Part shown: positions 1 through 64,000 of the stretch, in pieces
Numbering within the stretch: the stretch's first letter is position 1
How the letters are laid out: each line of letters opens with the position of its first letter
NCBI GenBank assembly: GCA_964016885.1
Contig: OZ024740.1
Location: 408,270,001-408,334,000, forward strand
DNA length: 64,000 nucleotides
Origin: Eledone cirrhosa
Lineage: Eukaryota
Reading direction: 5' to 3'
The notes under the pieces: model-generated
Database searches by the model: none
Told to the model about the DNA's origin: nothing
What the model saw: the letters and a program-made list of their open reading frames with translations, nothing else
Translations under genes and position numbers: made by a program

Positions 1-554
1 AACTTTGCCTTTCATCCTTACGGGGTCGATAAAATAAAGTACCTTGTGCCTATACTAGAAATCATTAATATCACTAACCATTTTACAAAGTGTACTGGGT
101 GCGGTTTACCATGGCATAAGTACTAGAGAAGTTATATCCTTGACACAGCTGAAGAGTCCTCTTAACCCTTTGACATACTTTCTATGGTTGGTGCCCTTTC
201 TAACACTAATGACTAAGGGGCATTCACTTGACCTTACGATGGTCATCACTAGAGATTTCAGTCATACAAGAATAGTGAAGATAACAAATTAGATGCAACA
301 TTTCTATCAACAATATTGCTTCCTATTCACAGCCATACATTGAATTATGTACAATATGATTCTAGAATCAAAGATCTGTTAACAGTCACCAAACAATAAA
401 TTAATTGCCTACCTACTTGAGATCCATTTAAGTGGAACTGATTTAGACTATTTGACATTATAATCACACCTTTAGTTTAGAGTTGTCTTTTCATTTTTAC
501 AGAAGATTGTGTGTTCCTAACTCACCAGAAACTATTATGTAAAAACACTTAGTT

Positions 555-612
555 GGTTCCATATAGTAGTGGTTATCACATCAGCTTTAATGCAGAAGAT
601 GCAAGTTAGAAT
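555..612 (+). pseudogene. tRNA-Val(TAC)-derived pseudogene or SINE head
   Basis: GGTTCCATATAGTAGTGGTTATCACATCAGCTTTAATGCAGAAGAT resembles metazoan tRNA-Val-TAC (GGTTCCATAGTGTAGTGGTTATCACGTCTGCTTTACACGCAGAAGG). Anticodon loop and T-arm are damaged. Confidence 0.7.
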
Positions 613-785
613 GGTAGCCAAATCTCCTTTACATCACACTCTATCATCTTAGATAAGGAAAGATACAGTGTATAATGTGATTCTTGATACACTATGCCTA
701 AATGATGAGATTGTCACAGCTGGAACACCTTTGATTATAGGTCTGCTCGATAAAGGTTGACCTGGTGCTAAATATCAACAACAAA
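613..785 (+). mobile_element. Interspersed SINE-like repeat 3' part (family 3, ends in (CAA)n)
   Basis: AGCCAAATCTCC...CTGGAACACCTTTGATTATAGGTCTGCTCGAT...GACCTGG..CTAAA..CAACAACAA. Related pieces near 826-900, 15227-15285, 35325-35512, 44690-44850, 46030-46165(-), 56296-56585, 62855-63170(-). Confidence 0.6.
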
Positions 786-1859
786 AAGTATTTGAAGTAA
801 CTTGTCACTGGACTTTTAATTAATAATAGCCAAATCCTTCTCAAATCACAGCTTACTGCTTAAACAAGAAAGACATGTTGGACAATGTGGTCCCTAAAAT
901 GTCTTTGACAATGGGCCTGAATATCATGATTGTAAGCACTGTTGCATCATGGAAGACTGGATATTTGTATTCATTGGTTTCACATATTTGATAAATGAAT
1001 TCTATTAATTCTTTCTAGTCTTTGACTAAATTCAGATCAGAAACAGAGATAAATTCCAGTAAGAATGTGAAAAAGATGTGAATGAGAGGTGATGACTATC
1101 TAAACTAATCTGTTTGAATATTAGTAAAGTGAATAGATTAAATAATTTAGTAATTCTAATGTTTACTGTTTACATGAGTTGCTATATTTTCATCTCACTT
1201 TTGTTAGTTTTTGATGTTTTCTCAATCAATAGTCAGATTAATAAGGGAAGCTGGTGGGTTCAGCTTAAAAATGTTAGACTTTTCTTCTTCCTCGGGACAA
1301 AATTCTATTTTGAACTGTTTTTATTCACTAATTGCTGACACAGACTTTCACTAGTTTTCTCTACTGTCTGTTTCTGACACTTGTTCCTCTAAATATAGTT
1401 TATTTGGAAGGCAGTAATCTGAAGATCTGTAAGTCTAACGAATGTTCAAATGTGAAAGGAATCAATTCTTTGCCTATTTAAAGGTAGTCACCAAAGTTTG
1501 CTATTATTTGTTATTATGATGGTGATTCTAATAGATGTAAAAAAAACAATTAGGAAATGTCTGGAAACAGTTTTTATCTACAAGACTTGAAATAATTTCT
1601 AAAAGAAGTTATATTATGTAAACCAATTTATTGTCAATTTCCTGTTAAGTATTGATGTTCTGCTTAAATTGGTTTGCAAATCTGCCACTCCTCATTTCTT
1701 CTATTTCTGTTAACATCTAAAATTCTTGAGATCTGAAATATATGTTTAATTTTCTTTTCCTTGTTAACTCATTAGTCTATGTAAAAATATGTCATGAAAA
1801 TACAATTTGATTGAAAAGAAAAAAAAATAGATTGAGAAGAATTGAATATGAAATAAGAA

Positions 1860-2180
1860 AATATTTTTTAAAATGGAAGAGGAAGGGAATGACAAGGGAT
1901 CTAGTGTCCCAGAAGAATGGGGAGGGGAGGGGGATTGGGCTCTGGGCCTAGGGCGTGGTGGTAACGGGCTATGCCTTGCGGACAATAGCCAGTGACAACT
2001 GCTGCAACAGCCAGTCCACCTTGTGAGGCTTCTTCCTCAGATATGCTACCAACATTCCGATCTTGCAGAGAGCTCAGCAGTACAGGGTCCAAGTACGCCA
2101 GAGGTCTCAATGCCAACCAGTGCGAAGAGGAAGCGGCCAGACAATCCCTGGTATTTGTTTTTGAAAATGTTCAGCTATTT
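1860..2180 (-). mobile_element. CRE-like non-LTR retrotransposon 3' remnant (C-terminus of restriction-like endonuclease domain)
   Basis: Minus strand, with frameshifts: AE..K.NKYQGLSGRFLFALVGIETSGVLGP...LCKIGMLVA...DWLLQQLSLAIVR, matching the K..KY...F.P...ET.G..G...L.Q..S.AI.RGN tail of CRE-type elements. 3' UTR resembles 44530-44640. Confidence 0.7.
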
Positions 2181-2823
2181 TTACACTATATGACATCTGT
2201 TAATCTATTCTATCTTTCCCCGCCTCGTTTTACCTCCTACCTCTCTCTTTCCCTCTCTCTAGCACACACACATCCAGATCAAATGTCGTAACTCAAACAA
2301 AGTACTGGTCAGCTACGGCTCTGTTATTTAATCTAACTCTGTTATTTAATTTGTTATTTAATCTCGTGATATTTTACTGCAGGGTTTCTCAAATAATAGG
2401 TAAATGTTATGAAGGTTCCGATAACATTTAGAAATATATATTTTGAATTATTAGTTAGTTTTATCTGTGTACAGCAATATTCATTTTATGATGCTTATAT
2501 ATAGTAACCTTTACATTGTAATGTGTCTCAATGGTATTCACATATTTTATGAAGAATTAGGAGTTTTTAATGTTTTTGTAATATATTTTCAATAATTTAG
2601 AATATCATTGGATTTATTTTTTCATAAACATCATAAAACTTTTGATAAATTATAAACACTCTTTGCAATCTTTGACACATGCACCATTACCAAGGTTAAC
2701 TAAATGGTTAACTAAATGTGGTAGTAATATACTCATATTTGTTTCTATTGAATTTTAGCTTTATCAAATATTTGTTACATTTATGGGGTGAAAGTAATTT
2801 ATTATTATTATTATTCGGCAGTA

Positions 2824-3010
2824 GGATAAGGGCAGTATCGGTAGAGAGTCGGACACCATGCTTTGAAGCATAGAGTTACTTCCCTTTATGATCTGAGTTC
2901 AAATCCCACCGAGGTTAACTTTGCCTTTCATCCTTACGGGGTCGATAAAATAAAGTACCAGTAATGTACTGGGTAATTGCTGGCCTTGTGCCTAAAATAG
3001 AAACAATTAT
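2824..3010 (+). mobile_element. tRNA-derived SINE (family 1, central domain resembling the Meta domain)
   Basis: A-box-like GGCAGTATCGG, B-box GAGTTCAAATCC, core CTTTGCCTTTCATCCTTACGGGGTCGATAAAATAAAGTACCAG, tail AGAAACAATTATT. Many copies in the window, including a 3' fragment at 1-66. Confidence 0.85.
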
Positions 3011-3012
3011 TA

Positions 3013-3021
3013 TTCGGCAGT

Positions 3022-3061
<40 letters not shown>

Positions 3062-3110
3062 GGCCCCTGTGCAAGGATGATGTGCAAATTCGTGAAGCCT
3101 TCCATATTTT
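3013..3110 (+). pseudogene. U6: U6 snRNA retrocopy (lacks about the first 8 nt)
   Basis: TTCGGCAGTACATATACTAAAATTGGAACGATACAGAGAAGATTAGCATGGCCCCTGTGCAAGGATGATGTGCAAATTCGTGAAGCCTTCCATATTTT is near-identical to U6, including the ACAGAGA box and AGC triad, with a few substitutions. Confidence 0.97.
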
Positions 3111-3582
3111 AAGTCGATGGAAGCCGTGGAGTGGGGAGACCCAAGAAGACCTGGGATGAGATGATAAAAGCTGACTTTACCCAATTGCACCTCTCAAGGG
3201 CGATGACACACGACTGTGACCCCTGGCGTCACGCAGTAATACAGAAGACCCGACTTCCCATGGGTACAAGCCAAATCTGAAGCATATAGACAATATCCCC
3301 CCCCCCCCCTACCCACAGCAAGGTGGTCATGGAGGTGCCACGGCAAAAAAGCACACAGCCCACACTGTAAAGTGGATGTTCAGGCGCCACGGAAAAAAGG
3401 CATCCAGCACTCACTGTAAATGAGGTTGGTGTTAGGAAGGGCATCCAGCTGTAGAAATCATACCAGAATCAGTTCCAGTGTGAGCAAGACATGGTCAGCT
3501 GACTGACACTGCCCACAACAGGACAACCCGTCTAAACCATGCCAGCGTGGAAGAACGGACGTAAAACGGTGATGATGATGAT
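3111..3582 (+). mobile_element. RTE-B LINE 3' fragment fused to the U6 retrocopy
   Basis: AAGTCGATGGAAGCCGTGGAGTGGGGAGACCCAAG... aligns to 24253-24662; ends GTAAAACGGT(GAT)n. Confidence 0.93.
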
Positions 3583-4845
3583 ATGATATATATATATATA
3601 TGTATATATATACACACATGTATATATATAACTAATATTAATGAGAGTAAATTTTACTCATTTGCTAGGTGTATTTTAGCTCAATGCAGTGATAGGATTA
3701 TGGAGATAGGATATATAGTGATAGGATTATATAGTTACAATTTGCTTACAAACCAAAAATTTAAAAGTTCAAAGCATTCAATTACTGACAATTGTTCCTT
3801 CCCATTGTGATATACCTCATATAGTAAATCATTTCATTTAACAATTTGCCATTGGTGAGCATAGACTATGGGTTTCATCATCCTCATCATCATCATCACC
3901 GTTTTACGTCTGTTCTTCCACGCTAGCATGGGTTAGAGTTTAATTAAAATACCAATACAAATCACTCAGTAAAAAAGAACATAATATATATCACTTATCA
4001 GAATATCAAGACCAAAAATTATAGTTACAAATGTAGTTAAAAAAATATTGTAGCCCAAAAAATATAGTATCAGTTGTGTTGAAAGTTTCCTAGAATGAAT
4101 TGGAATTTATAGTTTAAAGAATAGTGTCATTTGTATCAAAAGTTTTCCTAAAATGAATTTGAATATACAGAGTTTTAACCAAGCAATATTCATAGTTAGC
4201 CCTGGCAATCCAACAGTTTTAACGGTTAAAAGATATTTATTGCAGACCTAATGATATATTATAAATCGTGAAATTATTCACAGTGAATGTATATATATTT
4301 TAATGTTTCAGTTGTTACAGAGATGTTTTATCTACTATATTAATTATTAAATAATTGTTAATAGTTAATCATATGTGAGAAGAGTACATTAGTATTGTTA
4401 TATACAAATATTTACGTGTTTGAGAATATTATTTCAGAGATTAAAGTGGGGTAATTTAATGAGTTGGATTTGTGTTAAATTTACAAAGTAAACTATTATG
4501 TAAATATTATTGCTAAGTACACATATTTGAATTAATATATGTTAAGCATTTACACTTATTCAAGGGATATTTTATACATGGCCAAGATATATAAGTGTGT
4601 GATGTATTTAAGAAAATTGATACATTATTATGAAATATAATTCATTTAGTTCAAACCATGAGGAGGTAAGATGAGATAAGATGATTCATTATATTGAATG
4701 TATTAGTATAACGTGTTGATATAGTCTACCTAAACATTATTCAAATACCATGGATTTAATAGAATAAATAATATTCTAGACATAGTCAAGTATATTTGCT
4801 AAACATCTACTTACTATATCCTCTGAAATTAATATATATATACAC

Positions 4846-5398
4846 AAAGGTGCAGAGCATTCAGAGTTGATGGAAGCCTTAGAGTAGGGAGACCCAGGAA
4901 GACTTGGAACAAGATGATAAAAGCTGACTTCACAAAATTGCGCCTGACAAAGCCGATGACACTGGACTGAGATCTCTGGCATTATGCAGTAATACAGAAG
5001 ACCCAAATTCCCATGGACACAAGCCGTAACTGAAGCATATATATATAGCATGTACAACCCCACCCACTACTGTACATCCCCCATGAGGTCAAGCTGGAGT
5101 ATACATCCAGTGAAACCTCCAGCCCACATTGTAAAGTGGTCGTGATGGCAGCACAGCAAAAAAGTGCCCTGTCCACACAGTAAAATGGTTGTGTAGGCAT
5201 CACAACAAAATGCCCCCCCCCCCCTACTCAATGTAAATTAGGTTGGCCCTAGGAAGTGCATCCAGTTATAGAAACCAAGCCAAAATTAGTTCTGTACGAG
5301 CAAGCCATGGTCACCTAACCTGGCATTGCTCACAACAGGATAACTCGTCTAACCCATGCCAGCGTGGAAAAGTGGATGTTAAACACTGATGATGATGA
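4846..5398 (+). mobile_element. Diverged RTE-B-like 3' fragment
   Basis: Degenerate match to the RTE-B ORF end and 3' UTR, GATGATGA tail, 5' end next to a TA run. Confidence 0.8.
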
Positions 5399-6007
5399 CA
5401 TAATATACATATAAGGTGGTGTTGCTGGTGCAATGATGAAAAGCACCTAATTTACCTTGTAAGGTGGTATTGCCAGAGTCACAATAAAATGCCCTCAGTA
5501 TATACTGTAAAGTTGTTGGTGTTAGAAAGGACATCCAACCATGGAAAACATGATTGCTCTTTTTCACAGTCACTCTTCATTGGAATGGTGGATTTGTAAA
5601 TTGGGGAACACTTAATTAATTAAGCTTACAACGCTTTCCACAACAGTACAAAATTATGAAGGATCAAAACATCCTTCAGTATAAAGGGATTGCTTTTCTA
5701 TTAATCTAAACAGCTGTGATATCCTTATCTGTAACTCTGAGTTTCCCCCTTCCTTCCTGCTTCTGTTATTCGAACTGAAGAAATTTTTTCTCTGACCTTG
5801 GGGAAATCCAAGAGTTCCCCCTCTCAATCCCCAATCCGTTTTCAGAAAAGATGGCGATTGCAAGTATGGCAGAAGTCGGATTAATTGAAAATGACACTGA
5901 AAATCCTAGGTAAAATAATTTCTTCACGGTCCCATATATATATATCATGTAAATCACCAAACACTAGGGAGGCTGCCTTGACATGAAGGAAAGGTCCTCC
6001 TGACCAC

Positions 6008-6065
<58 letters not shown>

Positions 6066-6095
<30 letters not shown>

Positions 6096-7133
6096 ACGTC
6101 CACTTTTCCCTGCTTGCAAGGGTGGGATGGGAACTGATTCTGGCTTGATTTCTACAGCTGGATGCCCTTCCTAACACCAACCTCATTTACAGTGAGTGCT
6201 GGGTGCTTTTTTGCCGTGGCACCTCCATGACCACTTTGCAGTGGAATGATAGGGACCCCAGTCCTATCATCTCATTTCTACAGCTGAGTAAACTGGAGCA
6301 ATGTGAAATAAAGTGTCTTGCTCAAGGAAACAACACATCACCTGGGGGTATTTTGTTAGAGATGCCTACTGGCTGTAGTAGGTTTTACTATGTATTTAGG
6401 TAAGGCGAGTCTTCTCTGTTACTGAGTACCGCCAAAGGTCTCGGTCCAGTGACATTGTCTTGGAGAGGTGTAAGTGTGTGAGGTCGGAATTTATCAGCTC
6501 GTCCCAGGTTTTTCTAGGTCTGCCTATTCCGTGGCTACCGTCTATCTTTATTGCCCTGCACTTTGTTATACAGCTATCGACTTTTATGCGCATCACGTGT
6601 CCATACCAACGTAGCCTTCTCTCGAGTAAACAACATCTGATCCCTCTTATTTCTAATTTTTTCCTTAGTTCGTTTATGCTTTGCCGTTCACGTATATTAC
6701 TGTTACACATCCAGCGGAGCATTCAAGCTTCGTTCCTCTCTAGTCTGCGTATATCCTCTGCACACAATGCCCAGGTCTCACTGCCATGCAACATTGCTGT
6801 TCATATGCAGGCATCGTACAACCTGCCTTTCATTTTTAGGGAGAACCCTTTAGCAGCTAATAGTGGTATAAGCTCTCTGAACTTTTTCCAACCAGTTCTG
6901 ACTCTAGCTACTGTACTTTCAGAGCACCCTCCCCCACTGCTGATTTTATCACCCAGGTAACGGAAACTGTCCACTATTTCTATAGAACCCTCTGCGCAAT
7001 TGAAAGAGCTAGTATTTTGTGGGCACTTGCTGCTACTTATTGCACCAGAGCACCGGCGACATGTAAAATCTATGTTCTTAGTTAGCTTACCTGTAATCCC
7101 ACTACATCTTTTATGCACCCATACTTTGCATTT

Positions 7134-7137
<4 letters not shown>
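6066..7137 (-). mobile_element. Composite: RTE-A ORF 3' part (7137-6346) joined to SINE-2 core and RTE-B-type tail (6345-6066)
   Basis: ORFs 6801-7118 and 6396-6722 are the RTE-A C-terminus; 6066-6345 is the reverse complement of about 31016-31290; (TA)n on both sides. Confidence 0.88.
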
Positions 7138-7194
<57 letters not shown>

Positions 7195-7199
<5 letters not shown>

Positions 7200-7907
7200 T
7201 TATCGCTTGTTAAATACGAGGATCTCACTTAAACCTATTCTTCTCATATAATATTTTAAATATATTTGTTATTATTTCAAACTCTTAATTCCCGCTGCTT
7301 AATATCTTCTCCCCCTCCACCACACTCTACAACATGCGGTCAACCCCCCCCCCCCTCTCTCTCTCTATCTATATATATATAAGATAACCCCCACAAGTAA
7401 TTCACTTTCGCCAAATTTGTGGCCGTTTTTCCTTCATGGTATAATGTAATGTACACATTTTTCTAGCTTTTCTAACATCCGCTTAATTTCATAGTCCTTC
7501 CAAATCCTATAGCATTTTCTATCCTCATTCCAATAGCCATTCCATCCTATTTCCTCCTGTATTCTATGTATTCTCTCTCGTATTTTCCAAAACAAATCTT
7601 GTATTTTTGTTATCGCTTGTTAAATACGAGGATCTCACTTAAACCTATTCTTCTCTCATATAATATTTTAAATATATTTGTTATTATTTCAAACTCTTAA
7701 TTCCCGCTCCTTAATATCTACTCCCCCTCCACCACACTCTACAGCATGCGGTCAACCCCCCCCTCTCTCCCCCTCTATCTATATATATATAAGATAACCC
7801 CCACAAGTAATTCACTTTCGCCAAATTTGTGGCTGTTTTTCCTTCATGGTATAATGTAATGTACACATTTTTCTAGCTTTTCTAACATCCGCTTAATTTC
7901 ATAGTCC
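7195..7907. repeat. ~410-bp tandem repeat (about 1.75 units) directly upstream of full-length RTE-A
   Basis: TTTTGTTATCGCTTGTTAAATACGAGGATCTCAC recurs at 7195 and 7605. Homologous to 52373-52937 (reverse complement). Confidence 0.92.
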
Positions 7908-10900
7908 AACAACTCAACACCCCTCCCTCCCGCCCCCACGCACCACCATTATTATTACGTGGACCAATCATAAGCCAGAGGCCTATACTATCGCTTACCT
8001 GGTCGCCTTCGATATGTAGGATGGAAGGACTACGGAGTTCCGGAGAGTTGAAGAGAGAAAAATCTGGACGCTCAGCGACAATGCCAAAGATAAAGACAAA
8101 CACACCTCGTGGACGAGAATGCGAGCATTCCTCTTTGTTTCGGCCGCGGATGGCTAACATAAGCCCATCTCCCCCCGCTCCCCACCGCTCCCACCCTCCA
8201 AACGCAATCCAAAACTTCAGAGTTGGTACCTTGAATGTAGGCACCTTAAAGGGTCGCTCTAACGAGGTTGTAGAAATGTTTGAACGTAAGGAGGTCGATG
8301 TTTGTTGTATTCAAGAGACCAGGTGGAGGAGTGGATCTGCTAGATTCATTGTGGGTAGAAAACGATGCTATAAGCTTTTCTGGGTGGGAAATGACAATGA
8401 GCTGGGTGGAGTAGGATTCATGGTAGCAGAAAAGTGGGCAGATAAGATAATAGACGTAAATAGAGTGAACGACAGAATAATTAAAATAAGACTTGTCCTC
8501 AATAGAACTACGGTGACAGTAATATCTGCGTACGCACCCCAATCCGGACTGCCCAGCACTATAAAAGACAGATTCTATGAGACACTGATGCTCACTACCT
8601 CCCAAATAACCGACAGTGACTATATAATTATTGCAGGCGACCTAAACGGTCACGTTGGACAACATTGTGACGGCTACGACGAAATCTATGGAGGTTATGG
8701 GTTTGGTACTAGAAATGAGGAAGGCTCCAGAATCCTGGAATTCTGTGACGCAAATAACCTAACTATCTGCAACACTAACTTCAAAAAACGAGACAATCAC
8801 TTGATCACCTACAGATCAGGGGAACATACCAGCCAGGAAGATTATATCCTTACCAGAAGACGTAACAGAGTGACTGTTGTAAACACTAAATCCCTCCCCC
8901 ATGAAGAATGCACCTCCCATAGACTGATAATTAGCGACCTAATAGTCAGGACGAGACGTACTAGACAACAGAAGAGGACTATCCTCAGGAGAAAAATATG
9001 GAAGCTAAAGGACCCCACAGCCAAAAATAAATTTCAAAGCATATTAGTTGATGCTTTCGACAGTAAGGAAGAGCAATTAGAGTCGTACAAGGTAGAGGAA
9101 CAGTGGGAATTCCTGAAAGCAAACCTGCTGACGGCGGCAGACGAAGTTTGTGGCTGAAGCAGGCCTGTAGGCAGGAGGAGAGTAACATGGTGGTGGAACA
9201 GTAAGGTGGAGGGGTCAATTAAGGCCAAAAAGCAGGCTTGGAAAGTATGGCGGGATGGGGGAAGCAGAGAAGACTGTCAAGTGGCCAGGAGGGAAACTAG
9301 GAGACAAGTGTACTTCGCAAGAAGGGAAGCAGAGGAAAGAAAGTTCAAGCACGTTCTACAACGTGAGGACCAAAAACGTGAGGTGTTCAGGATTGCTAGG
9401 CAATGTGTCAAGGAAAACAGTGATATTGTTGGGGAGAAGTGTGTACTTAATGATGACGGCGTACTTGCCATCACCAATGCTGATAAGAAGGTAGCTTGGA
9501 AGTGTCACTATGAAAGGCTACTAAATGAGGAGAATAAATGGGAGAAAGACAGTCTCCCCCACATCGACCCAATAGAGGGACCAGCAGTGTTAGTCGAGGG
9601 TAGTATCATAAGTAAGGCAATCAAAGATATGAAGACGGGTAAGGCGGCTGGGCCTTCGGAAATAGTTGCTGAGACGCTGAAGGCATCTGGTACGGTGGGA
9701 CACACCATGGTCACCCGGATAGTCAACCAAGTCATACAGAATGGGGTTGTTCCGAAGGACTGGCGTAGCAGCATCATCATTAACTGTTATAAGGGTAAAG
9801 GAGATGCCCTAGATAGGAGTAACTATAGAGGCATTAAATTAATAGACCAGGTCATGAAGGTCACGGAAAAAGTAATAGCGCAACTAATCAGAGAGCGAAT
9901 TGATCTAGATGAAATGCAGTTCGGGTTTGTGTCAGGAAAAAGTACCACAGACGCTCTTTTCATTGTACGACAACTACAGGAGAAGTACCTAGCTAAAAGT
10001 AAACCCCTATACTTAGCTTTTGTTGACTTGGAGAAAGCCTTTGACAGAGTCCCCCGCTCCATTATCTGGTGGGCTCTTAGAAAACTAGGTGTTGATGAAT
10101 GGCTTGTGAGAGCTATACAAGCCATGTATAAAGAAACAGTCAGCAAGGTTAGAATTAACAACGAATATAGTGAAGAGTTTAGTGTAAAAGTTGGTGTTCA
10201 TCAGGGCTCTGTTCTTAGCCCCCTACTATTTATTATTGCCCTCCAGGCTATGACAGTGGAGTTCAAGACCGGCTGCCCATGAGAACTCCTATACGCAGAT
10301 GATCTAACGCTCATAGCTGAATCAATGGCTGAGCTAGAGAAGAAATTCCAAACATGGAAGCACGGCCTAGAATCAAAAGGCCTTAAAATTAACCTGGCTA
10401 AGACTAAAGTTCTAGTTTGTAAGAAAGAAAATAAGGCGGCGGTCCCCTCCGGGAAGTGGCCATGCTCAGTGTGTAGGAAAGGCGTAGGTAGAAACTCCAT
10501 TTTGTGTCCCAAATGCAAAGTATGGGTGCATAAAAGATGTAGTGGGATCACAGGTAAGCTAACTAAGAACATAGATTTTACATGTGGCCGGTGTTCTGGG
10601 GCAATAAGTAGCAGCAAGTGCCCAAAAAATACTAGCTCTTTCAACTGCGCAGAGGGTTCTATAGAAATAGTGGACAGCTTCCGTTACCTGGGTGACAAAA
10701 TCAGCAGTGGGGGAGGGTGCTCTGAAAGTACAGTAGCTAGAGTCAGAACTGGGTGGAAAAAGTTCAGAGAGCTTATACCTCTACTAGCTGCTAAAGGGTT
10801 CTCCCTAAAAATGAAAGGCAGGCTGTATGATGCCTGCATACGAACAGCAATGTTGCATGGCAGTGAGACCTGGGCATTGTGTGCAGAGGATATACGCAGA

Positions 10901-11599
10901 CTAGAGAGAAACGAAGCTTGCATGCTCCGCTGGATGTGTAATAGTAATATACGTGAACGGCAAAGCATAAACGAACTAAGGAAAAAATTAGAAATAAGAG
11001 GGATCAGATGGTCACGTGATGCGCATGAAGGACGATAGCTGTATAACAAAGTGCAGGGCAATAAAGATAGACGGTAGCCACGGAATAGGCAGACCCAGAA
11101 AAACCTGGGACGAGCTGATAAATTCCGACCTCACACACTTACACCTCTCCAAGACAATGTCACTGGACCGAGACCTTTGGCGGTACTCAGTAATAGAGAA
11201 GACCCGCCTTACCTAAATACAAAGTAAAACCTACTACAGTCAGTAGGCATCTCTAACAAAATACACCCCCCCCCACCCCATCCACACCGCCCCTTTCAAT
11301 GTAAAGTTATGTTGGTGCCACAACATCCAGGCCGAAACAAATGAGATCGTGTAGGTGCCACGTCAAAAAAACACACAGTTCACGCTGTAATGTGGCCGTG
11401 TAGGCAACACGGTAAAAACCTCCCAGCCCCACACTGTAAATGTGGTTGGTGTTAGGAAGGACATCCAGCTGTAGAAAACCCGCCAGACAGTCCTATGCGA
11501 GCAAGATAATCACTCTTGCCTCAAGTGGGAAACCCCCATCCAAACCCATACAAGCGTGGAACACGGACGTTAAACGTTGATGATGATGATGATGATGAT
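7908..11599 (+). mobile_element. Full-length RTE-clade LINE (family A), inactivated; single APE-RT(+PHD) ORF about 8021-11216
   Basis: APE motifs (TLNVG, IQET, SAYAPQ, GDLNGH), RT motifs (FVDLEKAFDRV, GVHQGSVLSP, YADD, FRYLG), RTE C-terminus GRPRKTW, (GAT)n tail. Stops at 9155 and 10280; ~32-bp deletion near 11010. Confidence 0.97.
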
Positions 11600-11614
11600 A
11601 TATGTATGTATGTA

Positions 11615-11668
<54 letters not shown>

Positions 11669-12227
11669 ACCCTGTTTTTTTCCAGTTGTCCTTTTCCAGT
11701 ATTCTCTAAAATATTCCCTGCTTATAACACGACAGAAAACATAAGCAACCTTTTGAAGACATCTTTGTAAACACGTCTGTTTTATAGTTTCATATACATA
11801 GTTTTATAGTTTCATATGCAAAATAACATTCACAATATTGTACGTAATTTAATCGAAAATGTTGATGCATAACCAGTAAGCTTGTTCAGGAAGTAAACCA
11901 TTGACCGATGCAACATGTATCTGGAAATAATGAATGAATCATGAATAATAGCCATGGCTGTTTTATAGATATTAAAGCTGTATGTAATTTTAATGGTCCA
12001 GTGACAGCTGCTATAGCTATTGGCTATAACCAATGAGTTTTGTTATCACTAGAATTTAATTGAGAGAGACTTAACTGTAAAATGGCACATGAAATTATGT
12101 CAACATAATCAGTTATATTCTATGATATATTTAACAGTTACAGTATATCTATAATTTAAATCAATATACTCCTTTGGGGTCCTATTCAGATTCTTATTGA
12201 ATATGTGTCATAGATTTTATTAATATA

Positions 12228-12623
12228 CTAGCAGAATAGCCCCGTTGTTGCTCAGGATTTGCTCTAGGTATCTTATATATTTGATATATATTTATCCTTA
12301 TCGAGCCTCGTGAAATAAATACGTTTGTTTATATTTTGTTATTGTGTATGCAAAAAATATCTACATGAATATATAATTATATATATATATATATATATAA
12401 ATCTGTTATTTTAATATATATATTATATATATATAGCAAAGAATCGCTGCTTTCACCCTTAACAGGATCTTCTGAAACTAAAAAATCAATCTGTGAACGC
12501 AGATGAAAATATTTCGAAAAACGTTACACACACTATATATATACACACACTATATACACACACACACATATAGCGTCATAATGTTGTAATGCAGACAGAC
12601 ATGCTCTGTTTTAGATATATAGA
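12228..12623 (-). mobile_element. Non-autonomous Helitron-like element
   Basis: Minus strand begins TCTATATATCTAAAA and ends with a degenerate hairpin plus CTGCTAG, inserted between A and T. 3' end resembles that at 32053. Confidence 0.65.
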
Positions 12624-12699
12624 TTATATCTTTTCTTCCTCTCTCTCTTGCTTTTTCTATATGTATGTCTATATCTGTCTTTCTTTCTCTTTGTCTCTA

Positions 12700-12774
<75 letters not shown>

Positions 12775-12777
12775 ATA

Positions 12778-12820
<43 letters not shown>
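12700..12820. repeat. Compound (CT)n/(TA)n/(GT)n microsatellite
   Basis: Direct inspection. Confidence 0.95.
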
Positions 12821-12822
<2 letters not shown>

Positions 12823-13366
12823 CGGAATCTCAGTTCATGAACTTAATTTGTTGCTGAAGGCTGTTCATCACTCAAAATGTTTGTAAACTGAAATTATTTT
12901 CCCATACAAAATGTTGAGAGAGAAATTCAATAAGGGAGAGAGACTGTGTGTGAAAGACAGATAGATATCACCATAGTAACTAACTACACAGCAAGTCATG
13001 CTTTCTTGTCTATACTCTGTTGTTGCCAGCTTCCATGTTTGTTACTTGAGACATTTTATGTTCACAAAAATTGTTTGGGAACCGATTTGTTCATGATGAG
13101 AGGCATTCATGTAAACAGGTTCCACTGTGTATATATATATATGTATATAGCATGAATGTATCGTTGTAATCACTAAAGAAAGAGCCCTCAGTATGTAATT
13201 ATAGAGGTAAATATACTTTATTGTATAAAATACATTGTAAACTGGCATATACCCTTTAAGATACTCAGAGTAGAAAGAGCCCTCAGAGGTATACAACTGT
13301 TTGCTCTGTATTTTATACAATAGAGTATATATATATATATATATCCCTACATGCAAAGTTAACGTA

Positions 13367-13751
13367 CAGTCAGTAGGCCCCTCCAGACCAAACATACACC
13401 CCAACCCACTACCCCACTCCATCCTTCCACTCTTGCCAACACCATCCTTTCTCTATAAAGTTATGTTGGTATCACAGCATCCAGTCCAAACTAATGAGGT
13501 CGTGGGGGTGTCACAAAAAAAAAAAAATACAGTCCACGCTGGCTGTGGTCGTGTAGGTAACACAGTAAAAAGCTCCCAGTTCACACTGTAAATGTGGTTG
13601 GTGCTAGGAAGGGCATCCAGCCGTAGAAAACCTGCCAGATAGTCCTACGGGTGAGACACGGTCATCCGACCAATCTTGCCTCAAATGGGACAATTCCCGT
13701 CTAACCTATGCTAGCATGGAAGATAGACGTTAAATGATGATGATGATGATA
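13367..13751 (+). mobile_element. RTE-A-related 3' UTR fragment
   Basis: CAGTCAGTAGG, C-rich tract, CTGTAAATGTGGTTGGTGCTAGGAAGGGCATCCAG, (GAT)n tail. Confidence 0.85.
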
Positions 13752-14391
13752 TAACTGTAATTTTGCTTCCTGTGTTTTGTTTTGTATCATTTATTAACTA
13801 TGTATAAATGTGTGTGTGTGTGTGTTTGATTTCACTTACTTTATATTAGTTTCAGTAGAAGCAGTGCTTACAGCATTCTTACTCCCTCCTAGCATGAAGA
13901 CAAGGATAATAAGTTTGTTTGCAAGTCAGATTTCCTCCCAGGATGAGTTGAGCCAGTTCAACTTTATATTCACTAGGGAAGTCTCACTGAAAATATGATT
14001 TTTCACTGGCATCTTTGACTGTACACATAATAAAAATCAATGTAGAGTGATCCAAACACCCAAGTTCCAGTTTACTAGACTGGTGTTGTACAACCTATGT
14101 TCTAGAGCCATATGACTGGAATAAGTGGTTGAGATTAATACCATTGTTGACTAGTTTGAACATAGATATTTATGCCTTGAGAGTATACACTGGCAAGGAT
14201 ACAGCTTTGAAAGATATGAAGTGCTCTGGAAATGTAAGAATGTATTATGTTTAATATGGAGTCAAGTGGGTGAAATATTACTAAAGGTGAACTGACAACA
14301 CAGGTATAAATGTGTATTCAATTAATTTAGCATAGATTTTGATATGTTCAATGGTAAGAGTAAAATAAGGGACAATTTTGGCTATGTATAA

Positions 14392-14580
14392 ATAATTGTT
14401 TCTACTTTTGGCACCAGGCCAGCAATTATCCCAGTGCATTACTGGTACTTTATTTTATCGACCCCGTAAGGATGAAAGGCACAGTTAACCTCGGCGGGAT
14501 TTGAACTCAGATCATAAAGGGAGGTAACTCTATGCTTCAAAGCATGGCGCCTGACACTCTACCAATACTGCCAATCCACC
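14392..14580 (-). mobile_element. SINE family 1
   Basis: Reverse complement of the 2824-3010 type. Confidence 0.9.
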
Positions 14581-14792
14581 AAATAATGTGGATTCTATGG
14601 AAGGTTATTGATGACTTTAGGGGTTTAACATTTATAAAGAGTATAATTTGTATAATTGTGTACTGTTTATAGATAGAGTTGATGAAGGTATTATGGGATT
14701 ATTTTTGTGGTTTGGTGAAAAAAGTATGTCTGTGTCACACTAGTTATTATTCACATCAATTCTTGAGACAATAGCAGTGTTAGTTCCCCACA

Positions 14793-15123
14793 TACTCTCA
14801 GGTCTTGAATAATCCCCCACCCCTACTGCTTATTAAATTTTGCTAATCCATCTCCAGGGAAATTTTATTCTAAGTAATTCATATTGATACAGCAGCTGGA
14901 GAATCTAATAATTTTATTTTACATTAAAAAAACATATATGACAAAAAAGAATATTACAAGAAATCCCATATTTACAAATGTACACTATACAAATACTGAC
15001 ACCCCCCCCCCGCCCGTCCTGCTTATATTCCACCCCCTACCCCTCACAGCTTATAAGAATTTAAGCAAATGTCCAACACCCTTCTTATTCTACCCACTCC
15101 CTATTATTTGGGACCCAAGAGTA
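14793..15123. mobile_element. Tc1/mariner-type MITE (TA-flanked)
   Basis: Left TACTCTCAGGTCTTGAATAA versus right TTATTTGGGACCCAAGAGTA: imperfect 20-bp inverted termini including TA. Confidence 0.55.
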
Positions 15124-15284
15124 TTTACTGCAATAGAATTTGTCTGTGTCTTAGCATATTCATTTTTTTATCCTCTGCTCCAATGAAGGTGAGAGAAAGA
15201 CGTCAAGAAACGTGCTAAAGATAACCACTAAATCTCCCTCAAATCATACCATACCATATTAAAAAGGAAACATATGTTAGATAA

Positions 15285-17243
15285 TCATCATCATCATCAT
15301 CATCAGGTTTAGCGTCCGTGTTCCACGCTTGCATGGGTTTGGACGGGGGTTTTCCCACTTGAGGCAAGAGTGGTTGTCTTGCTCGCATAGGACTGTCTGG
15401 CGGGTTTTCTACAGTTGGATGCCCTTCCTAACACCAACCACATTTACAGTGTGGGGCTGGGAGGTTTTTACCGTGTTGCCTACACGGCCACATTACAGCG
15501 TGGACTGTCTGGCGGGTTTTCTACAGCTGGATGCCCTTCCTAACACCAACCACATTTACAGTGTGGGGCTGGGAGGTTTTTACCGTGTTGCCTACACGGC
15601 CACATTTACAGCGTGGACTGTGTGTTTTTTTGTCGTGACACCTACACGATCTCATTTGTTTCGCCCTGGATGTTGTGGGACCAACATAACTGTACATTGA
15701 AAGGGGCGGTGTGGATGGGGTGGAGGTGGTGGGACGGGGGGGTGTTTTGATAGAGATGCCTACTGACTGTAGTAGGTTTTTACTTTGTATTTAGGTAAGG
15801 CGGGTCTTCTCTATTACTGAGTACCGCCAAAGGTCTCGGTCCAGTGACATTGTCTTGGAGAGGTGTAAGCGTGTGAGGTCGGAATTTATCAGCTCGTCCC
15901 ATGTTTTTCTGGGTCTGCCTACTCCGTGGCTACCGTCTATCTTTATTGCCCTGCACTTTGTTATACAGCTGTCGTCTTTCATGCGCATCACGTGACCGTA
16001 CCAACGTAGCCTTCTCTCGAGTAAACAACATCTGATCCCTCTTATTTCTAATTTTTTCCTTAGTTCGTTTATGCTTTGCCGTTCACGTATATTACTATTG
16101 TACATCCAGCGGAGCATGCAAGCTTCGTTCCTCTCTAGTCTGCGTATATCCTCTGCACACAATGCCCAGGTCTCACTGCCATGCAGCATTGCTGTTCGTA
16201 TGCAGGCATCGTATAACCTGCCTTTCATTTTTAGGGAGAACCCTCTAGCGGCTAATAGTGGTATAAGCTCTCTGAACTTTTTCCATCCAGTTCTGACTCT
16301 AGCTACTGTACTTTCAGAGCACCCTCCCCCACTGCTGATTTTGTCACCCAGGTAACGGAAGCTGTCCACTATTTCTATAGAACCCTCTGCGCAGTTGAAG
16401 GAGCTAGTATTTTGTGGGCACTTGCTGCTACTTATTGCACCAGAGCACCGGCCACATGTAAAATCTATGTTCTTAGTTAGCTTACCTGTGATCCCACTAC
16501 ATCTTTTATGCACCCATACTTTGCATTTGGGACATAAAATGGAGTTTCTACCTACGCCTTTCCTACACACTGAGCATGGCCATTTCCCAGATGGGACTGC
16601 CGCCATATTTTCTTTCCTACAAACTAGAACTTTTGTCTTAGCCAGGTTAATTTTAAGGCCTTTTGATTCTAGGCCGTGCTTCCATGTTTGGAATTTCTTC
16701 TCTAGTTCGGTCATTGATTCAGCTATGAGCGTTAGATCATCTGCGTATAGGAGTTCCCATGGGCAGCCGGTCTTGAACTCCTCTGTTATAGCCTGAAGGG
16801 CAATAATAAATAGTAGGGGGCTAAGAACAGAGCCCTGATGGACACCAACTTTTACGCTAAACTCTTCACTATATTCGTTGTTAATTCTAACCTTACTGAC
16901 TGTTTCTTTATACATGGCTTGTATAGCTCTCACAAGCCATTCGTCAACACCTAGTTTTCTAAGAGACCACCAGATAATGGAATGGGGGAACTCTGTCGAA
17001 GGCTTTCTCCAAGTCGACGAAAGCTAAGTATAGGGGTTTACTTTTAGCTAGGTACTTCTCCTGTAGTTGTCGTACAATGAAAAGAGCGTCTGTGGTACTT
17101 TTGCCTGACACAAATCCGAACTGCATTTCATCTAGATCAATTCTCTCTCTGATTAGTTGCGCTATTACTTTTTCCGTGACCTTCATGACCTGGTCAATTA
17201 ATTTAATGCCTCTATAGTTACTCCTATCTAGGGCATCTCCTTT
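15285..17243 (-). mobile_element. 5'-truncated RTE-A LINE with ~113-bp tandem duplication in the 3' UTR
   Basis: ORFs 15791-16933 and 16959-17186 (RT, PHD, C-terminus); (CAT)n at 15285; GGACTGTCTGGCGGGTTTT recurs near 15390 and 15502; possible ATAATCAT target duplication. Confidence 0.96.
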
Positions 17244-17927
17244 TTATAATAATCATGTCAAATTGTTCAGGCTCACATGAGGCTAATTTACTAATCAATA
17301 CTGTTTATTAAGTATAATGTGTTGTTTATTAAATTATATATAATGTTTTAAATGTTTCTATTCTAAATTTCATTGCATTCTGGTTTGTACTATCAATATT
17401 ATCAGATCTAGGCTGGCTGTTGTTAGTTATCTTTATATGATGAAAGAAATTATTATATTCCAATAGCAAAAATCAGTATATAATGCAACAGTAAATATAG
17501 TGAAATGTTGTGTATACACATTACAGTACAACATATTTAATACATTAACATTTCTATATATATGTTTGTGTGTGTAAAATATAGATAGAATCAGTCAAAC
17601 TTTAACTGAATGAGGAATCAATACATATGAGCAGAGTATAGACTTTAATTTTCAAAGAAAAAAGTAGCAGTGTCTTTGAAGTTTGGGCTTTAATGAGTTT
17701 CTTCTTCTGACTGTAAAATGTTTGTCTTGGTTTAAGGTTCTGTTAATTAGGTATGGTGTAATTATCGATTAGTAGGTGGGGTTTATAATTATTAGTGTAG
17801 TATTGTGAAGAGAGTTATTTACTTTCTTAATACATTAAGTGATTTTGATTTTTACTTATTTTTTTACATAGAGGTAATTAAATGTGTGTATGAGAGGGAG
17901 AGAGGGGGAACAATTGTGTTTATCAGT

Positions 17928-18042
17928 TTAACCCTCTTGCGCTGTCAGTGACATAAGTCACTGATAGAGTAATCTCCCCTTAATACATAATACAGTGTTA
18001 AGGGAAGCAATTCATAAAAAAATTCAGCGTCCTAAAGGCTAA
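17928..18042. mobile_element. Short piggyBac-type MITE candidate
   Basis: TTAACCCTCTTGCGCTG ... CAGCGTCCTAAAGGCTAA imperfect termini; internal palindrome TCAGTGACATAAGTCACTGA. Confidence 0.45.
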
Positions 18043-18531
18043 GTTGGGTTGTTTGCGTGCTGCAAAACATATATTGAAGAAATCATTAGATTGTTTATTT
18101 TTAGGGTTACGTTATGTTGAAATTGAAGAATTTGTTAATTGAAATTACAGGTAAATAGTCATATTTTCAGAATAAAAGGGCAAAGAAAACTGAATACTTT
18201 CAGTTTGATATTAAGGTATATTTTGTGGTAATTTCAATGACCATGATACACATTATACTTTTCTAAATCAATCAGAGAAACTATGTTTCCATTGAGCTTT
18301 CCATTGTTGATACTAGCTGCCAGTTGCAACTTCTAGCTGAAGCCTCACCACTTTTCTGGAGACAAGAGGCAAATTTGAACTCAGAACACACACAGCTTTA
18401 TTTTCTTTATTCTGCTGTGTATTCTTCTCAAACACTAACATTTAAGTGTTCAAGCTCAATATTAACAGAAATAAACTGCATTCATCTTACTCTTTTCCAT
18501 GAGATACAGACAATGTCATTTTTTTCTTTAT

Positions 18532-18608
18532 CGGTTATAGCCGATTTGAACAGAAAGTGGTGAGAGAATTCTGGCTGAATACAGCTGGTTTAAATGCTAA
18601 AGGGTTAA
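18532..18608 (-). mobile_element. piggyBac-type MITE fragment (one end)
   Basis: Ends AAATGCTAAAGGGTTAA; matches the 21104-21335 family. Confidence 0.75.
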
Positions 18609-19235
18609 AGCACTGATTAAACATGCTCTTCCAGCATACAAGAGGCACATGGTTCGATTCCTACAGGCTTTTCTGTCCACTCTTCATACAACCATTAACA
18701 ATAAAAATAGATATTATTATATCTAAGGTTTTAAATTAGAAATCATTATATCTAAGATTTTGACAGTGAAAAGTGCAAAATGTGACCATTTCACAAATAA
18801 GTGGGCAAGAAGAAAGAGGAGGAGGAGGAGAAGAAGCAGACGCAGCAGCAGCTCAATAAAAGTAAAACATAGATACTAATATCTTTATATTTATAAAATA
18901 CTGAGAACATACAAATGTTACTTAAGAATATTGTAATTTAAAAAAATTGTATTTTAACTCTTTAGTTGTGTTTTGAGTATGTCACCCTAGCCATAAAAAA
19001 GAAAGCATGAACATTAATAACATTCCGACTTTAAATTTTTTTTTAATTTTCGAAACATTAACGAAATTTGAAATTTGATAATAATTATAAATAATATTTG
19101 ATAACTAAATAATAGTTAAATAAATCAAGTAAAGTACACCTGGAAATGAGTGACTTCTCAAACCAAATGTATTTTCAAAATTCAAATTTCCCAATGCTTT
19201 GTAAATTAACCAAGTTGTTTCCACTAGCTTATCAT

Positions 19236-19349
19236 TTAACCCTTTAGCATTTACATTACTCTATATATACTATCGTATTTTCATGGTAAAGGCTTTACCT
19301 CACATAATTATCTCACATAATATTGAATCTATGAGATTTTGATGTTATT
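19236..19349 (-). mobile_element. piggyBac-type MITE fragment abutting RTE-A
   Basis: TTAACCCTTTAGCATTTACATTACTCTAT... is the reverse complement of the right half of 21104-21335. Confidence 0.8.
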
Positions 19350-20802
19350 GGTGTATTTTTGTTAGAGGTGCCTACTGACTGTAGGTTTCGCTTTGTACTT
19401 AGGCAAGGCGGGTCTTCTGTATTACTGTGTAGCGCCAAAGATCTCGGTCCAGTGACATTGTCTTGGAGAGGTGTGAGGTTGGAATTTATCAAGTCGTCCC
19501 AGGTTTTTCTGGGTCTGCCTACTCCGTGGCTACCGTCTATTTTTATCGCCCTGCACCTTTTTATACAGCTGTCGTCTTTCATGCGCATCACGTGACCATA
19601 CCAACGTAGCCTTCTCTCGAGTAAACAACATCTGATTCCTCTTATTCCTAATTTCTCCCTTAGTTCATTTATGCTTTGCCGTTCACGTATATTACTATTA
19701 CACATCCAACGGAGCATGCAAGCTTCGTTCCTCTCCAGTCTGTGTATATCTTCTGCACACAATGCCCAAGTCTCACTGCCATGTAACATTGCTGTTCGTA
19801 TGCAGGCATCATACAGCCTGCCTTTCATTTTTAGAGAGAACCCTTTAGCGGCCAATAGTGGTATAAACTCTCTGAACTTTTTCCATCCCGTTCTGACTCT
19901 AACTACTGTACTTTCAGAGCACCCTCCACCACTGCTGATTTTATCACCCAGGTAACAGAAGGTGTCCACTATTCTATAGAACCATCTGTGCAATGGAATG
20001 AGCTAGTATGCTCTGGGCACTTGCTGCTACTTATTGCACCAGAGCACCGGCCACATATAAAATCTATATTCTTAGTTAGCTTACCTGTGATCCCACTACA
20101 TCTTTTATGCACCCATACTTTGCATTTGGGACATAAAATGGAGTTTCTGCCTACTCCTTTCCTACACACTGAGCATGGCCATTTCCCAGATGGGACCAGT
20201 GCCCTATTTTCCTTCCTACAAACTAGAACTTTAGTCTTAGACAGGTTAATTTTAAGGCCTTTTGATTCTAGGCCATGCTTCCATGTTTGGAATTTCTTCT
20301 CTAGTTCAGCCATTGATTCAGCTATGAGCGTTAGATCATCTGCGTATAGAAGTTCCCATGGGCAGCCGGTCTTGAACTCCTCTGTTATAGCCTGAAGGGC
20401 AATAATAAATAGTAGGGGGCTAAGGACGGAGCCCTGATGAACACCAACTTTTACGCTAAATTCTTCACTATATTCGTTGTTAATTCTAACCTTGCTAACT
20501 GTTTCTTTATACATGGCTTATATAGCTCTCACAAGCCATTCATCAACACCTAGTTTTCTAAGGGCCCCCCCCCAGATAATCGAGCGGGGCACTCTGTCAA
20601 AGGCTTTCTCCAAGTCAACAAAAGCTAAGTATAGGGGTTTACTTTTAGCTAGGTACTTCTCCTGTAGTTGTCGTACAATGAAAAGAGTGTCTGTTGTACT
20701 TTTACCTGACACAAACCCGAACTGCATTTCGTCTAGATCATTTCGCTCTCTGATTAGTTGCGCTATTACTTTTTCATGACCTGGTCGATTAATTTAATTC
20801 CT
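19350..20802 (-). mobile_element. RTE-A fragment truncated at both ends
   Basis: ORFs 19313-19993, 19969-20514 and 20518-20727; 3' UTR and tail missing. Confidence 0.95.
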
Positions 20803-21103
20803 CAGAAACAATGAAATTGGTTTCAATTGAACTGACATCAATTATTATAACAGATTATTTGAGAAGGACCAAAATAGGGTAAAGTGATTTGAAGAGACAT
20901 TATTTCAATACTGGATGTACCAATACCCACCATTCCTTTGAAAGTGGAGTAGAATAATTTCAATACTGGAAACAGCATTATCTACTGTTCCTTTGACAAG
21001 TCAAGTGATGTGAAGAAACATTATTTCAATATTGAATATATTGTTATCCAAGATTTAAATAAACATCTCGGCTTGAGAGGATACCCTCATGTCCACAGCA
21101 TTC

Positions 21104-21335
21104 TTAACCCTTTAGCATTTAAACCGGCCATATCCGGCCAGAATTCTCTCACTCTTTCTGTTCAAACTGGTTGTAACTGGCCAACCTCTCATACTTAGGT
21201 TAAGGTATTGTTCTCAAAATAAATAACATCAAAATCTCATAGATTCGATATTATGTTAAATAATTATGTGAAATAAAGTGTTTACCATGAAAATGCAATA
21301 GTAAATATAGAGTAATGTGAATGCTAAAGGGTTAA
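21104..21335 (+). mobile_element. piggyBac-type MITE (~225 bp)
   Basis: TTAA|CCCTTTAGCATT ... AATGCTAAAGGG|TTAA: terminal inverted repeats with TTAA target duplication. Confidence 0.88.
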
Positions 21336-21734
21336 GGATGAACGAGTACACTGGTTTTCACCTGACTCTCACTTTTGGCTCTAGGACATCTTTCAGCCAC
21401 ACCCTGATAACTGCTTCTGTAGGTAGACTAAACTTAGTGAGGAACAGGATATTTGGAGAAGTAATGGGCACTGCCAAGCATTTCTAAGGTCCACTGAAAT
21501 GCCATGATGGACATATAGTCAAAGATTTAGAGTAGCACCGCTACAGTTGGCTGCACGAGTTATGGGAACTTGATTGATTGATAACTTTTAATATAGTTCA
21601 TATTCGGTGTGAAATCTTAGAGATTGGTGGTTGAGATCGAGAAGACATAGGCAAAGGAAGGCTGAGTTCTATGAGAAAGAATTAGGTTAATTTCAGTGTA
21701 TAAGACACTTTATTTCAGTGTATAAGACGAACTT

Positions 21735-24662
21735 ATGGATAGGTTTTACGAGTCCCTAATACACACTACTGCTCTAACAGACGACAAGGACTTCCTAATC
21801 ATCGCAGGAGATTTTAACGGACACGTAGGTAAACACTGCGACGGCTTCAATAGAGTACATGGAGGCCATGGAGTTGGCACAAGGAATGAGGAAGGATTCA
21901 GACTTCTAGAATTCTGCGACGCCAATGACATGTCGATATGTAACACAAACTATAAAAAACCCAACAACCACCTGATCACCTATAGATCAGAGGAGCACTC
22001 TAGTCAGTTAGATTTTATCCTCATCAGAGGACGTGACAGATGGACGGTCGTAAACACAAAAGCTTTCCCTAGTGAGGAATGTACATCCCAACATAGCTTA
22101 GTTGTCAGCGACCTCACGGTCAGAACTAGACGAGCCCTGAAACAGAGGCCAACCTGGAGAAGAAAGATCTCGAAGCTGAAAGTCCCCTCAACCAGTAACA
22201 GATTTAAAGATATTTTACTCAACGCCTACGACAGTAAAGAAGAACAGATACAGACATTTAATGTAGAAGAGAACTGGGAGTTCCTAAAAAATAATTTACT
22301 AGAGGCGACGGACGAGGTCTGTGGCTGGAGTAAGACCTCAAGCAGGAGGAGAGTGACTTGGTGGTGGAACAATAAGGTAGATGAAGCAGTCAGGGCCAAG
22401 AGACAGGCATGGAAAGAATGGAAGAACGGGGGGAGCAGGGTACATTACATAGAGACCAAGAGGGAAGCTAGGCGACAAGTATACTTAGCTAGGAGGGAAG
22501 CAGAGGATAGAAAATTCAAGCATGTTTTACAACGTGAGGACCAGAAACAGGAGGTATTCAAGATTGCGAGGCAGTGTGTCAGAGATAGTTGTGATGTCAT
22601 TGGAGAGAAGTGTATCCGGAATGATAAAGGTGAGCTTGCCCTCACAAGTGCTGAGAAGAAAGATGCATGAAAGAGTCATTATGATAGATTACTAAATGAG
22701 GAGAATGCATGGGAAGAAGAGACCCTACCCCAAGTAGACCCTATAGAGGGACCAGCAGTACAAGTCAGCGGCAGCGTAGTAAGTAAGGCAATCAGAGATA
22801 TGAAGATGGGGAAGGCAACCGGTCCATCGGGTATAGCTGCCGAGATGCTGAAGGCATCTGGGTCTGTAGGTCACACTATAACCACACGTATCGTTAACCA
22901 GGTAATACTAGAAGGGGCCATACCAAAAGATTGGTGCAGTAGCATCATTGTCAACTGCTACAAAGGCAAAGGCGACGCACTAGATAGAGGAAACTATAGA
23001 GGTATAAAGTTGATGGACCAGGTCATGAAAGTAACAGAAAGAGTTATAGCACAGCTGATTAGGGACCGGGTGAATATAGACGAGATGCAATTTGGGTTTG
23101 TACCAGGAAGAGGCACCACTGATGCCCTCTTCCTTGTGAGGCAATTACAGGAAAAGTACCTAGCTAAAAGTAAGCCACTCTACTTGGCATTTGTCGACCT
23201 TGAGAAAGCCTTTGACAGAGTTCCACGTGCTGTAATCTGGTGGGCTCTTAGAAAACTAGGAGTAGATGAATGGCTTGTGAAAGCGGTACAAGCCATGTAT
23301 AGGGGAGCAGTCAGCAAAGTTAGGATTAGCAATGAGTATAGCGTACAGGTTGGAGTCCACCAGGGCTCTGTTCTTAGCCCTCTCCTGTTCATCATAGTCC
23401 TGCAGGCAATAACGGAGGAATTTAAGATCGGATGCCCATGGGAACTCCTGTATGCTGATGACCTCGCACTCATAGCTGAATCTATGATAGAACTAGAGAA
23501 TAAATTCCAAACCTGGAAGCAGGGACTAGAGAGAAAGGGTCTCAAAGTCAACATGACAAAGACTAAGGTCCTTGTAAGTAGACGAGAAAACAGAACCCAG
23601 ATCCCCTCAGGGAAATGGCCTTGCTCAGTATGTAGGAAAGGTGTAGGTAGGAACTCCATTCTCTGCCCCAAATGCAAACAATGGGTACACAAGAGATGTA
23701 GCGGGATCTCAGGAAGCTTAATTAAGAATGTAGGATTCACATGCAGCAGCTGTGCTGAAACAGCAAGCAGCAAACAGCCACAGGAAACAAGTACCACCAA
23801 TCTCTGGCAGGGCCCTGTAGAAACAGTAGACAGCTTCTGCTACCTAGGTGACCGAATTAGCAACGGAGGTGGGTGTTCAGAAAGTACAATAACTAGGGTA
23901 AGAACGGGATGGAAGAAGTTTAGGGAACTACTACCACTGCTAGCTGCAAAAGGCTTCTCCCTCAGAATGAAAGGCAGACTGTATGATGCGTGTATCCGAA
24001 CAGCGATGTTGCATGGTAGTGAGACCTGGGCGCTGAAGGTGGAAGACTTACGTAGATTAGAGAGAAACGAAGCCTGCATGCTCCGATGGATGTGTAACAG
24101 TAATATACGTGAACAACAAAGCATAAATGAATTGAGAGAGAGACTGAGCATAAGAGGAATCAAATGCTGTGTGCAGGAGAGGCGGTTGCGCTGGTATGGA
24201 CATGTGATGCGTATGAAGGATGACTGCTGCATAAAAAGGTGCAGAGCACTAGAAGTCGATGGAAACCGCGGAGTGGGGAGACCTAAGATGACCTGGGATG
24301 AGGTGATAAAAGCCGACCTTACCCAATTACACCTCTCAAAGACAATGACACACGACCGTGACTTCTGGCGTCACGCAGTAATACAGAGTACCCGACCTCC
24401 CATGGGTACATGCTGAAGCATATAAACAATATGCCCCCACACCTCCCACCGCAAGGTGGTCGTGGAGGTGCCACGGCAAAAAAGCACCCAGCACTCACTG
24501 TAAATGAGGTTGGTGTTAGGAAGGGCATCCAGCTGTAGAAATCAAGCCAGATCAGTTCCTGTATGAGCAAGGCATGGTCAGCCGACCAGACACTGCACAC
24601 AACAGGACAACCCGTCTAACCCATGCTAGCGTGGAAGAACGGACGTAAAACGGTGATGATGA
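21735..24662 (+). mobile_element. 5'-truncated RTE-clade LINE (family B); partial APE, RT with PHD finger, C-terminus
   Basis: ORFs 21735-22670 and 22800-24416 are in the same frame, split by TGA at 22668; YADD present; 3' UTR distinct from family A; GATGATGA tail. Confidence 0.97.
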
Positions 24663-25321
24663 AGAGAGGTGGAGAAACTATTGTTGTTGCATTAGAAAAA
24701 TGGAAACAGTTTGATGTATTGTTATTAAAATCCCATTTGTCATTGAATTTTGGAAGCAACGCTGATGTGTTTTATCTTTATGTACATTGAGGACATGACC
24801 TAATCACCTTTAATAGTGCTAATCCGTAATCATTACACATATCAGGGGAATCAATTCTACAACATAGCACAAAACAAGAAAACAATCCTCAGTATCAATA
24901 AACACAACACAGCAAAAACCTTCAAAATCATTACAAATGCTAGACCTCAAATACAGTCTCTCATGGTAAACTCGCAGTTATAACATTGTCAAAATTGTAT
25001 AATAGATTATGATTCCACTTCAGAATTAGAAAATACATCATCTCTGAGTAGTTCCTGACAATTTAGAAATCACACGTAAAACTTACAATAGTATACTACA
25101 ATAATTCATTTGCTAAAACATTATAATCACTAACACATAGACATGATTTTCCTTATTGCATCCTCTATTGCTAAAGCTTCTGACAGATAGTATTTCGATG
25201 TTAAGCAGCTATAGAAATAATTCATTAAATACAATGGAGTATCCCACTGATCCAACAGACTGCTCGGTAATTACAATATGTCAGCCATCTTAGTTTATAT
25301 TCAATTTCACTATAATGTTCT

Positions 25322-26090
25322 TTAACCCTTTACCATATTTACAATACTCTATATATACTAGAAGTATATATACTAGAATAGTATATATATATATACTAGT
25401 ATATATACTAGAAGTCAATACTAGTATATATACTAGAAGTCAATGGAAACCGCGGAGTGGGGAGACCCAAGAAAACCTGGGATGAGGTGATAAAAGCCAA
25501 CCTTACCCAATTACACCTCTCAAATGACACACGACCGTGACCTCTGGCGTCACGCAGTAATACAGAGTACCTGACCTCCCATGGGTACAAGCTGAAGCAT
25601 ATAGACAATATGCCCCACACCCTCCCACTGCAAAGTGGTCGTGGAGGTGCCACAGTAAAAAAGCACCCAGCCTACACTGTAAAGTGGACGTGTAGGTGCC
25701 ACGGAAAAAAGCACCCAGCACTCACTGTAAATGAGGTTGGTGTTAGGAAGGGCATCCAGCTGTAGACATGAAGCCAAAATCAGTTCCTGTATGAACAAGG
25801 CATGGTCAGCCGACCAGACACTGCCCACAACAGGACAACCCATCTAACCCATGCTAGCATGGAAGAACGGACGTAAAACGGTGATGATGATGATGATACT
25901 ATTATATTTTCTTGGTAAAGGCTTTATCTCATATAATCTCACATAATATCGAATCTATGAGATTTTGATATTATTTATTTTGAGAACAATACCTTAACAT
26001 CAGTATGTGTGGCTAGTTACAGCCGGTTTGAACAGAAAGAGGTGAGAGAATTCTGGCTGGATACAGCCGGTTTAAATGCTAAATGGTTAA
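25322..26090 (-). mobile_element. piggyBac-type MITE interrupted by an RTE-B 3' fragment
   Basis: TTAACCCTTTACCAT ... AATGCTAAATGGTTAA; MITE sequence resumes at about 25896. Confidence 0.85.
25432..25895 (+). mobile_element. RTE-B 3' fragment
   Basis: ACTAGAAGTCAATGGAAACCGCGG...(GAT)n matches 24248-24662. Confidence 0.93.
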
Positions 26091-26269
26091 AGTGGTCATC
26101 TTTTCTGTATTTACAGTAGTCTTAATCTTTTCACAACTATATTTATAATGAAATACACTACCCATCTGTTTCAGTTTATTTTGAAAATATTAAAGAATTT
26201 GGAGGGATTTAAAAAAAAAAATTAATATTAGCTTCATTAAGTTTGTGTTTGAGAACAGTGGATTGACAG

Positions 26270-26472
26270 AGTCGTTAGAGTGTCTGACAAATGTTTCACA
26301 GTATTTATTTTGTTTTTTTTATGCTCTGTGTTCAAATCCCACTGAGGTCAATTTTTGCCTTTCATCCTTCTGGGATCGATAAAATAAAGTACCAGTCAAG
26401 TACTGAGGTCAATATAATAGACTTTCTCTTACCACCAAATTCCTGGCTTTGTGCCAAAATTAGAAATTATCA
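26270..26472 (+). mobile_element. SINE family 1 variant
   Basis: B box GTTCAAATCCC; core GCCTTTCATCCTTCTGGGATCGATAAAATAAAGTACC. A similar copy lies at 43030-43212. Confidence 0.75.
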
Positions 26473-26949
26473 TTAAGCTAGTGTTTAAAACATAACTTAC
26501 CAAATAATTTTTTTTTATATAAAATTATGATAAAATATTTTAATTTAAATACAAACACCTCAAAAATGAAAGGTTTTCTCACATAAGTGTGAAGTGGCAT
26601 TTAGCTGCTTCAAATGTCATATTGAACTGCTACATACAAGTTCTTTCACTCAATTGACAAATATATTCAAGAATAGTTTAGAAATTAAGAATGAAGAATA
26701 TTGTCCTTGGTTGAGTAGATTTAGGTATGGTATGGAGTGACTGAGAAAAATTGAATAAAATGCTGTGAAGCCTTTTCATGTTGGCATGGGTTGGATGATA
26801 CGTTTTGAGGCAGTGTTTTATAGCTGGATGCCCTTTCTGACACCAACCATTTTAGTTGCTTCTTTAAGATATGTAAAGACACTATATACCTATTTAAAAA
26901 TTGAGATACACCCATTAATGTATATGTAGGTTTTACTAAACCTACATGA

Positions 26950-27290
26950 AGGCGCATGGCTTAGGGGTTAGAGCATTGACTTGCAATCAGAAGGTTGAGA
27001 GTTCGATTCTCAGACCGAGTGATGCGTTGTGTCCTTGAGCAAGACACTTTATTTCACATTGCTCCAGTTTACTCAGCTGTAGAAATGAGTTGCGACGTCA
27101 CTGGTGCCAAACTGTATCAGCCATTGCCTTTCCCTTGGACAACATTGGTGGCATGGAGTGGGGGGGGGGGGGACTGGTATGCATGGGCAACTGCTGGTCT
27201 TCCACAAACAACTTTGCCCGGACTTGTGCCTCGGAGGAAAACTTTCTAGGTGCAAATCTCATGGTCATTCATGATCAAAAGGGGTCTTTA
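26950..27290 (+). mobile_element. tRNA-derived CORE-type SINE (family 2a)
   Basis: tRNA-like head GGCGCATGGCTTAGGGGTTAGAGCA...GTTCGATTC, then CORE-like GTCCTTGAGCAAGACACTTTATTTCAC...CTCAGCTGTAGAAATGAG. Confidence 0.8.
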
Positions 27291-27352
27291 CTCTTACCTT
27301 TTACATGTAAATTAATGTATGTATTCCAGTTTTTCAAATAAAAAAAACCTTT

Positions 27353-28266
27353 ATCATCATCGTCATCATCATCACCGTTTTACGTCCGTTCTTCCATGCT
27401 AGCATGGGTTAGACGGGTTGTCCTGTTGTGGGCAGTGTCTGGTCGGCTGACCATGTCTTGCTCAAACAGGAATTGATTTTGGCTTGGTTTCTACAGCTGG
27501 ATGCCCTTCCTAACAACAACCTCATTTACAGTGAGTGCTGGGTGCTTTTTTCCGTGGCGCCTTCACGTCCACTTTACAGTGTGGGCTGGGTGCTTTTTTG
27601 GCGTGGCACCTCCACGACCACCTTGCAGTGGGAGGGTGTGGGGGAATATTGTCTATATGCTTCAGCTTGTACCCATGGGAGGTCGGGTACTCTGTATTAC
27701 TGCGTGACGCCAGAGGTGCAACTGGGTGAGAGGTGCAACTGGGTAAGGTTGGCCCCTATCACCTCATCCCAGGTCTTCTTGGGTCTCCCCACTCCGCGGC
27801 TTCCATTGACTTCTAGTGCTCTGCATCTTTTTATGCAGCTGTCATCCTTCATACGCATCACATGTCCATACCAATGCATCTGCCTCTCCTGCACACAATA
27901 TTTGATTCGTCTGATGCTCAGTCTCTCTCTCAATTCATTTATGCTTTGCCGTTCGTGTATATTACTATTACACATCCATTGGAGCATGCAGGCTTTGTTT
28001 CTTTCTAATCTACATAAGTCTTCCACCTTCAGCGCCCAGGTCTCACTACCATGCAACATCGCTGTTCGGATACACGCATCATACAGTCTGCCTTTCATTT
28101 TGAGGGAGAAGCCTTTTGCAGCTAGCAGTGGCTGTAGTTCCCTGAACTTCTTCCATCCCGTTCTTACCCTAGTTATTGTACTTTCTGAACACCTACCTCC
28201 ACTGCTAATTCGGTCACCTAGGTAGCAGAAGCTGTCTACTGTTTCTACAGAGCCCTGCCAGAGATT
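27353..28266 (-). mobile_element. RTE-B 3' fragment
   Basis: ORF 27697-28098; (CAT)n at 27353. Confidence 0.95.
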
Positions 28267-28842
28267 ATATATAACACTAATGTAGAGCCTAAGTCAGGAT
28301 GAAGAAAATACGACTGAATTAGTAAACCAATCAGAAGATATAGTGTCACTAAGTTATGTGATGGAAATAATTGGCTATTTCGTTATCTTTACACTAAAAG
28401 GTATAATCTCACACCTTTTACATAAGCATGAGATGAATTTCATATTGATTTTCTTTTTCATTGCACAAAATTACATTTGTAACACAAGATTACTTATTAT
28501 TCAAATTTTATCTCAGTAGAAAATATATAGCAAAGTTCATATATAGTTTAATACAATATCTTGCCAAACGAACTGTATAATTTATCCATGATTAATGCAC
28601 ATTTTCATGAATGCCTTTTATTAGTGTCCTCACTGAAATAGATGGATATTGTATTTCTGCATTTTATCAATATACTTATCTACTTTTGCAAGTTATTGAA
28701 TAACTAGCTTTGATATAAAATACTTTATTTCAGGTGCCAAATATTCCTTCTAACATAATTCAGATAACATTGACAATAGATTTCCTTTGAAGAAAATGAA
28801 AATATCTCATCCAATTCACTGGATTCATTTTGCATGCTCTGC

Positions 28843-28869
28843 TCACACACACACACACACACACATATT

Positions 28870-28949
<80 letters not shown>

Positions 28950-28997
28950 AGGAAAACCTAATTCTAACAAATCCTCCTCCACTTCCTACTACTGCTG

Positions 28998-29040
<43 letters not shown>

Positions 29041-29060
29041 CTCCACCACTACCACCATCT
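28843..29060. repeat. (CA)n and (CTA)n microsatellites
   Basis: Direct inspection. Confidence 0.95.
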
Positions 29061-29486
29061 ACTACTCATTTTTAAAAACAATTTGATGGAGAAAAGAGGG
29101 CATTGCCCATAGTCTGTCTCAGACTGAAGAAAACAATGTAGTTGATGTTGTGCCTGAATTACTTTTTGTGATGTCTGTTGGGAAAATATTGGCTGACATG
29201 GAGTTGAAGATGGTATCAGTTATGAGGAGGAAGGATAAGAAGTTTTGTGTGAGACACAATAGAGATGATGACATAATGAGAGGTAGGGAGGATTCAGTGG
29301 GTTTCGGTGGAGATAATACACAGCTGTTAATTCAAAGGTGACTTGTTGGTTCACAGTATGATAATTATTTAATTTCCATTTAATTAAGAGCACATTGCAT
29401 TTCTTCAAATTGTTTTTCTCTTTGTGAAAAAAAAAACCCCCCACAGAGTGTATGAGATGTATGTCAAAAGTAAAATACTACATAGT

Positions 29487-29770
29487 CAAATGGTTAAGAA
29501 GTTCACTTCACAATCATTAGGTCCCAGGTTCAATCCCACTGCATGATATTTTGGGCAAGTGTCATTAATATAGCCTCAAGTCAAGCCATGCTTTGTAATG
29601 AAAACTTTTTGGTGGCCCGTTAGATGGAGTCACCTGTAATTTAAAGGGCCAGCCTTGTCACACACTGTGTCACACTGAATCTCTCTGATAATTATGTCAG
29701 TGGAATGCTCAGCCATTTTCCTGTTAATTTCATGATTGAACAAATGGAACACTCATCATTGGAACAGACA
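29487..29770 (+). mobile_element. Diverged tRNA/CORE-type SINE
   Basis: TGGTTAAGAAG...GGTTCAATCCC...TTGGGCAAGTGTC. Confidence 0.6.
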
Positions 29771-30631
29771 TCAATTCCACTCCACTATATGGTTATGAAA
29801 TGTGGATGTTAAGCATGGAATATTAGCAGCAGAGAAATAAACTGAGTTTTCTCTGTAGAATATGAAATGCTACTTTATATTGAAAAATTGAGTACAAATT
29901 CATGAAGAATGTGACTCAGGAATAAAAAGTATATTACTGATGTGTGTGAGATGTAATGTTGATATATAATGTATGTTGAGGGAAAATGTTATGTTGGGAT
30001 ATATCTATTTGATGTAGATGCAGAAATTGAAGTCCTAAGAAAGAAAAAGAAAAGAAATTGCAGACACACTGTTGTCAATCTGTCCAAGCCTTGTTGTCAA
30101 TAAGGATACACTGTATTTACCTAATTTCTTAATTAGATTAAGCTTTTCATAGCCATATTACTAATGAAATGTATTGCATTTTGATTAATTTGGAAAATAA
30201 CAAAAAAGTAACTTTGTAAAATTACTAATTTTTTTTTTAGTTTTAAACATAATAGGCACAGGCTTGGTTAAACATTTTGAGTTGAGTTCCGCTGCATGGA
30301 ACTTAAATCAAGTGTATAGCCATGGGTTGATCAATGCCTTGTGTATGGAATTTGGTAGATAGAAAGTACAGAAATCTATTGTGTGTGTGTGTCTATGTTT
30401 ACGTTTGTTTCTGTGTCTGTGTTTATGACTCATAGCTTAGCTGTTTTAACAGTTTAACATAAAAACGATCCGTAAAATAACAACCAAATTTGAAAAAATA
30501 TGTACTGGGGTTGATATAAATGACTAAATCAATGTGGTGCCCCAGCATGACCACCATCAAATGACTGAAACCAGTAAAAGACTATAAGGTGATTAGAATA
30601 TAACTAAACAAATGGTTCCTTAGAAAATTTA

Positions 30632-30822
30632 TAATTGTTTCTACTTTTGGCACTAGGCCAGCAAATACCCAGTGCATTACTGGTACTTTATTTTATCGAC
30701 CCCATAAGGATGAAAGGCAAAGTTAACTTTGGCGGGATTTGAACTCAGAATGGAAAGAGCCGTAACTCTATGCATCAAAGCATGGCGTCCGGCCCTCTAC
30801 CGATACTGCCAATCCACCGCCT
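30632..30822 (-). mobile_element. SINE family 1
   Basis: Full-length reverse copy; AAATTTATAAT on both sides. Confidence 0.9.
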
Positions 30823-30947
30823 TATAAATTTATAATGAAAGATTTTAATTTAAATATGGTTTCTATTCAAATACATGCAGACATAGCTGTGCTGTTACAA
30901 TTCTGTTCCATCACATGACATGTTGGACAAGTTTCTTAAACTATATG

Positions 30948-31292
30948 GAGGCACATGGCTTAGTGGTTAGAGCATTGGCCTTGCAATCGAAAGGTTGTGA
31001 GTTCAATTCTCAGACCGGGTGACGTGTTGTTTTCTTGAGCAAGACACTTTATTTCACGTTGCTCCAGTTTACTCAGCTGTAGAAATGAGATGATAGGGAC
31101 TGGGGTCCCTATCATTCCACTGCAAAGTGGTCGTGGAGGTGCCACGGCAAAAAAGCACCCAGCACTCACTGTAAATGAGGTTGGTGTTAGGAAGGGCATC
31201 CAGCTGTAGAAATCAAGCCAGCATCAGTTCCTGTCCCACCCTTGCAAGCAGGGAAAAAGCGGACGTAAAATGAAATGATGATGAATGATGAT
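30948..31292 (+). mobile_element. SINE family 2b: tRNA head + CORE + RTE-B-derived 3' tail
   Basis: Head and core as 26950; 31117-31230 matches the RTE-B 3' UTR (GGTCGTGGAGGTGCCACGGCAAAAAAGCACCCAGCACTCACTGTAAATGAGG...). Confidence 0.88.
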
Positions 31293-32052
31293 AGTTTGAG
31301 GCTTGTGAGTGCTGTCTTAATGTGTTGTGGGTGAATTTAATTGATGAAAACTGATAGAAGCCTATCATATGTGTGTGTGTCTGTGCTTCTGTGTGTGTAT
31401 GTGTCTGTGTGTCTGTCTGTGTTTGTGTGTCTGTATGTGTGTGGTTGTGTCTGTCTGTGTGTGTGTCAGTGTGTATGTGTGTCTGTGAGTTTCTTTGACT
31501 TGCTCGTTTCTCTTCATAATTGACATCGCTAGCAAAGGTGATTATATTTTTTACATTCGACATAAGCAGAAGTCATGCAAATGTCTGCACTTTACTTTGA
31601 AAAATAAGCGAGGATTGATGTCAGGAAGCTCATCTGATCATAGAATTCTTCCTAAAAATGTCTCGTCCAACCTACGCTAACATTGGATTTAAAACTGATC
31701 ATGATAATGATGATTTTAAATTGAAGTTGCATATCATAGAAACAGGAGCGGTCTCATGATGTTTGGTATTAAACAGCTTATATCACTTTGTATTTTATAA
31801 GATATGTGTTATTTCACTGCTTTTATGATTTAAAAAAATCTGAATATGGTTATTCTACCTGGCAGATCCTGTATATACATAGTAGCTACAAGATCACTAG
31901 TTTATCCATCTCATTATAACACCTTTCTTTTACATTCCATTGACATATTTTAAGATATTTTGCATTGATTTCTTTATATGCATCTCAGTATGTGTGTGTA
32001 TGTGCATCTATATCTATATATATATTTATGAATATATATATATATATATATA

Positions 32053-34568
32053 CTAGCAGAAGTACCCGGCGTTGCCCGGGTGTAAGTCGACCTTTGGTCT
32101 GTTAGAATGTGTGAAAGTTACTTCCCGCGCATCACAGGTTCAAAACTTCAAACTTCAATGAAAAAAAATAGGTTAGTAGACACAGGTGTGTAATTTATTA
32201 ATTGTAGTTACACAGTGTATCGTTGAAATTGTTCTCTGCACGACTGACGGAAGTCAAAATCGCTTGATATTGAATGTTCAGTTAATTTAAAGCAGGGTGA
32301 AAATGTCGATTACTTTCAGGGTTTTTTTTTTTACAATTTTTGCGCTCACATGTGCAGAAGAAGAATTAAAAGGGCCTTTATCTTAACCGCGGCATAATGG
32401 CGAGTCTTTTGTGACAGTTTTCAAGAATATAGGACGTTCCTGTAAAAAGCTTTGCCATGTGTAACTTTGCCTTGTTTTTTTGCACAAAGTCGAGCCCCGC
32501 TTCAGTTTTATTGATTTTTTACATCAATGCGTGATCTCTGAAGTAGATTTGAGTAGCTAAAAACCTGTCCCGGTAAATTTGCTATAGGTGAAAAAAAGTT
32601 GATCAAAATTGTATCTAGGGTTATTGCCCTTTGCCACAACCTCAAGCCTCGTCTGACGGGATGTTGGTGATTCCTCCGTCAGCGCTTGTTGGCGACGAAG
32701 GCAAACATCAGCAAGCCTTGTCGTACGTGATGTTGGTGACTCAACCAGCCGGGAAAGACGTCTATCAGCGAGTCGAGATTCGCGCTCAGCAGGTGTTTCC
32801 TAGAGAAAATTAATTAATTCTACTGATTAGCTAAGCCAATGGCAGTGTCAATAGTAAATGAGAAAAGTCTAACATGAACAAAAGGGAATCAAGGTAAGAC
32901 AATAAATTTAATATAACTACGATTAGAATGTTGTAGTTGCTTAAAAGTGGTGACAGTTAGGATAAACGCAGTACTTGCTAACATTAAGGGAGAATATTGC
33001 ATAAAGGATTAATCAATTGTGAATGAACTCATACCTGAGAACGCCTAATTCGTTGTCTCAAAGCAATAGCTGTACCTTTTTTGGAGGTAGGTCTTGAACG
33101 TTTCCGTGTGGGCATAACGACATGTAACGAAGCTGTTAGGTTAGAGAGAGGTGATTAAATACAGAGAGAGATGACACCAGATTCGTTAGCATGGTTACTG
33201 GTGAATGGGAAGGTTTGGAAATATGATTACAATAACTTACCGAATTTTCCCGTCTATAAATTGCACTTAAAATAATTAAATTTAATAAAAAAACAGCTCT
33301 GCGCTTTATACTCCGGTGAGCCTTATGTATAAATAATACAATGGTAATCAATCACGGCTCTAACAGAAGTAATAGATCTAGACTAAAAGTAAAGAAGATA
33401 GCATTTTCTGGTTGGCCTTACACGCCGTTGCGCGGACCTGATTTTAAATGATACGCCTTATATCCTGGTGAGCCTTATAGAGCGGAAAATATCTATTGGA
33501 AAAGAATACGAATTCATGACCAAGGTGTGACAAAATAGGCATCTATACAGCGCCTGAAACAAACTTGTCCAAAACCCTAGGATTTTTCTCGTTAAGTATC
33601 CACCCAAAAGGAACTGTTTTTTAGTTACAAAAAATAACCAAAGTGTATAGTAGCTATATTTCTGACATATCATGCCAAAAAGAACAATATATTCAAAAAA
33701 TGTTCTAAAGTACATTCAATCTCTCTTTTTGACCGATATCTTAATAAGCAAGTTATCGATTTTTTATTGGCTGTCAGTGTCTATCTGCATGCAGGTGTGC
33801 ACGTGTGCGCAATTAATTGCAAATACGCTCATAACATTTAGTCGTAAGCAGAACAAAAAATGCCATTAGAGGTGGGCTAATAATGAAGACATAAACCCTG
33901 GTGAACTTACGTTTAAACACCCGAAAAGTTATTCACTTCCTGTGCAAAAGACTGTATTATAAATTAAGTAATTTTTTAGAATCTTTTGTTTAAAAAAGGA
34001 AAACATTGGTACAACGTAAATTTTTTTACTTGTATTGTATGTGTACAACACAACTTGGTCAACATATTATTTAGTAATTTTTTTTTCAAAAAGCATGATT
34101 ATTTAAGACTGTTTGAAAATTTACTCACAGCTTTTAGGTTCACAAAAGACACCATTAAATTTGGTTCCCTTTTCAGATAGGGATAATACTGTATTTCCAC
34201 TTGAATAAGGTGGAATATGAAAAGAGAAACTCTTTAATGGTCGGTCGTTTACTGAGACAGCTGGGAAGACATGCAGCTGGCCGTCCAATCAATAACGCAC
34301 GTCCTTATATGGGCATATGAAATTTATTTTTATTGCGCCAGATGTAAACTAAGAGTTCTTGTGTTCGAATTCACATAAAATTTCATTGGAATCGAAAAAC
34401 ATTCTGTCATAGGGCCCGATTATCGATTTTTCGAAAATTTCAAGTAGCCTATTCCACTCTACGCGTTGAGTTTTATATATGTGTGAGGTTTCATGAAAAT
34501 TGGATGAACGGTGTAGCATGCAAGTTCAGTACACTAAACAATGTCCATCTTCCCTTTATATATATAAA
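32053..34568 (-). mobile_element. Non-autonomous Helitron (~2.5 kb)
   Basis: Minus-strand 3' end CCCGGGCAACGCCGGG hairpin + TACTTCTGCTAG|T. Putative 5' end TTTATATATATAAAG is one mismatch from TCTATATATATAAAG. Interior is CpG-richer than the flanks; no Rep/helicase ORF. Confidence 0.75.
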
Positions 34569-35215
34569 TATATGCATATACTTAGATACATGTATATTTG
34601 CATGTAACCTTGCATGCACTCCACCTGCTGATTCTTTCTTTGCAAGTAGCTCAAATTAAACTTTTAACATATTCCTTTAACCAAATTCAGCTTTCACATC
34701 TATGATATTTGGATGGAAATCAATATATTCAACATTAACAGCCTTCCATAAAGTTTTACATTCTCAAAAGTATGTTTTTATTCTGTTTTATTTATATATT
34801 TCAGCATTAATACATTATATTTCAAAACTGTTTTTTTTTTATTTGTTTTCTTTTTTATTTGTTTTCTTTTTTATTTTGGAAACTATCTGTAATATACTAT
34901 AAGGAACGCATCCGTCTTTGGTAAAAATGTTGTATTATCAAATGTTTATTTGGTTTATCAACTTCGAGATAGCCAAATTTAATTTGATTTTAAGTCTTTG
35001 AAAATAATCTTTAATATGCATTACAGCAAGATAAATGGATAGTTAATAAATGTTGAGAAATGTATGAATAAGGTTAATAAAGATGTCTATGGTAATATAT
35101 AGGTACATTGATTTGTTTAAAGAACATTCGGCTGCAAGCTAAAGATCATTGGCTGGTGATATCTAATGGCGACCAACTAATAGGAAAATTTGTTAATAGT
35201 AATAATGTTTAAATA

Positions 35216-35858
35216 TAATTGTTTCTACTTTTGGCACAAGACCAGCAATTATCCCAGTACATTACTGGTACTTTATTTTTATTGACCCCGTAAGGATGAA
35301 AGGCAAAGTTAACCTCGGCAGGAAATAACCTGCTAGAAATAACAACTAAATCTCCTTCAAATCACCCCATAACATCAAAAAAGTAGGAAGACTATTTGTA
35401 GTCCCAGATGCACTTTGATTAAAAATAAAGGATGGGGGATCGTAGCTGGAACATCTTCAATCGTAGGTTTTCTTGATCAGGACTGATTTCGACTAGATAT
35501 ATTTACAACAATAAATCACACAAGAAGCAACCAACCAAGCGCGACAATATAGTATATTACAATGTTGTAGTTGTATTGACAATATTGCACACAACTCTAA
35601 CACAAATGTGCACCTGGTGGCTTGGTGAACAGCTTGCTAGAAACTACTGAAAATACATAGTAATATTATTTGGTTTGGCAGTATCGATAGAGGGTCGGTC
35701 AACAGGCTTTGCAGCACAGAGTTACGCCCCTTTCTGATCTGAGTTCAAATCCTACGGAGGTTAACTTTGCCTTTCATCCTTACTGGGTCGATAAAATAAA
35801 GTACCAGTAATGCACTGGGATAATTGCTCGCCTTGTGCCAAAAGTAGAAACAATTATT
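35216..35858. mobile_element. Two oppositely oriented SINE-1 copies (35216-35320 minus; 35672-35858 plus) around a family-3 piece
   Basis: Core motif seen on both strands. Confidence 0.8.
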
Positions 35859-36819
35859 AGATTTGACATTGGCACCAAGCCAGGAGTTTGTAGGGAATTA
35901 GTAAAGCTACTTAAATTAACTCTAGTACTTCATTGGTACTTATCAATCAGCACGTGAAGTATGAAAGATAAAAAACATCTCTGGTGAGATTTGAACTCAG
36001 GAATTAGAGACATAACTTGATACTACAAGATAGTTTGCATGGTGCTTCATCATTTCTTCCATCCACTGATCTTCAGCAATTTTCTCTCTTTCTAACCTAG
36101 TCACAAGACCACAAATAATAATCAGTAATATAATAAAAGCCATGTGTATTTGTCCATAACGCACTAGAGATAACTGAGAAAGGAAGGGGTGATGACAAAC
36201 TCCAGAAAACAGCGTCTGTGTGTGTATATGTATAGTGAATTGGCTACACACATTGACTGTTATGATTATATGAGTGTTTGTGTGTGTGTATATATGTGTG
36301 TATCTATGTGATGACTGAGGAAAGAGGGAGCATAGAAGTCCAGCGTTCTAAGATTCTTCACAGCTGTGTGTTTGTGTGTTTGTATCACTTATGTGAGTGA
36401 GTGCAAAAGAACCAACCAACAAACATCTCTTTTTTATATTATATTACAATTAGCCATCATTTTTGATGGCACGGGGCCAGCTAATAATTATAATAATGAT
36501 CAGCAGAATGAATTATTGATATAAGAATAGGGAAGAATTGGTTGCGATGTTCATACATTTAAAAAGATATTTATGAAATTTCTCCGGTTATAATGATACA
36601 TACCTATACAAACAACCACATACATATAGATGTATGCATCTGTTTATGAATTTTTGTGTTGATGCTTATCAAGTTTTGATTCAACTGAGAAATATAAAAA
36701 AGCTACTAGTAAAATTGGAAATGTTTCAAGAACATAAATTTAGTTTGTACACGTTATTTTCTTTCTCTCTACATTTATTTCATTAGTGTCTTCTATTATT
36801 GAGTTATTGTTAAATAATT

Positions 36820-37105
36820 TCTATTGGGTATATCTCTCAAGTTGGATACCACCCATTGTTGGGTATCATCTGATATAAGATATCTTCTGATATTAAGTAC
36901 CTTCACTTGTTAGTTATCTTCTGGGTATATATTCTGGTGTGATATACCTTCTGATAGTAGGTACCTGCTGTAATGTATCCTCTCGTAATGTACACCTATT
37001 GTTTTGTATATCTTCTGATGATATCTACCTTCTATTGTTGGCTGTATCTTCTGATGTTGGGTGTATCTTCTTTTGATATCACATACTTCCTTCTATTATT
37101 GGGTA
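36820..37105. repeat. Degenerate ~20-23-bp minisatellite
   Basis: Recurrent TATCTTCTGAT / TACCTTCTATTGTTGGG units. Confidence 0.6.
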
Positions 37106-37291
37106 TAGTCCAAATATATGAGTTCAAATCTCACCAAAGCTGGTTTTTATCTTTCATCCTTCAAGTGCTGATAGATAGGTACCAATGAAGTACTAGAGTT
37201 AATTCAATCAGTTTTACTCATTCCCTACAAACTCCAGGCCTTGTACCAATGATGTGATATAATTTCTGGTATCGGATACCTTCTATTATTT

Positions 37292-37472
37292 GGGCGGTGG
37301 ATTGGCAGTATCAGTAGAGCACTGGACACCCCGCTTTGCAGCATAGAGTTACGGCCCTTTGCGTTCTGAGTTCAAATCTCACTGAGGTTAGCTTTGCCTT
37401 TCATACTCACGGGGGTCAATAAAATACTGGGGTAATTGCTGGCCTTGTGCCAAAAGTAGACACAATTGTTAT
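37292..37472 (+). mobile_element. SINE family 1
   Basis: GGCGGTGGATTGGCAGTATC...GAGTTCAAATC...AGACACAATT. Confidence 0.88.
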
Positions 37473-38390
37473 ATTTTACAAAAAAGTGTTGCCGATGGGA
37501 GAGAGTTTCCTGATGAATCTGAGAATTTTAGTGAATAGTTATGATTCTTTTATAAAGTGAACGAATTAAGACTTTTGTTAGATTTTTTTTAGTTTGTTGA
37601 GTATTTTACAATGATAACGAGTAGGTAATGAGAGTAGAGTTGAAGTAGAACTTTCAGAGAATATTTCATAGTTTACATCAATTCCATCTGCATTGCATCA
37701 GTATTGACAGAATCTCATACTCCAATGGAAGAGATAATGGTTCTAGTCCCTATCATATGTGCAATATTGTGCCCATGGTCGAGTATATGATAACTCTAGT
37801 TGACTGAGAGCATCTATCTTTAAATAAGATAGTGACATCAGTCATATCACTTAAGAATATGATGACCCTGTCCTACATGAGTCCCAGATTCAGCTGGCTC
37901 CAGCTGACCACCTGTAATATCACCCTGTCCAGTGTTACAGATTCTCCTTCAACAAAAATCCTGTGTTGTACCTTATGGGGAGAATCTGCCTCTTTAGTCT
38001 TGGTTGGCAACCCTTCTAGTTTTTAGAGATCCTGAATTGATTTAGGGTAAATAGTTTTACTCATTATCGATCATTGTACCTCTTCCATGTCCTTTTGATT
38101 GGTATTGTTGCCTTAACTATTATTTCCTATATAGAGTGTTGAAATACTTCTCCCTTTCCTTCGTAACTCCCAAGGAGTTAAATGATTTCTTGGGCCAGCT
38201 ATATTGCTAGGTTATTCTTACCTTGCAGGAAATGACTTCCAATAAATAAAAAAAGCTATCTGTTAACAATTAGATCAATATATTTTTAACCAGTTCTTAA
38301 TTTAGTTATCTTGTAATAGTGACTTCACATTCTGCAAGGGTCTCATTAAATTTTTTATATTTTACCTCCGTAACTATATGTGTTTACACC

Positions 38391-38652
38391 TTGATTTCTA
38401 CAGTTGGATGCCCTTCCTAACACCAACCTCATTTTACAGTGAGTGCTGGGTGCTTTTTTGCCATGGCACCTCCACGACCATTTTTGCAGTGGAATGATAT
38501 GGACCCCAGTCCCTATCATCTCATTTCTACAGCTGAGTAAATGTGAAATAAAGTGTCTTGCTCAAGGAAACAACACATCACCCAGTCTGAGAATTGAACT
38601 CACAACCTTTCGATTGGAAGGCCAATGCTCTAACCACTAAGCCATGTGCCTC
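38391..38652 (-). mobile_element. SINE family 2b (3'-truncated)
   Basis: Reverse complement of 30948-31215. Confidence 0.88.
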
Positions 38653-38780
38653 CATATATATATATATATATGTATGTATGTACATACACATATATAAATA
38701 TAAATATACACACACACCATCATCACCGTTCAACATCCATTTTCCATGCTAGCATGGGTTATATATATATATATATATAT

Positions 38781-39000
38781 ATTATTAGAAATGAAAGCTA
38801 TCACCGTATTTTGACTAAAGAAATTAAAGAAATTATTTAGCCTGATAGTGGTGTTAAGAACCCTCGGAGAAATGGAAAAAGATGAGTATTGACGTACATG
38901 TACATCAATACTCATCTTTTTCCATTTCTCCACTATTAGGCTAAATAATTTCTTTAATTTCTTTAGTCAAAATACGGCGATAGCTTATATTTCTAATAAT
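38781..39000. repeat. ~220-bp near-perfect inverted repeat between (TA)n tracts
   Basis: ATTATTAGAAAT...GATGAGTATTGA cgtacatgtaca TCAATACTCATC...ATTTCTAATAAT; about 17 extra bp in the left arm. Confidence 0.92.
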
Positions 39001-39796
39001 TTCAAACCAACCCACTGTTTCGAAAATATTCTTACTTCATATATATATATATATACATATATACATATGTATATATATATATATATACATATATACATAT
39101 GTATATATATATTATAAGTATGGAAGTTCAAAACCATGGGCTGCAAACACCCATGCACTCATCTGTTTGCAAGCTCTAGTATCCCTGGTCTTAAATTAAA
39201 ATCTTCAAACATAATTTTATATGGTAACATTATATGTTACAAATACCATCTTAATGAAATAAATTTAGAAAATCATTTCCAAATTCTTCATTAATTTATT
39301 TAAATACAAAGTATTCTGATTTTTAAAAAATGCATATAAAAGGGATGTGTGCGTGTATATTAAATTGTGCTCTAATTTGAACATCTACAGTACAGAAGTA
39401 ACAAAGACAGTGTAAATGTGCGCATAAATATAGACATGGTACATATCAAAATGTAAACATGTCAAGTTGATATACTGTTTTTATTATACTTTTATATAAC
39501 TATATTATGAATATCCTTCATTGATTTATTACCATTATTGTAGCCTCATTGGAGAAATATCTCCATCAGATATGTAACTAGCTTCTCTACCAATTGCTTC
39601 TTCACCATACAACAACAATGTTATGTGTGTCCAATTTAGAAAATGTATACCATATCTTTGCATGTCATTTGAGGCAACTAAAAGCATTGACATGAGGAAG
39701 GGCATTCAGATGTAAAACATTACCTTCAAAAGAACTCCATGTTGTGAGGCTCACAAGGCTAACCCATATTTTAGTGAGGAAAGTGGTCTTACAATT

Positions 39797-40385
39797 CTTG
39801 TAAACCTGATCATCAAACGGACCCTGGCTCAGGTAAATATCCCCACAGTTTTGGAGCCAGCTGGTTTATCCAGAAGTAATGGGAAGAGACCAGACGGTCT
39901 TACCCTTTTTTCCTGGGTGAGAGGTAGATGTCTCATCTGGCAGGTCACTGTCAGTGACTCTTTTGCTCCCTCCCACATCATGGACGCTACAGTGAATGTG
40001 GGAGTCACTGTTGCCGTTGCAGAACAGAACAAAATTCGGAATACCTGGATCTATCTAATAATTATTTTTTGCAGCCTGTGGCGTTCGAGACGTTTGGTGG
40101 AGGCCACTGACAGTGAAGTTCTTGTCATCACTGGCGGCTTGCATTTCTGGGATATCAGGTGATGCCTGAGACGGTGCATGGTTATTTCAGCGCCTTAACC
40201 TCACCATCAACCGTGGTAATGCTGCGAGTGTGTTGGCTTGCCTCAAAGTGTGTAGTTAACCCCGAAGGTGAGGCCAATTGTTGCACTTGATGGTGAATTG
40301 CCCCCTCTCTTTTTTCTTTCCTTTATCATTTTTGTTCAATGAATTATATTATTATATTTTTATACACCTTGATAAAATAAAACAT
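39797..40385 (+). mobile_element. CRE-like non-LTR retrotransposon 3' remnant (restriction-like endonuclease, PD-(D/E)xK)
   Basis: LIIKRTLAQVNIPTVLEPAGLSRSNGKRPDGLTLFSWVRGRCLIWQVTVSDSFAPSH...AEQNK...VAFETFG...WLFQRLNLTINRGNAASVL, frameshifted. Confidence 0.85.
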
Positions 40386-41561
40386 ACTCATTTTTCTTGT
40401 GTGTACTAAGGATTATTATAATCTTATTTGAATACACTAATATCATAATTATATTACTTTCTACTTTGACATGTTAAATGGCTTCAGATATAAACATTTA
40501 AGAATTTTTATCTTTATCTGTTATATTAAAACTGTTGAACATTTTGCATAGAAAAGCTGTCACACTGAAAGGGGGATGGTAAGAGTGTGTGAGTGTGAGA
40601 GAGAGTGGTGGCAGCAATACAAAAGTCTTTTTTTTTTATCTCACATATTTATGGAAAAGGGGGTGGTAAGAGTGTGTGAAGTGGGTGATAAGAAAGTGTA
40701 TGTGAATTTAAAATGTCATATTGATCTTCCACACCTGGTAGTTGTTAAATCATGGAAAATCCACAGGGCCAGCTAGTACTGAATAAATATTATATTTCAT
40801 CAAACATCGCCTGAACCATCTTATCAGCTGAAACCTTGGCAAGCAAACAGATTTGAAAATTGAAATGATTTGGGAATCAAAGAAAACATATATTAACTTA
40901 CCAAAAGAAATAAGTGTGCTTTTAAATTAAAAAGAAAATATTATTTTTTAAATGTATATTTACTTCTAAAACAAATGAGAAACTATATGTATAGATTAAA
41001 ATGTAGGTTATATTACAAAATTGTTTATATTTAGGTTTAAATTAGCTGCCATTAAAACCAGTTGCATTTCAATACTTCTGAGGTTTCAGTTATAAAAATT
41101 ATATCTGTAAAAATTATATCTGTAAAATTAGATATTTTCTTCTGTTTTAAATCAGCTTATCTCTTCTGTTTACTCACCCTGTGCAAATTACAGGTTAATA
41201 TCTACAACTTTGATATCTATCATTTGTTGTCATGGTGTTCCTGCAAATATTATTAGATTTTAAATTTAAATCAACTCGTGTTGTTTTCTACTGTTTCTGT
41301 CAGATCTGTTTATAAAATAAATATTAGCTGAGCTCTATTATATTGATATATGCAAATGTAACACTACAAGCCATAGTTATTTCTTTATTTGCGATATTTT
41401 GGGGTTTTCCTATCATAAGAATCTTTCCCAGAATCATATACAATAATAGTATTTTATAGTAAAATTCCTTTGAAAATCTGAATTTTATTGTTTGATAATA
41501 ATCAAAATTTTTTTAAAAATCATTATTAAAAATCTATATCGAATTGTATTTACTTTTTCAG

Positions 41562-41685
41562 GAATGGTGCTGAAATCAATGGCAACTGAACCAGTGATTT
41601 ATGCTGACATTGCTCCCAAAGGAACACAACTGAAACTTTTACTAGTGCTAAAGGGAGGGCAAAAGGTTCTGTTTAAACCAAAATG
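41562..41685 (+). CDS. FAM20B: Internal exon of a FAM20-family Golgi kinase, most like glycosaminoglycan xylosylkinase FAM20B
   Basis: Translates (G)[40 protein letters not shown](W), matching the FAM20B N-lobe motif AMAT..I..AD...[18 protein letters not shown]. Acceptor TACTTTTTCAG ends at 41561; donor G|GTATGT at 41686. No neighbouring exons recognised in the window. Confidence 0.85.
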
Positions 41686-42327
41686 GTATGTAGGATTTTT
41701 TAATTATATATATGTGTGTGTGTGTACGCGTGCTTATATATATTATTTGTTAAATGTGAAACCTTCCAATTCTAATTAGTGAAACCTTTTCTGTGTAAGG
41801 TTGGTTATTATTAGAGATCAAGCTTTAAATATATTTTGCAAGCTTTCATTGTATATAAAATATATATGAATGTGGTGGGAAATAACAAAGGCAAGTGGCA
41901 TTTATCATGATAGTTCAACGTTTTCTTAGTATGGTTTTCATTTCACATGTTGAATGTTTTGCTGATATTGCATGCAACAACATTGGTTTCATAATATCCT
42001 GTGGCAGACATTTTATGTGTCCTGTAGGAAACATGATTGTCAGTCAATGTAGTTTTACAGAAACTGTAATGACAGTTAGTAATGAGAGTAAGATTAAAAT
42101 TATTGGAGATGGAAGAAGAAATGGACATTGAATATTGTCCTCTTTCTCCTTGTTGCCTGTTATTGGAATCTGTTGGATTATTTGATTGTCAGCTAAATTT
42201 AATATCTCTTGATAAACATCAGCAACATATACAGTCAGGGAAAGTAGCTTTGTTTAACATTTGCTATAATTTTATATTTAGTGTAATATTGTTTCTTTTA
42301 TGAGTCTATCATAAAACATTTACAAAC

Positions 42328-42543
42328 TTAACCCTTTAGCATTTAAACAGGCTGTATCTGGCCAGAATTATCTCACCTCTTTCTGTTCAAACCGGCTGCA
42401 ACTAGTTACTCATACTGAAGTTAAGGTAGTGTTCTCGAAATAAATAATATCAAAATCTTGTAGATTCGATATTATGTGAGATAAAGTGTTTACTGTGAAA
42501 ATACAATAGTAAGTATAGAGTAATGTAAATGCTAAAGGGTTAA
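42328..42543 (+). mobile_element. piggyBac-type MITE
   Basis: TTAA|CCCTTTAGCATTTA ... TAAATGCTAAAGGG|TTAA. Confidence 0.9.
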
Positions 42544-42607
42544 ATAATTTTTCATACACAAAGGTATAACGCATTCCCTAATTTTCATTGTTCTTCTTAT
42601 GGTCTGT

Positions 42608-42783
42608 ATCATCATCATCATCATTTAATGTCCATCTTCCATGCTAGCATGGGTTAGATGGTACTGTTCCACTTGATGCCGGATTGGTCGGGAGACCGTG
42701 TCTCGCTCGTACGGAAGTGTCTCTGGCAGGGTTTTTACAGCGAGATGCCCTTCCTAACACCAACCACATTTACAGTGTGGACT
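42608..42783 (-). mobile_element. RTE-related 3' UTR stub
   Basis: (CAT)n plus ATGCCCTTCCTAACACCAACCACATTTACAG. Other short stubs at 3877-3935(-), 38717-38761(-) and 53086-53147(+). Confidence 0.8.
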
Positions 42784-44529
42784 CTGTATATTAAAAGGAA
42801 TTAGAAGATTTACACTGGAAAAATTTCAACATTAAAAAAAATTATTTTAGATCACCCAATTCATATATTTTCTTGACTTCATATATTTATTTTACAATCT
42901 ACTGCCTTTTCACAGTTTAATCACATAACTGTAAAGTATGAGTTGTGTTCAGTATTCAGTTTGGTTAAATAAAGAAATTTGTTTTTGTTTGTTTGTCAGA
43001 AGTAAGTACCCATTGTATTCCTTGGATGATCAGAGCATTGGATAAAATGCTTTGCAGCATTTAGTTTATATTCTGAGTTCAAATCCCACTGAGGGCAACT
43101 TTGATTTTCATCCTTCCGAGGCCAATAAAATAAAGTACCATTTAAGTACTGGAGTCAATATAATCGACTTTTTCCTCCACTACTGGCCTTGTGGCTAAAT
43201 TTAAAACAATTGTTAGGAATAATTATAGGAACCTCTATGCAGTTAGTTTGAACATTTGTAAGTTAATGATTGAAAGGAAAACATTGATAGAAAGGCATCA
43301 TTTTACATCTACTGTTCATGCTAACGTGGGTTAGATGGATCATTAGGGTCCAAGTCAGTTCTTATTCAGAGTTACTGCCTTCCTAAAGGTGTTGGGGGAA
43401 CATATCATGCTTGTACATTCCACACAGGGTTTCTATGTTTCCTAAAACAACCTCTTTACAGTGTATAGTGGATGCATTTTATAGTGGCACCAGCACTAGA
43501 GTTGTCAGTCTTTGACAAGACTGAAGAATCCTTGCTAATGTACACTGTCTCTGTTCAACCACTGACCACTTTATATAATGTACTTGGTACATTTCATTGT
43601 AGCACCAGCACTAGAGTGGTTGTTAGGTCTATGATAAATCTGAAGAGTCATTTCCGCCCTATGTTGTTTTGGTTTGACCATAACTCATTTTAAATTGTTT
43701 TGTCCTCTGCAAAACTAAAGGTACTTCTATGTTCTCTTAAGTCAAACATCACTGAGAGGGAGATTGAAGAGGAGTGATGACCAACAGCTGAAAGAGGAGG
43801 GAGTAGGGTTTGAGTGTGGAGGGAGAGAAATTTACATGTAGAAAATGGTAAGGAAAATTGTTTCATATGTGGAATAAGTGAGTATGGATATAGGTGGGAC
43901 TCAGATTGAAGGTGTATCACTAGTTGCAGAGTTATTGTAGAGGAAATATTTGCCTATCAGTCAGATGGCCATTTTAATGGATATGGTGTCAGTATGTGAG
44001 CAGTATGTAAATATAGATCGTACTTGTGGTAGAATTATGTTGTGTCACTAAAATATACAATCAGGATGAAGCAATTTTGTCATCATCATCATCATCATGT
44101 TCAGGCTTAACAATAATCGAAAATTGAATACTGAGAAAGTCAATTAGGAGATTTGAACTCTTGACCTTTAAAGCTATTTTTTCACATAACAAACATTAAG
44201 ATAATAATAGTTGATCACTATAAATTGTGTACTTGCATTAGGATGCTCATATTTTAATTTTCAAATTTTTCTAATGCTTCTTATGCCAACCATTGTAAAC
44301 ACTAAGACATTCCTTATCTTGTGGACCATTTTCATTTTACTGTTTTCAATTTATGATTGATAACATTTTCAAATTTGAGCATTTACATATTGTTAAAAAG
44401 CTTCACCTCTATCTTTCCTATGTTAACCATTTAACCATGAATTTTTTTTTTACATACAGAATAAATAATTTATTAATAATAAAAAAAAAAATCATAAGCA
44501 AATCTATTTCAAATAACAACAACACTACA

Positions 44530-44684
44530 GATATTTAAAAACTGAAAATGAAGAGAAGAGCAAGGGTTCTGGGGTGACAGAAGAATGGGAGGGGGAAGTG
44601 GAGGGTGATGGACTCTAGGATGTGGCGGTGCTGGGCTTGTATCCTGTGGACAAGACTGCAAAAGCATTTCCGCAGACAATGGCC
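44530..44684 (-). mobile_element. CRE-like element extreme 3' end
   Basis: Minus strand AIVCGNAFAVLSTGYKPSTATS* (AI.RGNA..VL motif); UTR similar to 1870-1960. Confidence 0.6.
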
Positions 44685-45096
44685 TATACCCAGAAACTGT
44701 CAAGACAATGAGAGAACTTCAATGCAGTCACTTAACCTACTAGAGACAGCAGCCAAATCCCATCTTAAAGAAAGAAGGATGCCTTAAGCAATATCGTATC
44801 TGATATACAAAATCTATGTTGTAGTCACATCTGGAACACCTTTGATTGTAATTCTGCTCATAGAAATTGTTATTAGCTATACAAAAGAAAACTAAGAGTA
44901 GCATATCTTTCTCCAAGTCCACTGACTAGACAGTCAGTTGTCCTCCATTTTAATTAAAATTCTTTTGTGAATTTACTTTCACTTATTCAAGAATTACATG
45001 CAAACTACTTCAGGATGTTGTGTCTCTCCATCAGTTATCAATGAAAACCATGACATTTACTACATCAACAGCTGTTTTAAGGACCAGAGTATCATT

Positions 45097-45244
45097 AGCA
45101 TGTAAAACTGTAGTAATACAAGCATGTAAAACTGTAGTAATACAAGCATGTAAAACTGTAGTAATACAAGCATGTAAAACTGTAGTAATACAAGCATGTA
45201 AAACTGTAGTAATACAAGCATGTAAAACTGTAGTAATACAAGCA
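45097..45244. repeat. Perfect 24-bp tandem repeat, six copies plus 4 nt (AGCATGTAAAACTGTAGTAATACA)
   Basis: Direct inspection; no spacers. Confidence 0.97.
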
Positions 45245-46257
45245 GAAAAGAAATATATTGTTCATTTCCAAAGTTAACTGCTACATAGTATGTGTAGAAA
45301 ATTCTTCAGCAAATTTCTGAGTATCTGTTGTCATGAAGCAAATTGTTTGCCTTGAATTACTACAAACTCTGGTCAGCTTGCTGCTTTTCTAGCTTGTCTC
45401 CCTCACCATGCTCTGGAGAAATGCCTTCTCTATTCTGTCTGCCAGGGCTGCGGGGTGGCCAGTCTGCCAGGGCCGCAGGGTAGCTAGCACGTTGACCGCC
45501 AATTGCTCATAATAGTTAGAAATGGGGAGAGTGGGAGTCTGGTTCCTTTGTGTTCAGATCTGGTATATATGTATATATTTTACAGACACACACTCACGCA
45601 CCAACTGGCAATGGATATATTTCATTAAAATATAATTTTTTGTTCTGTGGTATTTATTGAGGATATATGTTGTTGAAATTAGTGTTGTGGAGAGTGCTGT
45701 CGATCATGTAGTTGTTGCTGTTGTTGATATTGTTGTTGGCATTGCTGTTGATTAGTTGAACTTTTGTAGACTGGGTTCTATTAAAAGACTTAAAATACAT
45801 TAAATTGACAATCCCAATGTTGATGACCATAATGTTGATATTCATTGAAGCGTTGGATGGTTAGAATGATGGGGATGGTTGTTTGGGTAGTAGTGGTTGT
45901 TGCTGTGGTGATGATAGGTATGATAACAGTTGTGGTTGATGTAGATGATGGCTGTTGAAGTGGTTGACAAAGTTGTTTCTTAGTGCTTTGATTGAACAGA
46001 CTTATCGTCAAAATAGTTCCAGCCAAAATCATTTTATGATATGGAACTATGTTATCCAATGTATCGTTTTATTTTAAAGTCAGTAGAGTGTAATTTAAGG
46101 GGAATTTGGCTACTATTTCTAACAGGGTGAGTAACCATGTAGAGGCCCCCTCATTGGGTTGTAGGTAAAGTATAAGTAGTAATAATGGTGACATTACTAC
46201 AACAATATCATGTTTCCTAGTTTTAGATTGAATTCTTAGACAGAAGACTATATAGTT

Positions 46258-47410
46258 AACTCCATTTTATGTCCTAAATGTAAAGTATGGGTGCATAAAA
46301 GATGTAGTGGGATCACAGGTAAGCTAACTAAGAACATAGATTTTACATGTGGCCGGTGCTCTGGTGCAATAAGTAGCAGCAAGTGCCCACAAACTACTAG
46401 CTCTTTCAATTGCGCAGAGGGTTCTATAGAAATAGTGGACAGCTTCCGTTACCTGGGCGATAAAATCAGCAGTGGGGGAGGGTGCTCTGAAAGTACTGTA
46501 GCTAGAGTCAGAACTGGTTGGAAAAAGTTCAGAGAGCTTATACCACTATTAGCTGCTAAAGGGTTCTCACTAAAAATGAAAGGCAGGTTGTACGATGCCT
46601 GCATACGAACAGCAATGCTGCATGGCAGTGAGACCTGGGCATTGTGTGCAGAGGATATACGCAGACTAGAGAGGAACGAAGCTTGCATGCTCCGCTGGAT
46701 GTGTAACAGTAATATACGTGAACGGCAAAGCATAAACGAACTAAGGAAAAAATTAGAGATAAGAGGGATCAGATGTTGTTTACTCGAGAGAAGGCTACGT
46801 TGGTATGGACACGTGATGCGCATGAAAGTCGATAGCTGTATAACAAAGTGCAGGGCAATAAAGATAGACGGTAGTCACGGAATAGGCAGACCTAGAAAAA
46901 CCTGGGACGAGCTGATAAACTCCGACATCACACACTTACACCTCTCCAAGACAATGTCACTGGACCGAGACCTTTGGCGGTACTCAGTAACAGAGAAGAC
47001 CCGCCTTACCTAAATATATAGTAAAACCTACTCCAGCCAGTAGGCATCTCTAACAAAATACACCCCGTCCCACCACCCCCACCCCCACCCGATCCACACC
47101 ACCCCGTTCTATGTAAAGTTATGTTGGTGCCGCGCCTTCGAGGCCGAAACAAATGAGATCGTGTAGGTGTCACGACAAAAAACACACAGTCCACGCTGTA
47201 ATGTGGCCGTGTAGGCAACACGGTAAAAACCTCCCAGACCCACACTGTAAATGTGGTTGGTGTTAGGAAGGGCATCCAACTGTAGAAAACCTGCCAGACA
47301 GTCCTATGCGAGCAAGACAATCACTCTTGCCTCAAGTGGGACTACCCCCGTCCAAACCCATGCAAGCGTGGAACACGGACGTTAAACGTTGATGATGATG
47401 ATGATGATGA
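46258..47410 (+). mobile_element. RTE-A 3' fragment
   Basis: ORF 46291-47013, full 3' UTR, (GAT)n. Confidence 0.96.
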
Positions 47411-48231
47411 TTGCTATCTTAATTAAAGAAAAATATTTTTTGTTTGTTTGTTTGTTTTTTGTTTTTTTTAACACAAAGGTTAGATATGAATATTGTAAAG
47501 TATATAGTATTTTTCTTTTACAACATAACCATCTCTCTCTCTTTCTCTCTTTTTCTCTTTCTATCTTTAACACATTTCATCTTTATCACACAGATGGGAA
47601 ATAACTTGTTCACAAATAGTTACAGTTTTCATTGAATTGTGAACATCATCATCATCTTATCACCATCGTTCTATCATCAACACTTTCCACTTGTATTGTT
47701 TGTTTTCATATTTTCTTTTCTATGCAGACATACATATAAAGAGTAAGATCTCTATTTTCTGTTCAATTATCCAATGGAAATATTTTTGCAGTCTTAGTGT
47801 TATCAATAAGATTATGCAAAGATATATCGAAATCAATATTTCATTTAGTATAAAAATGTACGTTCCATTTTATCTTCTTTTTTCAGCTGCTCAAATTTCA
47901 TATTTATCTCAAAGTGGTTTAAAACTTTGAATCTCTGTGAACAAAAAATGATTCCAAGTTCAAAGCAGCAAAGCATTCTTTCAATCTCTCTCTCTCTCTT
48001 TCTCCCCTCCCTCTCTCTCCACCACCATCATCATCATCTGTTGCTGATGTCATGATGCCAAGGGTTTGACAAGTTGTCGTTGTCTGAAACCCGACTGGTT
48101 AGGGAATGAAATTTTAGCCATTTATTCCATATTAGGCATGGTTTTTATAGCTGCATGACTTTCCTTATAACAACCACTTTACAGTACATACTGGGTCCAT
48201 TTTAACATGGCACTACAACAACAACTTTACA

Positions 48232-48641
48232 GAAGCCGACCTTACCCAATTACACCTCTCAAAGGCGATGACACATGACCGTGACCTCTGGCGTCACGCA
48301 GTAATACAGAGTACCTGACCTCCCATGGGTACAAGCTGAAGCATATAGACAATATGCGCCCACACTCCCCACTGCAAGGTGGTCGTGGAGGTGCCACGGC
48401 AAAAAAGCACCCAGCCCACACTGTAAAGTGGACGTGTAGGCGCCACGAAAAAGCACCCAGCACTCACTGTAAATGAGGTTGGTGTTAGGAAGGGCATCCA
48501 GCTGTAGAAATCAAGCCAAATCAGTTCCTGTATGAGCAAGGCATGGTCAGCCGACCAGACACTGCCCACAACAGGACAACCCGTCTAACCCATGCTAGCG
48601 TGGAACAACGGACGTAAAACAGTGATGATGATGATGATGAT
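48232..48641 (+). mobile_element. RTE-B 3' fragment
   Basis: Matches 24309-24662. Confidence 0.93.
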
Positions 48642-48676
48642 ATATATATATGTGTGTGTATATATATATATATATA

Positions 48677-51600
48677 TCATCATCATCATCGTCATCGTTT
48701 AACGTCCATCTTCCACGCTTGCATGGGTTTGGACGCAAGAGTGGTTGTCTTGCTCACATAGGAATGTCTGGCGGGTTTTCTACGGCTGGATGCCCTTCCT
48801 AACACCAACCACGTTTACAGTGTGGACTGGGAGGTTTTTACCGTGTTACATACACGGCCACATTACAGCGTGGACTGTGTTTTTTTTGTCGTGACACCTA
48901 CACGACCTCATTTGTTTCGGACTGGATGTTGTGGTACCAACATAACTTTAAATTGAAAGGGGTGGTGTGGATGGAGTGGGGGTAGTGGGACGGGGATGTA
49001 TTTTTGTTAGAGGTGCCTACTGATTGTAGTAAGTTTCACTTTGTACTTAGGTAAGGCGGGTCTTCTATATTACTGTGTAGCGCCAAAGATCGCGGTCCAG
49101 TGACATTGTCTTGGAAAGGTGTAAGTGTGTGAGGTCGAAATTTATCAAGTCGTCCCAGGTTTTTCTGGGTCTGACTACTCCGTGGCTACCGTCTATTTTT
49201 ATTGCCCTGCACTTTTTTATACAGCTGTCGTCTTTCATGCGCATCACGTGACCGTACCAACGTAGTCTTCTCTCGAGTAAACAACATCTGATCCCTCTTA
49301 TTTCTAATTTTTCCCTTAGTTCATTTATGCTTTGTCGTTCACGTATATTACTATTACACATCCAGCGGAGGATGCAAGCTTCGTTTCTCTCTAGTCTGCG
49401 TATATCCTCTGCACACAATGCCCAGGTCTCACTGCCATGCAGCATTGCTGTTCGTATGCAGGCATCATACAGCCTGCCTTTCATTTTTAGAGAGAACCCT
49501 TTAGCGGCCAATAGTGGTATAAGCTCTCTGAACTTTTTCCATCCAGTTCTGACTCTAGCTACTGTACTTTCAGAGCACCCTCCACCACTGCTGATTTTGT
49601 CACCCAGGTAACGGAAGGTGTCCACTATTTCTATAGAACCATCTGCGCAATGGAATGAGCTAGTATTCTGTGGGCACTTGCTGCTACTTATTGCGCCAGA
49701 GCAGCGGCCACATATAAAATCTATATTCTTAGTTAGCTTACCTGTGATCCCACTACATTTTTATGCACCCATACTTTGTATTTGGGACATAAAATGGAGT
49801 TTCTGCCTACTCCTTTCCTACACACTGAGCATGGCCATTTCCCAGATGGGACCGGTGCCCTATTTTCCTTCCTACAAACTAGAACTTTAGTCTTAGACAG
49901 GTTAATTTTAAGGCCTTTTATTTCTAGGCCATGCTTCCATGTTTGGAATTTCTTCGCTAGTTCAGCCATTGATTCATCTATGAGCATTAGATCATCTGCG
50001 TATAGGAGTACCCATGAGCAGCCAGTCTTGAACTACTCTGTTAGAGCCTGAAGGGCAATAATAAATAGTAGGGGGCTAAGAACGGGGCCCTGATGAACAC
50101 CAACTTTTACTCTTCACTATATTCGTTGTTAATTCTAACCTTGCTGACTGTTTCTTTATACATGGCTTGTATAGCTCTCACAAGCCATTCATCAACACCT
50201 AGTTTTCTAAGAGCCCACCAGATAATGGAACGGGGGACTCTGTCGAAGGCTTTCTCCAAGTCGACAAAAGCTAAGTATAGGGGTTTACTTTTTGCTAGGT
50301 ACTTCTCCTGTAGTTGTCGTACAATGAAAAGAGCGTCTGTGGTACTTTTACCTGACACAAACCCGAACTGCATTTCATCTAGATCAATTCGCTCTCTGAT
50401 TAGTTGCGCTATTACTTTTTCTGTGACCTTCATGACCTGGTCAATTAATTTAATGCCTCTATAGTTACCCCTATCTAGGACATCTCCTTTACCCTTGTAG
50501 CAGTTAATGATGATGCTGCTACGCCAGTCCTTCGGAACAACCCCATTCTGTATGACTTAGTTTACTATCCGGGTGACCATGGTGTGTCCCACCGTTCCAG
50601 AAGCTTTCAGCATTTCAGAAACTATTTCTGAAGGCCCAGCCGCCTTACCCGTCTTCATATCTTTGATTGCCTTACTTATTATACTACCTTCGACTAACAC
50701 TGCTGGTCCCTCTATTGGATCGATGTGGGGGAGACTGTCTTTCTCCCATTTATTCTCCTCATTTAGTAGCCTTTCGTAGTGACACTTCCAAGCTACCTTC
50801 TTATCAGCGTCAGTGATGGCAAGTACACCATCATCATTAAGGACACATTTCTCCCCGACAATATCACGGTTTTCCTTGACACATTGCCTAGCAATCCTGA
50901 ACACCTCACGTTTTTGGTCCTTGCGTTGTAGAACATGCTTGAACTTTCTTTCCTCTGCTTCCCTTCTTGCGAAGTACACTTGTCTCCTAGCTTCCCTCCT
51001 GGCCACTTGATAGTCTTCTCTGCTTCCCCCATCCCGCCATACTTTCCAAGCCTGCTTTTTGGCCTTAATTAACTCCTCCACCTTACTGTTCCACCACCAT
51101 GTTACTCTCCTCCTGCCTATAGGCCTGCTCCAGCCACAGACTTCATCTGCCGCCATCAGCAGGTTTGCTTTCAGGAATTCCCACTGTTCCTCTATATTGT
51201 ACGACTCTAATTGCTCTTCCTTACTGTCGAAAGCATCAAGTAATATGCTTTAGAATTTATTTTTGGCTGTGGGGTCCTTTAGCTTCCATATTTTTCTCCT
51301 GAGGATAGTCCTCTTCTGTTGTTTAGTACGTCTCGTCCTGACTATTAGGTCGCTAATTATGAGTCTATGTTGAGAGGTGCATTCTTCATGGGGGAGGGAT
51401 TTAGTGTTAACAACAGACACTCTGTCACGTCTTCTGGTAAGGATATAATCTACCTGGCTGGTATGTTCCCCTGATCTGTAGGTGATCAAGTGATTGTCTC
51501 GTTTTTTGAAGTTAGTGTTGCAGATAGTTAAGTTATTTGCGTCGCAGAATTCCAGGATTCTGGAGCCTTCCTCATTTCTAGTACCAAACCCATAGCCTCC

Positions 51601-52372
51601 ATGGATTTCGTCGTAGCCGTCACAATGTTGTCCAACGTGACCGTTCAGGTCGCCTGCAATAATTATATAGTCACTGTCGGTTATTTGGGAGGTAGTGAGC
51701 ATCAGTGTCTCATAGAATCTGTCTTTTATAGTGCTGGGCAGTCCGGATTGGGGTGCGTACGCGGATATTACTGTCACCGTAGTTCTATTGAGGACAAGTC
51801 TTATTTTAATTATTCCGTCGTTCACTCTATTTACGTCTATTATCTTATCTGCTCACTTTTCTGCTACCATGATTCCTACTCCACCCAGCCCATTGTAGTT
51901 TCCCACCCAGAAAAGCTTATAGCATCGTTTTCTACCCACAATGAATCTAGCAGATCCACCCCTCCACCTGGTCTCTTGGATACAACAAACATCGACCTCC
52001 TTACGTTCAAGCATTTCTACAACCTTGTTAGAGCGACCCTTTAAGGTGCCTACATTCAAGGTACCAAATCTGAAGTTTTGGATTGTGTTTGGGGGGTTGG
52101 AAAGGTGGGGAGCGGGGGGAGATGGGGTTACGTTAGCCATCCGCGGCCGAAACAAAGAGGCATGCTCGCATTCTCGTCCACGAGGTGTGATTGTCTTTAA
52201 CTTTGGCATTGTTGCTGAGCGTCCAGATTTTTCTCTCTTCAACTCCGTAGTCCTTCCATCCTACATATCGAAGGCGACCAGGTAAGCAATAGTATAGGCC
52301 TCTGGCTTATGATTGGTCCACGTAATAATAATGGTGGTGTGTGGGGGCGGGAGGGAGGGGTGTTGAGTTGTT
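48677..52372 (-). mobile_element. Second full-length RTE-A LINE, inactivated
   Basis: Six broken minus-strand ORFs (51853-52242 to 49065-49625) cover APE-RT-PHD-C-terminus. 5' end AACAACTCAACAC is the same as at 7908. Confidence 0.97.
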
Positions 52373-52937
52373 AGCGAGAAGGATAGGTTTAGGTGAGATC
52401 CCCGTATTTAATGAACGTAAACAAAAATACAAGATTTGTTTAGTAAAATACGCCAAAAACTTCCGTATTTTTACAAGCATGACAGAAATACAAGAGATTT
52501 GTTTTGGAAAATACATGGGGAAATAGGATGGATGGATGACTAGTGAGACAAGAATTGGAAAGAGGATAGAAAAAATGCTATTGGAAGGACTAAATATGCT
52601 ATTGGAAGGACTATGGAATTAGGCGGATGTTAGAAGAGGTAGAAAAATGAGTACATTACATTATAACCATGAATGAATGAAATTCAGCCACAAATTTGGC
52701 GAAAGTGAATTACTTTGTCTTATATATGTATATGGGTAGAGAGAGAGAGGGGGGTGGTGGTGGTGATTTGACCGCATGTTGTAGAGTGTGGTGGAGGGGG
52801 AGAAGATATTAAGGAGCGGGAATTAAGAGTTTGAAATAATAACAAATATATTTAAAATATTGTTAAGAGTTTGAAGTAACAAATATATTTAAAATATTTG
52901 TATATGAGAAGGATAGGTTTAGGTGAGATCCCCGTAT
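52373..52937. repeat. Homologue of the 7195-7907 repeat (one ~530-bp unit plus ~32-bp terminal redundancy)
   Basis: GAGAAGGATAGGTTTAGGTGAGATCCCCGTAT at 52376 and 52906; shared GCCACAAATTTGGCGAAAGTGAATTAC and GGGAATTAAGAGTTTGAAATAATAAC blocks. Confidence 0.9.
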
Positions 52938-52967
52938 ATATATACATATATATATATATACATATAC

Positions 52968-52999
<32 letters not shown>

Positions 53000-53005
53000 A
53001 TATAC

Positions 53006-53084
<79 letters not shown>

Positions 53085-53150
53085 ATCCGTCTAACCCATG
53101 CTAACATGGAAGAACGGACGTAAAACGGTGATGATGATGATGATGATTAT

Positions 53151-54094
53151 AAGTACATACATATATGTATACAGACGTACAGTAGTATGTATATATATAC
53201 ATACATGCACACATATATATATATATGTACGTATGGATTCACCGAACATTTATTATAATGGTCGGTTTGTTTGTAAACAAACATCCCGAATTAAGCTGTA
53301 CAGTGTTTAGCAACCATCGTTGCCCTTTTGTTCAACACTGACAAAGGAACAACGTACTAGTTTCAAGCTTATTAGCTATCGTCAGCTTCCTGCTAGATGA
53401 TTGAATGTTTGAAAGTATATACTTTCCTTATGCATATTAACGGTTGAGCAGCCTAATTTGCATATTGAGTGAGATAATCGGCCGGGGTACCGAAAACGAT
53501 AAATGGAAAAAATGAAACAAAATTTCATTTCTCACGCATTATAATAAATGCTCGGTGAATCCATACGTACATATATATGTGTGCATGTATGTATTTATAT
53601 ACATACTACTGTACGTCTGTATACATATATGTATGTACATATACATACTTATATTTAAGTAACAACCATACTAAGAGTGAGAAATTAAATTTCATTTTAT
53701 TTTTTCCGTTTATCGTTTTTGGTGCACCCGGCTGATTAACTCACTCGATATGCAAATTAGGCTGCTCAGCCGTTAATATGCATAAGGAAAGTACATACTT
53801 TCAGACATTCAATCATCTGCCAGGAAGGTAAACGTTGCTGATGATAGCTAATAAGCTTGAAACTAGTACATCGTTCCTTTGTCAGTGTTGAACAAAAGGG
53901 CAACGTTGGCTTAATTTGAGATGTTTGTTTACAAACAAACCGAGCATTATAATAAATGTTTGGTGAATCCATACGTACATATATATATGTGTGCATGTAT
54001 GTATATACATACATACTACTGTACGTATACATACTTATATTTAAGTAACAGCCGTACTAAGAGTGAGAAATGAAATTTTGTTTCATTTTTTCCA
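53151..54094. mobile_element. Penelope-pLTR/retrozyme-like element: ~410-bp unit in tandem plus an inverted copy
   Basis: 53151-53535 is the reverse complement of about 53676-54030; GCATTATAATAAATG..GGTGAATCCATACG recurs at 53536 and 53944; contains a hammerhead motif. Confidence 0.7.
53831..53875 (+). ncRNA. Minimal type I hammerhead ribozyme motif
   Basis: AACGTTG-CTGATGA-T-AGC(TAATAA)GCT-T-GAAA-CTAG-TA-CATCGTT: conserved core, palindromic stem III, GUA site, stem I 6/7 paired. A degenerate second copy lies on the minus strand at 53348-53390. Confidence 0.65.
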
Positions 54095-54152
54095 TATATA
54101 TATATATATATATATACGTATATATGTATACATATATATATATATATATATA

Positions 54153-55156
54153 TCATCATCATCATCATCATCAACGTTTAACGTCCGTGTTCCACGCTTG
54201 CATGGGTTTGGACGGGGGTAGTCCCACTTGAGGCAAGAGTGATTGTCTTGCTCGCATAGGACTGTCTGGCAGGTTTTCTACAGTTGGATGCCCTTCCTAA
54301 CACCAACCACATTTACAGTGTGGGTCTGGGAGGTTTTTACCGTGTTGCCTACACGGCCACATTACAGCGTGGACTGTGTGTTTTTTTGTCGTGACACCTA
54401 CACGATCTCATTTGTTTCGGCCTGGATGGCGCGGCACCAACATAACTTTACATAGAATGGGGTGGTGTGGATGGGGTGGGGGTGGTGGGACGGGGTGTAT
54501 TTTGTTAGAGATGCCTACTGGCTGGAGTAGGTTTTACTATATATTTAGGTAAGGCGGGTCTTCTCTGTTACTGAGTACCGCCAAAGGTCTCGGTCCAGTG
54601 GCATTGTCTTGGAGAGGTGTAAGTGTGTGATGTCGGAGTTTATCAGCTCGTCCCAGGTTTTTCTAGGTCTGCCTATTCCGTGACTACCGTCTATCTTTAT
54701 TGCCCTGCACTTTGTTATACAGCTATCGACTTTCATGCGCATCACGTGTCCATACCAAGTTTACTCTCGAGTAAACAACATCTGATCCCTCTTATCTCTA
54801 ATTTTTTCCTTAGTTCGTTTATGCTTTGCCGTTCACGTATATTACTGTTACACATCCAGCGGAGCATGCAAGCTTCGTTCCTCTCTAGTCTGCGTATATC
54901 CTCTGCACACAATGCCCAGGTCTCACTGCCATGCAACATTGCTGTTCGTATGCAGGCATCGTACAACCTGCCTTTCATTTTTAGGGAGAACCCTTTAGCA
55001 GCTAATAGTGGTATAAGCTCTCTGAACTTTTTCCAACCAGTTCTGACTCTAGCTACAGTACTTTCAGAGCACCCTCCCCCACTGCTGATTTTATCGCCCA
55101 AGTAACGGAAGCTGTCCACTATTTCTATAGAACCCTCTGCGCAATTGAAAGAGCTA

Positions 55157-55159
<3 letters not shown>
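54153..55159 (-). mobile_element. RTE-A 3' fragment between (TA)n tracts
   Basis: ORFs 54742-55236 and 54545-54745; (CAT)n tail. Confidence 0.96.
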
Positions 55160-55220
<61 letters not shown>

Positions 55221-55221
55221 G

Positions 55222-55313
<92 letters not shown>

Positions 55314-55329
55314 CACATATATATATATA

Positions 55330-55827
55330 TATGTTTCTATTACTTCTGTACTGTATTTATTTACTTTGTTCTTAACTCTGTAGCGGAGATTCATTTGGTC
55401 TCCTAGTTAGAATTTTAGTCTACGACTTCTGCTATACCATTTACGTGGTTTTGTCTTTGCGTGCTATTGTTCTCCACGCTCCACATATGACTTATTATCT
55501 TCGTTTTTTCGTTCATTGCCAGAGAACGTCTCTATGCACCACCTAAGAGAACATTAGTCTACGACCTCCTTTATACCATAAACGTGGTTCTGTCTTTGCG
55601 CGTAATTGTTTTTCACCGCTCCTATTAATGACGTATTATTCGTTTTTTCCCGTTCTTTGCCAGCGAACGTTTCCACGAACCAAAGTATCGTCTTCCTGTC
55701 TTCCTCCGGTTGCAACGTTTTTTGAAATATCCAGTTCTGCGTTTACAGATTGACTTTGTTAGTTTCAGAAGATCCCATTAAGGGTGAAAGTAGCGATTCT
55801 TTGCTTAAACTTTAATCTGTTATTTTA

Positions 55828-55830
<3 letters not shown>
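55330..55830. repeat. Interspersed repeat with ~139-bp internal tandem duplication; shares ~90 bp with 12436-12528 (inverted)
   Basis: TAGTCTACGAC...TTGCCAG.GAACG occurs twice; TAGTTTCAGAAGATCC..TTAAGGGTGAAAG.AGCGATTCTTTGC is also in the 12228 Helitron-like element. Confidence 0.7.
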
Positions 55831-55877
<47 letters not shown>

Positions 55878-56355
55878 ATATATATATAAAAATTCTAAAG
55901 GCAATTAGAGATTGTAGTCTTCCAAAGAGTCTAACAGACAAAATGAATCGCAAGATTAACAAGATTAATTAATGGTCCTAATCATTTAAACTCTCATTGC
56001 AATAACTTAAGTCAAAATTACAGGCTATAATATATTGCCACGTCATTTTCATTCCTAAATGAACACCCTAACCACTACCTATTCATACCACTAAGAATAT
56101 CACCTCTGTCAACTCGACTTGACTTCTGATGACTCATCTTTGTGTAATGCTTTATCATATCTCCTCCTACTCATCTTTCTTTAAGTTCTTCTCTGTATCT
56201 GCTCCATTTCTTTCCACATATTTACTAACAATATGACCAGCATGATCCAATGTGATAGGTTCTTTTTGTTTGCTTGATCTGCTGTAAATTGTAATCAAAT
56301 TTCTGTCAGATCATACCCTACCATCTTAAAAAAAGGAAAGGACTAAAGAGATAAT

Positions 56356-56520
56356 TGTTTCTACTTTTGGCACAAGGCCAGCAATTACCCAGTACATTAC
56401 TGGTACTTTATTTTATCGACCCCGTAAGGATGAAAGGCAAAGTTAACCTCGGCGGGATTTGAACTCAGACCGTAAAGCATGGCGTCCGACTCTCTACCGA
56501 TACTGCCAATTCACCGCCTT
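56356..56520 (-). mobile_element. SINE family 1 with 17-bp target-site duplication, nested in a family-3 repeat
   Basis: AGGACTAAAGAGATAAT at 56339 and 56521. Confidence 0.92.
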
Positions 56521-57307
56521 AGGACTAAAGAGATAATGTACTCCTAGATACATTATCTGAAAGAAAGATAGAATGGTCATGCCTGGATTTTTGTTCTATT
56601 TACCTCTTTATTTATCTATCTACCTATTTATCCACTTTCCTATCTACCTATCTATCTGTTTGCCTATCTGGCTGTGTATAGCTATCTATTTATTTATATT
56701 TACCAATATATCTATCTTCAGACAAGAACAACAATATCAATGACAAAGAAATATGAATCCAGTTAGCAGTCCAAAGATAGATAGACACATAGTTAGAAGA
56801 AACTCATAATAATTTAATGGATATTATGTTTGATAATGACTACATAAAATGTGCAAGAAAATTATTGTAATTGATCTAAATGAAAGTAAAATGAAATACT
56901 GTGATTGCCAGAGTGACAAGAGAATACTTGAGGATTCAAGTATCTTTAGATAAAATATTGTAATTAAAGAATTATTAAATTTAATATTTTTTCTTTTACT
57001 TTGAACTCCATAATTTTTTATGGATAGTATACCTAAATATATATCAATAAAAACTCTGAGGCCATATTCATTTGATTTAGGTTTATTAAAATTCATGATA
57101 AATATTTCACTGAGGACTATCAATTATGACAGCCTGAGCTCCTCAGACAGTAAACCTATAAAACAATGAAATTTCATAAAATCTTTAAATTTGGAAAAGC
57201 TTTACTTTTCTTGATTCAGAGGGCCAGCCGGACATGTGACGTTAGTTGGTCTAGCTTATATCTCCCAAAGTCGAAATTTTGGCTTAATTTTATATATATA
57301 TATATAT

Positions 57308-59103
57308 ACTATAGAGGCATTAAATTAATCGACCAGGTCATGAAGGTCACGGAAAAAGTAATAGCGCAACTAATCAGAGAGAGAATTGATCTAGATGAAA
57401 TGCAGTTCGGGTTTGTGTCAGGCAAAAGCACCACAGACGCTCTTTTCATAGTACGACAACTACAGGAGAAGTACCTAGCTAAAGGTAAACCCCTCTACTT
57501 AGCTTTTGTCGACCTGGAGAAAGCCTTCGACAGAGTCCCCCGCTCCATTATCTGGTGGGCTCTTAGAAAACTAGGCGTTGACGAATGGCTTGTGAGGGCT
57601 ATACAAGCCATGTATAAAGAAACAGTCAGCAAGGTTAGAATTAACAACGAATATAGTGAAGAGTTTAGCGTAAAAGTTGGCGTCCATCAGGGCTCTGTTC
57701 TCAGCCCCCTACTATTTATTATTGCCCTTCAGGCTATAACAGAGGAGTTCAAGACAGGCTGCCCATGGGAACTCCTATACGCAGACGACCTGACACTCAT
57801 AGCGGAATCAATGGCCGAGCTAGAGAAGAAATTCCAAACATGGAAGCACGGCCTAGAGTCAAAAGGACTTAAAATTAACCTGGCTAAGACCAAAGTTCTA
57901 GTTTGTAGGAAAGAAAACAAGGCGGCGGTCCCTTCTGGGAAATGGTCGTGCTCGGTATGTAGGAAAGGCGTAGGTAGAAACTCCATCTTATGTCCTAAAT
58001 GCAAAGTATGGGTGCATAAAAGATGTAGTGGGATCACAGGTAAGCTAACTAAGAACATAGACTTTACATGTGGCCGGTGTTCTGGTGCAATAAGTAGCAG
58101 CAAGTGCCCACAAAATACTAGCTCTTTCAATTGCGCAGAGGGTTCTATAGAAATAGTGGACAGCTTCCGTTACCTGGGCGATAAAATCAGCAGTGGGGGA
58201 GGGTGCTCTGAAAGTACTGTAGCTAGAGTCAGAACTGGTTGGAAAAAGTTCAGAGAGCTTATACCACTATTAGCTGCTAAAGGGTTCTCCCTAAAAATGA
58301 AAGGCAGGTTGTACGATGCCTGCATACGAACAGCAATGTTGCATGGTAGTGAGACCTGGGCATTGTGTGCAGAGGATATACGCAGACTAGAGAGGAACGA
58401 AGCTTGCATGCTCCGCTGGATGTGTAACAGTAATATACGTGAACGGCAAAGCATAAACGAACTAAGGAAAAAATTAGAGATAAGAGGGATCAGATGTTGT
58501 TTACTCGAGAGAAGGCTGCGTTGGTATGGACACGTGATGCGCATGAAAGTCGATAGCTGTATTACAAAGTGCAGGGCAATAAAGATAGACGGTAGCCACG
58601 GAATAGGCAGACCTAGAAAAACATGGGATGAGCTGATAAACTCCGACCTCACACACTTACACCTCTCCAAGACAATGTCACTGGACCGTGACCTTTGGCG
58701 GTACTCAGTAACAGAGAAGACCCGCCTTGCCAGTAGGCATCTCTAACAAACTACACCCCGTCCCGCCACCACCCCCACCCCATCCACACCACCCCGTTCT
58801 ATGTAAAGTTATGTTGGTGCCGCGCCATCCAGGCCGAAACAAATGAGATCGTGTAGGTGTCACGACAAAAAAAACACACAGTCCACGCTGTAATGTGGCC
58901 GTGTAGGCAACACGGTAAAAACCTCCCAGACCCACACTGTAAATGTGGTTGGTGTTAGGAAGGGCATCCAACTGTAGAAAACCTGCCAGACAGTCCTATG
59001 CGAGCAAGACAATCACTCTTGCCTCAAGTGGGACTACCCCCGTCCAAACCCATGCAAGCGTGGAACACGGACGTTAAACGTTGATGATGATGATGATGAT
59101 GAT
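57308..59103 (+). mobile_element. 5'-truncated RTE-A with an uninterrupted RT-PHD-C-terminal frame (young copy)
   Basis: ORF 57166-58746 (RTE part starts at YRGIKL); 5' end in a TA run; (GAT)n tail. Confidence 0.97.
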
Positions 59104-59185
59104 AGTGTCCCCAACCATGGTTTGTGGAATTAAGAAACAATATTAATTATTTCAGTACATTAAAACAACCATTATTAGAAGAATA

Positions 59186-59376
59186 GCGGTGGATTGGCAG
59201 TATCAATAGAGAGTCGGACGCCATGCTTTGCAGCAAAGAGTTACGGCCCTTTATTGTCTAAGTTCAAATCCTGCCAAGGTTAACTTTGCCTTTCATCCTT
59301 ACGGGGTCAATAAAATAAAGTACCAGTAATGTACTGGGTAATTGCTGGCCTTGTGCCAAAAGTAGAAACAATTATT
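59186..59376 (+). mobile_element. SINE family 1 with ATTATTAGAAGAAT target duplication
   Basis: Duplication near 59172 and 59371. A further 5'-truncated copy lies at 60120-60251. Confidence 0.92.
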
Positions 59377-59868
59377 AGAAGAATTTATTCTGCCTTCAGG
59401 GAGAAATTCTTTGGAACTAGAAAAAATATTTAATAGATAGTATACAAATCATGTCGTTACCAAGACCACATGGTGTCCAACAAGTTGTGTCATTGAACTA
59501 CCAAATGAACAGATCTCTCTAAATATATTAGGATAATATGACAGGCTTATAATGACACTAGAAATAGCACCCAAAAACCCATTTAAATCTACTCAACTGT
59601 GGAGTATATGAGTAAAACTAACTTATTTTAGTTGGTCTAGCTTATATCCCACCAAATCAGGATTTGGGCTTAAGTTTAATGTTTAATTGCTTTCTTAGTT
59701 GATATTTTATCTTTTCATTGATATATCTACTATTAGAGGCAAATAACTTTTTTATATACATTATATATAAGTGTGTGTGTCTGTTAAGTATTTCCAAAGA
59801 AAAAGCAAAGGAAAAAAGCGTGCTCTATGCAAAATACAGAGCTATTTAATTAGAAAGTAAACAACACA

Positions 59869-59960
59869 ATATGACTACTCCATTACCACAGGTTTCAGGA
59901 CCCAGACAATATTAACGTATGTCTGGGATCCTGAAACCTTTGATAATGGAGTAGTTATAT
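59869..59960. other. ~92-nt imperfect hairpin
   Basis: ATATGACTACTCCATTACCACAGGTTTCAGGA-CCCAGACA / 11-nt loop / TGTCTGGGATCCTGAAACCTTTGATAATGGAGTAGTTATAT. Confidence 0.85.
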
Positions 59961-60596
59961 ATATATAACAAATACAGAGATGATATATGAAATATATGCA
60001 TACAGTCATACATCTATATTTAATAAGCAGCTGGAAATGAGGATTGGTTCATCTAGTTTAATAATTCCAATAATTCAATATTCAATTAGGTATTTTGGGA
60101 TGACTAGTACACCTGTATTATGGCCCTTATCATTCTGAGTTCAAATCCCGCCGAGGTTAACTTTACCTTTCATCCTTACGGGGTCGATAAAATAAAGTAC
60201 CAGTAATGCACTGGATAATTGCTGGCCTTGTGCCAAAAGTAGAAACAATTATATACTAATACTATTAAAAACTTCTGCCTATTCAAAAGAGAATCATTAT
60301 TGGTGTTTTACTTGATTGAGTCATCTATTCTTATGTTCATCATTCAATCTTTTTCTTTAGAAATTATTCACATTACTTGAGCTTTCATTTGCTTAATAGT
60401 TGCTTATTTGGCCAAATAATTTTCTATTAGTGTTCGTCTTACTAGCTTTTTTAAATTCAGTAGCTTTCATTTCATGTTCTTCCTTTCTCGATATTTTCTG
60501 TTACATTTTCAATACATAATTATGTTTATAGTTAATTAAGCAAATTTTTTAACAATCAATGAACATGATGAAAATAAATAACATTTACAGACAATA

Positions 60597-61234
60597 ATTG
60601 AAATTGTGTGCAGAAAAGAAAAATTGATTGTTTTGTTAAAAACATTGATCTCTCAATAAACTAAATCATACAAACTTAAAATAATTGTTTCTATTTTTGG
60701 CACAAGGCCAGCAATTACCCAGTACATTACTGGTACTTTATTTTATCGACCCCGTAAGGATGAAAGGCAAAGTTAACCTCGGTGGGATTTGAACTTAGAT
60801 CATAAAGGGGCGTCTGATCTGAGTTCAAATCCCGCCGAAGTTGACTTTGTCTTTCATCCTTACGAGGTCGATAAAATAAAGTACCTGTAATGTACTGGGT
60901 AATTGCCGGCCAAAAATAGAAACAATTATTTTAAGTTTGTATGATTTAGTTTATTGAGAGATCGATATTTTTAACAAAACAATCAATTTTTCTTCTCTGC
61001 ACACAATTTCAATACAAACTTTAAATAATTGTTTCTACTTTAGGCACAAGGCCAGCAATTACCCAGTGCATTACTGGTACTTTATTTTATCGACCCCGTA
61101 AGGATGAAAGGCAAAGTAAACCTTGGCGGGATTTGAACTCAGACCGTAAAGGGACGTAACTATGCTGGAAAGCATGGCGTCCGACTCTCTACCGATACTG
61201 CCAATCCACCACCACTATACAAACTTAAAATAAT
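60597..61234. repeat. Inverted triplication around a SINE-1 insertion (~417-bp fold-back plus full SINE 61026-61212)
   Basis: 60597-60802 is mirrored by 60815-61013; ATACAAACTT(A/T)AAATAAT at 60668, 61012 and 61217. Confidence 0.9.
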
Positions 61235-61630
61235 GATAGATATTTGTACACTAACTGAATTTTCTTGGATTCTACCATTTCACTCTTTCTTTTCATTCAA
61301 TAAAAACAAAAATATTTTCTTCTTTAACTCACATTTCATGAATAGTATGCTATGTGAGGCTATAGGTCTTACACTATAACCTTAGATAAGAGGTGTTACT
61401 CTATCACTACTAAACCACCTGAATGGAAACAGGTTTGTCATTTTGAGGGCAATCATAAATCTTTTATTTAAATCCTTAGGCCTATCTAATCAATGAAATT
61501 GCGTGAAAATAGTGTCTATTGACGAATTCTTATTCAGTTAATTGAATTCCTTATACTGTCCAATCACACTTCATGAAATTATTCAGATTGTTAGATACAT
61601 AAATCTTAATGATATATCCTTGTTTCATCA

Positions 61631-61790
61631 AGGCACGTGGCCTAGTGGTAAGGGTGTTGGACTTACAATCATAATGCTGTGGATTTGATTCTTGGACTAG
61701 GTTGTGTGTTCTGTTCTTGAGCAGAACACTTTATTTCACATTGCTCCAATACATTCAGCTGAAAATGCGATCGACTGGCATCCTACAGCA
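61631..61790 (+). mobile_element. Diverged SINE family 2 head and core
   Basis: GGCACGTGGCCTAGTGGTAAG...TTCTTGAGCAGAACACTTTATTTCACATTGCTCC. Confidence 0.7.
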
Positions 61791-62185
61791 TGCTGTAGAT
61801 AATCTAGATAAACAATGTTTAAAATTAAGAAGAGACTGATATAAGAGATGTTATTTAAAATATAGAAGCAGTAATACTTCTATCTAAAGTTATATTTCTA
61901 ATTAAAGAACCAATTATGTAGAAGATTGCTGCAACAGTGTAGGTTGTGATTTATACTGGTTAGGTTAAATACAGGCCTACTGATGTTTATGATGAGGAGA
62001 ATGGTAGTGTAATGAAAATGATGATCATCAGTTTTACTCAGTTTTACAAACTAGTATGGGTTGGACGAAATTTGTTGTTTTTATTTTTTTAGGCAGTATT
62101 CTATAGATGGATTTTTAGGTTGGGTACTGATGTTTGCATGTTGAGCTGCTGCACTTCCGTTGATGCAGGACATAAAAAACATGAT

Positions 62186-62220
<35 letters not shown>

Positions 62221-64000
62221 GGCAGACTTTGTACAGTCTCAGTCTATAAAATTCATTCTCAAGGCAATATTAAAAGACATTAATTAGCCTAAGGTTCCAC
62301 AAAGTGTAATGGAACCTGTAACTATGTGGTTGTGAAGCAAATTTCTTAACAACATAGCCACATCTGCCTTTAGTGGATTCTGTAACCACAAAGCCATGCC
62401 TGTGCCTATAATGTATTCAGATCTTGGAACTTTGAAGTTGATTTAATGTATTCTTGTATTGGTTTCAATCATTGGGCTGCAACCAACCTTACTGGAGTAA
62501 CACATTCAAGGGTTTAGTCAGTTGTATGGAACCCAGTACTTATTTCACTCTTGTATTAATTTTATTGGTCTCTATTTGTTGAACATCTAAGTTACAAAAC
62601 ATAAGGGGACTCAATATAAACACAGGCATGGATATTCACACACAAACACACACATACTCAGTAATAAGACAGGTTTACTCTACAGGGTATACGACTGGCT
62701 TCTGCACAGTTTGGTTTACCAAATCCTATTCATAAAGTAGATTGGTCAACCTGAGTGTATAGTAAAAGTTACTTGCTCAAGTATGGGATCAAACCCAGAA
62801 GGTAAAAATAAAAATTAAATTTTGGAGCTTCAAAGTGAAGGTTAATGTTTATCATCAATCAGCTCTGATCAAGCAGACCTATTATTAAAGATATTCCAAC
62901 TGTGACTATCCTGTCTTACTTTCATACACAGATCTGAAAGAGATCTGGCTGCTGTTTCTAGAAGTTTGAGTGACCACATCATTCATTCACCATGTTAATG
63001 TTGTTGTTATGCCCCTGGTCAGTTCTAATTGAGCATTCCAGCTGTGACCAGCCCATGTTTTCAGATAATATATCGAGGACTATGTTATCCAATGTTTTCT
63101 TCCCTTTTTAAAATGATAGATGTGGTTTGTGGAGTATATTGCTGCTATTTCTAGCAGGTTGAGTGATCATATTTTCAAATATATTAGATGTTTTATTATA
63201 TTAAATGTTCAAATGACAACAGTGAGAGATGTTATTCAAAATTAGCAATAAAAACTGATTCTGAAGTCAGGAAAACAAGTATAATTTAATTTGCATTTGA
63301 ATTATAATTTTGCTTTATTTATTAAGCTATGAAACTATTTTAGCAATATAGTTTAGTTTTTCTATGATGATCATGATAGTTTTGGAAATTATTTGTAATG
63401 AAAGTGGTTTTTAAATTAATAGAGAAAAATAGTTTCAGACCATTATTGATGACACACAGTGGTTGGCTGCTATAACTTCATCTTACATAGGGAACTATAA
63501 CTGTTGTTACCAATAGGAGACTAATTGTGAAAACTAGAGTAAATATTCTATTGCAAAGTTACATGTTATTCATCTCCACTTTTATAAGATGCTGAAGATA
63601 TGAAGGATTGTTTTATTGCAAAATTTTATTTTGAGATAGTGCGCTGCAAAATTTCCCTGCATGTTAATGAGACATAGACTTGTTTTTTTTTTTTGTTATT
63701 AGAGGCTTTGATAAATCATGGTGCTCATTTTTATAGTTTTGCTTTGACGTGATTCACTAGACCAGTGTATCACTGCACACTTTTACTATAAGGCTTTACT
63801 GTGCAGAAGATCTATAATTATCCACTTTATGTGTGTAATTCATGTTATAATAGTTTTTAAGTATTGTCCATGTTTTATGTTCACTTCTTTTATGATGCAG
63901 ATTAGAATCTCACTTGAAGTTCTGGTTGTTTGAATTGATTAGAGATGCAACATAGCAAAATATTCTGTCTCTGACTAGTTTCCTAATGCTCTTTGTTGCT

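What the first reader, a model, noticed from the sequence alone, without database searches (positions are those of the whole stretch)
7195..7920. Both full-length RTE-A copies start at the same base and are joined to the same >1-unit repeat in different phases
Seen: copy 1 (7908, +) and copy 2 (52372, -) both begin AACAACTCAACACCCCTCCC. Directly upstream of each, in the same relative orientation, is the same repeat family, then (TA)n. Copy 1 has about 1.75 x 410-bp units, junction ...CATAGTCC|AAC. Copy 2 has one ~530-bp unit plus ~32 bp of terminal redundancy, junction ...CCTTCTCGCT|AAC. The repeat does not continue at either 3' flank, so it does not look like a simple target site. Inference: either (a) a variable 5' promoter-monomer array, as in rodent L1, or (b) the RT finishes the RTE RNA and jumps onto a circular or multimeric satellite RNA. 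Option (b) would explain the permuted, more-than-unit-length copies and imply a hitch-hiking partner RNA.
Basis: partly seen in the sequence, partly recalled or inferred. Interest (0 to 1): 0.75.

Follow-up and report, generated by a model that had tools for sequence, protein, structure and literature searches.

The report
Regrowing monomer array heads RTE LINE
The repeat is the normal front end of a young jumping-gene family, a short stack of ~500-base units joined at one fixed point in nearly all copies (the odd copy here has a one-off deletion), and it likely acts as a spare-promoter stack, as in mouse and rat LINE-1, that is likely rebuilt by re-copying its last unit.

Summary
The sequence facts are right, but the 'different phases' are not a family trait. 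All 65 exact copies of the element's head have the repeat directly upstream; 64 share copy 2's junction. Copy 1 has a private ~160-nt deletion, found once in the genome. The repeat is the element's own 5' monomer array: 5'-truncated at scattered points (0.04 to over 3 units), co-inherited with the ORF (Mantel rho 0.75), inserted with the body as one unit into (TA)n-rich targets, and never a long satellite. No ribozyme was found, so the circular-partner model is not supported. Upstream monomers match their own copy's terminal monomer (about 2% apart, against 11% between subfamilies), and 11 of 46 internal junctions carry the first bases of the unique head, so new units are copied from the terminal one. 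Head-less arrays end at that same junction, just before a minus-strand G-quadruplex motif; a stall there may drive re-copying (inferred, mixed support). Promoter activity is untested; no RNA holder was listed. This scan has reported such RTE arrays before, in this genome and others. New variant of the rodent-L1 monomer design.

The parts
7137..7195 (.). (TA)n target microsatellite, not part of the element
   Evidence: TA-rich flank on the 5' side of 31, the 3' side of 36 and both sides of 26 of 57 copies with a locatable tail
7195..7245 (+). Copy 1: last 51 nt of monomer -3 (5' truncation point of the insertion)
   Evidence: (0 substitutions in 47 columns against monomer -2)
7246..7655 (+). 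Copy 1: complete 410-nt monomer -2 (subfamily D); TATA-like TATATAAG at 7376
7656..7907 (+). Copy 1: terminal monomer -1, lacking its last ~158 nt and GCT (private deletion, no microhomology seen); TATA-like motif at 7786
7908..8151 (+). Copy 1: unique head (tether) between array and endonuclease coding region; CCAAT-type motif GACCAATCA at 7962, also in the RTE-B head
   Evidence: the motif name is recalled
7920..7937 (-). Four-run G-quadruplex motif on the minus (cDNA) strand, CCCCTCCCTCCCGCCCCC on +; also reads as GC boxes (name recalled)
   Evidence: motif scan only; folding not tested
8021..11038 (+). Copy 1: single ORF region, AP endonuclease - reverse transcriptase - PHD finger, broken by two stop codons and a 32-nt deletion
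11039..11600 (+). Copy 1: end of ORF region, 3' UTR with a C-rich tract near 11264, and (GAT)n tail
52906..52940 (-). Copy 2: last 35 nt of monomer -2 (5' truncation point), next to (TA)n
52373..52905 (-). Copy 2: complete 530-nt terminal monomer plus GCT; the family's standard junction
48676..52372 (-). Copy 2: head (G4 motif at 52343-52360), broken ORF, 3' UTR and tail

Best explanation
The repeat is a tandem monomer array that forms the 5' end of this LINE family and is inherited with it, copy 1's odd phase is a private deletion, the monomers likely act as expendable promoters, and new monomers are likely made by re-copying the terminal monomer. Shown: fixed 3' junction, scattered 5' ends, co-inheritance, insertion as one unit, near-identity of monomers within a copy, head bases left at internal junctions. 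Inferred: each monomer holds a TATA-type start, so a unit is lost per generation and must be replaced; replacement happens when DNA synthesis stops at the monomer/head border and restarts at the monomer's beginning. My preferred trigger is a stall of plus-strand synthesis before the minus-strand G-quadruplex motif in the head (about 35% for this step alone).
For: 65 of 65 exact heads have monomer upstream, 64 in one phase. Of 20 heads picked because they lacked the exact standard junction, 13 are in-phase variants, 3 are rearranged at the junction and 4 are truncated inside the head. Array length is 0.04-1.63 units in 64 distinct copies, 25 of them at least one unit; two further loci hold 2.07 and over 3 units. 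Monomer distance tracks body distance (rho 0.75, 0 of 999 permutations, n=65); monomer type needs 9 changes on the ORF tree against 26.2 for shuffles, minimum 5 (50 of 65 copies). Targets continue across array plus body (L158, L111, L130). L212 joins 56 nt of the element's 3' end to inverted monomers. In 18 of 26 copies the upstream monomer's best or tied-best match among 86 is its own terminal monomer, the rest rank 2-8. 11 of 46 internal junction rows carry GCT, GCTAA or GCTAACAACT from the head. The longest array has three different internal junctions. In the older RTE-B family 8 of 10 placeable duplications end 1-34 nt before its own C-tract.
Against: No transcription start was measured. 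5' ends show no sharp peak, only a drop beyond about position 230 of monomer -2, and TA microhomology with targets confounds them. The monomer is 34% GC with 8 CpG, unlike rodent CpG-island monomers, while GC-box and CCAAT-type motifs lie in the head, not the monomer. Within-copy divergence (median about 2%, pooled 3.5%) is about twice nearest-neighbour body divergence (median 1.0%), so re-copying at every insertion is not shown. Two paralogous loci differ by exactly one monomer (L107, L188), so DNA-level change also occurs. For the G4 step: breaks lie 2-16 nt from the motif, whereas worm G4 deletions lie within 3 nt; all 51 deletions of 15 nt or more show no polarity (left 8, right 10); only 11 of 30 RTE-B heads have the strict motif.
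Confidence: 0.78

Rival explanations
1. A short linear RNA ending at the monomer/head border (premature termination or partial cleavage of the element's own transcript) serves as acceptor for reverse-transcriptase template jumps; it adds monomers to arrays and caps truncated bodies.
For: Seven independent head-less arrays end within -3 to +11 of the junction (L101, L107/L188, L181, L244, L245, L250, L251); three are fused in sense to distant body fragments. In the unbiased monomer census 4 of 9 breaks fall in 15 of 415 nt (p=2e-4, window chosen after seeing the data). Non-LTR RTs jump between separate templates (PMC8857657 abstract).
Against: 0 of 122 intact heads abut flank, so the main template is not cut there. 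No ribozyme in Rfam; the junction fold is no better than shuffles (z -0.16). Similar one-sided breaks occur at two other C-tracts far from the array (6 of 36, p=0.002, hand-curated).
Confidence: 0.2
2. The array is a 5' UTR that expands and homogenises by ordinary DNA-level events (unequal exchange, slippage) in source elements, with no retrotransposition-coupled step; it need not be a promoter.
For: L107 and L188 differ by one precise monomer; L098 shows a genomic triplication of flank plus monomer; short local duplications at the junction occur (L143, L173, L199); most internal junctions (35 of 46) carry no head bases.
Against: Homologous exchange copies junctions unchanged, yet one array has three different junctions at the same border and four classes carry head bases. 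Two unrelated monomer sequences occupy the same place in two families.
Confidence: 0.2
3. One reading: the RT finishes the element's RNA and jumps onto an independent circular or multimeric satellite RNA, giving permuted copies.
For: Three heads are joined to the middle of a monomer (copy 1, L043, L197).
Against: Phase is fixed in 64 of 65; monomer variants follow the ORF tree and copy 1 carries its own clade's monomer; no long free arrays among 72 of 72 monomer matches; no hammerhead core on either strand and no Rfam ribozyme.
Confidence: 0.03

Closest known systems
Mouse L1Md (A, Tf, Gf; ~200 bp) and rat L1 (~600-650 bp) monomeric 5' UTR with tether (PMC5381506 passages; PMC6454616 passages and Discussion; PMC10620060 passages)
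   Same: Variable number of tandem monomers, fixed 3' border to a ~250-nt unique tether, 5' truncation inside the array, fast turnover relative to the ORF. Rat L1 is nearest in unit size and low copy number. How monomers are duplicated is stated there to be unclear; expansion at second-strand priming and unequal crossing-over are the two proposed models.
   Different: Single-ORF APE-RT-PHD element, not L1. Monomers are AT-rich and CpG-poor. Here the terminal monomer is the template, whereas PMC6454616 infers intermediate monomers for one mouse mode. Promoter activity and start sites are unmeasured.
Plant SolRTE 5' UTR switching (bioRxiv 10.1101/2022.11.04.512097, abstract and one Discussion section)
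   Same: RTE-type LINEs with rapidly exchanged, non-homologous 5' ends on a conserved body; the two families here have unrelated arrays.
   Different: The parts read describe replacement of 5' UTRs, not tandem monomer arrays.
Perere-3 RTE with 5' twister ribozyme (PMC8501958 passages) and animal retrozymes (PMC7229834 abstract)
   Same: RTE-type element with a sharply defined 5' border; tandem units of a few hundred nt.
   Different: No ribozyme found; target DNA never abuts the head start (0 of 122); the unit is not an independent element.
RTE-2_OV of Octopus vulgaris (PMC9115989 passages)
   Same: Single ~3.3-kb ORF with endonuclease, RT and zinc finger, microsatellite tail, ~600-nt 5' UTR.
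   Different: No monomer array is mentioned in the passages seen; its sequence was not compared (two short motifs absent from 8 of 12 supplementary files searched).
G-quadruplex-induced polar deletions in C. elegans (PMC4654259 and PMC12426944 passages)
   Same: One breakpoint fixed on the 3' side of the G-run, the other variable, with microhomology.
   Different: There within 3 nt of the first G and 50-300 bp long; here 2-16 nt away and up to kilobases, and proposed also to give duplications.

Membership tests
L1-type monomeric 5' promoter array (works-like) | Tandem monomers in variable number at the 5' end, fixed 3' border to a tether | tested here: met
L1-type monomeric 5' promoter array (works-like) | Monomers are carried in the element's RNA and inherited with it | tested here: met
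   (L212); genomic evidence only
L1-type monomeric 5' promoter array (works-like) | Each monomer has promoter activity and an internal start site | not testable with these tools
   no RNA holder listed; TATA-like motif only
L1-type monomeric 5' promoter array (works-like) | 5' ends cluster at one site in the monomer | tested here: inconclusive
   broad spread, mild excess at 220-280 and 440-530, drop beyond -2:230
L1-type monomeric 5' promoter array (works-like) | CpG-island monomers | tested here: not met
   34% GC, 8 CpG in 530 nt
L1 clade | ORF1 plus ORF2, poly(A) tail | tested here: not met
   one ORF region, (GAT)n tail
RTE clade LINE | Single ORF with AP endonuclease and RT, microsatellite 3' tail | tested here: met
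   many close homologues are ~1030-1100-aa APE-RT-PHD proteins
RTE clade LINE | RT phylogeny inside the RTE clade | not tested
Retrozyme / circular satellite RNA | Self-cleaving ribozyme in each unit | tested here: not met
Retrozyme / circular satellite RNA | Independent, permuted tandem copies in the genome | tested here: not met
Retrozyme / circular satellite RNA | Circular RNA in vivo | not testable with these tools

The most novel reading that the evidence does not exclude
These LINEs renew their own promoter during integration: synthesis of the plus strand stalls at a G-quadruplex in the cDNA just past the terminal monomer (or the RT lands on a short RNA ending there), slips back and re-copies the monomer. 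The junction scars in two families would then record the unsolved step by which monomer promoters, including those of rodent L1, escape erosion.
Probability: 0.3. Interest if true: 0.75.

Novelty: new variant of a known kind. Interest (0 to 1): 0.47.

Why it matters
Monomer promoters are known mainly from rodent L1, where how lost units are replaced is stated to be unclear (PMC6454616). Here an unrelated LINE has the same design with short arrays whose junctions keep readable scars: head bases at internal borders, head-less arrays ending at the same border, and a parallel in a sister family. That makes the direction of copying visible and the mechanism testable in a one-monomer reporter.

Tried and rejected
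Rfam scans of both junction regions gave only (TA)n-driven or sub-threshold hits. A twister-like reading of the junction (long stem from monomer end to head +140) folds no better than shuffles and is rejected as unsupported. RNA runs: no RNA holder listed; three contig sets of unknown kind, one sample, were laid and gave no informative joint. The 1110-bp period at L098 is a local triplication of flank plus monomer, not a longer unit. An antisense-RNA origin of head-less pieces is rejected because three are fused in sense to body fragments. A fixed start at the monomer border is not supported in the unbiased set (about 10 of 64 ends in a 54-nt window, 6.5 expected; by hand). L210 as an inter-subfamily recombinant was not shown: its body groups with its array type. 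Three apparent two-monomer copies (L024, L136, L145) were (TA)n artefacts and were dropped. The RTE-B table had a self-overlap bug; one search replaces it. The fuzzy classifier counted L043, L189 and L198 as in phase; I corrected these by hand. The Atlas held no entry for the RT piece. A look-up of earlier findings by the monomer sequence gave nothing.

Full report
Observation. The window lies in G000:C1. Both copies start with the same 22 nt and are 92.7% identical over 3.7 kb. Copy 1 has 51 nt + 410 nt + 252 nt of the repeat (7195-7907); copy 2 has 35 nt + 530 nt + GCT (52940-52373). The body is one ORF region with AP endonuclease, RT and PHD finger, ending in (GAT)n. The label RTE rests on this architecture; no clade-named homologue was returned. 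That the host is probably an octopus comes from an earlier unchecked note on this genome, not from my tests.

The phase is fixed. An exact 27-nt head pattern has 65 matches in the genome. All 65 have monomer sequence directly upstream (19 nt in the shortest) and 64 end in the CTTCTCGCT|AAC junction or a point variant; copy 1 is the exception (L139 and L140 are one duplicated locus). Copy 1's junction has one match genome-wide. It lacks the last ~158 nt of its terminal monomer plus GCT. To look for counter-examples I fetched 20 heads (100 of 122 listed) that had no exact standard junction beside them: 13 are in-phase variants, 3 are rearranged at the junction, 4 are truncated inside the head. 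Of 129 distinct heads held, 122 keep the head start, and none of these abuts non-monomer flank.

The repeat is not a satellite. An internal 27-nt monomer pattern has 72 matches, all examined: 57 run into the head in phase, 5 into another monomer, 1 into a head out of phase, 4 stop at the monomer end, 5 stop inside the monomer (two rows re-binned by hand). Exact patterns miss diverged copies. Arrays are 0.04-1.63 units in the 64 distinct unbiased copies; loci found by other searches reach 2.07 and over 3 units. 5' ends are scattered over the monomer, with a drop beyond about position 230 of monomer -2. (TA)n is the preferred target: TA-rich flank on both sides in 26 of 57 copies, and in unique targets the flanks continue across array plus body.

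The array travels with the element. Monomer and body distances correlate (rho 0.75, 0 of 999 permutations, 65 copies), the monomer being about five times more diverged (median 17% against 3%). Monomer type needs 9 changes on an ORF tree of 50 of 65 copies (15 interrupted, short or duplicate bodies left out), against 26.2 for shuffles and a minimum of 5; copy 1 groups with copies of its own monomer type at 100/99. Kin share labels, so this shows co-inheritance only. L212 joins 56 nt of the element's 3' end to inverted monomers, and L108 and L106 carry inverted monomers at their 5' ends, as expected for twin priming on one RNA (term recalled).

New monomers come from the terminal one. In 26 copies with two overlapping monomers (3 artefacts dropped) the upstream one matches its own terminal monomer best or tied-best among 86 in 18 cases and ranks 2-8 otherwise. 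Within-copy divergence has a median near 2% (pooled 107 of 3056), against 11% substitutions between monomer clusters. Of 46 internal junction rows, 11 (10 loci) read through the monomer end into GCT, GCTAA or GCTAACAACT of the unique head and then restart at the monomer's beginning, in four sequence classes. The longest array has three different internal junctions. Against a purely RT-coupled process, L107 and L188 differ by exactly one monomer, and within-copy divergence is about twice nearest-neighbour body divergence (median 1.0%).

A hot spot at the border. Seven independent arrays without a head end within -3 to +11 of the junction; three are fused in sense to distant body fragments. In the unbiased census 4 of 9 breaks fall in 15 of 415 nt (p=2e-4, post hoc). 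Head +13 to +30 is a four-run G-quadruplex motif on the minus strand. The older RTE-B family (224 exact heads; first 30 examined) has unrelated arrays and a similar C-tract; 8 of 10 placeable duplications end 1-34 nt before it and none includes it. At the two other C-tracts of the body, 6 of 36 stops or large-deletion left ends lie at the tract (3.7% expected, p=0.002; curated by hand, four alignment artefacts removed), and deletions of 150 nt or more start near a tract in 3 of 12 and end near one in 0 of 12. Against this: no polarity over all 51 deletions (8 left, 10 right), strict motif in only 11 of 30 RTE-B heads, and distances larger than the 3 nt seen in worms. Arrays must end before a tether anyway, which weakens the RTE-B parallel.

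Mechanism. Shown: array, fixed phase, co-inheritance, direction of copying, border hot spot. Inferred: monomers are promoters (TATA-like motif at 7376 and 7786; drop of 5' ends 40-100 nt behind it), lose one unit per generation as in mouse L1, and are replaced when synthesis stops at the border and restarts at the monomer start. I favour a G4 stall in plus-strand synthesis (about 35%) over a short acceptor RNA (20%) and DNA-level exchange alone (20%). A circular partner is at 3%: no ribozyme, no free arrays, fixed phase.

Literature seen. PMC9115989 passages and a search of 8 of its 12 supplementary files (files 5-8 not searched and could hold the octopus element's sequence). bioRxiv 2022.11.04.512097 abstract and section 12 (supplements not seen). 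PMC6007223, PMC8857657, PMC7229834 abstracts. Passages of PMC5381506, PMC8501958, PMC10620060, PMC2718515, PMC12426944, PMC4654259. PMC6454616 passages and Discussion. Searches for an RTE 5' monomer array showed no paper describing one in their listings; one search had no hit; the library lacks most subscription journals and Repbase.

Verdict. A real feature and a convergent variant of the rodent L1 monomer design, already noted by this scan in other families of this genome and in other genomes (unchecked notes). What is added here is the refutation of the permuted-phase idea and the junction scars that bear on how such arrays regrow. Interest 0.47.

Noticed in passing
window 21738-24394 (5'-truncated copy); L214-L243: The older RTE-B family (79% protein identity in the RT region) has its own 5' arrays, unrelated in sequence, with periods of about 150-550 nt and a ~98-nt minisatellite in L232; its junction phase differs between lineages.
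   Followed up: partly
window 7950-7975 and L107 RTE-B head: RTE-A and RTE-B heads share CACCACCAT...GACCAATCA behind a C-tract although the rest of their 5' ends is unrelated; promoter-like motifs sit in the tether rather than the monomer.
   Followed up: partly
window 6344-7136 and 19350-20803: Two element fragments in this window stop at the start of the 3' UTR C-tract and lack the tail.
   Followed up: partly
L107 / L213 (G000:C28): A monomer-only piece ending at GCT sits inside an RTE-B ORF with a 19-nt target deletion; two paralogous loci differ by exactly one monomer.
   Followed up: partly
L098:4340-7130: Local triplication of ~560 nt flank + (TA)n + monomer, period about 1110 nt, in front of one full-length copy.
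   Followed up: partly
L111, L160, L161, L100 flanks: Several non-TA insertions hit the same dispersed repeat (TTAACCCTTTAGCATT...ATTACTCTATAT), a possible second preferred target.
   Followed up: no
G000 one search list: 55 of 65 exact heads lie on the four largest contigs, which hold about 54% of the assembly.
   Followed up: no
L135, L136, L137, L149, L210 element position ~3342: The same 28-nt deletion near the end of the ORF is shared by copies with different monomer types, which may mark recombination between subfamilies.
   Followed up: no
window 45097-45244: Perfect 24-nt tandem repeat, 6.2 copies.
   Followed up: no

Follow-up and report, generated by a model that had tools for sequence, protein, structure and literature searches.

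The 64,000-nt stretch of Eledone cirrhosa DNA analyzed here (the window) holds a repeat with a hammerhead motif on each strand, and the question it raises is what kind of element this is and how it came to be there. The answer bears on the enzyme that moves animal retrozymes, the template it uses and the way these elements are transcribed. We found that the repeat is one decayed insertion of a non-LTR retrozyme family, composed of two head-to-head arms, one on the minus strand (53148-53535) and one on the plus strand (53536-54099), that meet at 53535/53536 inside a (TA)n tract. The tandem and inverted arrangement and the (TA)n neighbors had been recognized in a preliminary description made from the letters alone. 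Its unit of ~410 bp, however, does not match the family, in which units measure 420-433 nt; the spacings of 408 and 386 in the window are due to deletions in this copy. The arms also extend slightly farther than described, the plus arm spanning about 1.4 units to 54099 (instead of ~1.35 units to 54094) and the minus arm beginning at 53148. The features of the locus are as follows.

52935-53084, no strand: (TA)n microsatellite, left portion of the target tract
53085-53147, plus strand: 3' tail fragment of an RTE-type LINE/SINE, in the tract beside the element and not part of it
53148-53535, minus strand: inverted arm, ~0.9 unit, 5'-truncated at the junction, its outer end being the short family end (E1), without tail
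53355-53385, minus strand: hammerhead core of the inverted arm, dead, a 10-nt deletion having removed the 5' arm of stem I
53415-53422, minus strand: TATA-like word of the inverted arm, intact
53453-53464, minus strand: U6/MRP-type upstream word of the inverted arm (12-mer with octamer)
53536-54099, plus strand: forward arm, ~1.4 units, 5'-truncated at the junction, its outer end being the long family end (E2), with tail
53749-53760, plus strand: 12-mer TATGCAAATTAG, candidate promoter element and 5' arm of a predicted RNA hairpin
53791-53798, plus strand: TATA-like word, in this copy one substitution off the family state
53822-53827, plus strand: predicted start, placed by U6/MRP distances
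53817-53886, plus strand: extended type I hammerhead
53832-53837/53869-53874, plus copy: stem I, with a U·U mismatch at 53835/53871
53838-53844, plus copy: core, followed by U·U 53845/53858 and stem II 53846-53849/53854-53857
53859-53862, plus copy: GAAA, followed by the palindrome 53862-53867, with the predicted cut after 53868
54030-54045, plus strand: small predicted hairpin whose loop contains E1 (read through here); second copy at 53644-53659
54039-54099, plus strand: Penelope-type tail of ~60 nt that spans E1 to E2 and contains a hairpin (54067-54089) and a T6 run
54094-54153, no strand: (TA)n microsatellite, right portion of the target tract, overlapping the element end by microhomology
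54154-54420, minus strand: 3' end of an RTE-type LINE in the tract, not part of the element, 99.6% identical to 58834-59101

The tails of RTE-type LINEs that share the tract entered next to the element; the fragment at 53085-53147 resembles the 3' ends of LINE copies of the window, such as 59047-59100, which lies behind an ORF ending at 58746. The rest of the window consists mostly of RTE-type LINE ORFs, among them near-intact copies with endonuclease, RT and PHD finger (7886-11038, 21726-24416, 57154-59101 and others), and the 3' tails of these LINEs lie in (TA)n. An inverted pair at 50109-50465 and 57308-57664 was found to be two RTE-type LINE copies.

The plus-strand hammerhead has the complete core that had been reported (53838-53868), and the predicted cut after 53868 was placed correctly, but stem I carries the U·U mismatch. 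The motif had been called minimal, with a tetranucleotide palindrome in stem III; it is instead a canonical extended type I hammerhead, with a 6-bp stem I, a bulge and a further stem, and the palindrome is 6 nt long (ACUAGU). A core on the minus strand had likewise been located (53385-53355), but it cannot form a hammerhead because the 10 missing nucleotides include the 5' arm of stem I. With both hammerheads damaged the locus cannot make a circle itself, and, since no two cores lie on the same strand, it is a dead end.

A comparison with the family consensus, suggested in the preliminary description as a check, came out in favor of the motif: the core (CUGANGA, GAAA and UH in type I order) was invariant in 19 aligned variants of two families, and stems I and II covaried between them. 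Across these 19 distinct variants 95.4% of the cells were paired, as against 33-48% in slid-partner controls, and seven of 15 pairs had changed on both sides; since the sequences are related, these counts should not be read as probabilities. The third pair of stem I was occupied in 149 family copies by U·G (70), G·U (37), A-U (28), U·U (6), C-G (3) and U-A (2), so that the window's plus copy is one of six with the mismatch and 140 of 149 copies are paired there. The U/U at the base of stem II, which had been singled out as atypical, does deviate from the G-C usually found at this position (10.1-11.1), yet it is no oddity of this copy, being the state of 153 of 159 family copies (C·A in five, C-G in one). 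The same U·U occurs in the axolotl hammerhead HHR_Amex2, for which the portion of the source consulted gives 22% cleavage of the monomer and better cleavage of the dimer (PMC7229834). Penelope hammerheads of the present genome repeatedly show this U·U as well as U3 variants of the core. In Rfam, another check that had been suggested, hammerhead matches stayed below threshold: none reached the gathering score of 52, HH9 scoring 20.4 bits (E 0.28) for the window and 37.7 bits for a sister copy. Matches to microRNA families in Rfam were artefacts of the TA repeats.

Predicted folds were consistent with a ribozyme that works in pairs. Fold z-scores were -3.1 to -3.2 for family hammerheads, -1.05 for the window's plus copy and -0.05 for its minus copy, and about -9 for the circular monomer. 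When a monomer was folded, the core paired with the stem III palindrome, and forcing the active form cost 7-9 kcal/mol. In a real tandem, the dimer-active fold (-166.7) lay 0.2 kcal/mol above the free minimum (-166.9), the cost of two monomer-active folds (-149.7) being 17 kcal/mol. The dimer-active fold is thus predicted to be close to the minimum-energy fold and accessible, and members of the family would, on these models, cleave themselves.

Searches of the 3.0-Gb host genome returned 10,282 exact matches to the 32-nt hammerhead core and none to the reversed pattern used as control; the motif is therefore not a product of chance. A word from the TA-rich part of the unit matched 16,504 times, and 1,579 cores had a same-strand neighbor one unit away. 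The unit has a GC content of 0.36, one type I hammerhead and a longest stop-free frame of 69 codons. A further hallmark of non-LTR retrozymes was found at family loci (e.g., L061, L062 and L304) and not at the window locus. Divergence from the majority sequence, at non-CpG sites and with subfamily sites included, had a median of 6%; that of the window copy was 7.4%. A looser pattern without the U·U form matched 11,325 times, mostly in a sister family with units of 466-469 nt that has G-C at the base of stem II, is homologous to the window family (~60% identical over the whole unit) and shares its palindrome, hairpins and rule for the two ends, described below (L088:2384-2936, L177, L218 and others). 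At least eight further hammerhead families crowd the (TA)n tracts (flanks of L001-L170). In contigs of three sequencing runs of unrecorded kind, one run held the window family at great depth; two runs from other organisms, also of unrecorded kind, held a few pieces, 80-95% alike and at low depth, that cover the hammerhead.

The outer ends of the family's insertions showed a strict pattern. Counted from the predicted cut, 3' ends fell at 216-221 (E1) or at 277 (E2), about 60 nt apart, and 118 of 143 outer ends ran into (TA)n. Among 56 head-to-head clusters, 38 had two canonical ends, and all 38 combined one E1 with one E2; the remaining 18 had one other end, and E1+E1 or E2+E2 pairs were absent from the 56 (p 3.6e-12). 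Twenty-two of the 38 clusters lay in loci sampled along the genome in order, the other 16 in loci selected for similarity; eight overlapping loci were excluded before ends were counted, as were low-complexity matches below 86% identity and clusters that ran off the end of a locus. A second, partly overlapping sample, picked by a 3'-proximal word, gave 21 of 21 E1+E2 among 34 pairs. The sister family gave 14 of 16, the other two having a non-canonical end; for two of its pairs the adjoining stretches were added, and in one of these the outcome had been predicted. The window itself follows the rule, with E1 at its left and E2 at its right outer end. Derived variants were common to both arms of one insertion at a rate of 0.43, versus 0.10 after shuffling (maximum 0.21 in 1000 shuffles), and the two arms therefore stem from the same template or lineage.

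The arms also carry information about the template. At the cleavage site, 57 of 76 arms crossed, 17 stopped before it and two stopped at it; the template was therefore continuous there, either a circle or an uncut multimer, and a linear cut monomer was rejected on the same count, since only two of 76 arms end at the cut. Rates of ending per bin had no edge that would mark a hard 5' limit one unit upstream. RNA-editing scars were also looked for and discarded, rare variants comprising 43 A>G and 50 T>C changes (p 0.47); in the table of all variants, subfamily sites act as a confounder.

Penelope ORFs with RT and, at the C terminus, a GIY-YIG domain are present in the genome, and the host elements carry Neptune-type motifs (DKG and a CX4CxxC linker), the clade having been assigned by motif against Craig et al. 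and not by tree. One Neptune-type family has 6,005 hammerhead copies, mostly short truncated ends. This family obeyed the same rule, with 12 strict and one resolved E1+E2 of 24 pairs, 11 unclassified and none same-ended; an apparent E2+E2 case proved to be an inner pLTR, its outer end being E1. At three loci (L151, L153 and L154), Neptune-type Penelope ORFs, one of 1096 codons without stop, are flanked by E1 and E2 ends. The Neptune-type elements thus have the footprint of the unit without sequence homology to it: among 50 GIY-YIG loci, none had homology to the unit beyond independent insertions, the list of the best 150 GIY-YIG loci being a sample of 10,597 candidates. The partner is therefore deduced from the footprint. 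An RT and GIY-YIG ORF between pLTRs, the feature of an autonomous Penelope element, is absent from the unit, and a Penelope match lay near 12 of 174 family loci, the closest being a separate element that ends in the same tract. The preliminary description had offered "retrozyme or pLTR-like" as alternatives; as far as these 174 loci go, the first of the two appears to hold, and the unit would not be a pLTR belonging to a coding element. Its broader proposal of a non-autonomous, hammerhead-bearing, Penelope-associated family agrees with the genome-wide data, with self-cleavage and circles as probable properties.

The most informative remark of the preliminary description concerned an octamer upstream of the hammerhead, which we located at 53750-53757 on the plus strand and at 53463-53456 on the minus strand. 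We compared the unit with 24 distinct upstream regions of host U6 genes and with the genes for RNase MRP and RNase P. Of the dispersed U6 genes, the two with the highest scores have TATGCAAATNAG at -77/-78 and a TATA box at -31, as does the one RNase MRP gene, and seven of eight distinct upstream regions of a U6 cluster have a variant of the word with one or two changes. In all, the word occurred at -77 to -79 in nine of the 24 U6 regions; the 15 without it are putative pseudogenes, judging by their degenerate 5' ends or microsatellite context. It was absent from the U1, U2 and RNase P upstream regions seen, RNase P having a U1/U2-type word in its place. The unit carries a 12-mer identical to the U6/MRP word, for which the chance expectation is about 3e-4 per unit, and the window's 12-mer is identical to the word at -78 of one of the top-scoring U6 genes. 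The word was found 60-130 nt before the core in 158 of 198 cases in the family, 209 of 240 in the sister family, two of two in one other family and none of 110 in Neptune-type elements, counts that include overlapping loci. Applying the host distances would place the start at the hammerhead's 5' edge, with 11-16 nt left to the catalytic core.

Several observations complicate this picture. The distance between the word and the TATA-like word is 42 nt in the unit (41 in the sister family), 4-6 nt short of the 46-48 nt in U6 and MRP genes, and the distal word of the host (about -265) was not found in the unit with up to two mismatches. Runs of T6 and T4 inside the unit should stop Pol III before the next hammerhead. 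Both promoter words sit in predicted RNA hairpins, which could explain their conservation. In 37% of copies the 12-mer is altered at its position 11, and the very young sister array described below has a mutated word. No accumulation of arm 5' ends was seen where the start is predicted (4 of 76). On balance, we lean slightly toward transcription of the unit from a U6-type promoter. A Pol II promoter of the newt-like snRNA type was rejected: host U1 (13 distinct upstream regions) and U2 (three of 12 loci) lack the octamer, and the unit lacks the U1/U2 words at up to one mismatch. An octamer in newt satellite 2 is said to have been described by Coats and colleagues in 1994. The Pol III promoter of Schistosoma Sm-alpha is tRNA-like.

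Other promoter words of the host were noted in passing. A distal word, ATTAC(C/T)TCCCTT, lies at about -250 to -265 in U1, U2 and U6 genes (L221-L252, L309-L352), and a TCAGT word lies at about -57 in U1, U2 and RNase P; the octamer-like word at -78 is confined to U6 and MRP. The RNase P promoter of the host looks Pol II-type. A different, 310-nt tandem hammerhead family (L077, L100) has the U1/U2/U6 distal word directly after its cut and a U1-type proximal word, with one mismatch, at position 200, which suggests, from motif matches, that a Pol II snRNA promoter may have been captured by another retrozyme.

Long arrays were found in the sister family, where they reach 31 units. In a 30-unit array, variants common to scattered units show later turnover at the DNA level. 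A two-armed array of 18 identical units, the one with the mutated octamer, has correct E1 and E2 ends and is most simply read as repeated turns round one circle, although assembly polishing could also homogenize units. Some arrays have a two-unit periodicity (L061; L286; L161 with L287), in two cases with a weaker hammerhead in alternate units, which could reflect dimer circles or unequal exchange. Alternating dead hammerheads, which would give dimer circles, were seen in one five-unit array and part of another and were absent from five further arrays; we set the idea aside as anecdotal.

Taken as a whole, the window holds a decayed copy of a non-coding repeat that likely transcribes, cuts and circularizes itself and borrows the enzymes of Penelope elements. 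That the locus is a decayed insertion of a non-coding hammerhead tandem repeat, pasted into (TA)n by a Penelope-like RT with a GIY-YIG endonuclease, we consider very probable. Transcription of an intact tandem copy would be driven by the U6-type promoter of the preceding unit and begin 11-16 nt before the core, a step that we favor by a small margin. Two adjacent hammerheads would then, in all likelihood given their predicted folds, pair through the 6-nt palindrome and release a monomer, which, by analogy, would probably be ligated to a circle by a host ligase; an uncut multimer would fit equally. The Penelope enzyme would nick both (TA)n strands and use two fixed RNA sites, separated by about 60 nt, for one priming event each, one site per strand; copying would run through the ribozyme junction, and the two 5'-truncated cDNAs would be joined head to head. 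We consider these nicking, priming and joining steps very probable; what is observed are both ends, their pairing as one of each, the target and the common ancestry of the arms. The full picture of an RNA parasite with a captured U6-type promoter in its circle, cutting as a dimer only, and moved by a Penelope RT dimer that primes two RNA sites, one per nicked strand, is offered tentatively.

Two other movers were weighed against a borrowed Penelope enzyme. The (TA)n-targeting RTE-type LINE of the window could have moved the element, with the inversion produced by ordinary twin priming; RTE 3' tails lie on both sides of the element, and the start of one arm precedes the end of the other by 37 nt at this locus, an offset expected of twin priming. 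Across the family, however, arm starts were unlinked to the end of the other arm (5 and 7 of 35 within 40 nt, 6.6 expected), so that twin priming with contiguous arms was not enriched. The element has no RTE-like 3' repeat tail, its outer ends are fixed internal sites, and the orientation of the RTE tails, into the tract, is that of later insertions; the E1/E2 rule weakens this reading further, and we regard it as highly improbable. Somewhat less remote, but still improbable, is that the unit is the pLTR and tail of an autonomous Penelope element whose 5'-truncated ends are the copies that we see. The target, inversion and one-sided tail are those of the Neptune-type element with its 6,005 mostly truncated copies, and Li et al. 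(2026) derive retrozymes from pLTRs in the portion of their preprint consulted (bioRxiv 10.64898/2026.07.22.740005). Against it, units follow one another at 420-433 nt without an ORF, most arms are longer than the 3' part of one unit and extend into the previous one, and neither a Penelope ORF continuous with the unit nor a shared 5' junction was found in 174 family loci, the one close case being a separate insertion.

A third reading keeps mobilization by Penelope enzymes but would take as template a linear multimer that is not cut, the product of read-through or of Pol II, with the hammerhead and octamer serving as RNA structure only and arrays growing by unequal exchange. Poseidon insertion in vitro uses unprocessed RNA and needs no cleavage, according to the parts of PMC11167929 consulted, and the T-runs, the short TATA spacing, the scattered shared variants and the two-unit periodicity of arrays all fit such a template. 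The invariance of core and palindrome across two ~60% identical families while the stems covary speaks for a working ribozyme instead, as the kept 5' and changed 3' arm of the octamer hairpin speaks for the word itself; the 18-unit array, with the caveat of polishing, is simplest as turns of a circle. We consider the uncut multimer a serious though unlikely alternative to the self-cleaving, circular RNA that we prefer.

In kind, the family is an ordinary non-LTR retrozyme. Among the results listed in our literature searches there was no publication on cephalopod retrozymes; the supplements of PMC7229834 and of the bioRxiv preprint may list cephalopod motifs. Like the metazoan non-LTR retrozymes in the consulted parts of these two sources (PMC7229834; bioRxiv 10.64898/2026.07.22.740005), it has a non-coding, AT-rich tandem unit with one type I hammerhead and a weak stem III, thousands of copies, a highly paired predicted circle and Penelope elements in the same genome. 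Its unit of 430 nt is slightly above the 170-400 nt quoted there for such elements, and, unlike them, most of its copies are 5'-truncated one- or two-armed insertions. In the same portions, mobilization of retrozymes by Penelope elements is proposed from shared motifs, co-occurrence or pLTR phylogeny, and fixed ends, tails and inversions of retrozymes are not described. The palindromic stem III and predicted dimer activity are those of the minimal pLTR hammerheads (Cervera and de la Pena, 2014; PMC4209133, consulted in part); those, however, have a stem I of 4-5 bp, whereas that of the family measures 6 bp and, like canonical type I motifs, carries a bulge and an extension. Newt satellite 2 and Schistosoma Sm-alpha, as presented in the parts of PMC2220036 and PMC6765202 consulted, are also hammerhead repeats with an in-unit promoter that transcribes the next unit, and dimer cleavage is reported there for newt satellite 2. 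The newt promoter is of the Pol II snRNA type and the Schistosoma promoter Pol III; the word of the present family is the element of host U6 and MRP genes, not that of U1 and U2.

The closest resemblance in footprint is to the EN+ Neptune-type Penelope-like elements, which, in the consulted parts of PMC8557442 and PMC11167929, share with the family a (TA)n target, head-to-head 5'-truncated arms, a tail at one end, two internal priming sites and a hammerhead upstream of the ends. The family differs from them in having no ORF, a tail of about 60 nt (30-40 in theirs) and no homology to the host Penelope elements tested. The one-sided tail has been described qualitatively (Craig et al., 2021; PMC8557442, in the part consulted), and two internal priming sites have been observed in vitro with no strand difference (Frangieh et al., 2024; PMC11167929, likewise in part); here, unlike in vitro, the two sites are mutually exclusive across the two arms. 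Relative to the portions of the literature consulted for comparison, what is new is the Penelope end rule on a retrozyme, together with the U6-type word. The family offers mapped priming sites, a one-of-each rule that a coding Penelope element of the host also follows, and a promoter candidate that rests on the host's U6 and MRP genes. If our reading is true, so strict a rule of one end each would give the first genome-scale view of Penelope priming coupled between two strands, as well as direct evidence that Penelope enzymes move retrozymes.
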